From Pirellulales bacterium (GTDB lineage: Bacteria > Planctomycetota > Planctomycetia > Pirellulales > PALSA-1355), in assembly GCA_963733035.1 (NCBI GenBank), contig CAVTBU010000009.1, positions 128,001-192,000 of the forward strand: DNA of 64,000 nucleotides, given 5' to 3'. A model generated the notes under the pieces. The model was not told the DNA's origin, ran no database searches, and saw only the letters and a list, made by a program, of their open reading frames with translations. The position numbers and the translations under genes were made by a program. Positions 1-64,000 of this stretch are shown here, piece by piece. Positions within the stretch are counted from its first letter, which is position 1; every line of letters begins with the position of its first letter.

Positions 1-41
1 ATTCCCTGGTCGACGACGCGCTGTTGGAGCTGCTCGCGTAA
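1..41 (+). CDS. 3' end of an upstream gene (...SLVDDALLELLA*), probably a further paralogue of the two downstream surface proteins
   Basis: Frame 3-41 translates to SLVDDALLELLA-stop, nearly identical to the C-terminus LLDDALLELLA of 124..2454. Confidence 0.7.
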   Translation, partial: SLVDDALLELLA

Positions 42-123
42 TCAGGGCAAAACCGGGAACCGTATCGGCCGTCGCGGCTGCCGATACCAAGGCCATCGTC
101 CGATCATCACTGAGGAGGGGCCA

Positions 124-2454
124 ATGAGAGCGACGCCGAAACGTTCTGCGCGACGGGCACATACAACACGTCGTTCACTATTCGTCGAGCCTTTGGAAGA
201 GCGGCGATTGTTAGCGGCGGCAAGCCCGGTTGGCGACACGCCTTGGCACAACTCCACCTATCGACTTGACGTCAATAATGACTCGACGATCTCGCCGAGT
301 GATCTGCTGGTCATTGTCAACAAGATTCTGAAGGATGGTTACGGCGAACTTCCCACTTCGCCGCCAGATCCCGTCGAGTTTTATTACGACACGACAGGCG
401 ACAATCGGCTTACGGCAGGCGATTTGCTCGCGGTCATCAACGGCATTCTCACGCCACCGGAAGTGAGCATCACGACCGTCACGCCGTTCACGATTGATCT
501 GACGCCGCAAGTCACTGTCACCACGACGCCGCGGGGCACCGCCACGCTGCCCGACGGAACTCCGGTCGAGATCGACGTCGACCTCAACAACGACGGCGAC
601 TTTGCCGACCCGGGCGAACGAAGCCAAACGCAATCGACCCTATATCAAGGGCAGGCGACCTTTGACCTGAATCCCGGGCTCTCGGCCACGCCCGACTTGT
701 ATGATGTCAAGCTTCGAGCCCGCGTCCAGAATTCGGACGCCGTGCCCGGAACATCGGCCGGGCTGACGTTGGGGGTAGACAACCGCACGTCCGACGCACT
801 GCAGAACTACGTTAATGCGCCCGACGATTCATATACCTACAGCCTATACAGCCCGGACGACCTCACCAGCAGCGAGTACACCTATTACGTGCTCAAAATG
901 ACCAGCCAGACGTGGCGGTCGACTGCCGATGTCAATGACCCAGTGTGGGACCACTGGATCGGTGTGTACGTGCCGAACAGCCCAATCAACAACACCGCAC
1001 TGATGGCAATTGACGGGGGAAGCAATACCAACGGTCCTCCGTCCAATTTGCCGGACACATTAGGCGCATTCGCCGTGCTCAGCGGGACCGTGGTATTTGA
1101 TTTGACGACCGTTCCCAACGAACCCGTCACCTTCACCGACGAGACGTTCTCGCGCAGCGAGGACGAAATCATCGCCTACACATTCGACAAATACATGCAG
1201 CACCTTGGTGAGCCAGGCAACGAGACCTGGCCCTTGTTGCTGCCGATGGTCAAGAGCGCTGTCCGCGCAATGGACACGATTCAGACCTTCATTCCCATCA
1301 TACGACCCGGCTCGACGATCGACGACTTTGTGGTATTCGGCGGCTCGAAGCGCGGCTGGACAACCTGGCTCACGGCGGCCGTCGACGATCGCGTTGCGGC
1401 GATCATGCCCGGCGTGATCGACTTGCTCAACATCGCACCGCAGATGGTGCACCACTACGCTGCTTACGGAAGCTTTTCCCCAGCAATCGAGGATTATGAG
1501 AATCTGCATATTTTCGATCGGTTGCTGACCGACGCCGGACGCGACTTGTTCCGAATCGTCGATCCCTATCGATATCTGAACAATGGACGCTTTGACAACA
1601 TGCCCAAGTTGCTCGTCAATTCGTCGGGCGATGAATTCTTTGTTTCCGACTCGGGGCAATTCTATATCCACGATCTGCCGGGCAACTTGAATCGTCTCCG
1701 CTATGTTCCCAATACGGGACACGGGCTCGAGGACACGGCCATTTTCAATAGCATCGTCAGTTTTTACGGAGCTTTTCTGCTCGGTCTTCCATTGCCCCAG
1801 TACTCCTGGACGGTTGAGCAGAACGGCGAAATCCATGTGCAAACGACGGCCTTTCAGCCGCCGAGCCAAGTGTTGCTCTGGCAGGCGACCAATCCGATAG
1901 CGCGGGACTTCCGCCACTATCTGACTGGCGACATCTGGACATCAACTCCGCTGGTGGACCAAGGGGGTGGAACCTACGTGGGCGACGTGCCGATGCCGGC
2001 ATCGGGGGCTACCGCCTATTTTGTCGAACTGACCTTCCCGTTCCCCACGTCGGGAATTCCGCCCTACGTTTTCACCACCGAAATTCACGTGAAGTCCACA
2101 TTGCCGCTTTATCCGTGGCCGTTCGATTCGGTGTCCGCGGATGCAACTCCATTGGTCGATCCATTGGTCGCAATGGCGGTGGGCAGCGGCGCGGTTCTAT
2201 TGCAGGACCCAACTCTGAATGCAGTTGCAAGCGCCCTGGCGCTCGACCAGGAATCGTTCGATGGCCTGGACGAAGCCGACGTCGCCTCGCTGCCGGTGGT
2301 GCCTGTGGCGGCATACGTTGCCAACCCGACGGTTCGTTCCGCGATTCCCCTCGATGCAAAGAACCCGCCCGATGCCCCCGGAGTCGCGGAGGACGAAGTT
2401 GATGAATTTTCTGGTTTCTTGCTTGACGACGCGCTGCTAGAACTGTTGGCGTAG
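124..2454 (+). CDS. Planctomycete extracellular protein: dockerin-like domain plus PhoPQ-activated pathogenicity (PqaA-type) alpha/beta hydrolase domain
   Basis: Basic N-terminus with EPLEERRLLA. Dockerin-like DVNNDSTISPSD and DTTGDNRLTAGD. PqaA motifs TSQTW, EDEIIAYT, PMVKSAVRAMD, GGSKRGWTTW, GDEFF, PNTGHGL. Confidence 0.85.
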   Translation: MRATPKRSARRAHTTRRSLFVEPLEERRLLAAASPVGDTPWHNSTYRLDVNNDSTISPSDLLVIVNKILKDGYGELPTSPPDPVEFYYDTTGDNRLTAGDLLAVINGILTPPEVSITTVTPFTIDLTPQVTVTTTPRGTATLPDGTPVEIDVDLNNDGDFADPGERSQTQSTLYQGQATFDLNPGLSATPDLYDVKLRARVQNSDAVPGTSAGLTLGVDNRTSDALQNYVNAPDDSYTYSLYSPDDLTSSEYTYYVLKMTSQTWRSTADVNDPVWDHWIGVYVPNSPINNTALMAIDGGSNTNGPPSNLPDTLGAFAVLSGTVVFDLTTVPNEPVTFTDETFSRSEDEIIAYTFDKYMQHLGEPGNETWPLLLPMVKSAVRAMDTIQTFIPIIRPGSTIDDFVVFGGSKRGWTTWLTAAVDDRVAAIMPGVIDLLNIAPQMVHHYAAYGSFSPAIEDYENLHIFDRLLTDAGRDLFRIVDPYRYLNNGRFDNMPKLLVNSSGDEFFVSDSGQFYIHDLPGNLNRLRYVPNTGHGLEDTAIFNSIVSFYGAFLLGLPLPQYSWTVEQNGEIHVQTTAFQPPSQVLLWQATNPIARDFRHYLTGDIWTSTPLVDQGGGTYVGDVPMPASGATAYFVELTFPFPTSGIPPYVFTTEIHVKSTLPLYPWPFDSVSADATPLVDPLVAMAVGSGAVLLQDPTLNAVASALALDQESFDGLDEADVASLPVVPVAAYVANPTVRSAIPLDAKNPPDAPGVAEDEVDEFSGFLLDDALLELLA

Positions 2455-2511
2455 CGACGGCGAAACCAGACAAATCTGTGCGGTCACCCGACAACCACGA
2501 GGAAATGGCCG

Positions 2512-4884
2512 ATGAAGGCGGTACCGATGCGTGCAGCGCGACGGGCGCGAACGGTGAGTCGCTCGTTGAACGTGGAGATGCTCGAAGAGCGCCGGCTACT
2601 TGCCGCGGCAAGTCCGCTGGCCGACGTCGCGGAAACGCCGTGGCACAACGGCACCTACCGGCTCGATGTCAATAATGACTCGTCCGTCACGACGGACGAT
2701 TTGTTGGCAATCGTCAACAAGGTCTTGCGCGACGGTTACGGCGAGTTGCCCAGCACTCCGCCCGATCCGGTAACGTTGTACTACGACACGACCGGCGACA
2801 ACCGCCTCACGGCGAGCGATTTGATTAGCGTCATCAACGGCATTTTGGCGCCGCCGGAAGTGACCCTCTCCATGTTCACGCCGTTCACGGTGGACCTGAC
2901 GCCCGAGGTGACGGTCGTGGCGACGCCGCAGGGCAATGCCACGCTGCCCGACGGGACGCCGGTCGATCTTGACGTTGATCTGAACAACGACGGCGACTTC
3001 AACGATCTCGGTGAACGCTCACAAACCGAATCGGTACTTTATCAGGGACAGGCCCGCTTTAGCCTCAACCCCGGACTGCTGCCAACGCCGGATTTGTACG
3101 ACGTCCGACTGCGGGCCCGCGTGCGCAATTCCGAGGCCGTCGAAGGCGCGTCGACTCCGCTGACGCTCCAGGTCGACAATCGGACGTCCAGCGCCCTGAA
3201 AGACTACGTGAACGCGCCGAGCACGTTTTCGTGGGAGGAGCAGGCACCGCCGAAATATGGGACCAGCGCGACACCGTACGCCTACTACGTGCTGCAGATG
3301 ACCAGCCAGGTGTGGCGCAGCGCGGCCGACGTGAATTTGCCCGAGTGGCACCACTGGATGGAAATCTACGTGCCGACCGACGATGTGGGAAATGTTGTCG
3401 CGGTTAATTCCACGTCGTTGTTGTTCATCCGGGGAGGGAGCAACACCAGCAATGCACCCAATCAGCCCGACGCGACCATGGCGCAAATCGCCACCGAAAC
3501 GCAGTCGGTCGTGACCGTGCTGCGCGACGTGCCGAGCGAACCGCTCATTTTCACGGATGAAACGCAACCCCGCGAGGAAGACGAGATCATCTCCTACACG
3601 CTCGACAAATACCTGGGTCACATCGGCGATCCGGGGAACGAGACGTGGCCGCTGCTGTTGCCAATGGTCAAAAGCGCTGTCCGCGCGATGGATACCGTGC
3701 AGACATTCATCACATATCTCGACGAGAATCAGCACATTGACAACTTCTTCGTCTCGGGCGAGTCCAAACGGGGCTGGACCACCTGGTTGACCGCGGCCAC
3801 CGACGACCGCGTCCGCGGCATCATACCGGGCGTGTTCGACAACTTGGATCAGGCCGCGCAGATGGTCAACCACTACGGCGTGCTGGGCAAATTTTCCGAA
3901 GAAGTGCGCGACTACACGAACTTTCAAATCTTCGAACGCATCCTGACACCCGAGGCCCAACTTCTGGGCAAAATCGTCGACCCCTACAGCTATCTGCGCA
4001 ACGGCCGCTTCGACAACATGCCCAAGCTGATTCTGAACTCGGCGGGCGATGAGTTTTTCGTGCCGGATTCCTCGCGGTTCTACTTTCAGGACTTGCCCGG
4101 CGATCAGAACTATCTGCGGTACATACCCAATACGGGTCATGGACTGGACGAACGCGCCGTCAGCAGCCGGCGGACGTTTTACGACGCGATTCTCAATGAT
4201 CGGCCGCTCCCCAAGTATTCCTGGACGGTCGATCAGGACGGCTCGATCCACGTGCAGACCGATACTCAGCCGCTGGAAGTGCGGCTCTGGCAGGCGACCA
4301 ATCCCGTCGCGCGAGACTTTCGCCACGGCTACAACCCAAGTGTCATCTGGACGTCAACGCTGCTGGACTCAACCACGCCAGGAAGCTACACCTATGTGGG
4401 GAATGTCGACACGCCGCCCAGTGGCGCCACCGCCTACCTCGTCGAATTGACGTTCCCCAACTCCGTGCCGGGTGCCGACCCCTACGTCTTCACGACTGAA
4501 GCAAGAATCAAGAGTCCAATTCCGCTGGCCGCCTGGCCTTACGCAACCGGACTCGTTGCCGATCCGTCGGCGACCGCCCTGGTCGAAAGCGAAGTGGCAA
4601 GTCCCGCCACGACCCCGTCCGTCGCAACTGACGAAGGATCACGCAATGCTGTCGCCGTGGCGCTGGGGCAAACAACCTCTAGTACGGTAGCTTTTCAGGC
4701 GGCCGCAAACCCGTTCGTCGACTTACCCGCTGCTCCCGTCAGCTCAACCGTGAGCATGTCACCCAGCATGCTATTGGAAGTTCCCAGCGGCGACGAAAGT
4801 TTGGCGATTGAGCCCAACGCCGGTCCCGACGCGAACCTCGTCGACCATTTGCTCGACTCGACGCTCGACGAACTATTGGCCTAA
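2512..4884 (+). CDS. Paralogue of the preceding dockerin + PqaA-type protein
   Basis: Same architecture: EMLEERRLLA, DVNNDSSVTTDD, GESKRGWTTW, PNTGHGL, C-terminal LLDSTLDELLA. Confidence 0.85.
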   Translation: MKAVPMRAARRARTVSRSLNVEMLEERRLLAAASPLADVAETPWHNGTYRLDVNNDSSVTTDDLLAIVNKVLRDGYGELPSTPPDPVTLYYDTTGDNRLTASDLISVINGILAPPEVTLSMFTPFTVDLTPEVTVVATPQGNATLPDGTPVDLDVDLNNDGDFNDLGERSQTESVLYQGQARFSLNPGLLPTPDLYDVRLRARVRNSEAVEGASTPLTLQVDNRTSSALKDYVNAPSTFSWEEQAPPKYGTSATPYAYYVLQMTSQVWRSAADVNLPEWHHWMEIYVPTDDVGNVVAVNSTSLLFIRGGSNTSNAPNQPDATMAQIATETQSVVTVLRDVPSEPLIFTDETQPREEDEIISYTLDKYLGHIGDPGNETWPLLLPMVKSAVRAMDTVQTFITYLDENQHIDNFFVSGESKRGWTTWLTAATDDRVRGIIPGVFDNLDQAAQMVNHYGVLGKFSEEVRDYTNFQIFERILTPEAQLLGKIVDPYSYLRNGRFDNMPKLILNSAGDEFFVPDSSRFYFQDLPGDQNYLRYIPNTGHGLDERAVSSRRTFYDAILNDRPLPKYSWTVDQDGSIHVQTDTQPLEVRLWQATNPVARDFRHGYNPSVIWTSTLLDSTTPGSYTYVGNVDTPPSGATAYLVELTFPNSVPGADPYVFTTEARIKSPIPLAAWPYATGLVADPSATALVESEVASPATTPSVATDEGSRNAVAVALGQTTSSTVAFQAAANPFVDLPAAPVSSTVSMSPSMLLEVPSGDESLAIEPNAGPDANLVDHLLDSTLDELLA

Positions 4885-4901
4885 GCTGCCAATCTGGCCG
4901 C

Positions 4902-5943
4902 TCAGCCGCCAACGGGGATGGCAAAGTTGCCTTGCAGGTCGTGCCACACGGTATGGACGTGATTGGCCGGATTGCCGGCCGAATCGGGCTGGGTGTTGTT
5001 GAACTCGATCAGGAACGACTTGCCCTGGACGCGGTAGTCGTGTCCGATGCCGGGCTTGTCCGCGCCCGCCCAGCAGAACGTCACGCCGTCGATGCCGTTG
5101 GATTCGATCTTCGCCAGACGCGCGGCCGCGACGTCGGCCGGCAGATTGTGGGCGTAGGTCGCGATCAGTTTTTGCAACGTTGCCAACTGCTCGGACGACA
5201 TTTCGCTGGCGGGCAGACCGACCGCGGACGAAATGGGAGGCGACGCTTTGCCAGCGTCACGTACGTCGTTGGGAGCCTTGTCCGCCACGACGGCTTTCTT
5301 GCGCTGCTCGTCATTCAACGAGTGCAATAGGTCGAACGCCAATTGCTCCTCGTCGGCCAGCACGCGCAGTCCTTTTTTGAACTGCGGCCCGTAGTCGGCC
5401 TGCAGCGTCGCCGGATTGGCGCCAAAGAACGTGGGCGTCGAGGAGACCACCTGATTGCCGTCGACCACGAAGTTGAGCGAGAGGTGATGTCCCTCGACGC
5501 TCAATCCCCAGCGGCTATCGGACGATGGCTTGCCAAACAGCGTAAAGTAATACCGTTCGGTGTCGCGAATCATCCCATTCACACGGCTTTTCTCCAACTC
5601 GTGAAGAATCGCTTCCAGCTGCATGATTTTGGTGGCCTTTTCATAGCCGACCGCACTGAGCGCGCTGTGCAGCAGTTCGAACGCGGCCTTACGCTGGCCG
5701 GGCTCCATGTCCTTCACCTGCAGCCCCTTGCGCGAGGGCTTGGGAATGTAGTGCCAATCGGTTCGCGCCGGGCCATCGTACGGGAGCAACGTTTGGCTGC
5801 GTTGGTTGGCGGACAACATATCGACAAATCGCTCGGCAGCGGCAGTCATCTCCGTGCCGCTGGAGGCCGGCTTGAAGCGCGGCACCCAGCGCGATGACAA
5901 GCACGAGGAGAATGACCGGCAGACGAAGTTTCAATTGACGCAT
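4902..5943 (-). CDS. DUF3500-family protein with signal peptide; apparent frameshift near 5878
   Basis: Motifs WHYIPK, WGLSVEGHHLSLN, TPTFFGANP, LIEFNNTQ, NHVHTVW. The signal peptide MRQLKLRLPVILLVLVIALGAA (ATG 5943) lies in another frame. Confidence 0.75.
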
Positions 5944-6059
5944 GGCAATCGCTCTGTCGTTAACGAGGTTGGCGGGCAGGTTAGGCGCGACGGCATCAGT
6001 ATAACCGAACGCGCGGCTCGATTCCCAGCCGTGGGGAATCGCGGCGATTTGGCGTGAAA

Positions 6060-6666
6060 TCAACGCTCGTGATTATCCGCTCGAAGGTCACCGCGATGGT
6101 GGCCACCGTCGAAGTGCAGATGCACGTTGGGCAGAGCTTCGCCCAAGGCCGTCATCCCTGCTTCGGTGCCCCGTGTACCATCCAGATACAAGGAACGCAG
6201 GCTCGGCACGTCATGTAGGTGCGCAAGTCCGACGTCTGTAAGCGGGGCGTCGATCAGGTGCAAATGTTCCAGCTCATCGAGATTCCGAAGGGCGACGATT
6301 CCATCGTCCGTGAGCTGCGCTGGCCAGGCGGAGCTGCTGAAGGTGTTTCATCGCCGCGATTTGTGCGAGTCCAGCATCAGTAATCGTTGTGCGCGAAAGG
6401 TTGATCCGCCGGAGCTTGTCTTCGAGCCCGGCCAGGTGCCGCAGGTCGTCGTCGGTGACAAGCTGGTCGTCCACGCGAATCTGCTCGGACTTCCCGTCGC
6501 GAACCGCTTCGGCCTGCTCGGCGAAGCTCGGATCGGCGGAAACGCCTACCGGCTGCGGCGGCATCTCGGTCGCTGGTTCCACGCAAGAGGAAAGACCCAC
6601 GCAGAGCAGCAAGCAGCCCAGACCGGACCAGCGCGAGGCCACAAAACATTGTGCGACGATTGGCAT
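6060..6666 (-). CDS. Leucine-rich-repeat lipoprotein; apparent frameshift near 6318
   Basis: Lipobox-like LSSC. LRR units LRRINLSRTTITDAGL, LEHLHLIDAPLTDVGL and LRSLYLDGTRGTEAG are split over two frames at AGCG/CAGCTC. Confidence 0.7.
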
Positions 6667-6674
6667 GAGAATCC

Positions 6675-7160
6675 TCAGGTGCGGCAACTGGGGCAAGCCA
6701 TCACGTAGCGGGTCATGCCGCGGCGCACTTGCCGAAGCGTCATGACGGCGCCGCAGCGCGGGCAGTATTCCGCTGGACCACTCGATTCGCCACGGTCGCT
6801 CTTTGCCTGACACGCCACGCACAGTTCGGCACGGGGAAAGATTTCCAGTCGCTCAGGGGGGATCGGCTGGTCGCAGGCGGCGCACTTGCGGGCCATGCCC
6901 CATTCTTCATCGTTGGTCTCGTCCTCGGCGGCGGTCGCCGTCAGGCCGATCGCCTGGCACTTGGGACAAGTTAATCGCGTTGTCGCGGCCCGGAGCAACT
7001 CGGGCAGATGTTCCGCCTCGGGCGCGGCATCTCGGCGAACCATGCCAGCGGTGCGCAGCCAGTTGAGCATCTGCGTCGGACCGCACAGCGTGCTCCATTC
7101 GCACTCTTGGCAAGCTAGTTGAATCCACTCAGCCACACGATCCTCCGCTGGGGGCATCAT
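6675..7160 (-). CDS. Multi-zinc-ribbon protein containing a TraR/DksA C4-type zinc finger
   Basis: CAACDQPIPPERLEIFPRAELCVAC is the DksA/TraR pattern. Additional CQEC..CPKC and CPRC..CPSC pairs. Confidence 0.75.
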   Translation of the reverse strand: MMPPAEDRVAEWIQLACQECEWSTLCGPTQMLNWLRTAGMVRRDAAPEAEHLPELLRAATTRLTCPKCQAIGLTATAAEDETNDEEWGMARKCAACDQPIPPERLEIFPRAELCVACQAKSDRGESSGPAEYCPRCGAVMTLRQVRRGMTRYVMACPSCRT

Positions 7161-7274
7161 TTGCCGCGCGCGGCCGAACTGCGAGCCGTTGGCGGAGTCG
7201 CGGCGCGACAATTATACTCCTGGTTGCGGCACTGCGTCAGGCCGGCCGGACCAACCACCAGGAGCAACTTTGCG

Positions 7275-8159
7275 ATGAGCTTCCCCCGACGAACCTTCTT
7301 GGAATCGGCCCTCGTGCTGGCCGGCGGCGCTGCGTTTTCGACGACGGCCGCCGCCGCGAAGGATGACGACCACTCGCAGCTCGGCAAAACGCCGCATACG
7401 AAATTCGCCGTCAACGTGGAGATGTGGTGGCGAAAGCTGCCGTTCATCGAGCGGATCAAGCAGGCGGCGGCGCTCGGGTTTCCGGCGATTGAGTTTTGGC
7501 CCTACGAAGGGAAGAAGCTCGACGAGGTCACTCGCACCTGCCAGGACTTGAACCTGGCGATCGCTCAGTTTACCGCCTGGGGATTCGTACCGGGCATGAA
7601 CGATCCGAAGAATCACGATCGGTTGGTCAAGAAGATCACCGAAGCCTGCAAGGTCGCCAAGCAGATCAATTGCCCGTTGATGACCGTCGTCGGCGGCAAT
7701 GACCAGCCGGGCATGACGCAGGCCGAGATGCACGAGAACATCATCAAGGGGCTCAAACTCGTGGCCCCGATCGCCGAGGACAACGAAATCATGTTGATCC
7801 TCGAGCCGATGAACATTCGCGTCGATCACAAGGGGCATTGCCTGTACGGCTCGCCCGACGCCGTGCGGATTTGCCGCGAGGTGAATTCGCCGATGGTGAA
7901 GATCAATTGGGATCTTTATCACATGCAACTCAGCGAAGGAGACCTGTGCGGACGACTGAAAGACGGCTTCGATCAGGTTGGCTATCTGCAATTGGCCGAT
8001 ACCCCTGGCCGGCACGAACCGGGCACCGGCGAGATTCACTATCCGCGCGTGCTGCGGCAGGCATACGAACTGGGCTATCGCGGCTACGTGGGCCTGGAAT
8101 GCAATCCGACCGAGGAACTGGCAGCCGCGAAAGCGGTCGCCCAGGCGGACGTGTGGTGA
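7275..8159 (+). CDS. Tat-exported hydroxypyruvate isomerase-like (xylose isomerase-like TIM barrel) protein
   Basis: RRTFL Tat motif. Motifs GFPAIEFW, LEPMN, WDLYHMQ, QLADTPGRHEPGTGEI, GYVGLE. GGAG RBS at 7261. Confidence 0.85.
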   Translation: MSFPRRTFLESALVLAGGAAFSTTAAAAKDDDHSQLGKTPHTKFAVNVEMWWRKLPFIERIKQAAALGFPAIEFWPYEGKKLDEVTRTCQDLNLAIAQFTAWGFVPGMNDPKNHDRLVKKITEACKVAKQINCPLMTVVGGNDQPGMTQAEMHENIIKGLKLVAPIAEDNEIMLILEPMNIRVDHKGHCLYGSPDAVRICREVNSPMVKINWDLYHMQLSEGDLCGRLKDGFDQVGYLQLADTPGRHEPGTGEIHYPRVLRQAYELGYRGYVGLECNPTEELAAAKAVAQADVW

Positions 8160-8169
8160 GGGCGTGGTC

Positions 8170-8813
8170 GAGTTGGCGTCCGATTGAGAAGGGGCTCCAA
8201 CGATTCTGATTCGTTTCGCGAGCACGTTCGTTCGCCGACGTCGACTCCCAATGTTTTGGGCTCCCGAAGGGGCAACTGTAAGCAATTAAAAACAGGATGT
8301 TGATAAAAAACCACCAAGGGCACAAAGGACGAATTGAAAACAAAAAAACCAAAACGCCAGCGCGCAAGGGTGCGCACGGCGTTTGGTTGGACGCTTTTTA
8401 AAAACAGAAGCGTGTCGTGCTCGGTTGAGCCGGGATTGGACTTTGAAAGTGGTTAATGGTTGGTCACTCCTCGGCCATCGACCGAGCGGCGCGACACGCG
8501 GCATGCAGCACGAAGCACTCGTTTTACCAGTACGTCAAGTGACGGCGGCTTCCGCCACCGCCAAGCCAGGCTAAAAAACCTTCGTGCGGCAAAGACAGCC
8601 AGACCTGCCGCGCAAGAGCAGCGCCGTGGTACCCCGGCGCCGTCGTATTGCGGCAAGCGGCGAACATGTGGACGCAAGCGAACCCCGTAATCCTCGTGCC
8701 GCCGAAACGTGTCGGCGGGGATGGGCAGGTTCCAAAGACAAGACAACCAAGGTCCCAGGCTTGTTGCTCGTCCACACGTCGCAGGCCATCCGACCGCGGG
8801 TGAGTATGCCGCA
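8170..8813. other. Long non-coding intergenic region with several strong stem-loops; candidate structured RNA
   Basis: Inverted repeats at 8170-8180/8237-8247, 8347-8388, 8410-8428/8478-8499 and 8649-8655/8807-8813 with nested stems. No convincing ORF. Confidence 0.4.
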
Positions 8814-8959
8814 GGTGCTGGCCCGATTTCAAGCAGCTATTTTTGTTCGCTCGTCGCAGCGGCACTCCCGTTCTTCGCATTAACCGCTCTGGTTGGCGTA
8901 CCTGTCGCGGCTCGAATAGACTTGGCCTGTACGCACATCCCCGTATTCGGAGCCCTGGC

Positions 8960-10093
8960 ATGCAACACCCTTTCAGTCGCCGCGGTTGGCATCGCCTGAT
9001 CGTCTTCGCGATCGCGCAGGTTCTCTGGATCGCAGGATCTGGCTTACTGCTGGCCGAAGAAGAACCGGTGCGGCGCTATCTGTACGTCGCGGTGCCGGGA
9101 GTGCGAGACTACCTGGAATACGGCGGTCACGGGTTGCTGGTATTCGATATCGACCACGACTACCAGTTCGTCAAACGCATTCGCACTGCTGGTCTGAGCC
9201 ACAAGGGCAAGCCGCTCAACGTCAAAGGCATTTGCGGCTCCGAGGTAACCGGCCGGCTGTACATCAGCACGATCAAGCAACTGATGTGCCTGGACATCGA
9301 AGCCGACACGATTCGCTGGGAGCGACCCTACCTGGCCGGCTGCGACAGGATGTCGATCACGCCGGACGGCCAGACGATTTACTTACCATCGTTGGAAGGT
9401 CCCATTTGGTACGTGGTCAGTGCGACCGAGGGACACGTGCTGCGGGAGATCCGGCGCGACTCTGGAGCACACAACACCATCGTCGGACTGTCGGGCAAAT
9501 TCGCCTATCTGGCCGGATTGCGGTCGCCCCTGTTGAGCGTTGTCAGCACGGCAGACGACAGCGTGCGGACGGTCGGCCCGTTTGGCAACAGCATTCGGCC
9601 GTTCACGATAAACGGCCGCGAAACGCGGTGCTACGTCAACGTCAACGATTTGCTCGGCTTCGAGATCGGCAACGTCCAGACCGGCGAGCGGCTGCATCGC
9701 GTGGAGGTCGCAGGGTTCGAAAAAGGACCCGTCAAACGGCACGGTTGCCCCAGCCACGGCGTGGGACTGACGCCCGACGAGCGAGAGGTGTGGGTTACCG
9801 ACGCCCATAACCGCCGGATGCACGTCTTCGACAACACGGTCGAACCGCCGAAGCAAGTGGCCAGCATCGAACTGCGCGACGAGCCGGGCTGGATCACATT
9901 CAGCCTCGACGGACGCCATTGCTGGCCCTCGACGGGCGACGTGGTCGATACGCAAACGCGGCAAATTGTTGCTCGACTGACCGACGAACAGGGCCGCGCC
10001 GTGCAGAGCGAAAAGATGATTGAAGTGCACTTGCAGGGGGGCAAGCCGGTGCGGCTGGGGAATCAGTTTGGAATTGGGCGGGTGGTGGATTAG
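8960..10093 (+). CDS. Secreted YncE/YVTN-like beta-propeller protein
   Basis: Hydrophobic signal segment. Repeats such as MSITPDGQTIY, HGVGLTPDEREVWV, WITFSLDGRHCW. Confidence 0.7.
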   Translation: MQHPFSRRGWHRLIVFAIAQVLWIAGSGLLLAEEEPVRRYLYVAVPGVRDYLEYGGHGLLVFDIDHDYQFVKRIRTAGLSHKGKPLNVKGICGSEVTGRLYISTIKQLMCLDIEADTIRWERPYLAGCDRMSITPDGQTIYLPSLEGPIWYVVSATEGHVLREIRRDSGAHNTIVGLSGKFAYLAGLRSPLLSVVSTADDSVRTVGPFGNSIRPFTINGRETRCYVNVNDLLGFEIGNVQTGERLHRVEVAGFEKGPVKRHGCPSHGVGLTPDEREVWVTDAHNRRMHVFDNTVEPPKQVASIELRDEPGWITFSLDGRHCWPSTGDVVDTQTRQIVARLTDEQGRAVQSEKMIEVHLQGGKPVRLGNQFGIGRVVD

Positions 10094-10209
10094 CAGGGAG
10101 GCGGTTAGCCAATTTCCACGGTACTGGCCCCCTCCATCTTGCTCGATTACACTAAAGGCTCTCGCCAACCTTCTACCCGCCCGCATTGTTTCACAGGAGA
10201 GAGCTCCCC

Positions 10210-11604
10210 ATGAGCCAAGATGCATCACGCGGCCCTTCGCGCCGTGAATTCCTGCAGAACACCGGCCGTGCGGCCGCTGCCACGGCCCTGGTATCGATGG
10301 CCGTTCCAATGGTCCATGCCGCCGAGGACAACACGCTGCAATTGGCGCTGATCGGCTGCGGCGGGCGCGGGGGCGGAGCCGCGGACAACGCGCTATCGGT
10401 GACAGCCGAATCGCCTGTGAAACTGGTGGCGATGGCCGACGTGTTTCACGACCGGCTCGATACGGCTTACAACGCGCTGTCGAACCGACATCAAGACAAG
10501 GTGGAAGTGCCAGACGAGCGAAAGTTCATCGGCTTCGATGCCTACAAGAACGCGATGGACTGCCTCAAGCCGGGCGACGTCGCAATCTTTGCCACGCCGC
10601 CGGCGTTTCGCTGGGTGCATTTCAAGTATGCGATCGAGAAGGGCTTGAACGTCTTCATGGAGAAGCCGGTGACGGTCGACGGCCCGACGTCGCGCAAGAT
10701 GTTCGCGCTGGCCGAGGAAGCCGACAAGAAGAACCTGAAGGTGGGTGTGGGCCTGATGTGCCGACACTGTTTGGCCCGCAACGAGCTGTTCGATCGCATC
10801 CAGAACGGCGAGATCGGTCAGATCACACTGCTGCGCGGCTATCGCATGCACCCGCCCGTGGGCTCGGCGTTCACCAAGCGAATGCCGGAAGGGGAGAACG
10901 AGCTGGAATGGCAGATTCGCAACTTCCACAGCTTCTTGTGGTCGAGCGGCGGCTGCTACAGCGACTTCTACATCCACAACATCGACGAGTGCTGCTGGAT
11001 GAAGAACTCCTGGCCAGTGAAGGCCCAGGCCTTGGGCGGCCGCCACTATCGGGGCGACTACATCGACCAGAACTTCGACGTGTACGCGGTCGAATACACG
11101 TTTGACGACGGAGCGAAGCTCTATTTCGACGGCCGCACGATGGCCGGCGCCATGCAGCAGTTTGCCAGCCAGGCCCACGGCACCAAAGGTTCGGCCCATA
11201 TTTCGGGCCCGGGCCACGCTCCGGCCAAGTGCAAGATCTTCCGCGACCAGAACATCACCCGTCGCGGCGGCGACATCGCCTGGGCCTACTCCCAGCACGA
11301 ACCTAGCCCCTACGAGCTGGAATGGATCGACCTGTACCAGGCGATTCACCAGGACCGGCCCTACAACGAGGTGGTCCGCGGCACCCAGGCCAGCCTGGTG
11401 ACGTCGATGGGCCGCATGGCCGCTCACACCGGCCGCGAAGTGACCTACGACGAGATCCTCAACTCCGAACACGAATTCGCGCCGTCGGTCGATCAGTTGG
11501 TGCTCGGCGGCGAGGCGCCCATCAAGGCCGATTCGCAAGGCAAGTACCCGGTTCCGCAGCCGGGCATCACAACCGATCGCGAGTTCCCTGCTGCAACCTC
11601 GTGA
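10210..11604 (+). CDS. Tat-exported Gfo/Idh/MocA family oxidoreductase
   Basis: SRREFL Tat motif. LIGCGGRG Rossmann motif, ATPPAFR, VFMEKPV, IHNID. AGGAG RBS. Confidence 0.9.
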   Translation: MSQDASRGPSRREFLQNTGRAAAATALVSMAVPMVHAAEDNTLQLALIGCGGRGGGAADNALSVTAESPVKLVAMADVFHDRLDTAYNALSNRHQDKVEVPDERKFIGFDAYKNAMDCLKPGDVAIFATPPAFRWVHFKYAIEKGLNVFMEKPVTVDGPTSRKMFALAEEADKKNLKVGVGLMCRHCLARNELFDRIQNGEIGQITLLRGYRMHPPVGSAFTKRMPEGENELEWQIRNFHSFLWSSGGCYSDFYIHNIDECCWMKNSWPVKAQALGGRHYRGDYIDQNFDVYAVEYTFDDGAKLYFDGRTMAGAMQQFASQAHGTKGSAHISGPGHAPAKCKIFRDQNITRRGGDIAWAYSQHEPSPYELEWIDLYQAIHQDRPYNEVVRGTQASLVTSMGRMAAHTGREVTYDEILNSEHEFAPSVDQLVLGGEAPIKADSQGKYPVPQPGITTDREFPAATS

Positions 11605-11626
11605 GTTGAAACGTCAACACGATAGG

Positions 11627-11665
11627 ACAGCCCCGCGAGAAGCGTTTCTCCGGGGCTGTTTTTTT
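11627..11665 (+). terminator. Rho-independent terminator
   Basis: ACAGCCCC...GGGGCTGT stem followed by a T-run. Confidence 0.8.
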
Positions 11666-11702
11666 GCGCGCGTCCCGAACGCGATCGGTCGAACGGCACG
11701 AC

Positions 11703-12899
11703 TCAGAACCAAGTGCTGAGTAGTTCTCCCACGGCCAGGCCGATGGCGGTGCCGATGGTGTAACCCCAGATACCAACCAACAGGGCCGGTAGCACAAGCT
11801 TCGACCAGCCCATGGAGATGGCCATCGCCGCGGCACTCGGGGGGCCGCCGAGCGTGGCATTGACCGAGAGGGCCAGGTGCTCAAGGTTCATTCGCAACAG
11901 TTTGCCGGCGGCAAAGGTGACCGCCAGATTCACCAACGCCATGATCAGGCAGAAGATGAACATCATGGGCACCTTCGTAAAAACGGTGTAGAGATCGGCC
12001 GGCAAGCCGATCGAGAACAGGTACACGTAGAGCAGATAACCTCCCATTTCTTCGGCACCGTTGAGTTTTCCTAGCGGGCGGCTGGCAACGGTGGCAATGA
12101 GGGTGGCCCAAATGGTGATGTGGATGTAACTGTTACTGAGCAGCTTCGCGGCCACCGAGGCTTCGCTGCCGGAAGCCACGAACTGATGTTCCACCAAGGC
12201 GGCCGTTGCTTTGGCGAGCGCCACGATGGCGGTGGCCACGGCTAGCGAACTCGCGATATCGAGCAGCGAGATTCCTTTGCGTCCCCAGTGCTCGGCGGCG
12301 AGCGAGCGGCTGTCGACGGCGTCGACCGAATCGGGATGCGGATAGAACTTGCGAACCCATTTGCTGTTGCAGAGCAATAGCAGTGTGATGAACATGCCGG
12401 CCATGATGAAGTTATCGGCGACCAACAGCGGACCGGTCACGTCGCCCGTCACGCGGTACGATGCCGCGACGGCCGAGAAATTCACGCTGCCGCCGATGTA
12501 ACTGCCGGTCATGATGCCGCCGACCTGCGATGTGTCCGGCACGTGTGAATGCAGCATCGCCGCGGCTGCAATCGCTCCGGCAACCGTTCCGGCCGCGGAA
12601 AGGTGAAACGCAATAAACAGCCAGCCAGTGGTCCGCGCTATGTAGAACACGTTGGCGCGAAACAATAGCAGCGGAATCGCCAGCGGCACAAGCTGGTCGG
12701 TGATGACGTCGTACACTGGTGCCGTTGGCGGCATCAACCGCAGATTGGCCAGCGCCATCGCAATGCACAAGGCGAGGACTGGGCCACTGAGCCTGGCGGC
12801 CCAGGAGTAGGTTTGTTCGAGCCAGATGCTCAGCGCCACGCCGCCCAATATTACGGCCCACAACAGCCACGTGTCGTCGGGCTTGATGAGTGTTTCCAT
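11703..12899 (-). CDS. DUF819 family multi-pass membrane protein
   Basis: Many TM segments. Motifs LVPLAIPLLL, GSYIGGSVNF, ADN, NATLGGPPSAAAMA, GYTIGT. Confidence 0.85.
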   Translation of the reverse strand: METLIKPDDTWLLWAVILGGVALSIWLEQTYSWAARLSGPVLALCIAMALANLRLMPPTAPVYDVITDQLVPLAIPLLLFRANVFYIARTTGWLFIAFHLSAAGTVAGAIAAAAMLHSHVPDTSQVGGIMTGSYIGGSVNFSAVAASYRVTGDVTGPLLVADNFIMAGMFITLLLLCNSKWVRKFYPHPDSVDAVDSRSLAAEHWGRKGISLLDIASSLAVATAIVALAKATAALVEHQFVASGSEASVAAKLLSNSYIHITIWATLIATVASRPLGKLNGAEEMGGYLLYVYLFSIGLPADLYTVFTKVPMMFIFCLIMALVNLAVTFAAGKLLRMNLEHLALSVNATLGGPPSAAAMAISMGWSKLVLPALLVGIWGYTIGTAIGLAVGELLSTWF

Positions 12900-12922
12900 G
12901 CGGAATTCAGGCGCCCAACCGA

Positions 12923-14638
12923 CTAATCGAAACGACGAGGGAGGTATTGGTTCGCCATGATCGCGCCTGTGCAATTGCCGGCCGAATCGAGTTGAAACAC
13001 GACTTGCTCGTCGGCGTACATGCCCGGCGGCAGCGCAAATGTCACGCGGTTCAGCGGTGTCAGGCGATAGTCGTACTCGTTTTCAACCGTGGCATACAGA
13101 TGGCCGTGGCGAATCGAAACCACCAGCGGAATGAACTCGGGCCCGTACTTCCCGACGAGTGCCTGCCAAGCGGCGGGGGACTTGTCGGTGTTGCTCACCC
13201 GCGTGAAGGTCTGCCCGGCCGCGGCGAAGCCGGTCACTTCGCCGGCCGCCGATTTGGAGAACACAAACGGGCTGCGGCTCATGATGCGGCCGTCGGCCAG
13301 GAATTCGAGCGGCGCGGTGGCTTCCAGGCGGATCGGTTGCCCCGAAAGCTGGCCGACGAGTGATTGCCCGGCAACTTCCAAATGCGCCCAGTAGCTGGTG
13401 GACTCGTAGTCGCCGGCGAGTTCAGCCAGCTCGGTGCTGCTTACTTCGACGATCGGCTCGGGCTCGGGGATCTTTTCGCCGCGGAGCCGTTCGAGCAGCA
13501 AGTCGAGCGAGAGATCTGCCAGCCGCCGCACTGGAGCCATGGCGATGTCGGCATTCGACAAGACCAGCGCGCCGATCCGCTCGTCTGGAATTACGATCAA
13601 GGTTGTGGTGAAACCGTAAACTGCACCGCTGTGCTGAATTGTCTTGCGACCGCGATACTGGCCGACATGGAAGCCGAGTCCGAAACCCGTTTCGTCATCG
13701 ATCAGTTGCGGCGTGCACATCATTTCGAGCGAAGCCGGGTGCATGAGCGGCGGGTTCAATTCGGCCGAAGCATCGCCCCCCAGCATAAAAATAGCGAACC
13801 TCGCCAGGTCCTTGGCCGTGGTGTACAGGTTGCCGGCGGGCTGGGTGCCGAGTTCGAACTCGGGGGCCGCCTCGAAATAGTACTCGCCGTCGCCGCGGGC
13901 GATTCGCATTCGCCCCTTGGCCAGACGCGCACGCAACTCGTCGTTCATTGTCCAGGCGGAACTCGTCATACCGAGCGGACCGAGAACATGCTGCTGTTGA
14001 TACTCGGGGTAGGGGAGCCCGCTCTGGGCGACGACGGCCGCGCCGGCGATCGTGGGACCGACGTTCGAATAGCGAGTTTTCGTGTTCGGCGGATTGACGA
14101 GCGCGCAACCGGCTACGCTCGCGAGCGTCGCCTCGATCGTCGGCTGACTCGGATCAAGGTAACCGCCCACCGGCGCCTCGCGAACCATGCCCGAGCGATG
14201 GCAGAGCAGCTGCCGCAACGTGATCGGCCGTGTCTCTGCAAACGGCGAGACGATCGAGAACTCTGGCAGCGCGGCCTGAATCGGAGCATCCAGGTCGAGC
14301 TTGTCCTGTTCGACAAGCTGTACGACGGAGACGGCATTGAAAAGCTTTGAAATCGAGCCGGCACGGTAGATCGTATCGAGGGTGGCGGGCTTGTTCGCAA
14401 TCCAATCGGCCAGACCATAGCCCGCGACGTGCACAATCTGGCCGTCGACCACCCAGGCCACGCAGCAGCCGGGCAGGATTCCGTGTGCAAGTTCATCCGC
14501 AGCGGCTTGGGCAAAACGCTTTTGCAGCGGTGCGTAGTCGACGGTCTTTTCATCAGCCCGGACAGATGTTGCGAGCGCGCCGACGATAAACGCAAATAGC
14601 GCGACGCAAGTGGCAGGGTGCGGCATGCTGCGAGTCAT
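12923..14638 (-). CDS. Secreted serine hydrolase, beta-lactamase class C/AmpC-like family
   Basis: Signal peptide. SxxK (GSISK), LLCHRSG, YSN, PAGNLYTT, HSG. Confidence 0.85.
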   Translation of the reverse strand: MTRSMPHPATCVALFAFIVGALATSVRADEKTVDYAPLQKRFAQAAADELAHGILPGCCVAWVVDGQIVHVAGYGLADWIANKPATLDTIYRAGSISKLFNAVSVVQLVEQDKLDLDAPIQAALPEFSIVSPFAETRPITLRQLLCHRSGMVREAPVGGYLDPSQPTIEATLASVAGCALVNPPNTKTRYSNVGPTIAGAAVVAQSGLPYPEYQQQHVLGPLGMTSSAWTMNDELRARLAKGRMRIARGDGEYYFEAAPEFELGTQPAGNLYTTAKDLARFAIFMLGGDASAELNPPLMHPASLEMMCTPQLIDDETGFGLGFHVGQYRGRKTIQHSGAVYGFTTTLIVIPDERIGALVLSNADIAMAPVRRLADLSLDLLLERLRGEKIPEPEPIVEVSSTELAELAGDYESTSYWAHLEVAGQSLVGQLSGQPIRLEATAPLEFLADGRIMSRSPFVFSKSAAGEVTGFAAAGQTFTRVSNTDKSPAAWQALVGKYGPEFIPLVVSIRHGHLYATVENEYDYRLTPLNRVTFALPPGMYADEQVVFQLDSAGNCTGAIMANQYLPRRFD

Positions 14639-14690
14639 GGTGCAGGACCGGTTTGGGTGGATCAATGCGCCGCCCGTGCAAATCCACCGG

Positions 14691-15858
14691 CTAGAGCACT
14701 CGGCCAAGCCCGTCGACCAACTGGTCGATCATGGACCGCGTGTGCGTGGCAAAAACGGCGACGCGCAGCATACCATCGGGCCCTGCGCCTGCATAGTTGC
14801 GGGTGTAGGCGATGGCGATACCAGCCGCGAGCAACTGCTGCTGAACGCGCTGCATGTCGGCGGCATTTTCGAGGCGGAAGCTAATGATGGGTGTCGGCCA
14901 GGGTTCAATCTCCAAGCCAAGGTCTCGCAAGGCGTCGCGCGCGTATTTGGCATTGTCCGCTAACTGCGACCTTAGGGCCGGCTCGGTCTGTATGATCTCC
15001 AGCGCCCTGGCCGTTGCGGCGGCGACGGGAGCGGCCGGCGCGCTTGCGCCGCGAAACCAGCCACTCGACTGGCGCACGTCGCTCAGGAATTCGCGCGTGC
15101 CGACGATCGCGCCGCCCTGACCGCCGACGGCTTTGCTCAGCGTCGTGGTGTGGTAGACGGCCGTGCGCTCGACTGCCGGCGCAGACGCGTTAATTCGCTG
15201 CGGCGCGACGCCCGCCAGTTCCAAGCTGCCGCGACCGCCGCTGCCGAGGACGGCCATGCCATGCGCATCATCCACGAGCAACATGGCACCCTGATAGGCA
15301 TCGAGGATCGATAGATAGTCGCCAAGCGGCGCCAACCGGCCACTAGCGGCGAATACACCGTCGGTCATCACCAGCGGGCGCTGGCCTGGGTGCAGTTCGT
15401 GGCGCAAGCAATTCCGACATGTGCTGGGGATCGCGATGCCGAAACGCCAGCGGTGGACGGCTTAGCTCGGTCAGCCAATGCGTAGCCTCGCGCAGACAAT
15501 CGTGTGCCGACTCATCGATGAGTACCAGATCCACGAACTTGCTGAGCGCCGCTGCCAGGGCAAAATTCACGGCGTAGCCACTGACCAGGTAGCAGCACTC
15601 CTCGGCACCGAGAAACGTTGCCGTGCGCCGCTCGACTTCGAGAACTGGGGGACTAGTTCCATAGCCGCTGCGCGTGGTGGCCGTATGAATGCCGTACTTG
15701 ACACACGCCTGTTCGGCCGCCGCGATGACGGCCGGATGGCCTTGCAATGCCAGGTAGCCGGTGCCGGCGAAATACAAACATTCGCGGCCGCTCAACCATG
15801 CGTGCGTTGCCGGCGCCGATTCCATCAGGGGGAAATCATCTGAGGCCGGACGGGACAT
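14691..15858 (-). CDS. PLP-dependent alpha-oxoamine synthase (8-amino-7-oxononanoate synthase-like, aminotransferase class II); apparent frameshift near 15408
   Basis: N-half: FAGTGYLAL, SGYAVN, DESAH, FRH. C-half: TDGVF, VDDAHG, TLSKAVGGQGG (PLP Lys). Removing one T joins the frames. Confidence 0.75.
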
Positions 15859-15974
15859 GGTCTGCTGCTGGCGAAGGACCGAATGTTGCTGCGGCCACGA
15901 TTTTAGCCCGGAATGAGACCTGGATAGTCTCAAATGATCCCCCGAGGCCGGAATTAATCAGGGATGGGAGGGTA

Positions 15975-16002
15975 TTGACTTGGTGATTTGGGTAATTAGG
16001 GT
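15975..16002 (+). promoter_or_regulatory. Candidate sigma70-type promoter for subunit gene A
   Basis: TTGACT-N16-TAGGGT in an AT-rich patch about 140 nt upstream of ATG 16143. Confidence 0.35.
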
Positions 16003-16142
16003 GGATTCTTACTGCGATCGACTCTGATACGCTGCGCAGCACTTCGAGTCGCAAGCACCCGGTTTCCGCCCACGTTGGAAAATCCTTCGTTGGGCTCGTT
16101 ATCTCATTGCCCCACTGCGACTTTTGACGAGGATTTCCCCCT

Positions 16143-16571
16143 ATGAAGAACATTCTGATTCCCTGTGCCGCGTTGGCGCTGGTCTGTGGTCTGATTTCCG
16201 TGTCGACGGCGGGCGAACCCGCTGCCATTTCCGACTCAACGCTCGGCAGCATGGGCTTGGGCGGCATGCAGAAGATGTCGGATACCGATGGCCTTTTGGT
16301 CCGTGGTAAGGGCTACACCGGCTACGGCGGTGGCACCTCGGCCTCCGTTTGGGGCGGGAGCAGCGCCAACTGGTACGGTGGCCAGTCGTCGAACAACAAC
16401 TATGAAGCCAGCTCGTCGTGGTTGGGCCACGGCTCGTCGGCCACGGGTGGCAGCCTGAGCTTCGCCGGCAAGATCCAGGGCAGTTACGCGGCCGACCCGA
16501 CCGGTTCGGCTCTGTCGCTCACGATTTGCGGTGGTTTCGCCGGTGGCGGGGCCTTCGCGATTGCTCATTAA
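16143..16571 (+). CDS. Secreted Gly/Ser-rich small protein A (putative Fap-like amyloid subunit/precursor)
   Basis: Sec signal ending ..VSTA. Conserved LGSMGLGGMQKMSDTDGLLVRGKG, then a nearly uncharged G/S/A/N/W/Y/F core. Paralogous to the next two genes. Confidence 0.8.
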   Translation: MKNILIPCAALALVCGLISVSTAGEPAAISDSTLGSMGLGGMQKMSDTDGLLVRGKGYTGYGGGTSASVWGGSSANWYGGQSSNNNYEASSSWLGHGSSATGGSLSFAGKIQGSYAADPTGSALSLTICGGFAGGGAFAIAH

Positions 16572-16606
16572 CCCAGTCTCGGTCCCAACGCCGACCTCAC
16601 TCTTCG

Positions 16607-16646
16607 AAGACCTGGTTGCCCCCCGCTCGGCAGCCAGGTCTTTTTT
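16607..16646 (+). terminator. Rho-independent terminator after gene A
   Basis: AAGACCTGGTTGCC / GGCAGCCAGGTCTT stem plus T-run. Confidence 0.85.
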
Positions 16647-16769
16647 AATTGGATTTGCCAAAAACATGCGGGCTTGGGGAACATTTGGACGCTGAAACGC
16701 CGGTTTTTGGCAGCGAGCAGGTGCTGTTGGAGAACTAGTGAAGATAGTAGGAATATACCGATCACCCTG

Positions 16770-16798
16770 TTGACAATGGTTTTAGCGGCAATTAGTCT
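16770..16798 (+). promoter_or_regulatory. Candidate strong sigma70-type promoter for subunit gene B
   Basis: Consensus TTGACA, 17-nt spacer, TAGTCT. Confidence 0.55.
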
Positions 16799-16959
16799 GC
16801 TACTCGATTGGTCGCTGCGCAGCATCAATCCGGTTTGACAGTCGAGGCCAGCAGGCCGCTGTTGAACGCGTTTTCCCTCATTTTGCCAGGCGCATGCCAG
16901 CCATGTCGCCACCTTCGGGGGATGTCTAGCTACGGTGATTCCACTTTCATGAGGACACA

Positions 16960-17355
16960 ATGATGAAGCACGTTGCAATTGCTTGTGCGGCAGTGATGTT
17001 GTTTGCTGCCACGGCGACGGCTGCCGAGCCGGTTGCCAAGTCGACCCTCAGCAGCATGGGCCTGGGCGGGATGCAGCAGATGTCGGACAACGACGGTCTG
17101 GCTGTCCGCGGTAAGGGTACGTTCGCCCACGTATGGGGCGGAAGCCAGGCGAATTGGTACGGCGGTCAGTCGTCGACCAACAACTACAATGCAGGCGCCC
17201 AGTGGCTCGGCAAGAGCTCGACCGCCGTTGGCGGTAGCTTGAGCTTTGCTGGCAAGCTGCAGGTCAGCGGTGCCGCCGATCCGACCGGCTTCGCCATCCA
17301 AGGCCAATTGGGTGTTGGCTTCGCCGGTGGTGCGGCGTTCGCCAAGGCTTGGTAA
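16960..17355 (+). CDS. Secreted Gly/Ser-rich small protein B (putative Fap-like subunit)
   Basis: GAGGA RBS. Signal ending ..ATA. LSSMGLGGMQQMSDNDGLAVRGKG; core VWGGSQANWYGGQSSTNNY...GGSLSFAGK...GFAGGAAFA. Confidence 0.85.
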   Translation: MMKHVAIACAAVMLFAATATAAEPVAKSTLSSMGLGGMQQMSDNDGLAVRGKGTFAHVWGGSQANWYGGQSSTNNYNAGAQWLGKSSTAVGGSLSFAGKLQVSGAADPTGFAIQGQLGVGFAGGAAFAKAW

Positions 17356-17404
17356 CAAGCGGAATCGCTTGCTCATTGCGGCAAGTGCTCCCGTCTTTGC
17401 ACAA

Positions 17405-17451
17405 GCTGGCCCTGTCGTCGAATAGTCGGTGACAGGGCCAGCCCCTTTTTT
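17405..17451 (+). terminator. Terminator-like hairpin between genes B and C
   Basis: GCTGGCCCTGTC / GACAGGGCCAGC stem followed by CCCTTTTTT. Confidence 0.7.
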
Positions 17452-17464
17452 CAGCGAGGCCTCG

Positions 17465-17794
17465 ATGACAAAGATCTTCGTGTTAACGATCGCCCTGGTG
17501 ATTTCGTGCAGTGCAATTGCGGTGGCGGCCGATCAAGCCGTCTCCGCCGCGACGCTGGGAGCGATGGGCATCGGCCAGATGCAACCGCTGTCGGACGAAG
17601 ATGGCCTGGCCGTACGCGGTAAAGGCACTTTCGCCAACGTCTGGGGTTTTAGCCAGGCGAGGTGGGGCGGCCAATCGTCGTCGAACAACTACTCGGCCGG
17701 TTCCAGCTGGTTGGGACAGAGTTCTTCGGCATTGGGAGGAAGCCTAAGCTTTGGTGGGAAGGCGCAACTCGGCTTTGGTCATTTCGGTTGGTAA
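17465..17794 (+). CDS. Secreted Gly/Ser-rich small protein C (shorter paralogue)
   Basis: Signal ending ..AVA. LGAMGIGQMQPLSDEDGLAVRGKG. Lacks the AADPTG...GFAGG tail found in A and B. Confidence 0.8.
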   Translation: MTKIFVLTIALVISCSAIAVAADQAVSAATLGAMGIGQMQPLSDEDGLAVRGKGTFANVWGFSQARWGGQSSSNNYSAGSSWLGQSSSALGGSLSFGGKAQLGFGHFGW

Positions 17795-17822
17795 CGACCA
17801 TCTGAGGACGCCAGTAAACGAC

Positions 17823-17865
17823 CGGGCCCTGTCCACCTGTAAAGTTGGACAGGGCCCGTTTTTTT
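17823..17865 (+). terminator. Rho-independent terminator after gene C
   Basis: CGGGCCCTGTCCA / TGGACAGGGCCCG stem plus T7. Confidence 0.85.
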
Positions 17866-17882
17866 GCTTTCCGCAAGGTGCG

Positions 17883-19070
17883 CTAGTACATGATACCCGC
17901 ACCGATCGTCAGGCCCACGAGTTGGAACAATATGTCGCCAGCCTGAGTGGTGGCAAAGCTCGAAGCGGTTCCGCTGTTGGCGACCGACAGTGCTCCCGCG
18001 GCCACTCCGGCATTCGCGTCCCAGTATTGCCACTCGATGCCCGTGCGAAAGAACGCTCGGCCGGGAAGGCACCGCAAGCACGCATCCCATTGCAGTCCGG
18101 CACCGAGTTCCATGATGAACATGTCGCCGTTGCCCTTGGCCAGGGCGCCGTCGGTCGACTCAAAAAACCCGGAACCGTTGGCCGCTTGCGTGTTGGTTTG
18201 CGCGGTGGCAACGCCGTTGCCCCACAAGATCGAGTAGCGGTTGGTGAAATAGGCTTTGAGAGCCCCATCGTCGCAGAACAGCGGCCGCAGCCCCCACACT
18301 CCGAATGTCAAGCCGGCCCCGTTGAACTGCTGGCCGGCGTACGACATCGACTGCACGAGGTCGCTGCCAAACGTGTTCTGTGTCCATAAGCTGCGGTCGT
18401 TGTTTACCGAGGCGTACCGCGCTCCCAGGAATCCGTACATGTCCCAATTGTGCCAGCAGAAGCGGCGCTGCACCTCCAGGTCGACAGTATAGATGTTGAA
18501 CGTGTCGAACAGGATGACGCCACTCTGCACGGCGTCGGGGATTGCCGGAATAAAACCGTTTGCCGACGTCCCGGAGTTCCAGTAGCGGCCAACCAGCCCC
18601 CAGCACTCACCCATCACACCCATGGTGACTCGAGGCCCGACAAGGAGCCCACCTTCGACCGAACCGAGTGCCGAGTTGTTCACAATCGACACGTCGCCGA
18701 GGCTGTTCGAAAAACCATTGTTGAGAAAGTTGCGACTGATTTGCGGCCAAAAGAAGGTCGCCTCGATGCCCACGACGAACTGGCAACGCGGGCCGCAGCC
18801 GCCCGTGTAGCAAGTCGTGCACTGCCCTGGAAGCGGAGCCACGGCGCTTTGTGCTTCGGGCGTTTCAACCGGCTCCTGGGCATCCCAGCGGCTGGTAGGC
18901 ACTTGCGCCGGAGCGGGTGTCGCCGGCTGCACGGTTTGTTGCGCGGAAACCTGTTGGATGAGAGGCGGACGGAACACCGGTTCGGTGAAATCGTCGCCAT
19001 GAGCTGAGCCGGCGGCGGCACATCCAATCGCCGCGATCAGCGAGCAGAACCATTTTCGAGTTGTCTTCAT
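17883..19070 (-). CDS. Planctomycete outer-membrane beta-barrel protein (BBP7/Lpg1974-like)
   Basis: Signal peptide, Pro/Gln linker, Cys-rich patch. Alternating beta-strands (VGIEATFFWP, YTVDLEVQRR, ELGAGLQW, RTGIEWQYW). C-terminal aromatic residue (GLTIGAGIMY). GAGGAG RBS. Confidence 0.7.
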   Translation of the reverse strand: MKTTRKWFCSLIAAIGCAAAGSAHGDDFTEPVFRPPLIQQVSAQQTVQPATPAPAQVPTSRWDAQEPVETPEAQSAVAPLPGQCTTCYTGGCGPRCQFVVGIEATFFWPQISRNFLNNGFSNSLGDVSIVNNSALGSVEGGLLVGPRVTMGVMGECWGLVGRYWNSGTSANGFIPAIPDAVQSGVILFDTFNIYTVDLEVQRRFCWHNWDMYGFLGARYASVNNDRSLWTQNTFGSDLVQSMSYAGQQFNGAGLTFGVWGLRPLFCDDGALKAYFTNRYSILWGNGVATAQTNTQAANGSGFFESTDGALAKGNGDMFIMELGAGLQWDACLRCLPGRAFFRTGIEWQYWDANAGVAAGALSVANSGTASSFATTQAGDILFQLVGLTIGAGIMY

Positions 19071-19747
19071 CTCCTCACCCCTCCTGGGAGAGCTGGTTGC
19101 CACGGCGGGCATCGCCAGCGAATGCGAACCGTATTTGTCTAATGTTCAGAACGCGCTTGGGTCGTCCACCGCTTCGAACGCCTCGGCCGGTCTTACCCCA
19201 TCCGACTTTGACGTTCGATCCCCGCGGCAAACCGCGAACCGGTGCAATGGCGCGAGGCGCCACCGCACTTTTCGTTGCACGTATCATCGTCCGCATGATC
19301 GGACGAATTGATGCCTCATGTCTTCGGCGGATCAACACTTACAACCGATACGCCCAGAATATGCGTTACGGCTGACGCAACCGTTACAGATTCCGCCGCA
19401 AGTAGTCTTCCGGCCGGACGCGTGAGATGCTGTCAACCCCCGGCGAGCAGCCGCAAGTCCAAGGGGCAAAAAGAGAAAGCTGCGTAATGCAGCCGTCTGT
19501 AAAGCTGGGGATCCTGGCGAAACTTTGGCGGCTCGTATGACTGTTCTCATTGTATGGGATATGGCGGTCGATCCAGTTCCAAGGGCTGTAACGGTTGTAC
19601 CCGGATCGAAGAAGGTGCCGCAGCCTTGGAAACAAGTTGAGTTGAGACCATCAGGTTGCCTGGTTCGCACAAATCTCGTGGTGTGCGGGCCAATTTGCAG
19701 GCTACCGAACCGACAGGCAGCGGGCATCAGTAGTAAAAGGGTGGGCC

Positions 19748-21097
19748 ATGGATGAACCGCACGGGATCTCGGGACGACGCCTCCCGCAGCGATCCGCGCG
19801 ACGAGTCTTCGCCGCAGGGCTACTAGTTCTGTGCGCGCTCAACGTGGCCCCGGCCCAGGGCGACGAGCCGGAGGGTCCCCGCGCCCTTTCGGCCGTCGCA
19901 ACAACACCCGCGGCACAGCCAATTTCGCTGCCGCCGAGGTCACACCGCCTGCCGCCGGTCGAAGCGTCAACGACGTCCGGGTTTGCGAGCTACGCCGCCG
20001 GCCAATCGGCGCCACTGTTCGCCGACCCGTACGACGGCCAGCAGGTCAACTACATAACCGCGGCACCCGGCGGGCCGGCGGCTTCGACGTCAAATCCGCT
20101 CACGGCCCTGACTCCCGGTCAGCCATTGATTCGTTTTTCGGGCATGCAAGATCCAGACGCTCCGCGTCCGCCGGCCGAGAAGAACGCGGATTCCGCCGCC
20201 GAAGGCGGCCCAGATACGGAAGCTGGCGAGGGGGCCGAACAAACCTACGGACAAGCGCCGACCAACAACTCGCTGCAGTTTCTGCGCGACGTCGACGTCT
20301 TGCTCGCGCCTGGCAAGTGGCAGTTCGATACCGGCTTCGTCTACACGCACTTCTCCAATAACTTTCCCGTCGCCCTCATCAACGGTGGAGGAGACGTGGT
20401 GGGCGTGGAACAAGGCGAGGTACGGCGCCGGTTGCTCTACACTCCGCTGGCCTATCGCTACGGCATAACGAACAACATTCAGTTCTTCTCCTTCATGCCA
20501 GTCGGGTTTTCCAACACGCAGTTCTCGTCGCTCAACACCAGCGAAACCACGAACGTCAGCGGTTTGGGCGATCTGACGGCCGGCGTGAGCATCCACCTGA
20601 TCAAAGGAGAAGACCAGATGCCGGACGTGATCGGCACGGTCGGCTTCACGGCGCCGACCGGAAAGTTTTCGACGCCGATCTTTGGTCTTGTGCCGGGATC
20701 CAATCTGGGCCAGGGATACTGGGCCTACAACGCGCAATTGCTGTTCATTAACCGTTACGACCCGGTGATCGTGTTTTACGGAGGTGGTTACCGGCACTTG
20801 TGGGAGCGCAGCTTCAACGGTCAGCTGATCGCGCCAGGCGAACAAGTGAACTACATGCTTGGCGTCGGCTTCGCCGTCAACGATCGCGTTACACTGAGTT
20901 CCACGTTCCAGGGCTACTACATTACAAATACGTTCATCAACGGCTCGAACCTTCGCGGCTCGAACCTGGAGCCGTTGAGCATGCGATTCGCTGCAACGAT
21001 CGTGCGAAACTGCCGAATTATCGAACCATTCGTGCAATTAGGGGCGACGAATTCCGCCCCGCGGGTCAACGTAGGCGTGGTCGTAACGTTCTACTAG
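19748..21097 (+). CDS. FapF-like outer-membrane transporter (COG4313/MetA-pathway-type beta-barrel)
   Basis: Signal and low-complexity linker, then GKWQFDTGFVY, GLGD, MPDVIGTVGFTAPTGK, GQGYW, RYDPVIVF, GVGFAVNDRVTLS, LGATNSAP and a C-terminal Tyr. These match FapF motifs as I recall them, in the same order. Confidence 0.75.
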   Translation: MDEPHGISGRRLPQRSARRVFAAGLLVLCALNVAPAQGDEPEGPRALSAVATTPAAQPISLPPRSHRLPPVEASTTSGFASYAAGQSAPLFADPYDGQQVNYITAAPGGPAASTSNPLTALTPGQPLIRFSGMQDPDAPRPPAEKNADSAAEGGPDTEAGEGAEQTYGQAPTNNSLQFLRDVDVLLAPGKWQFDTGFVYTHFSNNFPVALINGGGDVVGVEQGEVRRRLLYTPLAYRYGITNNIQFFSFMPVGFSNTQFSSLNTSETTNVSGLGDLTAGVSIHLIKGEDQMPDVIGTVGFTAPTGKFSTPIFGLVPGSNLGQGYWAYNAQLLFINRYDPVIVFYGGGYRHLWERSFNGQLIAPGEQVNYMLGVGFAVNDRVTLSSTFQGYYITNTFINGSNLRGSNLEPLSMRFAATIVRNCRIIEPFVQLGATNSAPRVNVGVVVTFY

Positions 21098-21153
21098 TCG
21101 CCCCGCCAGTCGAGCATGTCAGGTCTTTCCAGCAGCGAATAAGGGAGCTTCGC

Positions 21154-21921
21154 ATGGCCGCACAATTCGCTCATCGCTGGGTCTGGCACCCACGAAACAT
21201 CCGCAACACTTGTCTGGCGTGGCTGGTGGCGTGTTTCCTGTCCGCATTGGCGGCTCCGGCTTGCGCTCAATTCAACCAATACACGCGGGCTCCTATCCGA
21301 AACCCAGATCGAATCATTCGCGAATACGTTTGGAGCTACAAGGAACTGCGCAAGCGCCAGGTGGTAATGCAGAAGCTCGACTACTCATGCGGCGCCGCGT
21401 CGCTGGCAACGATCTGCCGTTACTATTGGGGCGATAATATCACGGAGGAGACTTTTCTGCGGCTGATTCCGAAGCTGAAGCTCACCGCCGCACAAATCAA
21501 GGATCGCATTGAGAACGGACTCACGCTGACCGATCTGCGCGACATGGCCAACCTGGCGGGTTACCAGTCGTCGATGGGGAAAGTGAAGTTCTCGGAACTG
21601 GCCGAGGCCAAAGTGCCGGTAATTGTCGGTATCACGGTGCGCAAGCACGATCACTTTGCCGTCTTTCGCGGCACCGACGGCTATTACGTCTATCTGGCCG
21701 ACCCCATTCGCGGCAATATCCGCGTGGTGGCCGACACGTTTGTGCGGGAATGGCAACAGAATGCGATCCTGGTCGTCGCCAAGCCCGGCGCGAAGGTAAA
21801 GGAGGTCAATCCGATGGGCGTGCGGTTCCCGGAAATCTTCCGTGGGCTGCTGAACGACCAGACGGTGAACCGCAACTGGACAATGAGCACGGTTCCCAAC
21901 CCGGTCCGCATCGGACAGTAG
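21154..21921 (+). CDS. Stand-alone secreted C39 family cysteine peptidase (FapD-like)
   Basis: Signal-like segment. SYKELR...QKLDYSCGAASLATI (Gln/Cys), DHFAV (His), LADPIRG (Asp), F...W. No ABC transporter domains. Confidence 0.85.
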   Translation: MAAQFAHRWVWHPRNIRNTCLAWLVACFLSALAAPACAQFNQYTRAPIRNPDRIIREYVWSYKELRKRQVVMQKLDYSCGAASLATICRYYWGDNITEETFLRLIPKLKLTAAQIKDRIENGLTLTDLRDMANLAGYQSSMGKVKFSELAEAKVPVIVGITVRKHDHFAVFRGTDGYYVYLADPIRGNIRVVADTFVREWQQNAILVVAKPGAKVKEVNPMGVRFPEIFRGLLNDQTVNRNWTMSTVPNPVRIGQ

Positions 21922-22079
21922 GTCAATTGCCCGCCCGGCGACGGGCTTCCGGCAAGGACATCCGTGGAACGACGTCGCGACGCTTGCGGCAATTTGGCCA
22001 CAAACGCGGGATGCAATTTCTTGACCAGCGAGCTACGATTGAGCAGCGGCGGGGTCGCCAGGGTCGTAAAGGAAATCCC

Positions 22080-22778
22080 ATGTCCGAGATGTCCGAGCCA
22101 AGTTCGTCGGAATACCACGGTGAGCGCCTGGAGTTCTTAACGGTTCTGGGGCTGGCTCCGCCGGTTACCGAGGAGGACGTCAAGCAGGCATACCTCGTCA
22201 AAGCCCGCACCGCGCACCCGGACCAGGGAGGAGACGTCGAGCAGTTCAAGCGGCTTCAAGAAGCGTTCGAGCAGGCTACGGAGTACGCCCGTTTCAAGTC
22301 GAGCCGCATGCAATGGCTCAGCCGGTGGGTCGAGCAATATGCCGAGCAAGACAAGTTCATCGAGCGCATCAAAGGCCTGGGGGGGCACGTCGAGGTGAAG
22401 GCCTCGGACCCGATGACCCGCTCGATCGGGCCCGACTTTGCCGTCGTGCTCGACAAGCTGACGGGCATCTCGCTGGAAGGTCCTAACATCGACGACGCCA
22501 CGATGGCGGAACTCGTGAGCCAGAAGCGGATGCTCGCCGGCCTGCACAAACTAGCACTCCTCGATACGTCCGTCACCTACGTTGGTCTTCTCAAAGTTCG
22601 AGAGTTGCAAAACCTTCGCGAGTTGGATTTGAGCGGCACGGAAGTCGACCCCGCCACGCTTGAGCCAGTGCTGCGAGAACTGCGCTCGCTCGAAGTGCTG
22701 AAACTCGACCGGACCGGCATTGGCTGGCCGGCACGGGTGAAGTTGCGAGTGCGGTATCGCAACTTGACGATCTCCTAG
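22080..22778 (+). CDS. DnaJ-domain protein with C-terminal leucine-rich repeats
   Basis: VLGL..VKQAY..ARTAHPDQGG (HPD motif). LRRs LRELDLSGTEV and LEVLKLDRTGI. Confidence 0.8.
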   Translation: MSEMSEPSSSEYHGERLEFLTVLGLAPPVTEEDVKQAYLVKARTAHPDQGGDVEQFKRLQEAFEQATEYARFKSSRMQWLSRWVEQYAEQDKFIERIKGLGGHVEVKASDPMTRSIGPDFAVVLDKLTGISLEGPNIDDATMAELVSQKRMLAGLHKLALLDTSVTYVGLLKVRELQNLRELDLSGTEVDPATLEPVLRELRSLEVLKLDRTGIGWPARVKLRVRYRNLTIS

Positions 22779-22816
22779 CCGCGGCCGCCAGTCGTAGCCG
22801 CAAGGATTCTCCCACC

Positions 22817-24859
22817 ATGAAACGCTACCTTGCGATTGCCGTTTCTTTCTTGCTCGCTTCGAGTTTTTATACATCGGTTTGGGCGGCAGAAGCGCTACGG
22901 CCGCCCGCTGTTCCGCTGGTCACAATCGATCCCTACTTCAGCTGCTGGTCCATGGGTGACGAGCTTGCCGGCGACTGGCCCAAGCACTGGACCGGCCGAC
23001 CACACGCGATGACCGGCCTGGTGCGTGTTGACGGCCAGGCGTGGCGGTTCATGGGGGCCGCACCCGAGGTAAAGCGATTGGCCGATCAACTTTCGGTGGA
23101 CGTTCAGGCCACGCAGACGGCATATCGCTTTCGAGCGGGGGACGTGGACCTGACCGTCACCTTTACTTCGCCGCTACTGTTGGAGGACTTGGACCTGCTG
23201 TCGCGCCCGGCCAGTTACGTGACGTTCAAAGTCACTGCCAACGACGATGAAGCACACGCCGTGCAGCTATATTTCGACGCAACCGCCGAATGGTGCGTCA
23301 ATGATCCGCGGCAGCAGGTCGAGTGGAGCCGTGTCGCGGTGTGCGGGTTGGACGTGATGCGAGTTGGTTCGGTGGATCAGAAAGTCCTCCAGACCAAGGG
23401 GGACAACGTACGCATCGATTGGGGATATTTCTACGTGGCCGTGCCTGAGAAGCAGGCCACCTGCGTAGTCGCCTCGGACAAGACGGCGCACGGCGCGTTC
23501 GTCGCTGGCAATCCGCTACCGGCCCAAGACGATCCGGATCAACCGCGGATGGCTCGCGATCGTTGGCCGGTGCTGGCGGCCGAGTTCGAGCTGGGCAAGG
23601 TCGGCCAGACGCCCATTCAACGGCATGTGATCTTGGCCTATGACGATCTCGAGGCGGTGGAGTACTTTGGTCAGCCCCTAAAAGCGTGGTGGCGCCGAGG
23701 AAAAAATGCCGCGGCCGAATCGATGCTGGCCGCGGCCGAGCGAGACTACGTGGCGGTGCTCCAGCGCTGTGACGTATTTGATGCGCAACTTGCCGAGGCG
23801 GCCGCGGAGGCCGGCCGCGATGAATATGCCGCGCTTTGCCGGTTGGCATATCGCCAGGCAGTTGCCGCCCACAAGTTGGTGGCCGGACCGGATGGGCAAC
23901 CGTTGTTCTTTTCGAAAGAAAATTTCTCAAACGGTTCGATCGGTACGGTGGACGTCACGTATCCGTCGGCGCCGCTGTTCTTGATCTACAATCCCGTGCT
24001 CGTGCGGGGGATGGTCGAACCGATCTTTCACTATGCCGAGCGTGGCGGCTGGACGAAACCGTTCGCCGCGCACGACGTGGGAACCTATCCGCTGGCCAAT
24101 GGGCAAACCTATCCCGAGGACATGCCAGTTGAAGAGTGCGGCAACATGATCATCTTGGCCGCCGCCCTCGCCCGCGCCGAAGGCAACGCTGATTATGCCG
24201 CGAAACATTGGGAAACATTGACGGGGTGGGCCCGGTATCTCAAGAGCGAGGGATTCGACCCGGCCAACCAACTCTGCACCGATGATTTTGCCGGACACCT
24301 GGCCCACAACACCAACTTGTCGATCAAGGCCATCGTGGCACTGGGTTGTTACGCTCAACTGGCCGACAAATTGGGGCACAAAGATGTCGCGCGGGAATAC
24401 TCCGCACTGGCCCACCAACTCGCGGCAAAGTGGTCGAAACAGGCCTCCGATGGCGATCACACGCGGCTGACGTTCGACCACCCCGAAACCTGGAGCCAAA
24501 AGTACAATCTGGTGTGGGACAAAATGCTCGACCTGAACCTATTTTCGCCCGAGATTGCCGATCGCGAGATCGCCTACTATCTAACGCGACAAAATGAATT
24601 TGGGCTGCCCCTCGATAGCCGCAAGACGTATACGAAATCGGACTGGATCATGTGGACGGCGGCCATGGCCGATTCGCGCGACGATTTTGCCGCGCTCGTC
24701 CACCCTGTTTTTCGCTACGTGAACGAAACGCCAACGCGCATTCCGTTGAGCGATTGGCATGAGACGACCAACGGCAAGGCGGTTGCCTTTCGCGCTCGAA
24801 GCGTCGTCGGCGGTTACTTCATGAAGCTATTGGCCGAACGTTGGCAGGGAGAACAGTAG
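22817..24859 (+). CDS. Secreted glutaminase A (GtaA)/DUF4965-DUF5127 family protein
   Basis: RPPAVPLVTIDPYFSCWS, KENFSNGSIGTVDVTYP, HDVGTYP, MPVEECGNM, QLCTDDFAG, WSQKYNLVWD, YTKSDW, ARSVVGG. Confidence 0.85.
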   Translation: MKRYLAIAVSFLLASSFYTSVWAAEALRPPAVPLVTIDPYFSCWSMGDELAGDWPKHWTGRPHAMTGLVRVDGQAWRFMGAAPEVKRLADQLSVDVQATQTAYRFRAGDVDLTVTFTSPLLLEDLDLLSRPASYVTFKVTANDDEAHAVQLYFDATAEWCVNDPRQQVEWSRVAVCGLDVMRVGSVDQKVLQTKGDNVRIDWGYFYVAVPEKQATCVVASDKTAHGAFVAGNPLPAQDDPDQPRMARDRWPVLAAEFELGKVGQTPIQRHVILAYDDLEAVEYFGQPLKAWWRRGKNAAAESMLAAAERDYVAVLQRCDVFDAQLAEAAAEAGRDEYAALCRLAYRQAVAAHKLVAGPDGQPLFFSKENFSNGSIGTVDVTYPSAPLFLIYNPVLVRGMVEPIFHYAERGGWTKPFAAHDVGTYPLANGQTYPEDMPVEECGNMIILAAALARAEGNADYAAKHWETLTGWARYLKSEGFDPANQLCTDDFAGHLAHNTNLSIKAIVALGCYAQLADKLGHKDVAREYSALAHQLAAKWSKQASDGDHTRLTFDHPETWSQKYNLVWDKMLDLNLFSPEIADREIAYYLTRQNEFGLPLDSRKTYTKSDWIMWTAAMADSRDDFAALVHPVFRYVNETPTRIPLSDWHETTNGKAVAFRARSVVGGYFMKLLAERWQGEQ

Positions 24860-24899
24860 GCGACTGAGCGTCCCCTAGCGAGGCTTGGCGGGCCCAATC

Positions 24900-26286
24900 T
24901 CACAACAGCGTCCCCTGCAAGAAGAACAGGGCAACGGTAAAGTAGATCACAAGTCCCGTCACGTCGACCAATGTGGCCACGAACGGTGCCGAGGACGTGG
25001 CCGGATCGAAGCCCAGATACTTCAACAAGATCGGTAACATCGCGCCGGAGATGGTACCCCACATCACGATGCCGACCAACGTGACGGCCAGCGTCATTCC
25101 GATCAGATGCCAATGGGGGCCGTAGAAATCGGAAAACATGCTCCATAGGGCGATGCGCAAAAAGCCGATTGTGCCAAGGATCAGCCCGAGCATGAATCCC
25201 GACGCAACCTCCCGACGCAATACGCGCCCCCATTCCTGAACGCGAAACTCACCGAGCCCGAGTCCACGAACGATCAGCGTGGCAGCCTGCGATCCCGAGT
25301 TGCCGCCGCTGGAAATTATCAGCGGCACGAAGATCGCCAATACCGGAGCGACGGCAATCAGTCGCTCGTAGTGCCCCATGGCGCTTGCGGTGAGTAATTC
25401 GCCCATGAACAGCAGCACCAGCCAGGGCGCACGTTTGCGGACCATGATCGCCAGCGGCGTGGTGATGTAAGGTTCCTCGAGGGCTTGCACGCCACCCATC
25501 TGCTGGATTTCGCGGGTGGCTTCCTCATCGGCCACGTCGAGCACGTCATCGACCGTAACGATGCCAACCAGCAGTCCATCGTCATTGGTAACTGGTAGCG
25601 CCGTGCGGTCGTACTTCCGAAACAGGTCGACAGCCTCCGCCTTCTCGTCAGCGACGCGCAGGCAGACGAAGCTGCGGTCCATCAGGCTGTGAACCGTGGC
25701 CGCGGGAGGCGCCAGCAGGACCTCGCGCATACGAATGTCGTCGATCAGTTTGCCGTGCTCGTCGATGACGTAGATGGCGTTGAGCGTTTCGCTATCCTTG
25801 CCGTAGGTACGCACAAAATCGAGTACGTGCTCGACACTCCAACGCTCCTTGACCGCGATGTAGTCAGGTGTCATCAAACGGCCCACGCTATCCTCGGGAT
25901 ACGCCAGCAAGGATTCGGCCACCTTGCGTTCGTCCGGCGACAGCAGGGTGAGCAGGCGTTGCTCCCGATCGGGTGGCAAATCTTCGAGGAACCGCGTGCG
26001 GTCGTCCGGGGCCATGCCGTTGAGGATCTTGGTAACCTCACCAATTGGCAGCGACTCGACCAGATGGCGCTGCACATCGATCTCAAGATAGGCGAACGTA
26101 TCGGCAGCCAGTTCCTTGGCCAGGGCCCGGAAAACGAACGCCTGTTCCTCGGGCTCCAAATCCTCAAGTAGCACGCACCAGGTCGGGCGGAATCCATTCG
26201 CTGAGCACCTCATGGAGCGTGGTGACGTCCTTCGAGACGATGAGTTCGCGAATTTCCGGCAGCACGAGTTTCTCGAGCATGCTCAT
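24900..26286 (-). CDS. mgtE: Magnesium transporter MgtE; apparent frameshift near 26178
   Basis: YPEDSVGRLMT, CBS pair, GIVTVDD, SGGNSGSQ, DPATSSAPFVATLVDVTG. The N-terminus MSMLEKLVLPEIRELI lies in another frame. Confidence 0.9.
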
Positions 26287-26498
26287 GGGTCGACGTCCTG
26301 GGCCAGCGCCATCGAAAAACGGGTCGGGCAAAAACTAGCATCAATCTAGCAATTCTCCGGGCAGGGGAGCGTAACGGCAAGCGACGATTTCGAGATCCCG
26401 CTTGTGAAGTTGATCGGATAGGGTTGCTGATCAGGCCCCGGTGCCGATAGGATTCTCTGCAGTCGACTTTTTCGCCTACAAAGTTTCGGAAACGCACG

Positions 26499-27437
26499 AT
26501 GCCACCGACGCTCGACATGCACCCCGCTTCTCCGGACGAACTGGCCTCGGCCCACCGCAACGTTTTCGACATCTGGAGCAAAGGTCTGCCGCTGGAGGAG
26601 CACGTTCGCTCGCGAACCGAGTCACCCAAGCACCGGCTGGCCACCTGGTATGTCGGCTGCGTGGACGGTCAGGTCGTCGTTTCGCTCGGCTGCTACCCCC
26701 TCGCGTTCTATTTCCGCGGCCAGCAAGTACCGGGGTTTTCGATCGGCTCGGTATACACGGTGCGAGAGTTTCGCGGCCACGGTTTTGCCCCCCAGTTGAT
26801 CGACTGGGCCGAACGCCACGAGCAGCAGCGAGGCGCGGTCATCAGCCTGCTCTATTCCGATATCAATCCAGACTACTACGCGCAGCTGGGCTACCACTTG
26901 TGTCCGTCGCTCGAGGGCTGGCTCGACCCGCGAGACTACTCGTCACCAGTTACACCCGCGCACGAGCTGGTGCCGATTTCGGCCGGCGAGCAGCTGCCAA
27001 CCCTGATGCGACTCTACGCGGACTATCACGGCAGCATGCCGTTGGCGATCGCCCGCGACGCATCGTACTGGCAGGCCCTGCTGGAACGATTCACCGACGA
27101 CCGTTTCTTTGCCTTCGAGGACCGCAATGCGGGCTGGCACGGCTACGTGCGCATTGGTCAAAGCGGCCAGGCGCTGCGGATCACGGATTACGCGCTGTCG
27201 GACCAGTCGCTCGAACTAGCCGAGGAATTCTATGCCGCCGGGATCGCGCTGGCCCGCTCCGAAGGCGCCGAACGATTTGGCGGCTGGCTGCCCGACCATC
27301 CCTCGGCGATGCAGTTCTTTGACCTCACGCCCCGAAAAACCGAAATCACGATGGTGAAATCACTGGACGCCGCCCACCCCATCGACGACGAAATGGCCGA
27401 ATTGGCGAGCCGCTTTTGCGAGATTGACCACGTGTGA
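26499..27437 (+). CDS. GNAT family N-acetyltransferase (Eis-like)
   Basis: IGSVYTVREFRGHGFA acetyl-CoA motif and LYSDINPDYYAQLGY. Confidence 0.8.
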   Translation: MPPTLDMHPASPDELASAHRNVFDIWSKGLPLEEHVRSRTESPKHRLATWYVGCVDGQVVVSLGCYPLAFYFRGQQVPGFSIGSVYTVREFRGHGFAPQLIDWAERHEQQRGAVISLLYSDINPDYYAQLGYHLCPSLEGWLDPRDYSSPVTPAHELVPISAGEQLPTLMRLYADYHGSMPLAIARDASYWQALLERFTDDRFFAFEDRNAGWHGYVRIGQSGQALRITDYALSDQSLELAEEFYAAGIALARSEGAERFGGWLPDHPSAMQFFDLTPRKTEITMVKSLDAAHPIDDEMAELASRFCEIDHV

Positions 27438-27558
27438 TCGGGCCGCGGCACGTACGGTCGCGCCGGCCGTGCAATTCGACAAATCCTTGGATTGAGCCTA
27501 GGATGGTCTCGAATAATTGCCATCGACCTGCCCCTGTCTCCTGCTGGAGGTCACTCGG

Positions 27559-28956
27559 ATGCGGCGCTGCTTGCTCGGTCTCGGCATGGTGTGTGTGCTG
27601 TTTGGCTCCTCTTCGCAGGCAGCGGAGGCCAACAAACCGTCGCGGCCGAACGTGCTGTTCATTGCCGTCGATGATCTGAACCATTGGGTCGGCTATCTGC
27701 ACCGCAATCCGCAGACGATCACGCCGAACATCGATCGGCTTGCGAGCCGCGGAGTACGGTTCACGCGGAGCTACTGCGCGGCGCCCAGTTGTAATCCCTC
27801 GAGGGCGGCACTGATGTCGGGCCTGCGCCCCTCGACGACAGGTGTCTACGAAAACAACGACGACTGGCGGCCGCACATCCCGCTCGATCTGCCGCTCACC
27901 ACTACATTTCGCAAGGCCGGTTACTACGTCGCCGGATCCGGAAAGATCTACCACGGGTCCTATCCGCGGCGAGAGGAATGGGACGACTACCTGGAGTCGG
28001 AGGGAAAGGATCCCAAGCCGCTCGGCAATACGGGCGTCGGCGGTATCCGCTTCGCGCCGCTCGACTGCGACGACCAGGATCTGCGCGAATGGCGGATTGT
28101 CGATTACGGCATCGAACAACTCAAACGCGATCACGACAAGCCCTTTTTTCTGGCCGTTGGACTGCACAAGCCGCACATGCCCTGGAACGTGCCGCGGAAG
28201 TACTACGACATGCATCCGCTGGACCAGATCGTCTTGCCGAAGCATATCGCGGGCGACTTGACCGACATTCCGGCGGCTGGCGTGGCGATGGCCAAACCCG
28301 AGGGCGACCATAAGAGAATGCTCGAGTCTGGCAGGTGGAAGGAAGCCGTGCAGAGCTACCTGGCTGCCATTACGTATGCCGATGCGATGATTGGACGCTT
28401 GCTCGATGCGCTCGATGCCAGCTCTTATCGGGATAACACCATCGTCGTCTTATGGGGCGATCACGGCTGGCACCTGGGGGAAAAGGAGCATTGGCGAAAG
28501 TTCGCCCTCTGGGAAGAAGCGACGCGTGCCCCGCTGATTTGGGTCGTGCCCGGGGTTACTCAAGCCAACACGGTTTGCGAGCGCACGGTTGATTTCATGA
28601 GCATTTACCCCACCTTGACGGATCTATGTGGCATAGACACACCCGAACATGTCGAAGGCAAGAGCATCCGGAAGCTGCTGGCGGCACCGTCGGAGCCGTG
28701 GAATCCGCCGGCGCTGACGACGCACGGGCGAAACAATCACGCGGTACGCAACGAGGACTGGCGTTACATTCGCTATGCCGACGGCAGCGAGGAGCTTTAC
28801 GACGAGACGACCGATCCCTACGAGTGGAAAAACCTGGCCACAAGCGCCGATCAGAGTGACCGCAAGGCTCAGCTGGCCCAATACCTGCCGAAGCAGAACG
28901 TGCCCGACGTCTCGGACGCTGCGAAGCGTAAGAGACCTGGCAAAGCCGTCCAGTAG
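27559..28956 (+). CDS. Secreted sulfatase (S1; choline/iduronate sulfatase-like)
   Basis: PNVLFIAVDDL, CNPSRAALMSG (CxPxR), GKIYH, KPHMPW, GDHGWHLGEK. Confidence 0.92.
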   Translation: MRRCLLGLGMVCVLFGSSSQAAEANKPSRPNVLFIAVDDLNHWVGYLHRNPQTITPNIDRLASRGVRFTRSYCAAPSCNPSRAALMSGLRPSTTGVYENNDDWRPHIPLDLPLTTTFRKAGYYVAGSGKIYHGSYPRREEWDDYLESEGKDPKPLGNTGVGGIRFAPLDCDDQDLREWRIVDYGIEQLKRDHDKPFFLAVGLHKPHMPWNVPRKYYDMHPLDQIVLPKHIAGDLTDIPAAGVAMAKPEGDHKRMLESGRWKEAVQSYLAAITYADAMIGRLLDALDASSYRDNTIVVLWGDHGWHLGEKEHWRKFALWEEATRAPLIWVVPGVTQANTVCERTVDFMSIYPTLTDLCGIDTPEHVEGKSIRKLLAAPSEPWNPPALTTHGRNNHAVRNEDWRYIRYADGSEELYDETTDPYEWKNLATSADQSDRKAQLAQYLPKQNVPDVSDAAKRKRPGKAVQ

Positions 28957-28978
28957 GCGGGAGTGTGGAGGGCAAAGC

Positions 28979-29542
28979 ATGGAATCAGTTGTGCCGCCTC
29001 CGGTGCCGCCTTTGTCGATCAAGGAACCTCCTGACCGGTTGACGATCCGGCGATTGCTGTTGCTCATGGTTGGTACAGCAGTGGGATTGACTCTGTTTGC
29101 TCCGCGGCTGGGGCCAAATGATCTGACGAGAACGGAAAGCTGGCGCGAGGTAAGCTTCTCAGTGATCATCGGCCTGACGCTGCCGGCTCCTCTGTTTGCA
29201 ATCCGATACCGCTTCAGACGTCGGGGTCTCGGCTCGGGGGGATTGTTTGCGCTTGCGATCGGCCTGGGCGTGTGGCTGATGTTGCCAGCAGCTCTGATCG
29301 ACTTGATCGAGCGGATGCGCTCTCCCGCGAACATGCGAAACGCCGTCGGGGCGTGCCTCTACTTCGTGATGCCGATGATGGGGCTGTGGTACCTGCTGGC
29401 CGGTTTGGCATCGGGCCATGTGAGCCGACGCCTAGTCAGCCCGGGCACACCTTGGATCGACCGATACGGCTATCTCCTGGCCCTGCTCTGGACACCCCTC
29501 GGTGCCTGGCACGTCGTCGATGTCTATCGCGACGTGTTGTAG
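28979..29542 (+). CDS. Hypothetical membrane protein (about 5 TM segments)
   Basis: LTIRRLLLLMVGTAVGL N-terminus typical of planctomycete membrane proteins. GGAGG RBS. Confidence 0.6.
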   Translation: MESVVPPPVPPLSIKEPPDRLTIRRLLLLMVGTAVGLTLFAPRLGPNDLTRTESWREVSFSVIIGLTLPAPLFAIRYRFRRRGLGSGGLFALAIGLGVWLMLPAALIDLIERMRSPANMRNAVGACLYFVMPMMGLWYLLAGLASGHVSRRLVSPGTPWIDRYGYLLALLWTPLGAWHVVDVYRDVL

Positions 29543-29559
29543 GTGGCGGCAGTTGCTTT

Positions 29560-32500
29560 TCAATTGCCGGCGTCAGAAGCAGAAGCGGCCGCCGAATCGC
29601 TGACGCGAGCACCGGGAAGCAGCAGATTATTGAATCGGTCGACCGGTTGGTCGGCCGTCCATGCCATGCCCCGCAACACGAGTAGCCGGAACAGCTGATC
29701 GTCAAACGTCCAGCTGTAGTGTCCCAGAATGCAAGCGAATACGCGTCCCTGGCCGGGCCGGTAGGTCCAGAGCAGCGGTCGCGGCATGCCGTCTTCGACT
29801 TGGGTGGCCAGCACCTGGACGCGGCTCTCATCGCCGATGAGTTGCCAATAGCTTTCGTCGACGAAATGCAGGGTGGTAAAGCCCGCCGTGATGGGATGTG
29901 GCTGTGGCATGCGCAGATTGAGATCGAGTTCGCCGTGGCGGTATTTCGACCCGTCGGGGTTCCAGGCCAAACCGATTCGCTCCGCGTATTCTTCCGGCGC
30001 CCGTTGGCCGTTGACAGCGTAGTGCAACAGCACGAGTCCGCCGCCACGATCGAAATAGGCGTCAAGTTCTCGTGCGCGCGCCGGCGCCCAGGCTGGGTTG
30101 GCCGAAAACATCACGATGACGTCGGCCGTTTCCCACTGCTGGGGCGTCGGCCACGGGTCGGCCGTTTCGACAGTTACCGCGGCAGCGAGGTTTAGCAACC
30201 GGGTCCATCGCGCCTGCCAGGCCGGGTAGTCATGTTCGCCGGGGCCATGGTCTTTGGGACCGGCGACAAGTACGATCTCGAGCGGTTTGAGCTGTTCAAA
30301 GTCGACCGGTTTGGCATCGCGGAGGACGGCACCGATCTCCGCCCGTGTTCGCGCTGGCGGCGCGCCGGGTTGTTCGATGGGTGCCGGCTTTAAATCGCTC
30401 GGTTCGGCCAGCAGGAGAAAGCAGAGCAGGTCGCGCATCGCGTTCTCGCCAAGCAGTTTCGGAATCCCTTCCGGCATAATCGAAATCGTGGCTGGTTTCA
30501 TTTCCTCAACACTATCTCGCCGCACCTCGGTTTCAAGCCCCTTGGCGTCGCCGATCCGCAGCAGGTCGCCTTGTGGCTTGACCATGCCCGTCAGCACGCG
30601 GCCATCGTCGAGCACCACGTTGTAGGCCTGGTTGTCGGGGTTGATCGCAAAACTGGGATGCGTGATGTCGCGCAGCACGGAAGTGTAGTCGCGATGCACG
30701 AGGTTCGACAGGTCCGGTCCAATCCAACCGCCGCGACCACTCACGGTGTGACACTTTCCGCATTGTGCCTTTTCGCCGTAAAAGAGCTCGCGGCCGCGGT
30801 GCCAGTCGCCACCGGCCAGCTCGGCCTGCGCAGCGGACATCGGCCCAGACGTGTCATCCGATCGTCGTGCCCAGGGGAGCATGAACTTTCGCGGCTGAAA
30901 GGCTCGAGGGCGAGGGTCTTCGTCGGTGTGCCAACTGGCGGAGAGAACTTTGTCACCGCCACCGGTTGTCAGCACGATCTCGACAGGAATCCAATCGTTA
31001 CTCACCTCCTCTTTCGTCCATTCCAAACGATGCGTACCGTCAATCGTCGGCTTCGAGTGATGCTCTTTCTCGCCATCGACAAACGTTAGAGGCGCGGCTG
31101 ACGTGAGCACAACGGTAACGTTCTCCGGGGGAAATTCCGCATCCGGCGTCGAGCCGGGCTGCACGGCCGGCCGCAGCATGCGCGAAAGGTCGAGTTGTGA
31201 ACGAAGCGTCATCGTTCCGGGGATTGAGGAAATCTCCGCGAGGCGGTCGGCTTCGGCAGTGCCCACGATCAGTCCTCTTGCCGCGCCCAAATCGACATGC
31301 GGCAGCCAGCTCTGCCAGTCCGACTTCCCATCGGCCGACCGCCACTCCGCCTCGACTCCCGACAGATCGTAGCTGACTTCCACATCGGGAAGCTGCGGCA
31401 GCGCGTCGGCTGGGCTTGAAGACATTTCGTTGGCCGTTGGGAAGATCGCGGCATAGCCAACGGCCTGGGCATGTGCCCCGGTATTCAATATCAGCGAACG
31501 CCGGTCGGCCGTGAGATTGGCCGCAAGCACCGGCAGCACTCCGCGCGGCGTTCGCATTTGCCGTTCGACGACGGCATAGCCGGGCCACAGCGACTCGAAA
31601 CGGTCGCCAGCCCGCACGTAGGCGCCGGATTCAATCATGGCGTTCGAGTAGCGTCGGAATTCTTCCGCGTCCAGCGGCCGATCAAAAGCGATGCGCACTT
31701 CATGCGGCGAGGCCGCCCAGGCGCGGACGGGCTGCGGTCGCTGCGGTTCGGCATAGTGCAACTTGTAGAGTTTGCCCTGACCGCTGGGCCCGCTTCCCCA
31801 GTCGGGTCCTCCACTGTGAACCGCTACAACCAGATCGCCGTCGGGCGATAAGCAAGAATCGATCGTGAGCATGTTGAGGCAACCGAGAACGTCGGCATCA
31901 GCCACGTAGCCTAAGTCGGTCTTCACGAGCGTCGTGCGGAACAGTTTGCCGCGGGAATACCCGCACACGAAGGCATTGTCCTGCCACCACGTCGGCCCAA
32001 ACGTCTGACCGCCTGGGACGATGGGTTGATTGAAACAAAGTCCACACGTGCTTTGATGTTGGGGAGCAAAATCATATACGCTGGGTTCGTCGAAAACGTC
32101 GGGCAAGTGTTTGGGATGCCGCGGCGGGAAGCCGTAATGCCGCCCCGCTTGAATATGGAGCAGTTCATCGAACGGATTGCCGTTGGGTAGCCAGGTGGCC
32201 CCTTCCTGGTCGGTGCAAAACAAGTCGCCACGGCGGTTGAAGGCCAGTCCGACCGGAAAGCGGATGCCCGAGCAGATTGGTTCGTAGTGTTTGAAGTCGG
32301 GGCTCACCCGCACAATTGCGCCGCGTACGGTACCCGGCACGTAATGCGATTGCCCCTTTTCGTCGACCAGGTGGCCGTTGGTATAGTCCGACGTGCCGGT
32401 GCCAAAGTAGATGCTACCGTCCGGTGCAACGGCCACTCCCAGCGCATCGGTGCTCTGCTTGATGGGCGTCCAGCCGTCGGCCACCACGATTAATTCATCG

Positions 32501-33756
32501 CCGCGGTCGTCGCCGTCTTTATCGACCACCAGCACCACCTGTCCGCGCGACGCAATGAACACTCCGTCGCCACGATCATATCCCGGCGGCGTCAGCGCCA
32601 TGCCAACTGGCACGGTGAATCCAGGGCGGTCCCAAAACATTTCCGCGTGGTCTTCCAGGCCGTCGCCGTCGGTGTCGCTGAGTAGGAAGATGCGACCGTC
32701 GTAGCTGACTGCCAGCAGCTTGCCGTCGGGACGAAAACGGACGTTGTTCAAGTTTGGTAGTTCGACGGGCAATTGCCGCGCGGTAAAGCCTGGCGCGAAA
32801 AGTTGCACTGGCGGCGGATCTTCAACCTTGGGGATAACCCGGGCCGCCAGCAGGTCGCGGGGCAGCGGACACATCCGCGCGTCGCCATATTTTCGCTGCA
32901 AGTAGCGGTCGACCTCGTCGATCTCAGAGGCAGACAGGCGGCGGTCGTAAATCAAGATTTCGGCAATCTCACCCCGCAGGAAGCCGGTAGCCTGGGGTGC
33001 ACCACCGTGATGCACAAAGCGGGCCCCGACGGTGAGGCGGTCCAAATGGATCGTGCCAGAGGCACGATCGCGCTGCTCGGCCGGCTGACCGTCGACGTGG
33101 AGGGCGGTTCCACCTGCGCCAGGTGTCGAGGCCACGCACATTCGCACGAGTTGGCCAAATGGCGTTTCATCGTGCTTTAGATTGCGAGCACCACCGAAGC
33201 CCGGCCCCTCGACATTAATTGCGGCAAACTTACGCGAACTGCCGGGCCCCTGATCAATGTTCAGCCCGGACACGTAGTCGTTCTGGCCGTCGCGATTGAA
33301 GGACAGAAAGGCCCGGAACCCGCCGTCGTTTGTGAACGGCGTGCCGACCACGAAGACGGTCACGTCGTTGAAAGACAGGTTCAAGTCGCCGGCAAAGAGC
33401 ACGTCGTTGTCGCCGTCGAAGTGCACGAAGGCGAGTTCGTCTTGGACGTCGTCAAAACGAATCACGGGACGATCGGACGTGACCGGTTGACGCAGGTTTC
33501 GACCGGCACCGGAGGCATCGTGCCACAGATCGACGCGCGAACCGTTCTTCCAGCGGTTCTTGCCGGCGGCCGCACGGGCGGCGGGTTCGACGCCCGCATC
33601 GTACCAGGCGACAAGTCCTTCAGTGAATTTGAGGTTTTTGTCGGCCCATGGTTCGACGGCATCGGCGGTGGAGCGCGTTGCCAGCGCGACGACCAACATG
33701 ATCCAAATACTTCGCAACCACATCCTCGTGAATCGAGGTGTCTTGAGGGCCTGCAT
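29560..33756 (-). CDS. Large PVC-type heme-binding protein: LamG-like domain, sugar-dehydrogenase-like beta-propeller, cytochrome c (CxxCH) and C-terminal ThuA-like domain
   Basis: GEIAEILIYDRRLS; DTDGDG; GIRFPVGLAFN; DQEG; CGKCH..GPDLS; SIMPEG; KDHGPGEHDY; FVDESYW; GRVF..ILGH. Confidence 0.8.
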   Translation of the reverse strand: MQALKTPRFTRMWLRSIWIMLVVALATRSTADAVEPWADKNLKFTEGLVAWYDAGVEPAARAAAGKNRWKNGSRVDLWHDASGAGRNLRQPVTSDRPVIRFDDVQDELAFVHFDGDNDVLFAGDLNLSFNDVTVFVVGTPFTNDGGFRAFLSFNRDGQNDYVSGLNIDQGPGSSRKFAAINVEGPGFGGARNLKHDETPFGQLVRMCVASTPGAGGTALHVDGQPAEQRDRASGTIHLDRLTVGARFVHHGGAPQATGFLRGEIAEILIYDRRLSASEIDEVDRYLQRKYGDARMCPLPRDLLAARVIPKVEDPPPVQLFAPGFTARQLPVELPNLNNVRFRPDGKLLAVSYDGRIFLLSDTDGDGLEDHAEMFWDRPGFTVPVGMALTPPGYDRGDGVFIASRGQVVLVVDKDGDDRGDELIVVADGWTPIKQSTDALGVAVAPDGSIYFGTGTSDYTNGHLVDEKGQSHYVPGTVRGAIVRVSPDFKHYEPICSGIRFPVGLAFNRRGDLFCTDQEGATWLPNGNPFDELLHIQAGRHYGFPPRHPKHLPDVFDEPSVYDFAPQHQSTCGLCFNQPIVPGGQTFGPTWWQDNAFVCGYSRGKLFRTTLVKTDLGYVADADVLGCLNMLTIDSCLSPDGDLVVAVHSGGPDWGSGPSGQGKLYKLHYAEPQRPQPVRAWAASPHEVRIAFDRPLDAEEFRRYSNAMIESGAYVRAGDRFESLWPGYAVVERQMRTPRGVLPVLAANLTADRRSLILNTGAHAQAVGYAAIFPTANEMSSSPADALPQLPDVEVSYDLSGVEAEWRSADGKSDWQSWLPHVDLGAARGLIVGTAEADRLAEISSIPGTMTLRSQLDLSRMLRPAVQPGSTPDAEFPPENVTVVLTSAAPLTFVDGEKEHHSKPTIDGTHRLEWTKEEVSNDWIPVEIVLTTGGGDKVLSASWHTDEDPRPRAFQPRKFMLPWARRSDDTSGPMSAAQAELAGGDWHRGRELFYGEKAQCGKCHTVSGRGGWIGPDLSNLVHRDYTSVLRDITHPSFAINPDNQAYNVVLDDGRVLTGMVKPQGDLLRIGDAKGLETEVRRDSVEEMKPATISIMPEGIPKLLGENAMRDLLCFLLLAEPSDLKPAPIEQPGAPPARTRAEIGAVLRDAKPVDFEQLKPLEIVLVAGPKDHGPGEHDYPAWQARWTRLLNLAAAVTVETADPWPTPQQWETADVIVMFSANPAWAPARARELDAYFDRGGGLVLLHYAVNGQRAPEEYAERIGLAWNPDGSKYRHGELDLNLRMPQPHPITAGFTTLHFVDESYWQLIGDESRVQVLATQVEDGMPRPLLWTYRPGQGRVFACILGHYSWTFDDQLFRLLVLRGMAWTADQPVDRFNNLLLPGARVSDSAAASASDAGN

Positions 33757-33959
33757 TGTACGTCTCGCGTCCGGATCACAAGATTGGTATGTGAGACTTG
33801 CGGTTGCCTGTCACCTTAACTTGCCGTCGGGGCAACAGTCCAGCTTCGATGGCCCCGTGAATGGTACCGGCCAAATTCGCGGGCCGGAAATCGGCATGTT
33901 ATAGTAGCGCGGGCCTGCCAACGGCCTCTTTTCTTGAATTCTCGCCGGAGCTGCTTGCT

Positions 33960-35667
33960 ATGTTGCGACGATGCCTGCTCGCCGGGGCTCTGCTGTTGAA
34001 CTCCCTTCCCACCCTCATAGCCGCCGGTCCAATCTATGACACGATCCTGCGGGGCGGCACCGTGTACGACGGTCAAGGCGGACCGGGACGCGAGGTTGAC
34101 GTGGCGATCGTCGGCGACCGAATCGCGGCCATCGGCAATTTGGCAGACGCCAAGGCGAAGCGAGTGATCGACGTTAGCGGTCAGGCGGTCGCCCCTGGTT
34201 TTATCAATATGCTGAGCTGGGCCACCGTGTCGCTGCTGGCGGACGGGCATTCGCAGGCCGACATTCGCCAGGGCGTCACGCTCGAGGTATTTGGAGAAGG
34301 TTTCTCGATGGGGCCGCTCAACCCGCGCATGAAGCAGGACATGCTCGAGCGGCAAGGGGACATTCAGTACGCGGTTCCCTGGACGACGCTGGCCGAATAC
34401 CTGACCCACCTCCAGACGCGGGGGGTGTCATGCAATGTGGCGTCGTTTCTTGGCGCGACGACGGTTCGCATCAATGTACTCGGCTATCAGGACCGCCGAC
34501 CGACGCCCAAGGAGCTCGACGAAATGCGGGCCATCGTGCGACAGGCCATGGAGGAGGGCGCCCTGGGAATCGGCTCGTCGCTCATCTATGCGCCGGCCTT
34601 TTATGCCGACACGCACGAGTTGATCGAGCTTTGCAAAGTTGCCGCCGAATACGACGGGATGTACATCTCGCACATTCGCAGCGAAGGCAATCAACTGGTC
34701 GAGGCCGTGGAAGAGTTAATCAAAATTGCACGCGAGGCGAACCTGCCGGCGGAGATATATCACCTGAAAGCGGCCGGCAAGGAAAACTGGCCGAAGCGCG
34801 AGCGGGTGGTCGAATTGGTTGAGCAAGCCCGGGCCGGCGGCGTGCGAATCACGGCCGACATGTATCTCTACACCGCGGGGGCGACTGGATTGAACGGCGC
34901 GATGCCTCCCTGGGTGCAAGAAGGAGGCTTGCGAAAGTGGATTGAGCGGATGCGTGATCCAGAGACGCGCAAACGGGTGGCCGAGGAGATGCGGACACCA
35001 ACCGACGAGTGGGAAAATTTGCTATTGGCCGCCGGCTCACCCGAAAATGTGTTGTTGGTCGGCTTCAAAAACCCAACGCTCAAGCACCTGACCGGCAAGA
35101 CGCTGGCCGAGGTCGCAGCCCGGCGGGGCACTTCGCCCGAGGAGACGGCAATGGACCTGGTGATCGAGGACGACAGCCGGGTCGACACGGTTTATTTCAT
35201 GATGAATGAAGACGACGTGAAGAAGAACATCGCGCTGCCGTGGGTCAGTTTCGGCTCGGATGCTTCGTCGCCGGCGGCCGAAGGGGCATTTTTGCTCTCT
35301 CAACCGCATCCGCGCACCTACGGCAATTTCGCCCGCTTGCTAGGTAAGTACGTGCGCGACGAGAAAGTGATTCCCACTGGAAGAAGCGATCCGCAAACTG
35401 ACCGGCCTGCCGGCCACGAACCTGGGACTGACCGACCGCGGGCTGCTCAAGGAAGGCTACTACGCCGACGTCGTGGTATTCGATCCGGCGACGATCCAGG
35501 ATCATGCCACCTACGCCGAGCCGCATCAATACGCCACGGGCATGCAGCACGTTTTCGTAAACGGGATGCAGGTGTTGGCCGCCGGAGAGCATACCGGCGC
35601 GACGCCGGGGAGGGCGGTGTGGGGAAAGGGGAGGAAGGAAGCCAAGCCTCAGCGGAATGAGGAATGA
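33960..35667 (+). CDS. N-acyl-D-amino-acid deacylase (D-aminoacylase); apparent frameshift near 35375
   Basis: GGTVYDG, VAPGFIN, GVTLEVFGEG, SHIRSEG, HPRTYGNF. After removing one C the frame continues LEEAIRKLTGLPA...ADVVVFDP. Confidence 0.85.
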
Positions 35668-35682
35668 GAAAGTCCGCGGAGC

Positions 35683-36248
35683 TCAAGCGCTCTTGTCGCG
35701 CGCCGCTTCCAGCATTTTCATCCAGGGCCCGATGTAATGCCCGTGGTCGTGGTACGTGCGGCCGCTGACCAGGTTGCCGTCGATGACGCAGGGTTCGTTG
35801 ACGAACGTGCCGCCACAGACTTCCAGGTCGAATTTGCACTTGGGCACCGTGGCCATGCGGCGGCCTTTGACGCAGCCGGCGCGAGCGGGGATCTCCACGC
35901 CGTGGCAGACGCTGGCGATGGGTTTGTTCTTTTCGAAGAAGTGGCGCGTGATGCGAAGCAGGTCTTCATCTTCGCGAATGTACTCTGGCGCCCGGCCGCC
36001 GCTGAAGAAGATGCCGAGGTACTCGTCGGGGTTGATGTCGGCAAAGGCGATGTCGGCTTCGATCGTGTAGCCTTCCCATTCCTTGGTGATCGTCCAGCCG
36101 GGCTTCACTTCGTGGAGCACCATCTGGTAACGCCGCTTTTCGGCGCGGCCACGACAGGCTTGAAGCCCCCTTCGATGAGTCGGTAGTAAGGATAGAGCGT
36201 ATCGACGGTTTCGGTCGCATCTCCCACGATGATCAACACCTGATCCAT
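35683..36248 (-). CDS. DJ-1/PfpI family protein; apparent frameshift near 36142
   Basis: MDQVLIIVGDATETVDTLYP in one frame. SGGRAPEYIR, SVCHG (catalytic Cys) and DGNLVSGRT in the other. Confidence 0.85.
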
Positions 36249-36405
36249 GATTTCTCCGCTTGCTAGCACGCCAAAACTTGAACTGCTGTAGGTCGAAGCG
36301 ACCCGCCGCCATTAGAATCAGCTGTCCCAGCGGGGTCAAACGACGTTGCGGGTCAGGAAGACCTGGCATGATTCCCGCCTCAAGGCATGCCGGAGGCCGG
36401 CCAGG

Positions 36406-37524
36406 GTGAAAGCATTCGACTATCTCGTCGTGGGCGGTGGTATGTTCGGCGCGGTGTTCGCGCGGAGAGCCGCCGAAGGCGGGCAGCGAGTGCGCCTGAT
36501 CGATAAGCGAGATCACATCGCCGGCAATTGCTACTCCGAAAAGATCGCCGGCATTGAGGTGCACCGCTACGGCCCGCACATCTTTCATACGGACAACGAG
36601 CGGGTTTGGCGGTTCCTGAATCGTTTCGCCCGCTTCAATCACTATCGGCATCATGGCCGCGTTCGCTATGGCGGTCGCACGTTTTCATTTCCGATCAACC
36701 TGATGACGCTCTCGCAGTTGTGGGGCGTCAACACGCCGGCCGAAGCGGAGCAAAAACTGGCCGCGGTGCGCGTTCCATGCGAAAACCCTCGAAACCTGCG
36801 CGATTGGATTCTCTCGCAGGTGGGCGAGGAATTGTACGAAGTGTTCGTGCGTGGATACACGACCAAGCAATGGGGCCGCGACCCGGCGGACCTGCCGCCC
36901 TCGATCATTCGGCGAATTCCGATTCGGCAGACCTATGACGACCGCTATTTTGCCGACGAATTCCAAGGGATTCCAATCGGCGGATATACCGCCATGTTCG
37001 AGAACATGCTCGATCACCATGCCATCGACATTGTGCTGGGGATCGACTACTTCGAGCATGCGAGCGAGTTGGAGTCCGCGTCCGCTAAAGTGGTTTATAC
37101 GGGCAAGATCGACGAGTACTTTGACTATCGTTTCGGCGAGTTGGAGTACCGGTCGCTGCGATTCGAGAACGAAGTGCTGGCCGGCGATTTCCAGGGAGCC
37201 GCCATCGTCAATTACACCGAGGCCGAGGTGCCGTACACGCGGATCACCGAACACAAGCACTTCGAGTTTCAGACCTCGGCCCAAACGGTCATCACGCGCG
37301 AGTATCCCGCCAAGTGTGATCGCAACCAGGTGCCGTATTATCCGATTCGCGATGCGGCCAATTCGGCGCTCTATGAGCAGTATCGTGCCGAGGCCCAGCG
37401 TGCCGGCTTGTTGCTGGGCGGCCGCCTGGCGACGTACCAGTACTATGACATGCACCAGGTCGTCGCCCAGGCGCTGACGCTGGCCGACAAAGAGTTTGCC
37501 AGCTCGCGAAGAATTGCAGCATAA
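36406..37524 (+). CDS. glf: UDP-galactopyranose mutase
   Basis: DYLVVGGGMFG, HIAGNCYS, HRYGPHIFHT, YTTKQWG, LEYRSLRF, YTRITEHKHF, PYYP, GRLATYQYYDMHQV. Confidence 0.95.
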   Translation: MKAFDYLVVGGGMFGAVFARRAAEGGQRVRLIDKRDHIAGNCYSEKIAGIEVHRYGPHIFHTDNERVWRFLNRFARFNHYRHHGRVRYGGRTFSFPINLMTLSQLWGVNTPAEAEQKLAAVRVPCENPRNLRDWILSQVGEELYEVFVRGYTTKQWGRDPADLPPSIIRRIPIRQTYDDRYFADEFQGIPIGGYTAMFENMLDHHAIDIVLGIDYFEHASELESASAKVVYTGKIDEYFDYRFGELEYRSLRFENEVLAGDFQGAAIVNYTEAEVPYTRITEHKHFEFQTSAQTVITREYPAKCDRNQVPYYPIRDAANSALYEQYRAEAQRAGLLLGGRLATYQYYDMHQVVAQALTLADKEFASSRRIAA

Positions 37525-37542
37525 CGCCGATTGAGACTCTAC

Positions 37543-38337
37543 ATGTCCCAAACACGTCGCAATCTCGTGATCAGCCCGATCGGCGATGAATCGATGCACG
37601 CAAGCTGGCTGTCCGGTGGTGAGGATCGCTCGTTCGATTTGTTCCTGGTGCATTACGGCCAATGCGTCGACTTCGGTCGCAGCGACGCCGAACACTATCT
37701 GAGCCGCCAGGGTTTCAAATGGGAACTGCTCGACTATGTCGCGCAGGAACATCGCGCGATGCTCGAGCGCTACGAACGGATATGGTGCCCCGATTGCGAT
37801 ATCGGTGCCGATACCCAAAGCGTCAACCGCTTGTTCGCATTGCACGAACAGCACGCCTTGCAGCTTAGCCAGCCGGCCATCGCCGGCGGCGAAGTGACGT
37901 ATCAGTTTTTGCGCAAGCGTCCGGGCGTGGTACTGCGGTACACGCCGTTCGTGGAAGTGATGTGCCCGTTGTTCACGCGGGAGGCGTTCTTCCGCGTGCA
38001 ACCGACGTTCCTAGAGAGCCGATCCGGCTGGGGATTGGATTTGCTCTGGCCGCGGTATTTTGGCCGGCGTGAGATGGCGGTGATCGATGCTGTGGGCGTC
38101 GAACATACCGGAAAGCTCTTCCGGGGGGAGAACTACAGCAGCCTCGACAAGTTGGGCATCAATCCGGGCCAGGAACTACAGCGAATCATCACGACACACG
38201 GCGGATTCAACCGCCGCCTGCACCGCAAGCTCGTGCGGGGGCGAATCAAGTTGCCGGCAATCTTCGAATCGACGCGGCGAGTCAGTTTGGCCGAGCGATG
38301 CTGGGCGAGTCTGGGCCTCGGCCGGGCCCAAGCCTAG
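37543..38337 (+). CDS. DUF707-family putative glycosyltransferase-like protein
   Basis: FDLFLVHY, KW, YERIWCPDCD (DxD-like), LQLSQPA, FVEVMCPLF, GWGLDLLW, VIDAVGVEH. Confidence 0.65.
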   Translation: MSQTRRNLVISPIGDESMHASWLSGGEDRSFDLFLVHYGQCVDFGRSDAEHYLSRQGFKWELLDYVAQEHRAMLERYERIWCPDCDIGADTQSVNRLFALHEQHALQLSQPAIAGGEVTYQFLRKRPGVVLRYTPFVEVMCPLFTREAFFRVQPTFLESRSGWGLDLLWPRYFGRREMAVIDAVGVEHTGKLFRGENYSSLDKLGINPGQELQRIITTHGGFNRRLHRKLVRGRIKLPAIFESTRRVSLAERCWASLGLGRAQA

Positions 38338-39029
38338 TCGAACACCAGCGTTCCGAACTTCTCGTATTCGTGAAAGCTGGGGCCGACGCGAGCCCAATCC
38401 CAACTTGTGCTCCGATCGTCATCGTAGTCGACGCGGTAGAAGTTCGCCCGCCAGCGCGTGCCCGGCTTTGGCGGCACGTTGCCTAGCGGTTTGAGCAAAT
38501 CGTAGGGAACGAACACCTCGGCGGACCAGCCAGAGATTTTCGCTCCCGACTGTTTCTCGCCGCCGCGCACGGTGGTTGCCTTTTGGATTTTGCGGTCACC
38601 GTCGTAGTGCCAAGGACGCCAGCCGAGAAACTTGCCGCCGACATTAGGAATCAGAATCGGCAGTTCGTATCCCAGCGGCGATATTTCGTATTCGAAATAG
38701 AGTGGTAGCTGTTCGTCGGTCCAAAAGAAAAACTCGAAAACGTCCTCGTTCCACAGATCGAGAAAGTCTTCGCGCATCGTGGCGGTCACCCGGCCGTCAC
38801 TACCGGAGAAAAGAATGTAGACGCCTTGGTTCGAGTAGAGCAACTTGACCCGCGCGTCGTAAGGAAGTGCCGTCGAGTCGGTACTTCGCTTGGAGAGTTC
38901 CAGCCAGGCAGTGTTTTGCCAGGCGGGATTGCTGCCATCGCCCGTGATCTGGAAATCGACGGTACGTTTGACGTGCAAGGGACTGGACGCCTGGTCCGCG
39001 GCCATTGTCGCGCGCGAGGCAGGCAACAC
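38334..39029 (-). CDS. Carbohydrate-binding family 9-like (CBM9/DOMON-like) protein
   Basis: ITGDG...W, LWNEDVFEFF, YFEYEISPLG, WSAEVFVPY, WRANFYRVD, FH..EKFG. Start position uncertain. Confidence 0.75.
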   Translation of the reverse strand: MLPASRATMAADQASSPLHVKRTVDFQITGDGSNPAWQNTAWLELSKRSTDSTALPYDARVKLLYSNQGVYILFSGSDGRVTATMREDFLDLWNEDVFEFFFWTDEQLPLYFEYEISPLGYELPILIPNVGGKFLGWRPWHYDGDRKIQKATTVRGGEKQSGAKISGWSAEVFVPYDLLKPLGNVPPKPGTRWRANFYRVDYDDDRSTSWDWARVGPSFHEYEKFGTLVFD

Positions 39030-39286
39030 ACAACGTTAGCTGGAACAACAGTGAGACCGGATGACGAAGTGACACGATAAGATCTCTCAGGTAACACGGT
39101 GTTCGTCTAAGCCGCCGGCGGCCGTCCAACGTAGTCATCGCTGGTCTGCGTGTCGAGTTTCGAAACCACGCCGGGCAGCAATCCGCTGAAAACAGCCATT
39201 TGCAGTGGACGGGCTGGCCGTAGGGAGACATGATGAGGGCACCAAGAGGTATACAATATACCGAATGCCGCGATGGCGAATTGCTG

Positions 39287-40636
39287 ATGAATTCCGTTCA
39301 CCCCACGCCAACCCTCGAACCCAGCCGCATGGCTTGGAAGCATTGGCGGCTCGTGTTGCTGTTGATGGGGGTCTGCTTCCTGGGTCATTTCAATCGCATC
39401 AGTATGGCCACGGCTGCGGACCTGCGCATCATGTCCGAGTATGACATCTCCACGTCGAAGATGGGGACCGTCTATTCGGCATTTCTCCTGGCGTACACGC
39501 TGATGATGATTCCGGGAGGCTGGGTCATCGACCGGCGAGGAACACGATTTGCGCTGGCAGTGGTTTGCCTGGGCTCGGCGCTGTTCGTTGCGCTGACGGC
39601 CAGCGTGAGCCTGGCGTCGACTGCCGCGGTTGTGCTGGGGCTGTTGCTGGTGATCCGATTCCTGATGGGCGTGCTTAGCGCGCCGCTGCATCCGGCGGCG
39701 GCGACGGCCGTCTCGCTGGGGATTCCCGCCGCGCAACGTTCGGCGGCCAACGGCTTGATTACCGGGGCGGCGCTATTGGGTGTGGCGTCCACCTACGTCG
39801 TGTTCGGCCGATTGATCGACGTCGCCTGGCTGGATTGGCCGGGCGCTTTCATCGTCACCGCCGTGGCAACGGCGCTGTTGGGACTGCTGTGGCTCAACTT
39901 TGGCCCTCGCCGCGCGACGGCTGCGGAAGCCGGCTCGCCGCTGCCAGCGATGCACACGCCGGATATTGCCGCCGAAAACCGCTTTTGGCTTGTCCGCCAT
40001 AAAAACTTGATACTGCTCACGGCCAGTTACGCGGCCGTAGGTTACTTTCAATACCTCTTCTTCTATTGGATGCATCACTACTTCAGCGAAGTGCTGAAGT
40101 TGGGCGAAGACCAAAGCCGCTTCTATGCCAGCATTCCGCCACTGGCCATGGCGCTTGGAATGCCGCTCGGTGGGTTCCTGTCCGATCGGATCCTCGCCTC
40201 GTTTGGATGGCGTGCCGCGCGGCCGGGTCTGGCGTGTGCTGCCATGTGCGCGAGTGCCCTGTTACTTTGGGTGGGGGTGCGGGCGAGCGAGCCGACCTGG
40301 ATCGTCACCTGGCTTTCGCTGGCACTCGGAGTACTCGGCATGGCCGAGGGACCCTTCTGGGTGACCGCCGTCGAAGTCGGCGGTGCGCGGGGTGGATTGT
40401 CGGCGGCAATCTTCAACACCGGCGGCAACGCGGGCGGCATCCTTGCCCCGATGGCGACCCCATTCATCAGCGATGACTTGGGATTCGGCTGGCAAGTGGG
40501 TATTTCCGTCGGCAGCGTCGTCTGCCTCGCGGGGGCCGCCTGTTGGCTGTGGATTGATCACGGCTCGTCGACGACGCTTCGGGGGAATGTTCCATCCATC
40601 GCGCCCGACCCTAACCACGTTTCCCACGCAACCTGA
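39287..40636 (+). CDS. MFS transporter (anion:cation symporter-like)
   Basis: About 12 TM segments. YSAFLLAY, PGGWVIDRRG, GGFLSDR, FNTGGNAGG. Confidence 0.88.
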   Translation: MNSVHPTPTLEPSRMAWKHWRLVLLLMGVCFLGHFNRISMATAADLRIMSEYDISTSKMGTVYSAFLLAYTLMMIPGGWVIDRRGTRFALAVVCLGSALFVALTASVSLASTAAVVLGLLLVIRFLMGVLSAPLHPAAATAVSLGIPAAQRSAANGLITGAALLGVASTYVVFGRLIDVAWLDWPGAFIVTAVATALLGLLWLNFGPRRATAAEAGSPLPAMHTPDIAAENRFWLVRHKNLILLTASYAAVGYFQYLFFYWMHHYFSEVLKLGEDQSRFYASIPPLAMALGMPLGGFLSDRILASFGWRAARPGLACAAMCASALLLWVGVRASEPTWIVTWLSLALGVLGMAEGPFWVTAVEVGGARGGLSAAIFNTGGNAGGILAPMATPFISDDLGFGWQVGISVGSVVCLAGAACWLWIDHGSSTTLRGNVPSIAPDPNHVSHAT

Positions 40637-40648
40637 CCGGCCGACCGC

Positions 40649-41818
40649 ATGAAGATCACCAAAATCGATTGTCACGTCTTGCTGATTCCCGACTACGACA
40701 TGTCCGCGTGTTCGTCTGCCCAAGACGATTTGGTGGTTGAAATTCACACCGATGAAGGACTTGTCGGCATTGGCGAAACCGACACCAATCCTTGGATCGC
40801 GCGCGAGTGCATTCGTGCCCGCGGCACGCATTGCATGGGCCTGGGGCTGGAGGAGATGCTGCTGGGAGCCGATCCGCTCGATCCTGAGGCGCTTTGGGAG
40901 AAACTCTATAGCGGCTCAAAGATGACCGGCCGTCGAGGCGCCGTGATTTGCGCGATCGGCGCGCTCGATATGGCGTTGTGGGATCTGCGCGGCAAAGCGC
41001 TTGGCAAGCCGGTATACGAACTGCTGGGCGGCTCGCGCAGCCGGCCGGTCGTGCCGTACGCGTCGCTGCTGCCAACCGGCAATACCGTGGCCGAACAGCG
41101 GGCATCGCTGCTCGAGAAGGTCGTCAAGGTGCAAAAGCTCGGCTACCGCGCCGCCAAGATCGAAGTCTGCATCAATGGGCCGTACAGTCACAATGGCCTG
41201 CAGGCTAACGATGACGAGGGCGTGGAAATGGTCGCCGCTTGCCGCCAAGCGGTGGGGCCCGATTTCACGTTGATGGTCGACGTGGCCTACGCCTGGCCCA
41301 GCGTCGCACACGCCTTGCGCGTACTTGAGCAACTTGCGCCTCACAATATCTACTTCTGCGAAACGCCGATCGACATTGACGATCTGGAGGGCTACGCCTC
41401 GCTGCATGATCAATCGCCGATTCCGATCGCGGCGGGCGAGTGGCAGAACACGCATTGGGAGTTCCTGGAACTGGCCGATCGCGGGAAACTCGACGTCTTG
41501 CAGCCCGACGTAGGACGTGTGGGCGGCTTTACGGACGCTCGCCGAGTGTGTCGGATCGCCGAGGAGCGTGGCCGCCGCATAGTGCCGCACTGCTGGAAAA
41601 GCGCCATCGGCATCGCCGCTAGCGCCCACCTGGCCACTTCGACGCCGGTCTGTCCGTTCATCGAGTTTTTGCCAGCGGAACTTTCCGAGTCGCCGCTGCG
41701 GCGCGAGCTGGTGCAGCAGGAGTTCGAACTGGTAGACGGTGCCCTGCGATTGCCGACTCAACCGGGGCTGGGCGTCGACCTGAACGACGACGCCCTGCGG
41801 CGTTTTGCGGCCGAGTAG
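40649..41818 (+). CDS. Mandelate racemase/muconate lactonizing enzyme family (enolase superfamily; probable acid-sugar dehydratase)
   Basis: TDEGLVGIGE, DMALWDLRGKALGKPVYELLGG, LMVD, ETP, AAGE, QPDVGRVGG, PHCW, PGLG. Confidence 0.9.
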   Translation: MKITKIDCHVLLIPDYDMSACSSAQDDLVVEIHTDEGLVGIGETDTNPWIARECIRARGTHCMGLGLEEMLLGADPLDPEALWEKLYSGSKMTGRRGAVICAIGALDMALWDLRGKALGKPVYELLGGSRSRPVVPYASLLPTGNTVAEQRASLLEKVVKVQKLGYRAAKIEVCINGPYSHNGLQANDDEGVEMVAACRQAVGPDFTLMVDVAYAWPSVAHALRVLEQLAPHNIYFCETPIDIDDLEGYASLHDQSPIPIAAGEWQNTHWEFLELADRGKLDVLQPDVGRVGGFTDARRVCRIAEERGRRIVPHCWKSAIGIAASAHLATSTPVCPFIEFLPAELSESPLRRELVQQEFELVDGALRLPTQPGLGVDLNDDALRRFAAE

Positions 41819-42037
41819 CTCCATCCACTAACCCGACAATCCGGTTCTCGCTCTTCCCAACCATTCGCGCCAGCATCGTACAAAGGCGGCAGCTCGACTG
41901 CACGCAAGCAAAGCGAATCGGTTGGTCGCACAAATGTTATCGAGATGGCGCAGCACAACAGATAGCGCAGTTGCAACAACCATCAGGCGCGATAGGATAA
42001 TTCCAGTCCAACACCTGAAACTCGTGGGAGGATTCCC

Positions 42038-43063
42038 ATGTCGATCGTCGATCGTGAATCTCGTTTCGCGCTCGGAAGCGCGACGATCGAGGCTCCCCAG
42101 CCGTTGCCGCTTCCGCAGCCGCAAGTGCGCGTCGCACCGGTGAAGCTGGTCGAGCTTTGCTACACGCTGGTCCATGCCGCCGAAGCGGTAGGCATTGTCG
42201 ATCTTGCTGACGGCGAATACTTGCCTGGCGATACGACGCTGGAAGAGGGCATCGAGCGGCAGCTCAATTACCTGCTCGACCAGGTCGGCTGCCGGCGGCC
42301 CGGCTTTCGTTTGCTGGAAATCGGATGCGGGTATGGACATCTGCTCCAACTGGCAAAACAGCGTGGAGCACGGGCCATCGGAGTTAATCTATCACCAGAA
42401 CAAGTACGGCATTGCAACGAGCACGGCTTGCAGGCCTATTGCTGCAACTACCGCGATCTGCTGGATGCCGGCGCGTGGCACGGCCAATTTGACGGCGTGA
42501 TTGCCAATGGCTCGCTGGAGCACTGGGTGCAGCCCGAGGATGTGCAAGCGGGCTTGATGGATTCGATCTACCAGGAGTCGTTCGCCATTGCGCACAAACT
42601 ACTCGATCCGCAGGTGGCCGACGCGCGGTACGTGACGACGTCGATTCACGTCAAGCGCGAGGTTAGGCCGGAATACCTGCTCACGCCCTGGTACCGTCAT
42701 CCGCGCGGCTCCAATCGCCGCCACTACAGCCTGCTTCACAATTGGATGGGCGGATACTACCCGGTCGACGGCCAGTTGGCCGAGTGTGCCAAACCGCACT
42801 TCACTCTCGCGGGCGAAACGGATGGCACCGAAGGCTATCGCATTGCCAACGAATACCGGATGGCCCGGATGCTGCGCGGTTTGTATACCTGTCCAAAAAT
42901 GGTGTGGCGGATTGCCCGAGCCCTGGTCCGCTATCCCCGCGTCACCAGCACGATGATCGAATGCTTCTTCATCGAACGCTCGTGGGACTGGCAGTTCCAG
43001 GGAGCAGACCCGCCGATGAAACTGTTGCGTCACACGTGGCGGAAGAGCGCGCCGGAGAATTGA
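42038..43063 (+). CDS. Class I SAM-dependent methyltransferase, cyclopropane-fatty-acyl synthase-like
   Basis: LLEIGCGYG, GVNLSPEQ, NYRDL, FDGVIANGSLEH. Confidence 0.75.
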   Translation: MSIVDRESRFALGSATIEAPQPLPLPQPQVRVAPVKLVELCYTLVHAAEAVGIVDLADGEYLPGDTTLEEGIERQLNYLLDQVGCRRPGFRLLEIGCGYGHLLQLAKQRGARAIGVNLSPEQVRHCNEHGLQAYCCNYRDLLDAGAWHGQFDGVIANGSLEHWVQPEDVQAGLMDSIYQESFAIAHKLLDPQVADARYVTTSIHVKREVRPEYLLTPWYRHPRGSNRRHYSLLHNWMGGYYPVDGQLAECAKPHFTLAGETDGTEGYRIANEYRMARMLRGLYTCPKMVWRIARALVRYPRVTSTMIECFFIERSWDWQFQGADPPMKLLRHTWRKSAPEN

Positions 43064-43142
43064 GTTGGTCTGGGGCGGCGATATCCACTGCGCCCTGCCG
43101 TACAAATTGCGCCGCAACCGTTAAGACGACACTATAGCGAGG

Positions 43143-45176
43143 TCACACGCCGGAGTTCCCAGGCGCTGCCAATTCGGCCGGCGTTTCCAGCTCCACGCCA
43201 TCGGTTGTTTGGCCGCTTGTCACATTCACTTTGACCGCCCGCTGCCAGGGATCGGCATTCGCTCGGTGTCGCTTGCGCTCCTCGGCCGAAATCCCGGTGA
43301 GCTCCCGTGGTACCTCGGCGTCTTCAAAGCCGTCGCTGCCGACCTTCAGGCCGTAGGTACCCGGCGGCAAATGTTCGAGCGAAAAGTTGCCGTCCGCATC
43401 GATGCGTGCTTCGGCCCGCAGGCCCTGGTCGTTAAACGCCACGGCCCACAAATTTCCTTGCCACACCGCGGGCACGTTCTTCACCGTTCCGTGAATGCTG
43501 CCGCCGGCGACGCACTCGATGTCGACCTGCTTGGTTTCGTTGGCGGAGATCTCCAGCGGGCCGACTTGTGTGATCGCGTAACCGGGCTCGTCGACGACGA
43601 CGTACTGCCCCTTTCCCGTCTTCGGCACGTCAAGCGTGTACGTTCCGTTGTGAATCGGTACATATGAAGGACGAACCGAGCTTCCGGCAGTCGTGCGACC
43701 GCGCATGATCGGCGCGTTCAGCAGGTTCCTTGGTTTAGGCACCACCCACAGGGCGACCCACCCGGAACTGACGGGCCGCCCATTTCGCGTCACCGTGCCG
43801 GTGATCCGCTGGGTTTGAATTGTTGGTTTCGAGTGTTCCGTCTTTTGCTTGAGCTTGACAACCAGCCCGTCGATCGGCTGCAGATTCTTGATGGGCGGGG
43901 TGAAAGTGTCGCCGTCGTGGAAACCCTTCGCCGAGAGCGTCAGGTGATATTCTTGCGGCTTCGTATAGGGCACGCGGAAATGCCCCGGCGAGGGCTGCTC
44001 GAATGGCGACGTTCCGCATGCATTCAAGACCAGCTCGCCGTCCGGCTTTCGGTAAAACGTACAGAGCACGGCGCGATGGATCTCGACGGGTTCGCCCGAT
44101 TCCGCGTCGACCGCGTCGCCCTCGATCCAGGCGACACGTGGCATCGTGACCAGGAACTCCTTGGTGGTGACGAGTGATCGCTCTTGCGTCGCCAGATCGC
44201 GGTGTTTGAAGCCGTCTTCGTCGATCTGCATGGACCAGTTGATCGGAATGTGCCCTTCCTTCGCCATGTTGAATTGGAAGTTTGGGTTGGCCGCGAAGCC
44301 GTTTATCACAAACCGTCCGCTCGCGTCCGTCTCAGCGGTTCGGCCGAAGGCGTAGATCGCCACTCCCTCAAGCGGCTGACCCGCTTCGTCGACCACCCGC
44401 CCCTGAACCGGCACATCTTTTTTCAATCGGATTGGCTCGGGTAGCGATCGCTCACCGCTGGGAATCGTAAAAGTGGTGCTGCTGGCGATTTGACGGTCCG
44501 GCAGTCGTACAACGAGCTGGGCCTTTCCCACGGGTAACGGAGGCGTTCGGAAGCGGCCCTCGCCGTCGGTGGTGACCGTGACCGGCTCGCCAACTTGCTC
44601 GATCGTGTGCCCACTAATGTATCGATAAATGAAACACTCGACGGTCGTATTTGCGCGCGGCTGCCCATCTGAGTCAATCACCTGGCCGGTGACCTCGCAA
44701 CCGCGATTGAGCTGAATCGTTCCCAGGCCGTTGTCCGCGCCGGGGTAAATGACGTAAGTCAGCCTAGGGACGACTTCCAACGCATAGTTATCGGCCTCGA
44801 TAAGGACGTCGCCTAGTGGACGACAACTTGCTTCGACCGGCCCCAGCTGAAAGTGCCCTTCGGCATCCGTCGTCGTTTCACACACCAACCCGTAGGAGGC
44901 GTCCAGCGTGTCACGATCGTATTTCCGCTGACGGACCGAAACCCGGGCGCCTGCAACCACCTTGCCCGCGGGATCAACCACGGTTCCGGACAACGTGCCA
45001 ACAGCGACCTTGTCCTCGATGGGCTGTCCGTCGGCGGCCTGAATTTCATTGGGGTCGGCGACTGATTGACCAACAAACACAAGTCCGACAAACACAACCA
45101 GCGATAAGCCGCAAACATGGAGTCGGGCGATCATCGCAAATCTCCCTTTTAACATTGTCTCGGGCTGTCGAAGCAC
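43143..45176 (-). CDS. Secreted protein with multiple carboxypeptidase-regulatory-like (CarboxypepD_reg) beta-sandwich repeats
   Basis: Repeated G.V.D..G.P..G...TD..G.F motifs. Signal peptide. Start may be a downstream Met. Confidence 0.75.
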   Translation of the reverse strand: MLRQPETMLKGRFAMIARLHVCGLSLVVFVGLVFVGQSVADPNEIQAADGQPIEDKVAVGTLSGTVVDPAGKVVAGARVSVRQRKYDRDTLDASYGLVCETTTDAEGHFQLGPVEASCRPLGDVLIEADNYALEVVPRLTYVIYPGADNGLGTIQLNRGCEVTGQVIDSDGQPRANTTVECFIYRYISGHTIEQVGEPVTVTTDGEGRFRTPPLPVGKAQLVVRLPDRQIASSTTFTIPSGERSLPEPIRLKKDVPVQGRVVDEAGQPLEGVAIYAFGRTAETDASGRFVINGFAANPNFQFNMAKEGHIPINWSMQIDEDGFKHRDLATQERSLVTTKEFLVTMPRVAWIEGDAVDAESGEPVEIHRAVLCTFYRKPDGELVLNACGTSPFEQPSPGHFRVPYTKPQEYHLTLSAKGFHDGDTFTPPIKNLQPIDGLVVKLKQKTEHSKPTIQTQRITGTVTRNGRPVSSGWVALWVVPKPRNLLNAPIMRGRTTAGSSVRPSYVPIHNGTYTLDVPKTGKGQYVVVDEPGYAITQVGPLEISANETKQVDIECVAGGSIHGTVKNVPAVWQGNLWAVAFNDQGLRAEARIDADGNFSLEHLPPGTYGLKVGSDGFEDAEVPRELTGISAEERKRHRANADPWQRAVKVNVTSGQTTDGVELETPAELAAPGNSGV

Positions 45177-45419
45177 GGAGTAGACATTCGACCGACGGGT
45201 TGATTATATCACCCCCCGGACGGCTAACAACGAATTCCCGCAGCCGGTTGGGAGCATGCACGATGACCAATGGAGCCTCTCGGCAGGAAATTGCACGACT
45301 GGCGATGTTCGCAACCTACGCAGCCCGGGGCCTCGGCTGTTGTCCTCGCCGGTTTGCCACCGCCTTTCTCGCCGCCTATATTGCGCGGCGGGCGGATTCA
45401 CCGTCGGAGGACTTGACGC

Positions 45420-46370
45420 GTGGCAACGAATCCTGATATTTCGCGGCGTGACTGGTTGCGACAGGCTGGCGTCGCGGGATTGGCGGCCGCGGGGTCAGGC
45501 GTGTTGGAAAGGCCGGCCATGGCAGTGAGCGACAAGAAGTGGCATGTTGTCGACCCGCACGTGCACGTGTGGAAGAACGATCCGCGCTATCCGTGGCCTG
45601 CGGATTTGCAGTCGCCGCCCAGGCAAGACGCGACGACCGAGATGCTGCTCGATCGGATGCGCGAGCACGGCGTCGATCAAACCGTCATCGTGCACGTCAT
45701 CTACTACCGCTGGGATTGTCGATATGCGGCCGATTCGGTGCGAGCGCATCCGAACAAGTTTGGCGGCGTATGCCGGGTCGACCCGCTTCGTTCCGAAGCC
45801 ACTTCGCAGCTAGTACACTGGGTATCGCAAGGGCTGCGCGGCGTGCGGCTCAGTCCGGGGAATGGCCCCGGCGGAGACTGGATTGGCGACGTGCCGCGGA
45901 TGGATGCCATTTGGACCAAGGCGGCCGAGCTCAAGGTGCCGATGTGCATTCTGTGCCCGATTGATCGAATTCCCGATGTCGAGCAAGTGATCGCGCGTCA
46001 CGACGGGCAGCTCGACGTGTGCATCGATCACATGGCTGACTGCCCGATCGATCAGCCGGAGGAATTGAAGAAGCTACTGGTGCTGGCGCGGTATCCAAGG
46101 GTGTATGTCAAGCTGAGCCACTTGTGGATGCTTTCGAAGCAGGACTATCCTTACCGCGATACCCACGACCAGGTGCGCAAACTGTACGACGCGTTCGGTC
46201 CAGAGCGGTTGATGTGGGGCACGGACTGGCCGGTCGTCGAGGACTACTGCGGCTACGGCCGGGCGCTGGCGCTGTATCGCGACGAGATCAAGTTCTTCAG
46301 CGACGACGATCGCCGCTGGATCCTGGGCCAAACGGCGCTCAAGCTCTGGCCGATTGGGAATTCCAGTTGA
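45420..46370 (+). CDS. Tat-exported amidohydrolase_2 family protein (sugar lactonase-like)
   Basis: SRRDWL, VDPHVHVW, GVRL, IDHMA, YVKLS, FGPERLMWGTDWP. Confidence 0.85.
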   Translation: MATNPDISRRDWLRQAGVAGLAAAGSGVLERPAMAVSDKKWHVVDPHVHVWKNDPRYPWPADLQSPPRQDATTEMLLDRMREHGVDQTVIVHVIYYRWDCRYAADSVRAHPNKFGGVCRVDPLRSEATSQLVHWVSQGLRGVRLSPGNGPGGDWIGDVPRMDAIWTKAAELKVPMCILCPIDRIPDVEQVIARHDGQLDVCIDHMADCPIDQPEELKKLLVLARYPRVYVKLSHLWMLSKQDYPYRDTHDQVRKLYDAFGPERLMWGTDWPVVEDYCGYGRALALYRDEIKFFSDDDRRWILGQTALKLWPIGNSS

Positions 46371-46399
46371 ACCGATCGCAATTAAGTGGAGGGATAACG

Positions 46400-47410
46400 A
46401 TGGAACGACAGACGCGACGAACGTTTCTCAAGTCGGCCGGTCTCGTGGCAGGCTCCTCCCTCCTCATCACGCGCCCGGCGTTCGCCGAAGAGCCGGCCGC
46501 ACCAGAAAAACCGCGCGAGCGGCCAAACATTCTTTACGCCGTGTCGACCGGATGCTGGGGGCCAGTGACGCCGCCTGGCGAGCATCTGCCGCTGCTCAAG
46601 ATTCTCGACGAAACCGCGGCCGCCGGTTTCAATGGTGTGCGACTGACCGGCTTTCCCGGTTTGCTCGAACAAAACGGACTGAGCGTCGAAGCGTATGGCG
46701 AGGAATTGGCGAGCCGTGGCCTGCGGTTTTCAACCGTGTCGTTTGGCGGAAACTATTACGACACCAACGCGCACGCCGATATTCGCCAGCGGGCTCGCGA
46801 TGCTCTGGCGGCACATAAAAAGTACGGCGCAACGGCCATGGTCTTTTTTCCGCCGTCACCGGTTCCCGAGGCGGAAGAGGCCGAGGCACTTTCTGCCATG
46901 TTTGCCTTCGTCAACGAGCTGGGGAAGATGGCCGTCGAGGAGTACGGCATCCGCATGGGCTTGCACAACCATACCGATACGATTGTGGAAAACCAGCGGC
47001 AGGTCGATCGGTTTCTCGAGGGGACCGATCCGCGCTATGTCTTCGCTGCCTGGGATTCGGCCCATCTGCTGTTGGGCGGGTGCGACGTGCAGGCGACGTA
47101 CAAAAAGGCGATCGATCGGCTCGTCTACACCGACTTCAAGGACGCCACCCTGCAGCCGACGGCCGAGGACTACCTGGCCCCCAACGGCACGCGCTACGCC
47201 GGCGACACGCATCAGGGGCGTTTTTATAATTCGATGCTGGAGCTGGGGCGCGGCCAGATCGACTTTGTGTCGCTGATGCAACTGCTGGCCGACAACAAGT
47301 ATCGTGGCTGGATCAACCACGATCTGGATACAATCCGCGTGTCGATCGACGAGAGCTGGCGAGTGTCGATGGGCTACATCAAAGAGAAACTGGATCCGAT
47401 TTATATGTAG
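46400..47410 (+). CDS. Tat-exported sugar phosphate isomerase/epimerase (IolE-like TIM barrel)
   Basis: TRRTFL, LHNHTDT, DSAHL, FKD, ELGRGQIDF, YRGWI. GGAGG RBS. Confidence 0.8.
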   Translation: MERQTRRTFLKSAGLVAGSSLLITRPAFAEEPAAPEKPRERPNILYAVSTGCWGPVTPPGEHLPLLKILDETAAAGFNGVRLTGFPGLLEQNGLSVEAYGEELASRGLRFSTVSFGGNYYDTNAHADIRQRARDALAAHKKYGATAMVFFPPSPVPEAEEAEALSAMFAFVNELGKMAVEEYGIRMGLHNHTDTIVENQRQVDRFLEGTDPRYVFAAWDSAHLLLGGCDVQATYKKAIDRLVYTDFKDATLQPTAEDYLAPNGTRYAGDTHQGRFYNSMLELGRGQIDFVSLMQLLADNKYRGWINHDLDTIRVSIDESWRVSMGYIKEKLDPIYM

Positions 47411-47433
47411 GTCAGGCCTGGGCCTGACCGGCT

Positions 47434-47766
47434 CTAAGCCGCGCCCTGCGCCTTGCGGAGCTCGTTGCCCATTTGGCCGGTCAGCATTTTGGCCCACATC
47501 TTCCAGTCGGCAATGAAGGACCAGAGCGGGTACTTGAAGCTGGCGGGCTTGTTCTTCTCGATGAAGAAATGTCCGATCCAGGCGAAGCCATAACCAACGA
47601 TCGGCGCGGCGATCAGCAGCCAAGGGTTGTAGAAAATGCCCGCGGCCAGCACGACCAGTGATAGCGTGCTGCCAATAAAGTGCAGCGCCCGGCAGGCCGG
47701 CACCGAATGCTCGCGGACGTAAAACGGCCAGAACTCCTGGAACGTTTGAATGCGCTGTTCAGACAT
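47434..47766 (-). CDS. DUF962 (Mpo1-like) small membrane protein
   Basis: FQEFWPFYVREHS, LHFIG, GYGFAWIGHFFIEKNKPASFKYP, DWKM. Confidence 0.88.
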   Translation of the reverse strand: MSEQRIQTFQEFWPFYVREHSVPACRALHFIGSTLSLVVLAAGIFYNPWLLIAAPIVGYGFAWIGHFFIEKNKPASFKYPLWSFIADWKMWAKMLTGQMGNELRKAQGAA

Positions 47767-47799
47767 GACGCATGGCTCCGTGAAACGTGTGTGATTGGT

Positions 47800-49164
47800 T
47801 CAGATCAATTCGGCCAGCGGCCGCGCTCCGTCGTCGACGAGGTATTGCGGCCGGCCCTGAAAATCGGTGATAGTGGTCGTGCTCGCATCGATTCCCAGAT
47901 TGTGATACAGCGTGGCAAACAATTCGGGAAACGTGACCGGGCGATCGATTGCCTCGCCAGCCAGACGGTCCGTCGCGCCGATCACCTGGCCGGTCCGCAT
48001 GCCGCCGCCGGCCAGCAGCCCACAGGCGACGCGGGGCCAATGGTCGCGACCAACGTTTTTATTAATCGTCGGCGTGCGGCCAAACTCGCCCCACACGGCC
48101 ACAGTAACGTCTTTGTCCAGGCCGCGCTCGTGCAAGTCTTCGATCAGGGCTGAAAAACCGCGATCAAAGACGGTCAGGTCTTCCTGACAACGGTCGAAGC
48201 ACGAGCCGTAAGGATGGCCATGCCAGTCCCATTTGCTGTAGTTAAGTGTGACGACGCGCGCGCCCGCTTCGACCAGTCGGCGGGCGAGGAGAAAACTTTG
48301 TGGCACGCGAGGCGCGCCGTTTTCATCAATGTGAACAGTTTCATCGCCAGTGCCATACCGTTCGACGACGCGCGGGTCTTCGTTCGACAGGTCAAGGGCA
48401 TTGGCCAATCGCGGCGAAGTCAGAATACTCATCGCGCGTTCGGTGAAAGCATCCATGCCATGCATCTTGCCACTGGCGTCCGCGCCGCGTCGAAAACGAT
48501 CGAGGCTCGCGAGCAGGGCCTTGCGATTGCCAAGCTGACCGGGCGAGACGCCATGCAAGACCATGTCGTCGCGTGCCGGACCCCGAGGACGCAACGAATC
48601 GTGAGCGATGCCCAAAAACCCGGCTCCGGGCTCATTGTACGGTGGGTGTGTGCACTGGTAGCAGAGACTGACGAACGGCGGCACGCTTTTGTCGCGCGGA
48701 CCCTGCACCTTGGAAACAACCGAACCGAGCTGCGGCCAGCCGCCGGCCGGCACATTCTGCTTTGGATGACGTCCGGTGTAGCACTGGGTCGCATCATGGT
48801 CGTCCTGGGCGCCGACAATGGAACGAATCGGCACCAGTTTGTCCATCATCTGTGCCAGCCGCGGCAGATGCTCGCAGATGTCGATGCCGGCCACATTGGT
48901 GCGAATCGGACGAAACGGCCCAGCTACTTCGCGCGGCGCCTCGGGCTTGAGGTCGAGAATATCTTGATGCGGAGGACCGCCGACCAGGTAGACAAGGATC
49001 ACCGACTTTTGCGAATTGCCCGCGCCGCCGCGCTCTTGGGCGGCCAGCAATTGCGGCAGCGTCATGCCGGCCAGTCCGAGCGTGCCGATCTTGAGAAAGT
49101 CGCGGCGCGTCGTGCCGTCGCAAAAGGGTGTACGGCGGTCCGGTCGGCCTTGAATCGTAAGCAT
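47800..49164 (-). CDS. DUF1501 family protein (Tat signal)
   Basis: [48 protein letters not shown]. Confidence 0.9.
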   Translation of the reverse strand: MLTIQGRPDRRTPFCDGTTRRDFLKIGTLGLAGMTLPQLLAAQERGGAGNSQKSVILVYLVGGPPHQDILDLKPEAPREVAGPFRPIRTNVAGIDICEHLPRLAQMMDKLVPIRSIVGAQDDHDATQCYTGRHPKQNVPAGGWPQLGSVVSKVQGPRDKSVPPFVSLCYQCTHPPYNEPGAGFLGIAHDSLRPRGPARDDMVLHGVSPGQLGNRKALLASLDRFRRGADASGKMHGMDAFTERAMSILTSPRLANALDLSNEDPRVVERYGTGDETVHIDENGAPRVPQSFLLARRLVEAGARVVTLNYSKWDWHGHPYGSCFDRCQEDLTVFDRGFSALIEDLHERGLDKDVTVAVWGEFGRTPTINKNVGRDHWPRVACGLLAGGGMRTGQVIGATDRLAGEAIDRPVTFPELFATLYHNLGIDASTTTITDFQGRPQYLVDDGARPLAELI

Positions 49165-49321
49165 CGAACCTCCTCGCTCGCTTTGCGTGGGGCGAGCAAT
49201 CGGCGAAACTCGTGTCGCTCGACATGATAACCGCCCGGCTTGCGGCCACCAAGCCGACGTAAGCGCGCCCCGCACCTTTGGCTTGGTGGCGGTCGTTGGC
49301 TCGTCAAATTATACTGCCTCC

Positions 49322-50926
49322 ATGCATGGTCTGGCTGCGATCTTACTACTCTTGGCGCGGATGCCGACCGAGCCGGCTGAAGACTCACAGCCGCGCAAGG
49401 CATCTTGTTCGCTCACGCTCGAACTCGTCGATGCGAAGTCGCGACAACCGCTTTCTGGCATCGTGCGAATCGTCGGACCGGACCGGCGCGTTTGTAAGCC
49501 GCCGGAGCTGCTCAACCGCGGCCAGGGGCTCGGCGAAACAGACCCGATTCACGAATGGTCGGTGCTGAACAAGAAAATGTCCCTGACCGTACCGGCCGGG
49601 CCGATTTCGATCCATGCACTGGCCGGCTTGGAAAGCGACCTGGCTGAGCAGCAAGTCGATCTGACCGGCAAGCCGCACGCGGAATTGTCCATCGGACTTC
49701 GGCGGTTCAAGAACATGCGGGCGACCGGACACGTGGCCGGCAATACACATCTGCACCTCAAGCAGCTAAGCAAACCGCAGGCCGATCGATATCTGAAAGA
49801 AGTCCCTCTGGGCGACGGGCTCGACGTCGTGTTCGTCTCGTATCTCGAAAGGGCCGGCGCCGATCTGGAGTACACCAGTAATAACTACACAGCGAAGGAC
49901 CTGGCGCGCTTGTCGCACGGTCATCTGCATTTTGGACACGGCGAGGAGCAGCGGCACAACTTCGGCTCACACGGAGAGGGTTATGGACACATCCTGCTAC
50001 TCGACATTCCTTATATCGTGCAGCCAGTAAGCATCGGTCCGGGCATTACAAAGACAGGCGTCGATTCGCCGCCGCTGCAAGAAGGGATCGACAAAGCTCG
50101 CGGCGCCGGGGGCAAGGTAATTTGGGCCCACAACCTGTTCGGCTTCGAGGACATTCCGAATTGGATCACCGGCCGCGTGCACGCCAACAACATTTACGAC
50201 GGCAGCCACCGCGGCAGCTTCAAAGACACCTATTACCGCTATCTGAACATCGGCCTGCACGTTCCCTTTTCCACCGGCACCGATTGGTTCATTTATGACT
50301 TTTCGCGGGTCTATGTGCTGGCCGAGCGGCCGCTCACTCCCACCGAGTGGCTCGACGAACTAGCAGCCGGCAAGTCGATGATCACGAACGGTCCACTCGT
50401 GGAACTGACCGTCGACGGGCAGCCGCTGGGCAGCGTGATCGAGTTAAACCAGCCGCGGGAAGTGCGGGTGCGGGGCAGGGCGATCGGCCGCGCGGACTTC
50501 AAGCGGATCGAACTGGTGCGGAATGGGCGGGTCGTAGAAACGGCGGCGTGCACGGCCGAAGGCGGTCACTTCCGGGCGGAGCTTGATTTGCCGCTGCGGG
50601 TGGACAAGTCCAGTTGGCTAGCGCTGCGAACGGTGCCTCCGCCGGTCGAAGGAGATCCGGAATTGCACGAGCTGGTCGGCACGAACGAGTTCGATCATCC
50701 GCTCTTTTCGCACACCAGCCCAATTTACGTCCTCGTGGCGGGGCAGCCCATTTTCGACGAGGAAACGGCTCGGGGACTGCTGGCGGAAATGGAGTCGGAC
50801 GTGGCGAAAATCGAAGCGGAAGCCAAATTCAGCAATCCGTTCCAGCGGCGGCGCGTGCTCAAGGTTTACGAGGAGGCCATCGAGAAGCTGCGCGAACGAC
50901 TGGCGGGACCGACACCGGCCGGGTAA
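49322..50926 (+). CDS. CehA/McbA family (PHP-like) metallohydrolase
   Basis: GNTHLH, GEE, GHI, IWAH, YYRYLNIG, STGTD, SRVYV, ITNGP, HTSPIYV. Confidence 0.75.
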   Translation: MHGLAAILLLLARMPTEPAEDSQPRKASCSLTLELVDAKSRQPLSGIVRIVGPDRRVCKPPELLNRGQGLGETDPIHEWSVLNKKMSLTVPAGPISIHALAGLESDLAEQQVDLTGKPHAELSIGLRRFKNMRATGHVAGNTHLHLKQLSKPQADRYLKEVPLGDGLDVVFVSYLERAGADLEYTSNNYTAKDLARLSHGHLHFGHGEEQRHNFGSHGEGYGHILLLDIPYIVQPVSIGPGITKTGVDSPPLQEGIDKARGAGGKVIWAHNLFGFEDIPNWITGRVHANNIYDGSHRGSFKDTYYRYLNIGLHVPFSTGTDWFIYDFSRVYVLAERPLTPTEWLDELAAGKSMITNGPLVELTVDGQPLGSVIELNQPREVRVRGRAIGRADFKRIELVRNGRVVETAACTAEGGHFRAELDLPLRVDKSSWLALRTVPPPVEGDPELHELVGTNEFDHPLFSHTSPIYVLVAGQPIFDEETARGLLAEMESDVAKIEAEAKFSNPFQRRRVLKVYEEAIEKLRERLAGPTPAG

Positions 50927-50977
50927 AAATAGGGTAATCCCCAGAGAGTGCCACCAATCGCTGGAGAGTGCCCATCC

Positions 50978-52729
50978 ATGTCCACTTCCGCTGAATCCTC
51001 CGCTACGCCGAGTTGCGACGTCGTCATTCGCGGCGGCCAGGTATTTGACGGTGCCGGTTCGCCCGCGACGACGGCCGACGTTGCCATTTCGAGCGGCAAG
51101 GTACAAGCCGTCGGTCGTCAGTTGCCACTGCAAGGGCGCCGCGAGATCGACGCCAGGGGCTGCTGGGTGATGCCCGGCATGCTCGACATTCACACGCATT
51201 ACGACGCCGAGATCGAAGCCATGCCGGGGCTTGAGGAATCGGTGCGTCATGGCGTGACCACGGTCGTCATGGGCAACTGCTCCTTGTCGGCGGCGCTGGG
51301 GACGAAGAAAGATCTGCTCGACCTGTTCTGTCGCGTCGAAAGCCTGCCGCGCGACGTGCTCTCGAAATGGCTGGGCGAGGGGGAGCACCTGCCGTGGAAC
51401 GGTGTGCGCGAGTACTACCAGCATCTCGAAACGTTGCCGATGGGCCCCAACGTGGCCAGCCTGATCGGCCATTCGAACGTCCGCTCGCACGTGATGGGCA
51501 TGGAGCGGAGCCTGACGGTCAGCAAGGCCGAGCCCGACGAAGTACGCAAGATGCAGGAGATCGTTGACGACGCGCTGGCCGAAGGCTATCTGGGACTGTC
51601 GATCGACATGCTGCCGTGGCACCGGCTCGACGGTGACCCGTTTCGGGGCATCTCGGTCCCTTCGCAGCACGCCCATCCCAGCGAATATCGCAGCCTGGGC
51701 AATATCGTTCGCAAGCGCGATCGCGTGCTGCAGGCCACGCCCAACGCGCTGACAAAGCGCACCGTTGCGATTCTGGGCATGATGAGCACCGGAGTCGGCC
51801 GCAAGCCGCTGCGAACCACGATCGTGGCGGCGATGGACGTGAAAACCAACCGCCGGATTTATCGCATTGCCACTTCGATGGGACGGGTGCTCAACGGACT
51901 GTTCAACGCGAATGTCCGCTGGCAGACGTTGGCTGAGCCGTTTTTGAACTACTGCGACGGCGTGCACACGCCGCTGTTCGAGGAGTTTGCAACCGGCGTC
52001 AAGGCCATCAGCGCCACCAGCGACGAACGCAGGCAGATGTTTGCCGATCCGGCGTTCCGCCGCGAGTTTCGCCAGGAGTGGGAATCGACGTCAGCCCGCA
52101 TATTTCACCGCGACCTGGCGGACATGTGGGTTGTGTCGTCGCCGATTGCCGGGCAGGCGCGCAAATCGTTCGCCGAGCTGGCTGCGGCCGAGGGACGCGA
52201 TCCGCTCGACTACTTCATGGACCTGCTCGCCGAGCACGATTCGGCCATCCGCTGGAAGACCGTCGTCACTAACGACCGCGATGCCGAGCGGCAGTTTCTG
52301 TTTGCCCACGACACGGCGCTGCCCGGCTTTAACGACTCGGGCGCCCACGCCCGCAACATGGCCTTCCAGGACGGCGGGTTGCAGATGCTCTCGCAGGTGG
52401 TAAACAATCCCTCTTTGATGCCGATCGAAAAGGCCGTGCACAAACTGACCGGCATGACGGCCGAGTGGATGGGCCTGGACACTGGCACGGTGAAACCCGG
52501 CGAGACGGCCGACGTGATCGTCGTCGACCCTGAAAAGCTGCGGAGAGGCCTCGGCGAACCGATCGAACACTACGACGATCGCTTACACGGCGCAATGCGG
52601 ATGGTGAAACGCTCGGACGGCGTGGTGCGGCAAGTGTTCGTCGGCGGACGCCTGGCCTTCGAGAACGCCGAGTTCGTGCCGGAGTTTGGCCGCGAGAAGT
52701 TTGGCCGCCTGCTGCGGTCGAAGCATTAG
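50978..52729 (+). CDS. N-acyl-D-amino-acid/N-acyl-D-glutamate amidohydrolase family protein
   Basis: GGQVFDG, PGMLDIHTHYD, ESVRHGVTTVVMGNCS, FNDSGAH, ADVIVVDP. Confidence 0.85.
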   Translation: MSTSAESSATPSCDVVIRGGQVFDGAGSPATTADVAISSGKVQAVGRQLPLQGRREIDARGCWVMPGMLDIHTHYDAEIEAMPGLEESVRHGVTTVVMGNCSLSAALGTKKDLLDLFCRVESLPRDVLSKWLGEGEHLPWNGVREYYQHLETLPMGPNVASLIGHSNVRSHVMGMERSLTVSKAEPDEVRKMQEIVDDALAEGYLGLSIDMLPWHRLDGDPFRGISVPSQHAHPSEYRSLGNIVRKRDRVLQATPNALTKRTVAILGMMSTGVGRKPLRTTIVAAMDVKTNRRIYRIATSMGRVLNGLFNANVRWQTLAEPFLNYCDGVHTPLFEEFATGVKAISATSDERRQMFADPAFRREFRQEWESTSARIFHRDLADMWVVSSPIAGQARKSFAELAAAEGRDPLDYFMDLLAEHDSAIRWKTVVTNDRDAERQFLFAHDTALPGFNDSGAHARNMAFQDGGLQMLSQVVNNPSLMPIEKAVHKLTGMTAEWMGLDTGTVKPGETADVIVVDPEKLRRGLGEPIEHYDDRLHGAMRMVKRSDGVVRQVFVGGRLAFENAEFVPEFGREKFGRLLRSKH

Positions 52730-52809
52730 ACCAACGAGTCTATTTACGTCGGCTATTTCGTCATCGCATCCACGCAGTGACGCAGCCCGTTGAATTCTTA
52801 AACAGGCCG

Positions 52810-54214
52810 CTATGCCAACAGTTCGGCGATCGGCCGCCCCTCGGCAAGAATACGGCGCGGACGGCCGGCATGATCGTGGAATTCGCGTGTCGTGTCGATG
52901 CCCAAAAAATCGTACATGGTCGCCAGTACGTCCCCCGGCGTGCACGGGCTGCTTACCGGATACGCTGCTTGCGAGTCGGTGGCACCAATGACCTGGCCCA
53001 CGCGCAGGTTGCCGCCGGAAAACAACACCGAGAACGCGCCCGGCCAATGGTCGCGGCCGGCTTGCGGATTGATCTTCGGTGTACGCCCGAACTCGCCATA
53101 AATGAGAACCATCACCTGCCGGTCGAGACCGCGACGGTACAAGTCTGTGACGAGCCCGGCGACCGCGCGATCAAACGGCGGGAGCGACGTTTTCTTGAGC
53201 GTGGCGAAATTGTCGGTATGCGTGTCCCATTCGCCGCCGGAAAGCACCGTGACGAACGTCACGCCGGCCTCAACCAATCGCCGCGCAAGCAGGCAGCGCT
53301 GGCCGGCCGACGTGCGGCCGTAAAGATCACGGGTGGCTTCGTCCTCGCGCGATGTCGAATGCCGTTTGGGCCTTCGATCCGGTAATGATTTCGAGTGCTT
53401 GCCGGCCAAACTGATCGGTGCCGGCCAGATCGCCTTGGCAATCGAGATCGGCGCGCAGGCGATCAAAGCCGTGCAACAGGGCCTCGCGGTCGTGCAGCCG
53501 CGCGGCGTCGAGCCCCAGCGGCAAATTGAGATTCCGTACGGAGAAGTTTTTATCGACCGGGTCACTTTCTGTCGTGAACGGATTGTACGCCACACCCAGG
53601 TAGGCGGGTCCGCCCAAAAGCTGGCGGCGCGGAACGCTGACGTAGGCCGGCAGTCCGGTACCATTTGACCCGCGGGCCCGGGCGACGAGCGCCCCGCACG
53701 AAGGATTGATGTTGGCGGTCGTGCTCGGCGGAGGTTCGTAGCCGGTCATCATCCAATGCGACGCCGGCAGATGACTCGCGTTTCCATGCGTCACTGAGCG
53801 AACCAGCGCAACGCGGTCCATCACTCCGGCCAGGTTGGGCAGGTGCTCGCCAAGTTGCACGCCGGGCAAACGGCTGGAAATCGGGCGGAACTCCCCCCGA
53901 ATCTCGGCCGGTGCCTGCGGCTTGAGATCGTACATATCGATGTGACTCGGCCCGCCCCCCATGAAGACCTGAATTACGGACGTGTGGCGGCGCGAACTGG
54001 CATTGGGAGCGGCCTCGGCGGCCCTGGCCCGATGGCGAAGCAAATCGCCGAGCGTCAGTCCTCCCAGTGCCAGCGAACCAATCCGTAGCACCGCCCGCCG
54101 CGAGACGCGCGTGTGTGTCGAACGACCGATGTCGCGGAGCGGTTGCACGTAAAGAACCTCGATGTCGCTACTGCGCAAGACGGATCGGAACCCGTCGTTG
54201 ACAGCCGCTTGCAC
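52810..54214 (-). CDS. DUF1501 family protein; apparent frameshift near 53347 (start uncertain)
   Basis: SRRAVLRIG and GGPSHIDMYDLKP in frame 1. ARRLVEAG, WDTH, GEFGRTP and GRDHWP in frame 2. Confidence 0.85.
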
Positions 54215-54413
54215 GGTGCATTGTAGCGCAGACTGCGCAGGGCGAACAGCCCGCCGGCCATTGCGTAAAGGTTCTCCCGACCGTCACTTGTGGCGGACTA
54301 ACCGCGCGAAAAGCAGCATTCCAGGACCACCGCGGAATTGACGGAATGGGGATCGCGCGGATAACATCAAGGTGCATTGATGCGAGTTTTCATCGGTCCT
54401 CGAGGGCTAGGGA

Positions 54414-55743
54414 ATGCTTTCGATACTTGGTCGCAGTCAGCAATTCTGTGATCGCCTCTCGCGCCGCGGGTTCCTCAAGATTGGAGCGCTTGGCCTGGGA
54501 GCCGGTGCTCTCAATCTGGCCGACCTGATGCGGGCCGAGGCCCACACCGGCAGCAGCCACAAGGCGGTGATCCACATCTTCCTGGGAGGCGGACCGCCGC
54601 ATCAGGACATGTGGGAGATCAAGACCGAGGCCCCCTCGGAAATCCGCGGCGAGTTTCGCCCGATTTCGACCAATGTGCCCGGCATTCAGATTGGCGAAGT
54701 CTTCACGCGCATTGCGGGCATCATGGATCGCTGCGCGGTGATTCGTTCGGTGGTGGGCTGCGTCGACCGCCACGAACCGTATCAATGCAACACCGGCTGG
54801 ACCCGAGACAGCCTGGCCACGCTCGGCGGACGGCCGTGCCTTGGGTCGGTGGTTTCGCGTCTGCGGGGCCCGGTCGATCGGTCCGTGCCGCCATTCGTGG
54901 GCCTGGCGAATATGGGTGTATGGAGGGACCCCGGAACGCCCGGTTACCTGGGACCGGCATTCGCGCCGTTTCAGCCCGACGGGCCGGGCATGGCCAACAT
55001 GCGGCTCAACGACATTACGCTCGAGCGGCTCGAAGATCGTAAGTCGCTGCGGGCCAGCTTCGACCATTTTCGGCGGATCGTCGACGCCCAGGGACGCGCC
55101 GAGGCGTTCGATTCGTTTACCGAGCGGGCGTTCGACGTGCTAACCTCCAGCCAGCTGCTCGACGCGCTTGACCTGAGCAAGGAAGACCCCAAGGTTCGCG
55201 AGCGGTACGGCACCGGCAAGCCGTTCAACTACACTTACGACGGCGCGAATACCGACAACGAGCACCTGTTGATCGCGCGGCGGCTGATCGAAGCCGGCGT
55301 GCGCTGCGTCACCACGACGTACGGCCGCTGGGACAGCCACGGGGCCAACTTCGACCTGGTGCGCGATCACGGCTCGAAACTCGATCAGGGATTTAGCGCC
55401 CTGGTCGAAGACCTGGAAGCGCGCGGGATGCTCGACGACGTGACGGTGATCGCCTGGGGCGAGTTTGGCCGCACGCCACGAATCAATCCCCAGGCCGGCC
55501 GCGACCATTGGCCGCAAGTAAGCTGCGCCGATACTGGCCGGCGGCGGCATGCGGACCGGCCAAGCCATTGGTTCGACCGACCGCCTCGGCGGCACGGCGC
55601 AAAGCCGCCCGGTGCACGTGCAAGAGGTTGTCTCCACGCTGTACCACAACCTTGGCTTCAACACGGCGTCGACCACGATCCAGGATCCGACCGGCCGACC
55701 GCAGTACCTGGTGGAGCATCCGCCGATCGCGGAGTTGGTGTAG
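54414..55743 (+). CDS. DUF1501 family protein; apparent frameshift near 55528
   Basis: [34 protein letters not shown]. The C-terminus [16 protein letters not shown]...GRPQYLV...IAELV is in a shifted frame. Confidence 0.88.
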
Positions 55744-55779
55744 CGATTGATTCGTTTGGTGCGGCCGGGATAACGCTGT

Positions 55780-56775
55780 TCACTGATCGGCGTCCTCATC
55801 GGCGTCTGGCTTCGCCTGTGCTTCGCGAGCCTTTCTTGCTGCCACTTCCTCGGCCATTTTTCGGCGGTATTCACCATTGAGCGTGGACCAGGACTGCCAG
55901 CGGTCGAGGTCCTCGCGTGCTTCGGCAAGAGATTCTCCGTGCTGCTCAAGCCACTGAACAAGTAGTCTGTAGTCGGTTTTCTGTTGTTCCGACCACGTTG
56001 CATTATCGGTTCGTTGTGTTTGTGTAACGAGAATGTGCGCAAGCTTTGTGTTGCTTTGTGGCTGGTAAATCGCGGGATCCGCTCCGGCCTTCAACAACAC
56101 GAGCGCGAGTCCAAATTGTCGCCACGTTGTTATTGCGTTGATGGCGGCTAAATTGCCCTTGAGCCCTTTGATATCGGCACCCTTGCCGATCAGATTTTGT
56201 ATTCGTCCAACCTTGTCGGATGCCGGCGACGAGACCACTTCCACAAGAGGTGTATTACCGCGCTGAAGGACGCAATTGTCGACTAGGTTTAGGTCACCAC
56301 CATGATCGAAGACGGCTTTAAAGTAGCCCGGAAAACGCGTACGCACGGCAAGATGTGTTACGGAAGTGCCTGGCATAATTGCGGCGCGGGTGCCGAAATC
56401 ACTTTCCACGAAAATGTTGGGATTCGCTCCAAGTTCCAGCAACCGCTTAAACCTTGCAAGTTTATTGTCTGGAAAGGCCCAGAGAAGGGGCGTCATATTT
56501 CCCTTACCCTGAGCGTTTGCGTCGGCACCGGCAGCTACCAGGCGATCAATTTCGGCGATGTCGTTTGCCTCGATGGCGCGACAGAGTGCGACCACTTGCG
56601 GATCGCCAAAGTAATCTTCGGCCTTCCAGTTGAACTTTTCGTGCCAGGTAGACTTAGGCAGCACCTTCGTCACCTGCTGGCAGCCAACCAGCGCGAGCAG
56701 GATAGGAACAAGGAGTACGCCGATGATCGGCACGGCCACGCGGTAGCAAGACCTATCAGAACGCGGCATGTCCAT
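55780..56775 (-). CDS. Ankyrin-repeat lipoprotein
   Basis: Lipobox LVGC. LVAAGADANAQGKGNMTPLLWA, LLELGANPN, GNTPL, LLKAGADP. Confidence 0.8.
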   Translation of the reverse strand: MDMPRSDRSCYRVAVPIIGVLLVPILLALVGCQQVTKVLPKSTWHEKFNWKAEDYFGDPQVVALCRAIEANDIAEIDRLVAAGADANAQGKGNMTPLLWAFPDNKLARFKRLLELGANPNIFVESDFGTRAAIMPGTSVTHLAVRTRFPGYFKAVFDHGGDLNLVDNCVLQRGNTPLVEVVSSPASDKVGRIQNLIGKGADIKGLKGNLAAINAITTWRQFGLALVLLKAGADPAIYQPQSNTKLAHILVTQTQRTDNATWSEQQKTDYRLLVQWLEQHGESLAEAREDLDRWQSWSTLNGEYRRKMAEEVAARKAREAQAKPDADEDADQ

Positions 56776-56924
56776 AACTTGGGTTTCACGGAAAGTTCCC
56801 GCCTGTTGGGCCAAATCGTCAGCAACTCGACACGGCTGAGGTTTTCGCCATACGGCTCTTTGCAAAGGCACTGCTCGACATACCCGAAGTGGCACCCGCG
56901 CAACCGAGCCCCAACTGCATTCAC

Positions 56925-58355
56925 TTACAGCCGATAGTACACGTCCATGACTTGCCGCAGCATGTCGTGGACGAAGCTGCGGTCGGGGATGGCGGCGGCC
57001 AGGCCGTAGATGGGAGCCATGCCGCCTTCAATGTTGGGTGTTTCGCGGACGTATTTTTCGCTTCCGCGGAGGTGCTCGACGAACCGCTCGGCAACGCCCG
57101 GCTGGGCCCAGCGAAGCGTGGGACTGACGTGAATGGCGGCCGGGTTCAACAGGCCGGTGAGCGACCAGCCGCGGCTCGACATCTGATCCATCACCTGGTA
57201 GATGTCGACGTCGTCGGATGCAACGGCAAACGGGCCGAGCGGCTGGCCGAGAATCTTGAGCCCCGGGATCGTGGCGACTCCCTGGTGCATGGTGGCCACG
57301 GCGTCGAGGATGCTCTGAGTGGTTTTTTTGTAACCCGACTCGCCCATCGAGACCAGCGCCGCCCAGCAGGCCGCGCTCAATCCGCCGGGGCGGCTGCCGG
57401 AAAAGGTGGGCGAGTAGTACAGACCGCCCGGCCAATCAGCCAACGTAAAGTACTGGAAGCGGCGTAGCTCCTGGCCGCGATAAAGGACGACCGACGTGCC
57501 CTTGGGGGCATAGCCGTACTTGTGCGTGTCGCACGACATGGAGGTAACGCCTGGCACGCGGAAGTCGAACGGCGGCACCTTGCGCCCCAGCTTTTCGACA
57601 AAGGGGAGAAAGTATCCGCCGAGGCAACCGTCGACATGCAAGCCGAGCTTGTGCTGCTGGGCCAGCGCGCCGATCTGGTCGATGGGGTCGATCGTGCCGT
57701 AGGGAAAATTGACGGCCGATGCGATCAGGGCAATCGTGTTGGGCGTAATCGCGTCTGCCATCGCCTGCACGACCGCGCGGAAGTCGCCGTCGAGCGGCGT
57801 GACCTTGATTTTGAGCCCGAAGTATTGTGCGGCTTTGTGGAAAGCCGCGTGGGCGGAGATGGGCGCGACGATTTCCGGCTCGGTGATGCCGCGCTTGTCG
57901 CGGTAGTAGTCGCGATAGGTCTTCATTGCCAGCAGGATGCTCTCCGATCCGCCGGAGGTGACCGAACCGCAGATCCCTTCCTCGCTACCGAAGGGGGCCT
58001 CGACCTGTCCGGCACCAAGCATGTGGGCCGTCATGGCGACAATCTCGGCCTCGAACTTCGCGGCGCTGGGCCACAAGTCGGTGTGCAACTGGTTGCATTG
58101 CGACTGCAGGTTATACACCTGGTTGACGAACGCGATGTGCTCGTCGTCGCCGTTGTAGACCGAGCCCGAGGCGAAGCCTCCCTTCCAGCGATCGCGCTCG
58201 ATTCGTGCGAGCTCTTCCATTTCGCGCAGGATGTCACCGCGCGGCACGCCGTCGGTGGGAAGGTGGTCATGGATTTCAAATTGCTCCCGGTAAGGATGCA
58301 TCATGGCATCGAGCGGACCGAGGATTCCCTGTTCGGATTCGGCTTCAGCAGACAC
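56925..58355 (-). CDS. Sphingosine-1-phosphate lyase-like PLP enzyme (group II decarboxylase fold)
   Basis: SGSVYNG, LHTDLWP...FEAEIVAM, VTSGGSESILLAMKTYRD, SAHAAFHKAA, HVDGCLGG, DFRVPGVTSMSCDTHKYG, GSRPGG. Confidence 0.85.
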   Translation of the reverse strand: MSAEAESEQGILGPLDAMMHPYREQFEIHDHLPTDGVPRGDILREMEELARIERDRWKGGFASGSVYNGDDEHIAFVNQVYNLQSQCNQLHTDLWPSAAKFEAEIVAMTAHMLGAGQVEAPFGSEEGICGSVTSGGSESILLAMKTYRDYYRDKRGITEPEIVAPISAHAAFHKAAQYFGLKIKVTPLDGDFRAVVQAMADAITPNTIALIASAVNFPYGTIDPIDQIGALAQQHKLGLHVDGCLGGYFLPFVEKLGRKVPPFDFRVPGVTSMSCDTHKYGYAPKGTSVVLYRGQELRRFQYFTLADWPGGLYYSPTFSGSRPGGLSAACWAALVSMGESGYKKTTQSILDAVATMHQGVATIPGLKILGQPLGPFAVASDDVDIYQVMDQMSSRGWSLTGLLNPAAIHVSPTLRWAQPGVAERFVEHLRGSEKYVRETPNIEGGMAPIYGLAAAIPDRSFVHDMLRQVMDVYYRL

Positions 58356-58376
58356 TTGAATTTCTCCTGTGGAACG

Positions 58377-59978
58377 TCAACTCGATGTGGCCGGATGACG
58401 GGGAGCATTCAGCCGGCGGAAGATTCCCCTGTTCGCTTTATAACTGCTGAGGAACTCGGCGAACAGTTGTTCGTAGACTTGCCGGTGGGCCGGATCGGGC
58501 TCAAACGTATGCTGCACACGCGCCAGCGACGGCAGATCAAACACGGACATTTGTCCCAGTGCGACCCAGGCCACCATTGCCGCCCCGCGCGAAATCGCCA
58601 TTTCGGGGTCTGCCATGCGGCGGATCGGGCGGTCGAGCACGTCGGCCATGATCTGGCACCAGGTGTCGCTACGGGCGCCGCCTCCGATGAAGTGCAGGCT
58701 TTCGAACTTTCGGCCCACGAACGGTTCGACGGCCTCGCGCAGCCAGCGCAAATTCATGGCCACGCCCTCCATCACGGCGCGGGCGGCATGCGCGCGGCCG
58801 GTGCGCAACGATTGATTCAGAAACCCGCCGCGGATCGCGCTTTCGCCGCTCGGCGGTCCGGCACCGTTGAGCCAGGGGAGAAATAACAACCCCTCGCTGC
58901 CGGCGGGAACATCGGCAACCAGGCGTTCGAGTCGCTCATAGACGTCGGCCGGCGCGCCTTCGTCACTGAGCGCGTTGCGCGGACAGAGCCACTGTTCGAC
59001 GAATACTTGCAGGCACTTGCCGGCGGCGCCCTGCTCGGCCATGACCATGTTGCGGCCGTGCATTGCCGAGGGCATCGTGGCGAGATAGGTGAGCAAGTTG
59101 GTTTTTTTGAACGGCACGTGGCAACTCAGCCAGGCTGTGGTGCCCAGGCAGACGTGCCCCTCGAAATCGTGGACCGCGCCCGAGCCGATCGCCGCGGCCT
59201 GGCTATCGGGTGTGCCGGCGACGACTTGCGTCTCGGGCGAGAGCCCCCACTCGGCCGCCGCCTCCGGCCGGATCGTCCCGAGGATGGTGCCGACCGGCAC
59301 CAGGTCAGGAAGTTTGTCGCGGTGCAGGTCGCACCAGGCGATCAGTCCGTCGTTGTAGGTGACGTGCGTGTTGTCGCGATTGTCGGTGAGGAGATAGGGG
59401 TAGACGGTCGCATAGGTGGCCGCCGCGCGGCCGGTGAGCCGAAAGTTGATGTAATCCATCGGCTCGAGCAGCTTGTAGGTAGCGCGATAGATTTCGGGGC
59501 GCTCGTGCCGGAGGAACAGAATGTGGGCCAGCGCGTCGGCGCCTGAGTGCGTGGGGACGCCGCCGGTTAGCTTCACCCAGCGAGTCATGCGGCGGAGTCC
59601 GTAGCCGCTAACCTTTATCAGTCCTCCCGTGATGCGCTTGGTGTGGGGTGCCCCGCGGCTGTCGCTCCAGTGAATGGCGTTCATCAGATGCCGGCCCTCG
59701 CGGTCGACCGGCACGGTAACCGACCACTGCGAGGCGCAGCTCAGCGCGATGATTTGCTGTTTCGACACGCCCGAGGTTTCAACCAGCTGGCGGACGCAGC
59801 CGCCGATGACGCGCCACCACTCGTCCGGGTCTTGTTCGCCGCCGCCATCGGGCGTGGTAAACGTGGCGGTGCGCCCCGATGCGCGGGCCGCGAGTTCGCC
59901 GCATTGTGAGACCAGCGAGACCTTAGGGCCGCTGCTTCCCAGATCAATCGCCAGGACGTATTTTCCTTCGCTCGACAT
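58377..59978 (-). CDS. FGGY-family carbohydrate kinase (xylulokinase-like)
   Basis: LAIDLGSSGPK, EQDPDEWW, WSDSR, DYINFRLTG, LGT, FLPWLNG, RAVMEGV, IGGGARSD.W.QI.ADV. Confidence 0.9.
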   Translation of the reverse strand: MSSEGKYVLAIDLGSSGPKVSLVSQCGELAARASGRTATFTTPDGGGEQDPDEWWRVIGGCVRQLVETSGVSKQQIIALSCASQWSVTVPVDREGRHLMNAIHWSDSRGAPHTKRITGGLIKVSGYGLRRMTRWVKLTGGVPTHSGADALAHILFLRHERPEIYRATYKLLEPMDYINFRLTGRAAATYATVYPYLLTDNRDNTHVTYNDGLIAWCDLHRDKLPDLVPVGTILGTIRPEAAAEWGLSPETQVVAGTPDSQAAAIGSGAVHDFEGHVCLGTTAWLSCHVPFKKTNLLTYLATMPSAMHGRNMVMAEQGAAGKCLQVFVEQWLCPRNALSDEGAPADVYERLERLVADVPAGSEGLLFLPWLNGAGPPSGESAIRGGFLNQSLRTGRAHAARAVMEGVAMNLRWLREAVEPFVGRKFESLHFIGGGARSDTWCQIMADVLDRPIRRMADPEMAISRGAAMVAWVALGQMSVFDLPSLARVQHTFEPDPAHRQVYEQLFAEFLSSYKANRGIFRRLNAPRHPATSS

Positions 59979-60029
59979 GCAGGCTGTTTATCCTCGCACC
60001 GTGGGCGGCATGCAAGAGCAAAGAAACCG

Positions 60030-60821
60030 TTAGGCACCCGTATCGGGCTGGTGATCCTGGGCGACGAGCGTTTGCGGCGGTCCGACGTCGAGATCGTTGC
60101 TGGCGCCCTGCCGGGCTCCGTAGCGCATCTCGACACGCTGCGGGCCGATTTCGAGCCAGGTGATACTTTGCGTGCGGGCCTCCGGCCGGGTCATCCAGAC
60201 GCTGGCGAACTGGCGATCGGGCCACACATGGCGATGAAAGTCATCCTGCGCGCTAGGCCAATCCTGGCCGGGAGCGAACAGCTCTTCGAAGAGCTTGCGA
60301 CGCGGGTTGGCCACGACGTCGTCACCCAGACCGGAGGAGGTGAAGAATACTGGCTGGGCAACAGGCTCGGGCTTGCTGACGCTGAACTGACCGGCCGACC
60401 AGACGACTTCGGCGTAGGTAATGTCGTCGACCAGAATGAGGCGGAACGGCTCGAACTGGGCGACCTCGAGCTTATCGGCCAGCACGAGCGCGGCAGCCAT
60501 GTTGCCGGCGGCCAGCATGCGCGGAACGATCGTGCCGCGGCTGACCGGTTGCCGGTCGTCGGGAAGGATGATGTCGCGCGGTTCGGACTGGGCCACGTAG
60601 ACGTTCATCAAGATGCCGGCCAGCGGCGCGTCGCTCACGGCAATCCAGGTGCCGTCGGAAACAGGATCGACCGGCATCAGGATTTGCCGTTCGCCGGCGC
60701 GGCGCATCTCGGGCGGGCGTGCCGGAGGACGCAGCACCGATTCGTCGCGACTGCAGACGATGCGCACGCCAACGGATTGCGGACCGCCGGGCTGCCAGGG
60801 AACGATCGAAAGCGTGCACAT
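60030..60821 (-). CDS. NRDE/TANGO2 family protein (Ntn-hydrolase-like)
   Basis: N-terminal MCT, SRDE...RP, D..SDGTWI, SRG, PF.LI, TSSG. Confidence 0.75.
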   Translation of the reverse strand: MCTLSIVPWQPGGPQSVGVRIVCSRDESVLRPPARPPEMRRAGERQILMPVDPVSDGTWIAVSDAPLAGILMNVYVAQSEPRDIILPDDRQPVSRGTIVPRMLAAGNMAAALVLADKLEVAQFEPFRLILVDDITYAEVVWSAGQFSVSKPEPVAQPVFFTSSGLGDDVVANPRRKLFEELFAPGQDWPSAQDDFHRHVWPDRQFASVWMTRPEARTQSITWLEIGPQRVEMRYGARQGASNDLDVGPPQTLVAQDHQPDTGA

Positions 60822-60835
60822 CGCGTCAGGGGCGC

Positions 60836-62500
60836 CTACTTGGCCGCGGTCTCTCCGTAGACCTTGGTCACGGGCAGCAAGAGCCGCGAGGCCTGCGCCG
60901 CCGTGTGATACACGGTATTTTGTGCCTTGACGGTTTGGTCGGGGCTCGTGACTGGTTTCCAGGTGTTCGAGTGGGGCTCAAAGCGGGGCGAGTTGCTGCT
61001 GCTAACTTGGATCGCGATTTTGTGCCCCTTGTTGAACACGAGCGCGGTGGACCAAAGATCGACGGTGATTGGGTAAACCTTGCCCGGCTCGGCCTTCACC
61101 ATGCGATTGAAGCCCTCGCGGAAGCGAAGCCGGAACGCCTGATCGAGCACCAAGGCTTCGTAGCCGTTCGGATAGACATCGACGAGCTTGACGGTGAAGT
61201 CGGTATCTTCGGCGTCGGTGCTGACGAACAACTCGGCTGCAACGGGACCGGCAATTTCGACGGGCTGCGCGAGCGGCGCGGTTTCGTATTTCAATACGTC
61301 GTCACGGCTACTGACTTTGCGCTGGTCCATCGGGCCCAGCGGCAGCATGAGGTTGTTGCCGCCAACCGTGGGCACGGGGTTCTGAGGATCGTAGACGAAC
61401 GTGTCGGACGCTTCCGACGCGCTGGCGTCGGTCGCCGGCTTGTCAGTGGAGAGCTTTCCGCCAGCGTGCAGGTAGTAGGACGTCTCTTGGTGCGCCGGCG
61501 GCCAAACGTCGGACGTGCGCCACTCATTGCCCGGCGCGTTCTCGTCAAACGTGTCGCCCATCATGTAATAGCGGACGGCCGGTTCGCGGTCGATGCCGTT
61601 GTCCTGGCCCTTGAGCCAGTGGTCGAACCACTTCATGGCGACGTCGTTCAGATTGCCGAGGCCCGCGTTGCCCGGGTACTTGAGGTCGCCCTTCAATTGG
61701 CCGTGTCCGAAGGCGCCCATGATGAGCTTTTGGTTTCCCTTGGCTCCCTCGCCGCCGCGATGCTGGAGGCCCTCGAAGCAATCGATGTTGCCTTGACTGA
61801 AGATGTCATACCAGCCGCCGATGTTGACCGTGGGGACGGTAATCTTATCGAAGTAGTGCTCGATGTCGAGCTTGCGAAACGAATCGTCGTAGACGCGATG
61901 GATCGGCCGCGGAACGTCCGCCGGCGGAACGCCCTGCTTGCGGAGCCATTCCTCGTTCAGGTTCTGGAGGAATACGCCGCCCGGATAGCCGGAATTGTGG
62001 TACGAGCTGCCGTGAGCCACGATCACGACGTTGCACTTGAGATGCGGATTGCCGCTCATGGCGGCGTGGTTAGCCGTGATGCCCAGGGCCGAGCCGCCGA
62101 TCATGCCCACCGTGCCATTCGACCAGGGCTGCTTGGCGATCCATTCGATGGTGTCATAGCCGTCGTTGAAGTCGTCGATGAATGCCCGATACTCCCCTTC
62201 GCTCGCGAACCGGCCGCGACAATCCTGCACGACTCGGGCATAGCCATTTTCGAGATACTGCTTCTCGCCTTTCTCGCGATCCTCGGCCTTGCCTTTGTTG
62301 TAGGGGGTGCGCGACAGCACGACCGGCCAAGGTCCCTCGCCCTCGGGCAGGAAAACGTTGGTGGCCAGCTTCACGCCGTCGCGCATGGGAACCATGACTT
62401 CCCGGTGCGAAGCGATGGCAAGGGAGGACGCCACGACGAGCAGCGCAAGCATCGTGCAAATCCGCGTGGTCATTGTGCGAACAAGATGAGAGTTGACCAT
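60836..62500 (-). CDS. Secreted CocE/NonD family hydrolase
   Basis: VPMRDGVKLAT, RTPY, QDCRGRFASEG, DGYDTIEWIAKQPWSNG, GGSALG, GWYD, DTDFTVKLVDV, SSSNSPRF. Confidence 0.9.
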   Translation of the reverse strand: MVNSHLVRTMTTRICTMLALLVVASSLAIASHREVMVPMRDGVKLATNVFLPEGEGPWPVVLSRTPYNKGKAEDREKGEKQYLENGYARVVQDCRGRFASEGEYRAFIDDFNDGYDTIEWIAKQPWSNGTVGMIGGSALGITANHAAMSGNPHLKCNVVIVAHGSSYHNSGYPGGVFLQNLNEEWLRKQGVPPADVPRPIHRVYDDSFRKLDIEHYFDKITVPTVNIGGWYDIFSQGNIDCFEGLQHRGGEGAKGNQKLIMGAFGHGQLKGDLKYPGNAGLGNLNDVAMKWFDHWLKGQDNGIDREPAVRYYMMGDTFDENAPGNEWRTSDVWPPAHQETSYYLHAGGKLSTDKPATDASASEASDTFVYDPQNPVPTVGGNNLMLPLGPMDQRKVSSRDDVLKYETAPLAQPVEIAGPVAAELFVSTDAEDTDFTVKLVDVYPNGYEALVLDQAFRLRFREGFNRMVKAEPGKVYPITVDLWSTALVFNKGHKIAIQVSSSNSPRFEPHSNTWKPVTSPDQTVKAQNTVYHTAAQASRLLLPVTKVYGETAAK

Positions 62501-62665
62501 GCCCGTAATCCTCCGCCTTGGATGACGCCGAACGGCGATGATTGGAAACGCTTGAGGGATTATCTCCGGCCGGCGCGCGGCGGTCAATAAACACGTGCTT
62601 CATCCGTGGCCGGGCGGACCAGCAGTGGCACCCGAAATCCATAGCGAAATCGCGATGAAGGCGAT

Positions 62666-64000
62666 TCAATCTCCGCGCTGACTCAGCAAGTACGCGAGCA
62701 GATCGAGGATCTCGTGCTCGTGGAGGACGTTGACGATGCCGGCGGGCATGTTGGAAATGTCGCTCTTGCGGCGGGCTTCGATTTCGCCCACCGGAATCTC
62801 GACGAAGGCGTCGAGGGCCGAACCGCCGCGGAGGACGACAAACCGCTCATCCTCGCGATCGATGCGGCCGGAATGAACCTGGCCGTCGGCGGTCTGCAGG
62901 TGCCAGGTAGCGTAGGCATCGGCGATCTTGGCCGAAGGCTCGACAAGCGATTCGAGCAACTCGGCCGAGGTGAGCCGCTTGCCAACGTCCGAGAGGTCGG
63001 GACCGACGCTGCCACCATCGGTGCCCACTTTGTGGCACTGCGCACAGCCAATTTCGCGAAAGGCCTTTTCACCCGTGGCTGGAGAACGGTTTGTCGTAAG
63101 CCCTTCGAGCCGCGGCCGCAGCTCGGCCAGCGACCACTCCCGTACAATCGGGCGTGACGGCTTGAGGCTGGCGATCCATTCTCGCATCAGCGAGACGGCG
63201 TTCTCATCGACTTGTTGGCTCCACAAAGGCGGCATCTGCCCGCGGCCGCGATGCGATAGCCGGCGAATAAGCACCGAACGGTCTGGATCGCCAGGGGCCA
63301 CCAGCATCGCATTGAAAATGCCGAACGAATCGTGCTGCGGGCGCGCTTCGATGAGTTCCATCTTTTCGCGGGGCGTGCCGAAGCCAAGCTCCATGCGGGA
63401 ATTGCCGCCGCCGGCGGCAACGTGACAGGCAGCGCAATTGACATGCAGGTAGCTGCGAGCCCGAGCTTCGAGGTCTTGGCGGGCGTCGTAGGGATTGGCG
63501 AGCGCCGCTCGTGGGGTTTCTGTCTTGGGGAGTTCGGCGGCGAAGAGACCGATGTGGTCGAGCGTTGGCAGTTGGTCGAACGTTTCGCCGGCGAAGTCGT
63601 GAGTGCGGTTTAGCTGAGCCTCAGTGATGCCGAGTACGAAGTTGGCGGCCCGGCTGTGGCAGGTGAGACAGTCGGCGCGGCTGGGGAATCGCCACGTTTG
63701 CGGTTCGCGATGTCCATCTACACGGGTGATCTGAAATTCCGTTTCGGCGCCGTCACGCGAGACGAGTTCGGCGTCGGTTTGCTCGGCGTTCCAACGATAT
63801 GTGTAGCCGGCCCATTCGTTCTGCTGGCGGAGTAAAACGCGTGTTTCGACGCGGAACGCTGTCGCGGGATTACCGACTTCCTTGTCCAGCGAAAGGGTTT
63901 GCACAAGCGCCGTGCCGTCGGGAAAGCCCCAGCTTTGGCCCGCGCTGTAGGTGACTTTCGCATCGCCGGGCACGGCCATGAAGCGCTGAGCAGCGGCACT
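62666..64000 (-). CDS. Multi-heme c-type cytochrome domain protein (planctomycete PQQ/sugar-dehydrogenase-associated type), 5'-truncated by the window edge
   Basis: Frame open to 64000. CLTCH, CAACH, CAQCH; ETRVL; ARSYLHVNC; QMPP; GPDLS; SNMPAG. Confidence 0.8.
   Translation of the reverse strand, partial: SAAAQRFMAVPGDAKVTYSAGQSWGFPDGTALVQTLSLDKEVGNPATAFRVETRVLLRQQNEWAGYTYRWNAEQTDAELVSRDGAETEFQITRVDGHREPQTWRFPSRADCLTCHSRAANFVLGITEAQLNRTHDFAGETFDQLPTLDHIGLFAAELPKTETPRAALANPYDARQDLEARARSYLHVNCAACHVAAGGGNSRMELGFGTPREKMELIEARPQHDSFGIFNAMLVAPGDPDRSVLIRRLSHRGRGQMPPLWSQQVDENAVSLMREWIASLKPSRPIVREWSLAELRPRLEGLTTNRSPATGEKAFREIGCAQCHKVGTDGGSVGPDLSDVGKRLTSAELLESLVEPSAKIADAYATWHLQTADGQVHSGRIDREDERFVVLRGGSALDAFVEIPVGEIEARRKSDISNMPAGIVNVLHEHEILDLLAYLLSQRGD

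Follow-up and report, generated by a model that had tools for sequence, protein, structure and literature searches.

A probable export module with FapF- and FapD-homologous components and its own candidate cargo family in a planctomycete order

Introduction

What does a planctomycete export with an outer-membrane barrel and a free C39 peptidase that recall the functional-amyloid (Fap) machinery of Pseudomonas (fapABCDEF), when the genes beside them encode small secreted proteins of another kind? The host here belongs to the Planctomycetota, whereas Dueholm 2013 reports Fap only in Beta-, Gamma- and Deltaproteobacteria, in agreement with a sequence-only reading of this locus that had placed Fap mainly in Proteobacteria and had proposed a distinct subunit family on homologous machinery. 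In Fap itself, FapC secretion requires FapD activity, according to Rouse 2017. Here, we follow the proposal through the window, by which we mean the whole 64 kb stretch of DNA analyzed, and through 401 genomes of the order.

Layout and non-coding elements of the locus

All six genes lie where the sequence-only reading had placed them. Three small secreted proteins are encoded on the plus strand, sp1 (16143-16571, 142 aa), sp2 (16960-17355, 131 aa) and sp3 (17465-17794, 109 aa, with a shorter C-terminus), followed by the minus-strand gene of an outer-membrane beta-barrel protein of the OMP409 family (17883-19070; the MK start common to homologs gives 395 aa, and the longest ORF extends to 19112). 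Two further plus-strand genes encode the FapF-homologous barrel (19748-21097, 449 aa) and the FapD-like C39 peptidase (21154-21921, 255 aa). A longer alternative GTG start of sp3, at 17429, falls within the terminator hairpin of sp2. Signal peptides were called by eye from a basic n-region, a hydrophobic core and an A-x-A-type site.

The small genes appear to be units with their own promoter-like and terminator-like signals. The candidate promoter 5' of sp1 (TTGACT, 16 nt, TAGGGT; 15975-16002, plus strand), read from the sequence, was left unflagged by a consensus promoter scan; that 5' of sp2 (TTGACA, 17 nt, TAGTCT; 16770-16798, plus strand), read in the same way, has a layout that aligns likewise in loci L005, L016 and L020. 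The 5' regions of sp1 and sp2 each carry the palindrome GCTGCGCAGC (16031-16040 and 16814-16823, no strand assigned), which is marked by an exact 11-mer, TGCTGCGCAGC, that occurs just twice in the 64 kb window, 5' of sp1 and 5' of sp2, and by conservation across loci, the palindrome being kept upstream of small genes in the same three. Terminator-like hairpins on the plus strand follow sp1 (16606-16643, 15 pairs, then a T run) and sp2 (17405-17442, 17 pairs, then a T run).

Two conserved non-coding blocks, neither assigned a strand, emerge from the alignment of loci. Block 1 (19253-19314) lies between the divergent genes, is invariant across all six aligned loci and contains the inverted repeat TCGTCCG-N6-CGGACGA (19287-19306), with a spacer that differs between loci; this pattern occurs twice in the window, where 0.00 matches would be expected. 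Block 2 (19537-19581) lies about 170-210 nt 5' of the barrel start.

The barrel and its relation to FapF

The barrel is homologous to FapF. A PDB sequence search with this single protein, which comprises a signal peptide, a disordered Pro/Ala-rich N-terminal region at about residues 34-170 and the barrel proper, returned FapF in all four sequences that matched at E<=10, the best of them at 7.5e-8. A profile of 28 barrel sequences matched FapF with E 2.8e-24, the alignment covering chain residues 32-327 of 334; its only remaining rows (E 1.3 and 3.8) are both unrelated proteins, and the COG4313 structure went unmatched. The AF2 model, with pLDDT >90 in most blocks of the barrel, has FapF as its top Foldseek match (E 6.7e-18, target-normalized TM 0.76-0.81) and COG4313 (4rl8) as its second (E 4.5e-12, TM 0.69).

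The FapF-type motifs that had been read in the barrel hold up and can be aligned to FapF position by position: GKWQFDTGFVY to GKFSFETGITY, MPDVIGTVGFTAPTGK to MPDAVVSVRVKAPTGK, GQGYW to GNGVW, YDPVIVF to FDPAVLF and GVGFAVNDR to GVAFALNER, together with a ..DDAP block. The lumen pair of FapF, named as E111-R157 in Rouse 2017, aligns to barrel residues D194 and R237, both invariant within the clade. The likeness to Fap spans sequence, motifs (including the first PTG motif), the E111/R157-equivalent pair and fold.

The same barrel superfamily also contains the COG4313/PF13557 uptake channels (Pput2725), so one may ask whether the barrel is an ordinary COG4313/Phenol_MetA_deg channel for hydrophobic compounds in a coincidental neighborhood. 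The first PTG motif is shared with these channels, COG4313 is the second-best fold match and, according to Rouse 2017, the solved structure nearest FapF, and PF13557 gives a borderline match (21.4 bits by hmmscan against a cut-off of 22; 22.7 bits in a six-frame search). PF13557, however, also matches FapF from a genuine Aeromonas fap operon (29.2 bits) and therefore cannot separate importers from Fap-type exporters. In searches with the clade profile, FapF from the Aeromonas fapBCDEF operon scores 85.8 bits and the FapF-like barrels of five other proteobacterial loci score 68-81 bits; the COG4313 structure and, at E<=10, the genome's four other PF13557 proteins are not found. By profile and by Foldseek, the barrel is not closer to characterized uptake channels or genome paralogs than to FapF, and it groups with FapF as the sequence-only reading had held. 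The channels are further from it in sequence than FapF and sit in another gene context: no genes for aromatic degradation were found near the barrel, and its linkage to C39 (29/29 loci) and co-occurrence with the small-protein family (66 of the 70 genomes with either) also speak against coincidence. We consider an uptake channel very improbable.

The barrel nevertheless differs from FapF in two structural respects. FapF's trimerizing coiled coil at the N-terminus was not found, since residues 34-170 are helix-free in the AF2 model, all with pLDDT <50, and the second PTG motif is absent. The N-termini of proteobacterial FapF-like proteins weakly match helical, coiled-coil-type families, whereas those of planctomycete barrels do not. 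Alignment and the AF2 model place a short helix (177-181) in a clade-conserved LQFLR stretch immediately before strand 1. FapF itself has a helical plug ahead of its barrel, pinned by the salt bridge E98-K401; the alignments yielded no equivalents of these two residues.

The C39 peptidase

The downstream gene encodes a stand-alone, signal-bearing C39 cysteine peptidase that matches PF03412 at 63.5 bits (cut-off 22; E 2.3e-17) and is the sole C39 protein found in a search of the genome. Its sequence indicates homology to FapD with intact catalytic residues. The FapD-type motif noted earlier, Q..DYSCGAASLATI, is present, and Q73, C79, H167 and D183 are invariant in 9/9 aligned planctomycete and proteobacterial FapD-like proteins. 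Among NCBIfam models, FapD ranks best (83 bits, 1.8e-23) and FilB next (74.2 bits). The equivalog cut-offs are missed by the peptidase (FapD, 83 against 330 bits; FilB, 74.2 against 475) and by the barrel (FapF, 35.8 against 700), and those for FapF and FapD are narrow: the FapF and FapD of a complete Aeromonas fapBCDEF operon fail them too (371 and 249 bits). FilB and FilC, for which we take the names (FilB being the C39 peptidase) from NCBIfam only, belong to the Acinetobacter Fil pilus; the peptidase matches FilB at 74 bits, while the window barrel has no FilC match at E<=1, although FapF-type barrels also match that model.

The peptidase additionally matches the peptidase domains of bacteriocin-export ABC proteins. 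Double-glycine leader/C39 ABC exporters (PCAT; bacteriocin, microcin) share the peptidase family and the leader-plus-core plan of the presumed substrates with this locus; in contrast, the planctomycete peptidase is free, signal-bearing and paired with an outer-membrane pore, and the presumed substrates have Sec signals and an unconserved GG site.

Linkage and distribution across the order

The survey of 401 genomes found the barrel together with the small-protein family in 66, the barrel alone in three, a small protein alone in one and neither in 331. Where both occur, a small gene lies <=10 kb from the barrel in 60/66 genomes, and the six exceptions are assemblies of 210-1340 contigs. The three barrel-only genomes have no small-family match at E<=1e-6; for two of them, completeness is 78-79%. 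The C39 gene lies directly 3' of the barrel in 29/29 further loci, so that the co-occurrence of all three, which the sequence-only reading had left to a wider survey, is borne out. Small-gene copy number ranges from 1 to 10 per genome; 45/140 matches lie >10 kb from a barrel or on another contig, and there are orphan copies at L006 and L019.

When six loci were compared gene by gene, just four gene families proved common to all of them. The fourth, besides the barrel, the peptidase and the small proteins, is the minus-strand, planctomycete-type outer-membrane protein, which is a linked component of the module: its gene is present in 6/6 of these loci and in 17/29 further loci for which a flank of just 1.5 kb was examined. 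In the OMP409-family protein, a Pro/Gln-rich linker precedes a Cys-rich motif; Pfam and PDB sequence searches with this protein gave no match, and its nearest Atlas clusters are planctomycete Legionella_OMP/BBP7-like proteins (score 0.98). The four families are tightly linked genomically in several arrangements, of which we saw three (the window type, L008 and L011).

The small proteins as putative cargo

As had been claimed, sp1-sp3 are tandem paralogs (sp2 and sp3 are 65% and 55% identical to sp1), and a genome search with their family matched these three and no further copies. Each consists of a Sec signal, a 29-residue leader-like segment and a Gly/Ala/Ser/aromatic core. The leader-like segment (ISDSTLGSMGLGGMQKMSDTDGLLVRGKG in sp1; family consensus VSxSTLxxMGLGxMQxMSDxDGLAVRGKG) is strongly conserved, with MG and RG invariant and K, Q, T or E after the RG; conservation peaks at residues 24-53 (0.80, against 0.66 in the core and 0.56 in the C-terminus). 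A canonical double-glycine site was not consistently found among 102 family members, GG following MGx in 40/102 and G[GS] in 69/102. Gly, Ser and Ala make up 24%, 19% and 14% of the core in sp1; across the family, Gly, Ala and Ser account for 20%, 18% and 14% of it, and Cys is absent. G462 combines a similar leader with an unrelated Lys/Val/Asp-rich core.

Long β-hairpins are predicted for the cores. The AF2 model of sp2, of moderate confidence (mean pLDDT 69.5) and with a fold that has no clear match, shows short helices at 27-32 and 43-50 and four long strands (54-65, 71-82, 89-106, 113-130). Self-association of sp2 passed in silico: four copies of residues 24-131 scored 0.67, against 0.00 for the best of three controls, with contact agreement between runs of >=76% and partner pLDDT of >=72. 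The mark used is reached by 20/30 proteins solved as same-chain pairs and 1/23 solved as single chains, a calibration that is only approximate here because four copies and a custom alignment were used. Such stacking may be generic to beta-rich Gly/Ala/Ser chains.

That the small proteins are substrates of the barrel and peptidase seems likely to us. They could instead be accessory factors, either FapA-like periplasmic chaperones or oligomeric beta-subunits inserted in the outer membrane, with the substrate encoded elsewhere or formed by the barrel's own N-terminal region. FapA is indeed a small periplasmic protein, sp2 is modeled with four long strands, Trp is C-terminal in 33/102 members, and Rouse 2017 considers FapF itself a possible FapD target. 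The C-terminal residue is, however, inconsistently aromatic across the 102 members (W 33, N 14, K 12, M 11, R 10, H 9, F 6), which argues against an outer-membrane insertion signal. The copy number of up to ten, the strong terminator-like hairpins of sp1 and sp2, of a kind that would be typical of abundant structural subunits, and a module that holds no other conserved candidate cargo gene further weaken this account, which we judge quite unlikely.

If the small proteins are indeed cargo, they need not form fibers: the same machinery could release diffusible products, bacteriocin-like, microcin-like or signaling peptides that the C39 peptidase would mature. Bacteriocin precursors are the classic substrates of C39 peptidases, according to Rouse 2017, and a match to bacteriocin-export peptidase domains, a Gly-rich leader-plus-variable-core plan with several tandem paralogs and the unrelated core of G462 would all suit such products. 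Against this, no immunity-like gene is conserved among the four families common to the compared loci, the cores are predicted to be self-associating hairpins, Fap as the closest characterized machinery exports fiber subunits, and a diffusible product does not easily account for a dedicated second outer-membrane protein. We hold diffusible products to be unlikely.

Comparison with known systems

The locus is not a Fap operon. Like Fap, it encodes adjoining genes for a homologous barrel and a homologous Sec-exported, stand-alone C39 peptidase with intact catalytic residues, alongside several small Sec-dependent, beta-prone secreted proteins. The putative cargo also carries a conserved N-terminal segment, comparable to that of FapE, which, according to Rouse 2017, is removed and is possibly a FapF-targeting sequence. 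Unlike Fap, the planctomycete locus yielded no FapA, FapB, FapC or FapE homologs: the NCBIfam FapB and FapC models match none of seven window proteins at E<=1, while detecting the Aeromonas proteins, and the FapA and FapE models have no match at the locus. The small proteins themselves show no detectable similarity to the FapB, FapC and FapE models and lack Asn/Gln repeats, as the sequence-only reading had noted. The barrel is followed directly by C39, with no intervening gene, whereas in Fap the genes run D-E-F on the same strand as the subunit genes; the small genes form separate units, and the opposite strand carries the gene for an additional linked outer-membrane protein. Since FapA/B/C/E and the coiled coil were not found and the genes are ordered differently, 'Fap-like' is apt and 'Fap' is not.

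FapD/FapF-like loci of Cupriavidus, Polymorphobacter and Croceicoccus similarly place a C39 peptidase and a FapF-like barrel beside secreted proteins other than FapB/C, but keep a FapE-position gene between peptidase and barrel, and their cargo proteins are unrelated. The small proteins resemble no ORF of six proteobacterial FapF-like loci, and hhalign of the family against four FapE-position proteins was not significant (E 0.48), leaving a likeness at the motif level only (LxxxRG[GR] against ..VRGKG). Curli follow a similar logic, with unfolded CsgA/CsgB exported by Sec, an N-terminal targeting segment, the outer-membrane channel CsgG with CsgE/F, and extracellular assembly, to our knowledge without a protease step; the likeness is one of analogy, no component being homologous.

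A proposed mechanism

On balance, we favor a four-part export module of one planctomycete order, in which a new cargo family probably travels on FapF/FapD-homologous machinery. Sec would carry the small proteins over the inner membrane, and the conserved 29-residue N-terminal segment would serve as a periplasmic targeting and processing leader. There, the FapD-like peptidase would process the small proteins or gate the channel; whether the leader is cleaved we put at about even chances, with a cut site, if so, at or near the invariant RG. The FapF-homologous barrel would then let the unfolded Gly/Ala/Ser/aromatic cores through the outer membrane. A fiber or amyloid-like product is possible, at somewhat less than even chances: outside the cell, the cores would stack into beta-sheet-rich fibers or a surface matrix, perhaps anchored or nucleated by the second outer-membrane protein of the module.

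Gene Order, the Barrel and Its Peptidase

The region holds six called genes. Three small genes lie in tandem on the forward strand (sp1, 16143-16571; sp2, 16960-17355; sp3, 17465-17794) and are followed on the reverse strand by the gene for an outer-membrane protein, OMP409 (17883-19070), which a divergent intergenic region of 677 nt separates from a forward-strand pair encoding a FapF-homologous barrel (19748-21097) and a C39 peptidase (21154-21921).

Against Pfam, the barrel yields a single, sub-threshold match, to the uptake-channel family PF13557 (21.4 bits; cut-off 22), and its top NCBIfam family is FapF (3.8e-9), far below the equivalog cut-off. Neither label settles membership, since the FapF of an Aeromonas caviae record with a complete fapBCDEF set also matches PF13557 (29.2 bits) and, at 371 bits, fails the NCBIfam FapF cut-off of 700. 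Searching all PDB sequences with the barrel returned FapF alone (4/4 rows, best 7.5e-8), and a profile of 28 homologues matched FapF at 2.8e-24 over nearly the whole crystallised chain, with no COG4313 entry at E<=10. The AF2 model shows a confident barrel along with disorder at residues 34-170; Foldseek ranks FapF first (6.7e-18, target-normalised TM 0.76-0.81, 20-22% identity) and a COG4313 channel second (4.5e-12, TM 0.69), an order that agrees with the naming of COG4313 as the closest structure to FapF in Rouse 2017. The FapF lumen pair E111-R157 of the same paper corresponds to D194 and R237 of the barrel, both invariant across its clade.

We also placed the barrel by profile scores, setting locally annotated FapF-like barrels against the genome's own PF13557 paralogues. 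The reference barrels came from a plasmid collection whose matches were annotated with NCBIfam; besides the Aeromonas record, Cupriavidus, Polymorphobacter and Croceicoccus replicons encode a C39 peptidase and a FapF-like barrel together with other secreted proteins. The 28-sequence profile scored 68-86 bits on six proteobacterial FapF-like barrels and left four ordinary PF13557 proteins of the same genome unmatched at E<=10. The barrel is thus a FapF homologue; the FapF-type motifs picked out by the sequence-only reading do align with the FapF sequence, and the structural comparison it proposed has FapF as top match.

A search of sequence representatives at 50% identity recovered at least 485 barrel homologues with E<=1e-30, and the 150 among the matches listed, each scoring at least 346 bits, all fall in the same clade as the barrel. 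Among the matches listed, homologues are 266-1005 residues long and the matched part is always C-terminal, so the periplasmic N-terminal extensions differ by hundreds of residues. One homologue is named from Bremerella sp. JC770, and cultured carriers of the module therefore appear to exist.

The peptidase matches PF03412 at 2.3e-17, and NCBIfam ranks FapD best (1.8e-23) with FilB next. Q73, C79, H167 and D183 are invariant among nine aligned FapD-like proteins, five of them planctomycete and four proteobacterial. The protein has a signal-like N-terminus and is without a transporter domain, which bears out its earlier description as a stand-alone, signal-bearing C39 peptidase of the FapD type; a whole-genome search found it to be the only C39 protein encoded.

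Linkage and Distribution of the Module

A contig profile scan with the small-protein alignment gave five loci: three syntenic relatives, a locus titled as a Rubripirellula MAG (L008) in which small gene, OMP, barrel and C39 gene share one strand between different flanks, and L006, a contig of 10 kb with an orphan small gene. In genome G370 (locus L011), OMP, barrel and C39 genes are followed by a small gene convergent to them. A metagenome scan added 15 loci, 10 of which are too short or carry the match at a contig end. Two metagenomic loci hold the full module (L016 and L020), the L026 contig runs out after a small gene and the OMP, that of L014 just past the small genes, and L019 is an orphan small gene despite 10 kb of downstream flank. 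In an all-against-all comparison of six loci, the four module families alone were common to all six; sulfatases and an oxidoreductase were the other recurrent neighbours.

With a single-protein query, the barrel was found in 2/401 genomes of a phylum sample (G000 and G370), both of this order. Within an order sample it occurs in 69/401 genomes, in 12 of 30 families and in 50 of the 301 high-quality genomes, and the small-protein family in 67/401. Both families are present in 66 of the 401 genomes, the barrel only in three, the small-protein family only in one and neither in 331, these being related genomes whose counts are not independent. The two share the same patchy spread across taxonomic families. 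Where both occur, the distance from the barrel to a small gene is within 10 kb in 60/66 genomes, which also holds for 95 of 140 small-gene matches. A C39 homologue stands directly 3' of the barrel on the same strand in all 29 order-survey loci, and an OMP409 homologue lies within the 1.5-kb flank in 17 of these 29, which partly overlap the earlier loci (L067, for example, is from the same genome as L011). The neighbourhood survey thus upholds the suggested co-occurrence of small proteins with barrel and C39 genes.

The flanking genes (sulfatases, a GFO/IDH/MocA oxidoreductase, the DnaJ-LRR, beta-lactamase-family and aminotransferase genes) were considered as module parts and set aside, as they are not conserved in distant loci. 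The gene 3' of the C39 gene (22080-22778, forward strand) encodes a protein combining a DnaJ domain with leucine-rich repeats. It has the same place in L004, L005 and L007 and stands 5 kb further downstream in L020; it is missing from L008, L011 and L016 and so probably lies outside the module. On the other side, the aminotransferase gene (14691-15933, reverse strand) appears to be broken into two ORFs that overlap in different frames (15343-15933 and 14691-15407), of which the downstream ORF alone matches Aminotran_1_2 (profile positions 143-360). A frameshift, pseudogene or misassembly could explain the split.

Candidate Control Signals

Hairpins resembling terminators, each strong and with a T run, lie 3' of sp1 (15 pairs) and sp2 (17 pairs), and a weaker one follows sp3. 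TTGAC-type promoter-like sites can be read 5' of sp1 (15975-16002) and sp2 (16770-16798), and just downstream of each is the palindrome GCTGCGCAGC (16031-16040 and 16814-16823). The exact 11-mer with this palindrome occurs at these two sites only in the 64-kb window, and in the related loci L005, L016 and L020 the palindrome is likewise conserved ahead of small genes. It could serve as an operator or as an element of the 5'-UTR. Given their own hairpins and their promoter-like sites with the palindrome, the small genes look like separate, individually terminated units.

Two non-coding blocks between the OMP409 and barrel genes (19253-19314 and 19537-19581) are invariant in six loci, though the encoded proteins are just ~45-60% identical. 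The first contains an inverted repeat, TCGTCCG-N6-CGGACGA, whose spacer varies among loci. This pattern has two matches in the window against 0.00 expected and is probably a shared regulatory site; the other copy lies at 2680-2699, far from the module. An Rfam scan of 15300-22300 returned a chance miRNA row at E 0.14 and nothing else, hence no family for either block.

Small Secreted Proteins and Their Putative Leader

The three tandem small proteins are paralogues, as first proposed, with the other two 65% and 55% identical to sp1, and they are all the copies in the 6.6-Mb genome. The family comprises 102 clusters at E<=1e-3, with no Pfam domain and no name except "hypothetical"; the nearest Atlas clusters are planctomycete and unnamed. 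Elsewhere, copy number ranges from 1 to 10 matches per genome (G580, G457 and G572 were noted), many of them off the barrel's contig.

Conservation is highest in a 29-residue segment behind the signal peptide, the putative leader, in which M-G and R-G are invariant. The core that follows has aromatic residues, few charged ones and no Cys, Gly making up 20%, Ala 18% and Ser 14% of it. AF2 predicts two short leader helices and four long strands (pLDDT 69.5), and a wide fold search of this model with VIA-align gave no usable match, the best (Z 3.4) being to long beta-hairpins of pore-forming proteins. Four copies of residues 24-131, run together, scored 0.67 for self-association, the best of three controls reaching 0.00; the mark applied is reached by 20/30 solved one-chain pairs and 1/23 single chains, a calibration that is approximate here. 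Contact agreement between runs was at least 76% and partner pLDDT at least 72, and the predicted packing sets strands 1 and 4 of a copy against strands 2 and 3 of its neighbour. The modelling supports self-association but falls short of demonstrating it.

A search for longer proteins bearing the leader found none at E<=0.01, which is weak evidence. Across five genomes, a leader-only profile brought back small genes already known from G716 and G572, gave no match in G508 and G663 (78-79% complete), and in G462 found just an ORF already included in the model. That ORF (2580-2903 of locus L069, reverse strand) encodes a 107-aa secreted protein with a family-like leader (..AMGL..SEADAIRGEGG) and a repetitive, Lys/Val/Asp-rich core unrelated to the small-protein cores; a diverged pair of barrel and C39 genes is 4.7 kb away. 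As the profile added nothing beyond known ORFs, the case for a leader that is modular and precedes other cargo depends on this single G462 example.

Four proteins at the FapE position of proteobacterial loci have in common L-x-x-x-R-G-[GR] soon after their signal peptides, with L, R and G invariant in their alignment, and the planctomycete leaders terminate in [VI]-R-G-[KQTE]. The likeness was seen by eye and is not significant by hhalign (E 0.48). Rouse 2017 report N-terminal processing for FapE alone, suggest that a sequence targeting it to FapF is removed, and call the substrate and recognition site of FapD unclear; a 2026 preprint describes FapD only as involved in precursor processing.

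The Outer-Membrane Protein OMP409

OMP409 begins with a signal peptide and ends in a barrel-like C-terminal region whose last residue is aromatic; a variable linker and a Cys-rich motif lie between the two. Eight of eight family members are unmatched in Pfam at E<=1, and PDB sequences gave no match at E<=10. Atlas features resemble those of planctomycete Legionella_OMP/BBP7-type porins, a likeness we treat as a lead only, and to call the protein an anchor or nucleator is speculative.

Comparison with Fap and Fil

The module is not a Fap operon: FapA, FapB, FapC and FapE are without sequence counterpart in the locus, the coiled coil and the second PTG motif of FapF are missing from the barrel, and gene order differs. 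The machinery is nevertheless homologous, in a new phylum and with an extra OMP and a new family of probable cargo, and the module would work like Fap. NCBIfam FilB and FilC names also annotate a C39 peptidase and FapF-like pair for the Acinetobacter pilus, of which one paper names FilA as subunit.

According to Dueholm 2013, FapD and FapF belong to larger families, and Fap itself was found confined to three proteobacterial classes and read as evolutionarily young. Our Fap-like loci on a Polymorphobacter plasmid (L038, 2448-6819), a Croceicoccus plasmid (L039, 2522-6786) and a Cupriavidus replicon (L036, 1311-6918) each combine genes for a C39 peptidase and a FapF-like barrel with those for a FapE-position protein, a small protein and a repeat protein rich in Asn/Ser/Thr. 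Two of the loci belong to Alphaproteobacteria, a class beyond the three of that survey. The Cupriavidus cargo has no match to the NCBIfam FapB/C models. Searches of one literature library found no description of this planctomycete module, incidental mentions only of FapF in Planctomycetes, and nothing relevant on functional amyloid or fibres in the phylum.

Implications

Machinery tied to unrelated, probable cargo in another phylum (69/401 genomes of the order sample; at least 485 barrel representatives) is an argument for regarding the FapD/FapF pair as an older device for export, and a modular one. We tentatively entertain a broader reading, which we hold to be possible but short of probable: FapD and FapF would form the core of a general, leader-guided two-step secretion route, from Sec through a periplasmic C39 peptidase to a FapF-type pore, serving unrelated self-assembling cargo in each phylum. 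If this joint reading is true, FapD/FapF would not be a Pseudomonas amyloid speciality; the small planctomycete proteins, rich in Gly/Ala/Ser, would form a new class of surface-fibre subunit resembling silk or amyloid; their leader, invariant at MG and RG, would show which signal FapD-type peptidases recognise and cut; and in Proteobacteria the leader would have its counterpart in the LxxxRG[GR] of FapE-position proteins. The short, highly conserved planctomycete leader offers a concrete cleavage-site hypothesis for these peptidases, and the module supplies candidate genes for a protein fibre or matrix on the surface of some Pirellulales.

Follow-up and report, generated by a model that had tools for sequence, protein, structure and literature searches.

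The window analysed here, a 64,000-nucleotide stretch of DNA from a Pirellulales bacterium, carries three small genes in a row on the forward strand. Small proteins A (16143–16571, 142 amino acids) and B (16960–17355, 131 amino acids) were taken from the open reading frame (ORF) list and its translations, and small protein C (17465–17794, 109 amino acids) has a shorter core. Because an alternative GTG start of gene C at 17429 falls within the terminator hairpin of gene B, the ATG at 17465 is the likely start. All three products have the same build: a Sec signal (16143–16211 in A, 16960–17022 in B and 17465–17527 in C), a leader of 30–32 residues (16212–16307 in A, where it ends in VRG, 17023–17112 in B and 17528–17620 in C) and a Gly/Ser/Ala-rich, low-charge core (16308–16568, 17113–17352 and 17621–17791, respectively). 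They are paralogues, with full-length identities to A of 65% and 55%. The first-pass annotation of this DNA had described a shared motif, L..MG(L/I)G.MQ.(M/L)SD.DGL.VRGKG, with most acidic residues placed before its RG and an almost uncharged core behind it. The motif is present in all three translations, and the leaders of A, B and C contain 4, 3 and 4 acidic residues against 2 of 87, 1 of 80 and 0 of 57 residues in the cores, where Lys and Arg together number 2, 4 and 3, so that 'almost uncharged' is roughly right. Within the window, the core (WGGSQANWYGGQSS.NNY...GGSLSFAGK) is kept as well as the motif across A, B and C, and the window alone therefore cannot single out the leader. Scans of the three proteins against Pfam and NCBIfam returned chance-level matches only (DUF4179, E 0.056; Asr, E 0.2), no Fap model in either collection matched at E ≤ 1, and a protein atlas search gave unnamed Planctomycetota clusters only. 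No RNA runs carrying 16000–22000 were listed. In five DNA runs labelled as soil metagenomes, the share of the sampled words of this interval reached 0.21 at most, from which no habitat or expression inference was drawn.

A strong terminator of its own follows every one of the small genes, which fits abundantly made subunits. An intrinsic hairpin of 15 pairs with a T run follows gene A (16606–16643, forward strand), one of 17 pairs follows gene B (17405–17442, forward strand), and a hairpin with T runs, given without strand (17822–17865, core 17836–17853), lies between gene C and the convergent porin-like gene. Upstream of gene A, promoter-like hexamers TTGACT and TAGGGT followed by the palindrome GCTGCGCAGC can be read at 15974–16040 (forward strand); upstream of gene B, TTGACA, a 17-nt spacer and TAGTCT precede the same palindrome at 16769–16823 (forward strand). 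The block upstream of B is kept in orthologous loci: all 6 sequences of alignment A6 carry TGTTGACA and TGCTGCGCAGC unchanged. The palindrome occurs twice in the 64-kb window (0.25 copies expected) and 36 times genome-wide, and only the two copies upstream of A and B have a promoter-like context. A conserved small membrane-protein ORF, as a candidate immunity gene, was not found between A and B; the partial conservation there spans several frames and is at the DNA level, and we read this intergenic DNA as a promoter plus a 5′ untranslated region rather than a gene. An Rfam scan of 15800–19800 gave a single sub-threshold match, to mir-9033 (24.5 bits; gathering score 100), which we take as chance.

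The genes beyond the small proteins encode two outer-membrane barrels and a peptidase. A porin-like β-barrel, omp409, lies on the reverse strand (17883–19112, with the Met of MKTTRKW at 19070 as the likely start) and consists of a signal peptide, a Pro/Gln-rich, Cys-containing linker and the barrel, which spans residues 97–394 of the AF2 model (mean pLDDT 76). Its best Foldseek match is Legionella porin I (9nh1; E 2.3e-11, TM 0.73 on the target), and 4 of 17 orthologues show weak Pfam Legionella_OMP matches. On the forward strand follows a FapF-like barrel (19748–21097, 449 amino acids), in which the barrel comes after a signal peptide and a periplasmic stretch of 138 residues rich in Pro and Gly. 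Its only sequence relatives in the PDB are the FapF entries 5o65, 5o67 and 5o68 (E 7.5e-8, with the APTGK motif aligned). The NCBIfam FapF model (NF058560) matches at E 3.8e-9, with 35.8 bits against an equivalog cut-off of 700, and Pfam Phenol_MetA_deg at E 2.8e-4. All FapF homologues are said to possess a periplasmic coiled coil in the available text of PMC6173795; in the 138-residue region found here, with 21 Pro, 14 Gly and a longest Pro-free stretch of 18 residues, a coiled coil was not found.

The third component, a stand-alone C39 cysteine peptidase (21154–21921, forward strand, 255 amino acids), begins with a signal or anchor sequence at its N terminus and ends in a conserved tail. It passes Pfam Peptidase_C39 (PF03412) with 61.9 bits against a gathering cut-off of 22. 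Among NCBIfam models, FapD scores best (E 4.8e-23), followed by FilB (E 2.8e-20); with 81.6 bits against the FapD cut-off of 330 (NF058616) it is a relative and no equivalog. Its relatives in the PDB are LahT150 (6mpz), PCAT1 (4ry2) and ComA (3k8u), the Cys and His stretches align to those of LahT150, and Q73, C79, H167 and D183 are invariant across 34 sequences. The AF2 model has a mean pLDDT of 81.5. The tail contains an invariant hydrophobic-Arg-Gly (R230, G231) similar to the VRG of the small proteins and may conceivably serve as a fold-back pseudo-substrate; residues 231–249 have a pLDDT below 50, and no fold-back is seen in the model. Reading the ORF list between 12 and 24 kb, we found no ABC transporter. 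The DnaJ/leucine-rich-repeat gene downstream and the aminotransferase and β-lactamase-like genes upstream are syntenic in close relatives only and are left out of the module.

Leader genes and peptidase occur together. Among 301 sampled genomes of the class, the leader family was found in 16 and the C39 in the same 16, with neither in the remaining 285, and in all 16 positive genomes the C39 has a leader gene no more than 6 kb away. The positive genomes span 10 genera and, being partly related, are not independent, and presence and absence of leader and peptidase agree within genera as well (5 of 7 genomes in g4, 2 of 4 in g2). In the genome of the window, the count is exactly three for leader genes and one each for the C39, the FapF-like barrel and omp409, all of them in this locus; omp409, the FapF-like barrel and the C39 are found together in 14 of the 15 other genomes, and in L035. 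There are also extra, orphan leader-gene copies (L007–L009, L013, L031 and L032). One leader-bearing gene, L012, is in a genome bin of unstated completeness in which the C39 was not found, and L001 and L016 are one contig and were counted once.

Beyond the window, the leader can be told apart from the core. The family search gave 102 clusters at E ≤ 1e-3 among 150 candidates, the wider leader family comprises 206 representatives at 50% identity, and the leader consensus, TLxxMGLxxMQxMSDxxGxxVRG, is preceded by a conserved A-x-A signal peptide. In an alignment of 116 diverse relatives (A3), the mean column identity over the whole alignment is 15%, and a nearly invariant leader stands against widely varying cores. 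The best-kept columns after the signal are L30 (113 of 116), G34 (116), D43 (108) and G46 (105), and the motif closes with Val or Ile at position 49 (116 of 116), R50 (115 of 116) and G51 (116 of 116). Position 52 varies (Lys, Met, Gln or others), whereas 95 of the 116 have Gly at position 53. In the cores, columns G60, G91, G98 and G124 and a C-terminal GG..A.A persist across the 116 relatives. Among 41 candidates of 231–2000 amino acids, no longer leader-bearing protein was found, which is weak evidence.

We also modelled the peptidase with small protein B as the partner chain. The median complex score is 0.83, against 0.00 for the best control; of 157 solved complexes, 116 attain this mark, as do 2 of 215 mismatched pairs, a calibration that is only rough because our own alignments served as input. 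Three runs have at least 87% of their contacts in common, with a partner pLDDT of at least 73. On the peptidase side, the modelled interface comprises residues 73, 76–80 and 165–168, that is, the Gln/Cys and His stretches, and on the leader side residues 22–54, so that it ends just past Arg50-Gly51. The high score may reflect likeness to solved C39–leader complexes and not binding of this pair.

The module resembles the Pseudomonas Fap system (fapABCDEF) in its Sec-exported substrates (A, B and C all carry Sec signals), in a stand-alone periplasmic C39 with FapD as its best NCBIfam model, in a barrel whose only solved sequence relatives are FapF, and in small secreted proteins that are low in charge and rich in Gly, Ser, Ala and Asn. 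It differs from Fap in that both scores lie far under the equivalog cut-offs, the FapF-like barrel is without a periplasmic coiled coil, A, B and C match no FapB, FapC or FapE model, no FapA is seen, a second, porin-like barrel is always linked to the module, and the leader after the signal is sharply defined. In the available text of PMC5557850, FapD is periplasmic and its Cys is required for Fap secretion. The same text reports no FapE peptides from the first ~70 residues, and the supplementary table starts at residue 72, so that FapE appears N-terminally trimmed. Rouse et al., as far as their available text goes, describe the Fap proteins as lacking canonical C39 motifs and call the FapD target unclear; they consider FapF itself a possible target and note that some C39-like domains act as chaperones only (PMC5557850, PMC6173800).

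The likeness to the Neisseria nap island is one of architecture only: small peptide genes beside a stand-alone C39 and a FapF-type channel. In the available part of PMC11798529, the island encodes the Gly-Gly peptides NapA–C, which are bacteriocin-like, together with the C39 NapP and the FapF homologue NapF; the proposed order is periplasmic cleavage, then export, and the authors suggest the holin-like NapH for the inner-membrane crossing. Here, in contrast, the leader comes after a classical Sec signal, Arg-Gly takes the place of Gly-Gly in the motif, and the module includes a porin-like barrel. With 2–4 Lys/Arg and 0–2 Asp/Glu per 57–87 residues, the cores are near neutral, whereas the Nap peptides, of <10 kDa, are cationic (PMC11798529, available part).

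Double-glycine leaders (class II bacteriocins and microcins; PCAT1, LahT, ComA) involve the same peptidase fold family, have a similar spacing of hydrophobic, Ser and acidic residues, and likewise combine a conserved leader with variable cores. Their consensus is LSxxELxxIxGG, and in our own reading, if the cut falls after residue 52, V49, D45, S42, M41 and M38 would take its positions −4, −8, −11, −12 and −15. Unlike those leaders, the one described here follows a Sec signal and is not N-terminal. Its invariant pair is Arg50-Gly51, read as Arg-Gly-x-Gly, with no Gly-Gly, Gly-Ala or Gly-Ser at −2/−1. The C39 is without a fused ABC transporter and acts from the periplasmic side, and the proposed export is via a FapF-type barrel. 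The second-best model of the peptidase, FilB of the Acinetobacter Fil system (NF050078), is also a stand-alone C39 of a surface-fibre system, although the score of 72.8 bits is far below its cut-off of 475.

On balance, we favour as fairly probable the reading that the locus encodes a Fap/Nap-type two-step secretion module in a Planctomycete (Pirellulales-type) variant, with A, B and C as its substrates and the leader as the tag for recognition and cleavage. The leader of A, B and C is apparently read, and probably also cut, by the neighbouring periplasmic C39 before Fap-type export. The first-pass annotation had arrived at a leader read by a stand-alone periplasmic C39, and the invariant catalytic set, the co-occurrence and the complex model support this, with cleavage as a prediction. 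Its proposed checks, genomic linkage of the motif to stand-alone C39 genes and a modelled peptidase–leader complex, came out in its favour, with the same 16 genomes and, in the model, a leader lying in the peptidase groove. Its other suggestion, that export relies on Sec and a barrel and not on an ABC transporter, involves the same machinery and has a precedent in nap (available text of PMC11798529). In the mechanism that we propose, the Sec signal would be removed at the conserved A-x-A, and the 30–32 residue leader would stay on the unfolded periplasmic precursor and dock in the C39 groove, as the model supports. The C39 would then cut at the invariant Arg-Gly or one residue later. By homology with FapF, the low-charge Gly/Ser/Ala/Asn-rich core would cross the FapF-like barrel, with the porin-like omp409 as a possible helper or anchor. 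In the last and weakest step, the cores would most likely assemble outside the cell as β-rich surface fibres or matrix, like Fap subunits; this fibre reading draws only on composition and analogy, because A, B and C match no Fap, NCBIfam or Pfam model.

The same machinery could instead deliver bioactive peptides, either microcin- or bacteriocin-like toxins or Nap-like autolysis peptides, which we hold to be unlikely but far from negligible. The cores, at 57–87 residues, Gly/Ser/Ala-rich and charge-poor, resemble class II microcins in size and composition. Hypervariable cores behind a conserved leader, multiple paralogues at a locus, orphan copies and a patchy spread (16 of 301 genomes) are all typical of bacteriocin families, and the nap island exports bacteriocin-like peptides via a C39 and a FapF homologue (PMC11798529, available part). 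However, the search between A and B found no conserved immunity-like membrane-protein ORF, the persistence of the core glycines and of GG..A.A exceeds what we would expect of fast-evolving toxins, and the cores are near neutral where the Nap peptides are cationic.

It is conceivable, if improbable, that the leader is an unremoved docking or anti-aggregation tag, with the C39 cutting another target (for instance the FapF-like barrel in its Pro-rich linker, or the peptidase's own C-terminal tail) or acting mainly as a chaperone. The roles considered for FapF as a FapD target and for chaperone-only C39-like domains (PMC5557850, PMC6173800, as far as available) would agree with this, as would the likeness of R230-G231 in the peptidase tail to the substrates' VRG and a leader without the canonical Gly-Gly. 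But all 34 sequences keep the catalytic Gln, Cys, His and Asp, the modelled interface takes in the catalytic stretches and stops just after Arg-Gly, conservation falls directly after Gly51 as at the cleavage sites of known leaders, and the tail is of low model confidence with no fold-back seen. That the motif reflects mere shared ancestry of three recent paralogues, with no tie to the peptidase, is scarcely credible. It would explain why core and leader are equally conserved within the window, but the leader is kept over 206 representative clusters with unrelated cores, and across 301 genomes leader and peptidase are either both present or both absent, and we rejected this reading on the family-wide leader conservation and the exact co-occurrence.

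Since 2017, periplasmic C39 peptidases of the FapD type have been recognised as essential to Fap secretion, and their substrate and recognition signal are described as undetermined in the available parts of PMC5557850 and PMC6173800; for a FapD-type peptidase, a 2026 preprint (10.64898/2026.10.01.755530) states only 'precursor processing'. With its invariant Arg-Gly, the leader family supplies a clear-cut candidate for this signal. Its genomic linkage to a single peptidase is perfect and the docking model is confident, which makes the substrate question directly testable with one peptide and one enzyme. Our literature search found no description of a Sec/C39/FapF-like leader module in Planctomycetes, whose surface biology is poorly known and which gain a candidate fibre or peptide secretion system. 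The module also points to the Sec/C39/FapF-barrel route as a general one, open to small unfolded proteins outside Proteobacteria as well.

The leader occurs on unrelated cores and also on genes remote from the module, which suggests a general address tag of this pathway. More tentatively, the tag may belong to a distinct Planctomycete route, composed of Sec, a periplasmic C39 'gatekeeper', a FapF-type barrel and a dedicated porin-like barrel, that carries an entire repertoire of small, unfolded cargos. Equally tentatively, this cargo may include Gly/Ser-rich fibre subunits, His/Lys-repeat peptides and Cys/Pro-repeat peptides, with genes beside the machine and elsewhere in the genome. In that case, the Arg-Gly leader would be the first defined recognition signal for FapD-type peptidases, and the Fap system of Pseudomonas and the Nap system of Neisseria would both be special cases of a single, widespread pathway that depends on leaders. 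Of 237 cores that could be cut out, 50 have less than 50% Gly, Ser, Ala, Thr and Asn, and these include His/Lys-repeat, Cys/Pro-repeat and Pro/His-rich types.

Three small genes on the forward strand encode proteins A (16143-16571, 142 residues), B (16960-17355, 131 residues) and C (17465-17794, 109 residues), in each of which a typical signal peptide, terminating in A-x-A, precedes a leader of 30-32 residues and, C-terminal to it, a Gly-, Ser- and Ala-rich core. Gene C was listed first from a GTG at 17429, but as this codon lies within the 17-pair terminator hairpin of gene B (17405-17442), translation probably starts at the ATG at 17465. All three genes end in a strong hairpin terminator of their own. 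The first-pass annotation had described a shared motif after the Sec signal, L..MG(L/I)G.MQ.(M/L)SD.DGL.VRGKG, with most acidic residues placed before the core; the motif is present exactly as claimed in all three proteins, and acidic residues number 4, 3 and 4 in the leaders, compared with 2/87, 1/80 and 0/57 in the cores of A, B and C. Within the window the motif is not special, because B and C are paralogues of A (65% and 55% identical) whose cores are conserved equally with it.

Across the wider family, the aligned proteins present a pattern of a conserved leader attached to changeable cores. A word-indexed search gave 102 clusters with E<=1e-3 among 150 candidates, and a scan of 1.84 billion representatives gave 206 matches with E<=1e-3, of which 42 reach E<=1e-10 and one reaches E<=1e-30; many of the 206 are confined to residues 2-55 of the query. 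Aligning 116 diverse members gives a mean column identity of 15%, and the best-kept post-signal columns are L30 (113/116), G34 (116/116), D43 (108/116), G46 (105/116), V/I49 (116/116), R50 (115/116) and G51 (116/116). At position 52, 66 members have Lys, 20 have Met and 9 have Gln, and position 53 is Gly in 95/116. A hydrophobic-(R/K)-G anchor lies at residues 25-90 in 237 of 246 family proteins, and 50 of the cores that follow it contain <50% Gly/Ser/Ala/Thr/Asn, including cores with His/Lys or Cys/Pro repeats or with Pro/His-rich tails. Among the Gly/Ser-rich cores, the majority retain a few Gly columns together with a GG..A.A motif at the C-terminus. A search for leader carriers longer than 230 residues found none, which is weak evidence.

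Four family proteins (P0204, P0226, P0228 and P0242) carry the leader on low-complexity cores with KDHKQGD, CxPKC or GFDHKK repeats or a Pro/His/Phe-rich tail, which hints at metal-binding or adhesive cargos. In most Gly/Ser-rich cores, such as that of B (17113-17352) and its relatives, the C-terminal motif reads (S/A)GG(G/S)xxA(F/Y)A-x (reference positions 122-131 of the 116-member alignment), the final position often being taken by Arg, His, Trp, Phe or Lys. The motif may act as a further recognition element, e.g. read by one of the barrels.

Near the leader genes lies a stand-alone C39 peptidase of 255 residues (21154-21921, forward strand; Pfam score 61.9 bits, cut-off 22) with NCBIfam matches to FapD (E 4.8e-23) and FilB (E 2.8e-20). 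It starts with a signal or anchor; across 34 peptidase sequences, Q73, C79, H167 and D183 do not vary. Solved sequence relatives are LahT150 (6mpz), PCAT1 (4ry2) and ComA (3k8u), and the AF2 model has a mean pLDDT of 81.5 with a poorly defined tail. This C-terminal tail (21811-21921, residues ~219-255) carries a conserved NPMGxRxxExxRGxLNxQ, in which R230, G231 and Q236 are invariant, and its hydrophobic-Arg-Gly resembles the VRG of the substrates; AF2 assigns the tail low confidence. Possible roles are those of a docking peptide, a pseudo-substrate or a propeptide removed by self-cleavage.

Linkage of the leader to stand-alone C39 genes, a check proposed in the first-pass annotation, is seen among 301 genomes sampled across the class, in which the same 16 carry both leader family (E<=1e-3) and peptidase (E<=1e-10) and 285 carry neither; as the sampled genomes are kin, no probability should be attached to this co-occurrence. 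The 16 span 10 of 166 genera, and the agreement also holds inside genera, with positives in 5/7 and 2/4 genomes of two of them (g4 and g2). By gene coordinates, a leader gene lies <=6 kb from the peptidase in 16/16. The genome that contains the window is 6.65 Mb long and 92% complete; its only matches to the leader profile are A, B and C, and it has single copies of the peptidase and of the FapF-like and porin-like barrels, all at this locus. Local searches found these three module genes together in 14/15 other positive genomes; at E<=1e-5 the fifteenth (L030) shows just the FapF-like barrel and the peptidase, and its leader gene is borderline (E 5e-4). Among 14 loci from a species-genome collection, seven hold the full module (L001-L004, L006, L011 and L014), in two (L005 and L010) the contig ends after the porin-like gene, and five (L007-L009, L012 and L013) have a leader gene without a module gene in the stretch examined. 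L007-L009 belong to the same bin as L005, whose peptidase is on another contig, and on the complete chromosome of L013 the full module and two leader genes lie ~3.49 Mb from the L013 leader gene, which indicates that substrate genes can be dispersed. A search of the L012 bin for the peptidase gave no match. Leader genes far from any module gene (L013:10001-10474, L007, L008, L009, L031:8053-8631 and L032:5763-6278), some with Lys/Gly-rich or GGGDHGGG-type cores, suggest that one machine may serve dispersed substrates. The gene immediately 3' of the peptidase (22077-22778, forward strand) encodes a DnaJ J-domain joined to leucine-rich repeats; its synteny is limited to close relatives (L001-L004), and hence it is probably outside the module.

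The FapF-like barrel (19748-21097, forward strand) scores 35.8 bits with NCBIfam FapF (E 3.8e-9; cut-off 700) and also matches Pfam Phenol_MetA_deg. Its only solved sequence relatives are FapF structures (5o65, 5o67 and 5o68; E 7.5e-8), with which the APTGK motif aligns. A coiled coil has been reported in the periplasmic region of FapF homologues (PMC6173795), whereas here that region, 138 residues long and containing 21 Pro and 14 Gly, cannot form one. The porin-like protein is a 409-residue ORF (17883-19112, reverse strand) without a Pfam or NCBIfam match, for which AF2 (mean pLDDT 76) predicts a beta-barrel at residues 97-394. Its best structural match is porin I from the Dot/Icm machine of Legionella (9nh1; E 2.3e-11, TM 0.73 on target), and Pfam Legionella_OMP matches weakly in 4/17 orthologues. 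In the N-terminal part (17886-18900) this family has a Cys-rich stretch, e.g. CTTCYTGGCGPRC, that follows a Pro/Gln-rich linker and precedes the first strand, and C92 is invariant in 17 orthologues.

In our interpretation the locus is a Planctomycete version of the Fap/Nap-type route. The sequence shows a Sec signal, a conserved leader, an intact periplasm-directed C39 peptidase, a FapF-related barrel, strict genomic linkage and a consistently present fourth component, the porin-like barrel. The leader would dock on the peptidase and be cut, after which the unfolded core would pass via the FapF-like barrel. The peptidase-leader complex proposed in the first-pass annotation was modelled by folding mature peptidase 40-255 (34-sequence alignment) with residues 22-66 of protein B (116-sequence alignment), and the result supports binding: the median score was 0.83 (best control 0.00), a mark reached by 116/157 solved complexes and 2/215 mismatched pairs, although this calibration holds only roughly because our own alignments were used, and the score may reflect likeness to solved structures given that these include C39 domains with bound leaders. 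Three runs shared >=87% of contacts (partner pLDDT >=73). The confident interface comprises peptidase residues 73 and 76-80 (near Gln73 and Cys79), 165-168 (near His167) and hydrophobic patches, and leader residues 22-26, 29-30, 32-41, 43 and 45-54, stopping three residues beyond Arg50-Gly51. Since family conservation ends at Gly51, Arg-Gly would be the last two leader residues. Were the cut instead to follow residue 52, Gly51 would fall at position -2 of the double-glycine consensus, and V49, D45, S42, M41 and M38 at -4, -8, -11, -12 and -15.

As cargo we favour surface fibres or matrix, in view of the FapE-like composition (low charge, Gly/Ser/Ala/Asn), the several paralogues per locus with separate strong terminators, and the fact that no immunity gene was found at the locus. 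Bioactive peptides are a serious rival, for which the Neisseria Nap peptides provide a precedent. The nap island encodes GG-peptides, a C39 peptidase and a FapF homologue, and the passages on these peptides give their route across the inner membrane as unknown (PMC11798529). In the Fap system, FapD is periplasmic and its Cys38 is required for secretion; in the sections of Rouse et al. on this peptidase its target “remains unclear”, the Fap proteins are without canonical C39 motifs, and no peptides were found for the first ~70 FapE residues (PMC5557850). The part of a review by Rouse et al. on fapD-fapF pairs places them in five further phyla, with substrates unnamed (PMC6173800). The present module differs in that an Arg-Gly leader comes after a Sec signal, the leader family has varied cores, the FapF-like barrel is without the coiled coil and there is an apparently obligatory porin-like partner. 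A literature search on Planctomycetes and on FapD-like, FapF-like and periplasmic C39 proteins found no description of it.

Upstream of genes A and B, at ~100-145 nt, lies a perfect palindrome, GCTGCGCAGC (16031-16040 and 16814-16823), with 2 copies in the 64-kb window against 0.25 expected. Both are directly 3' of promoter-like hexamers, TTGAC(T/A)-17-TAG(G/T)(G/C)T, a context seen at only these 2 of 36 genome copies. The block is invariant across five orthologous loci and is likely an operator or 5'-UTR hairpin for co-regulation.
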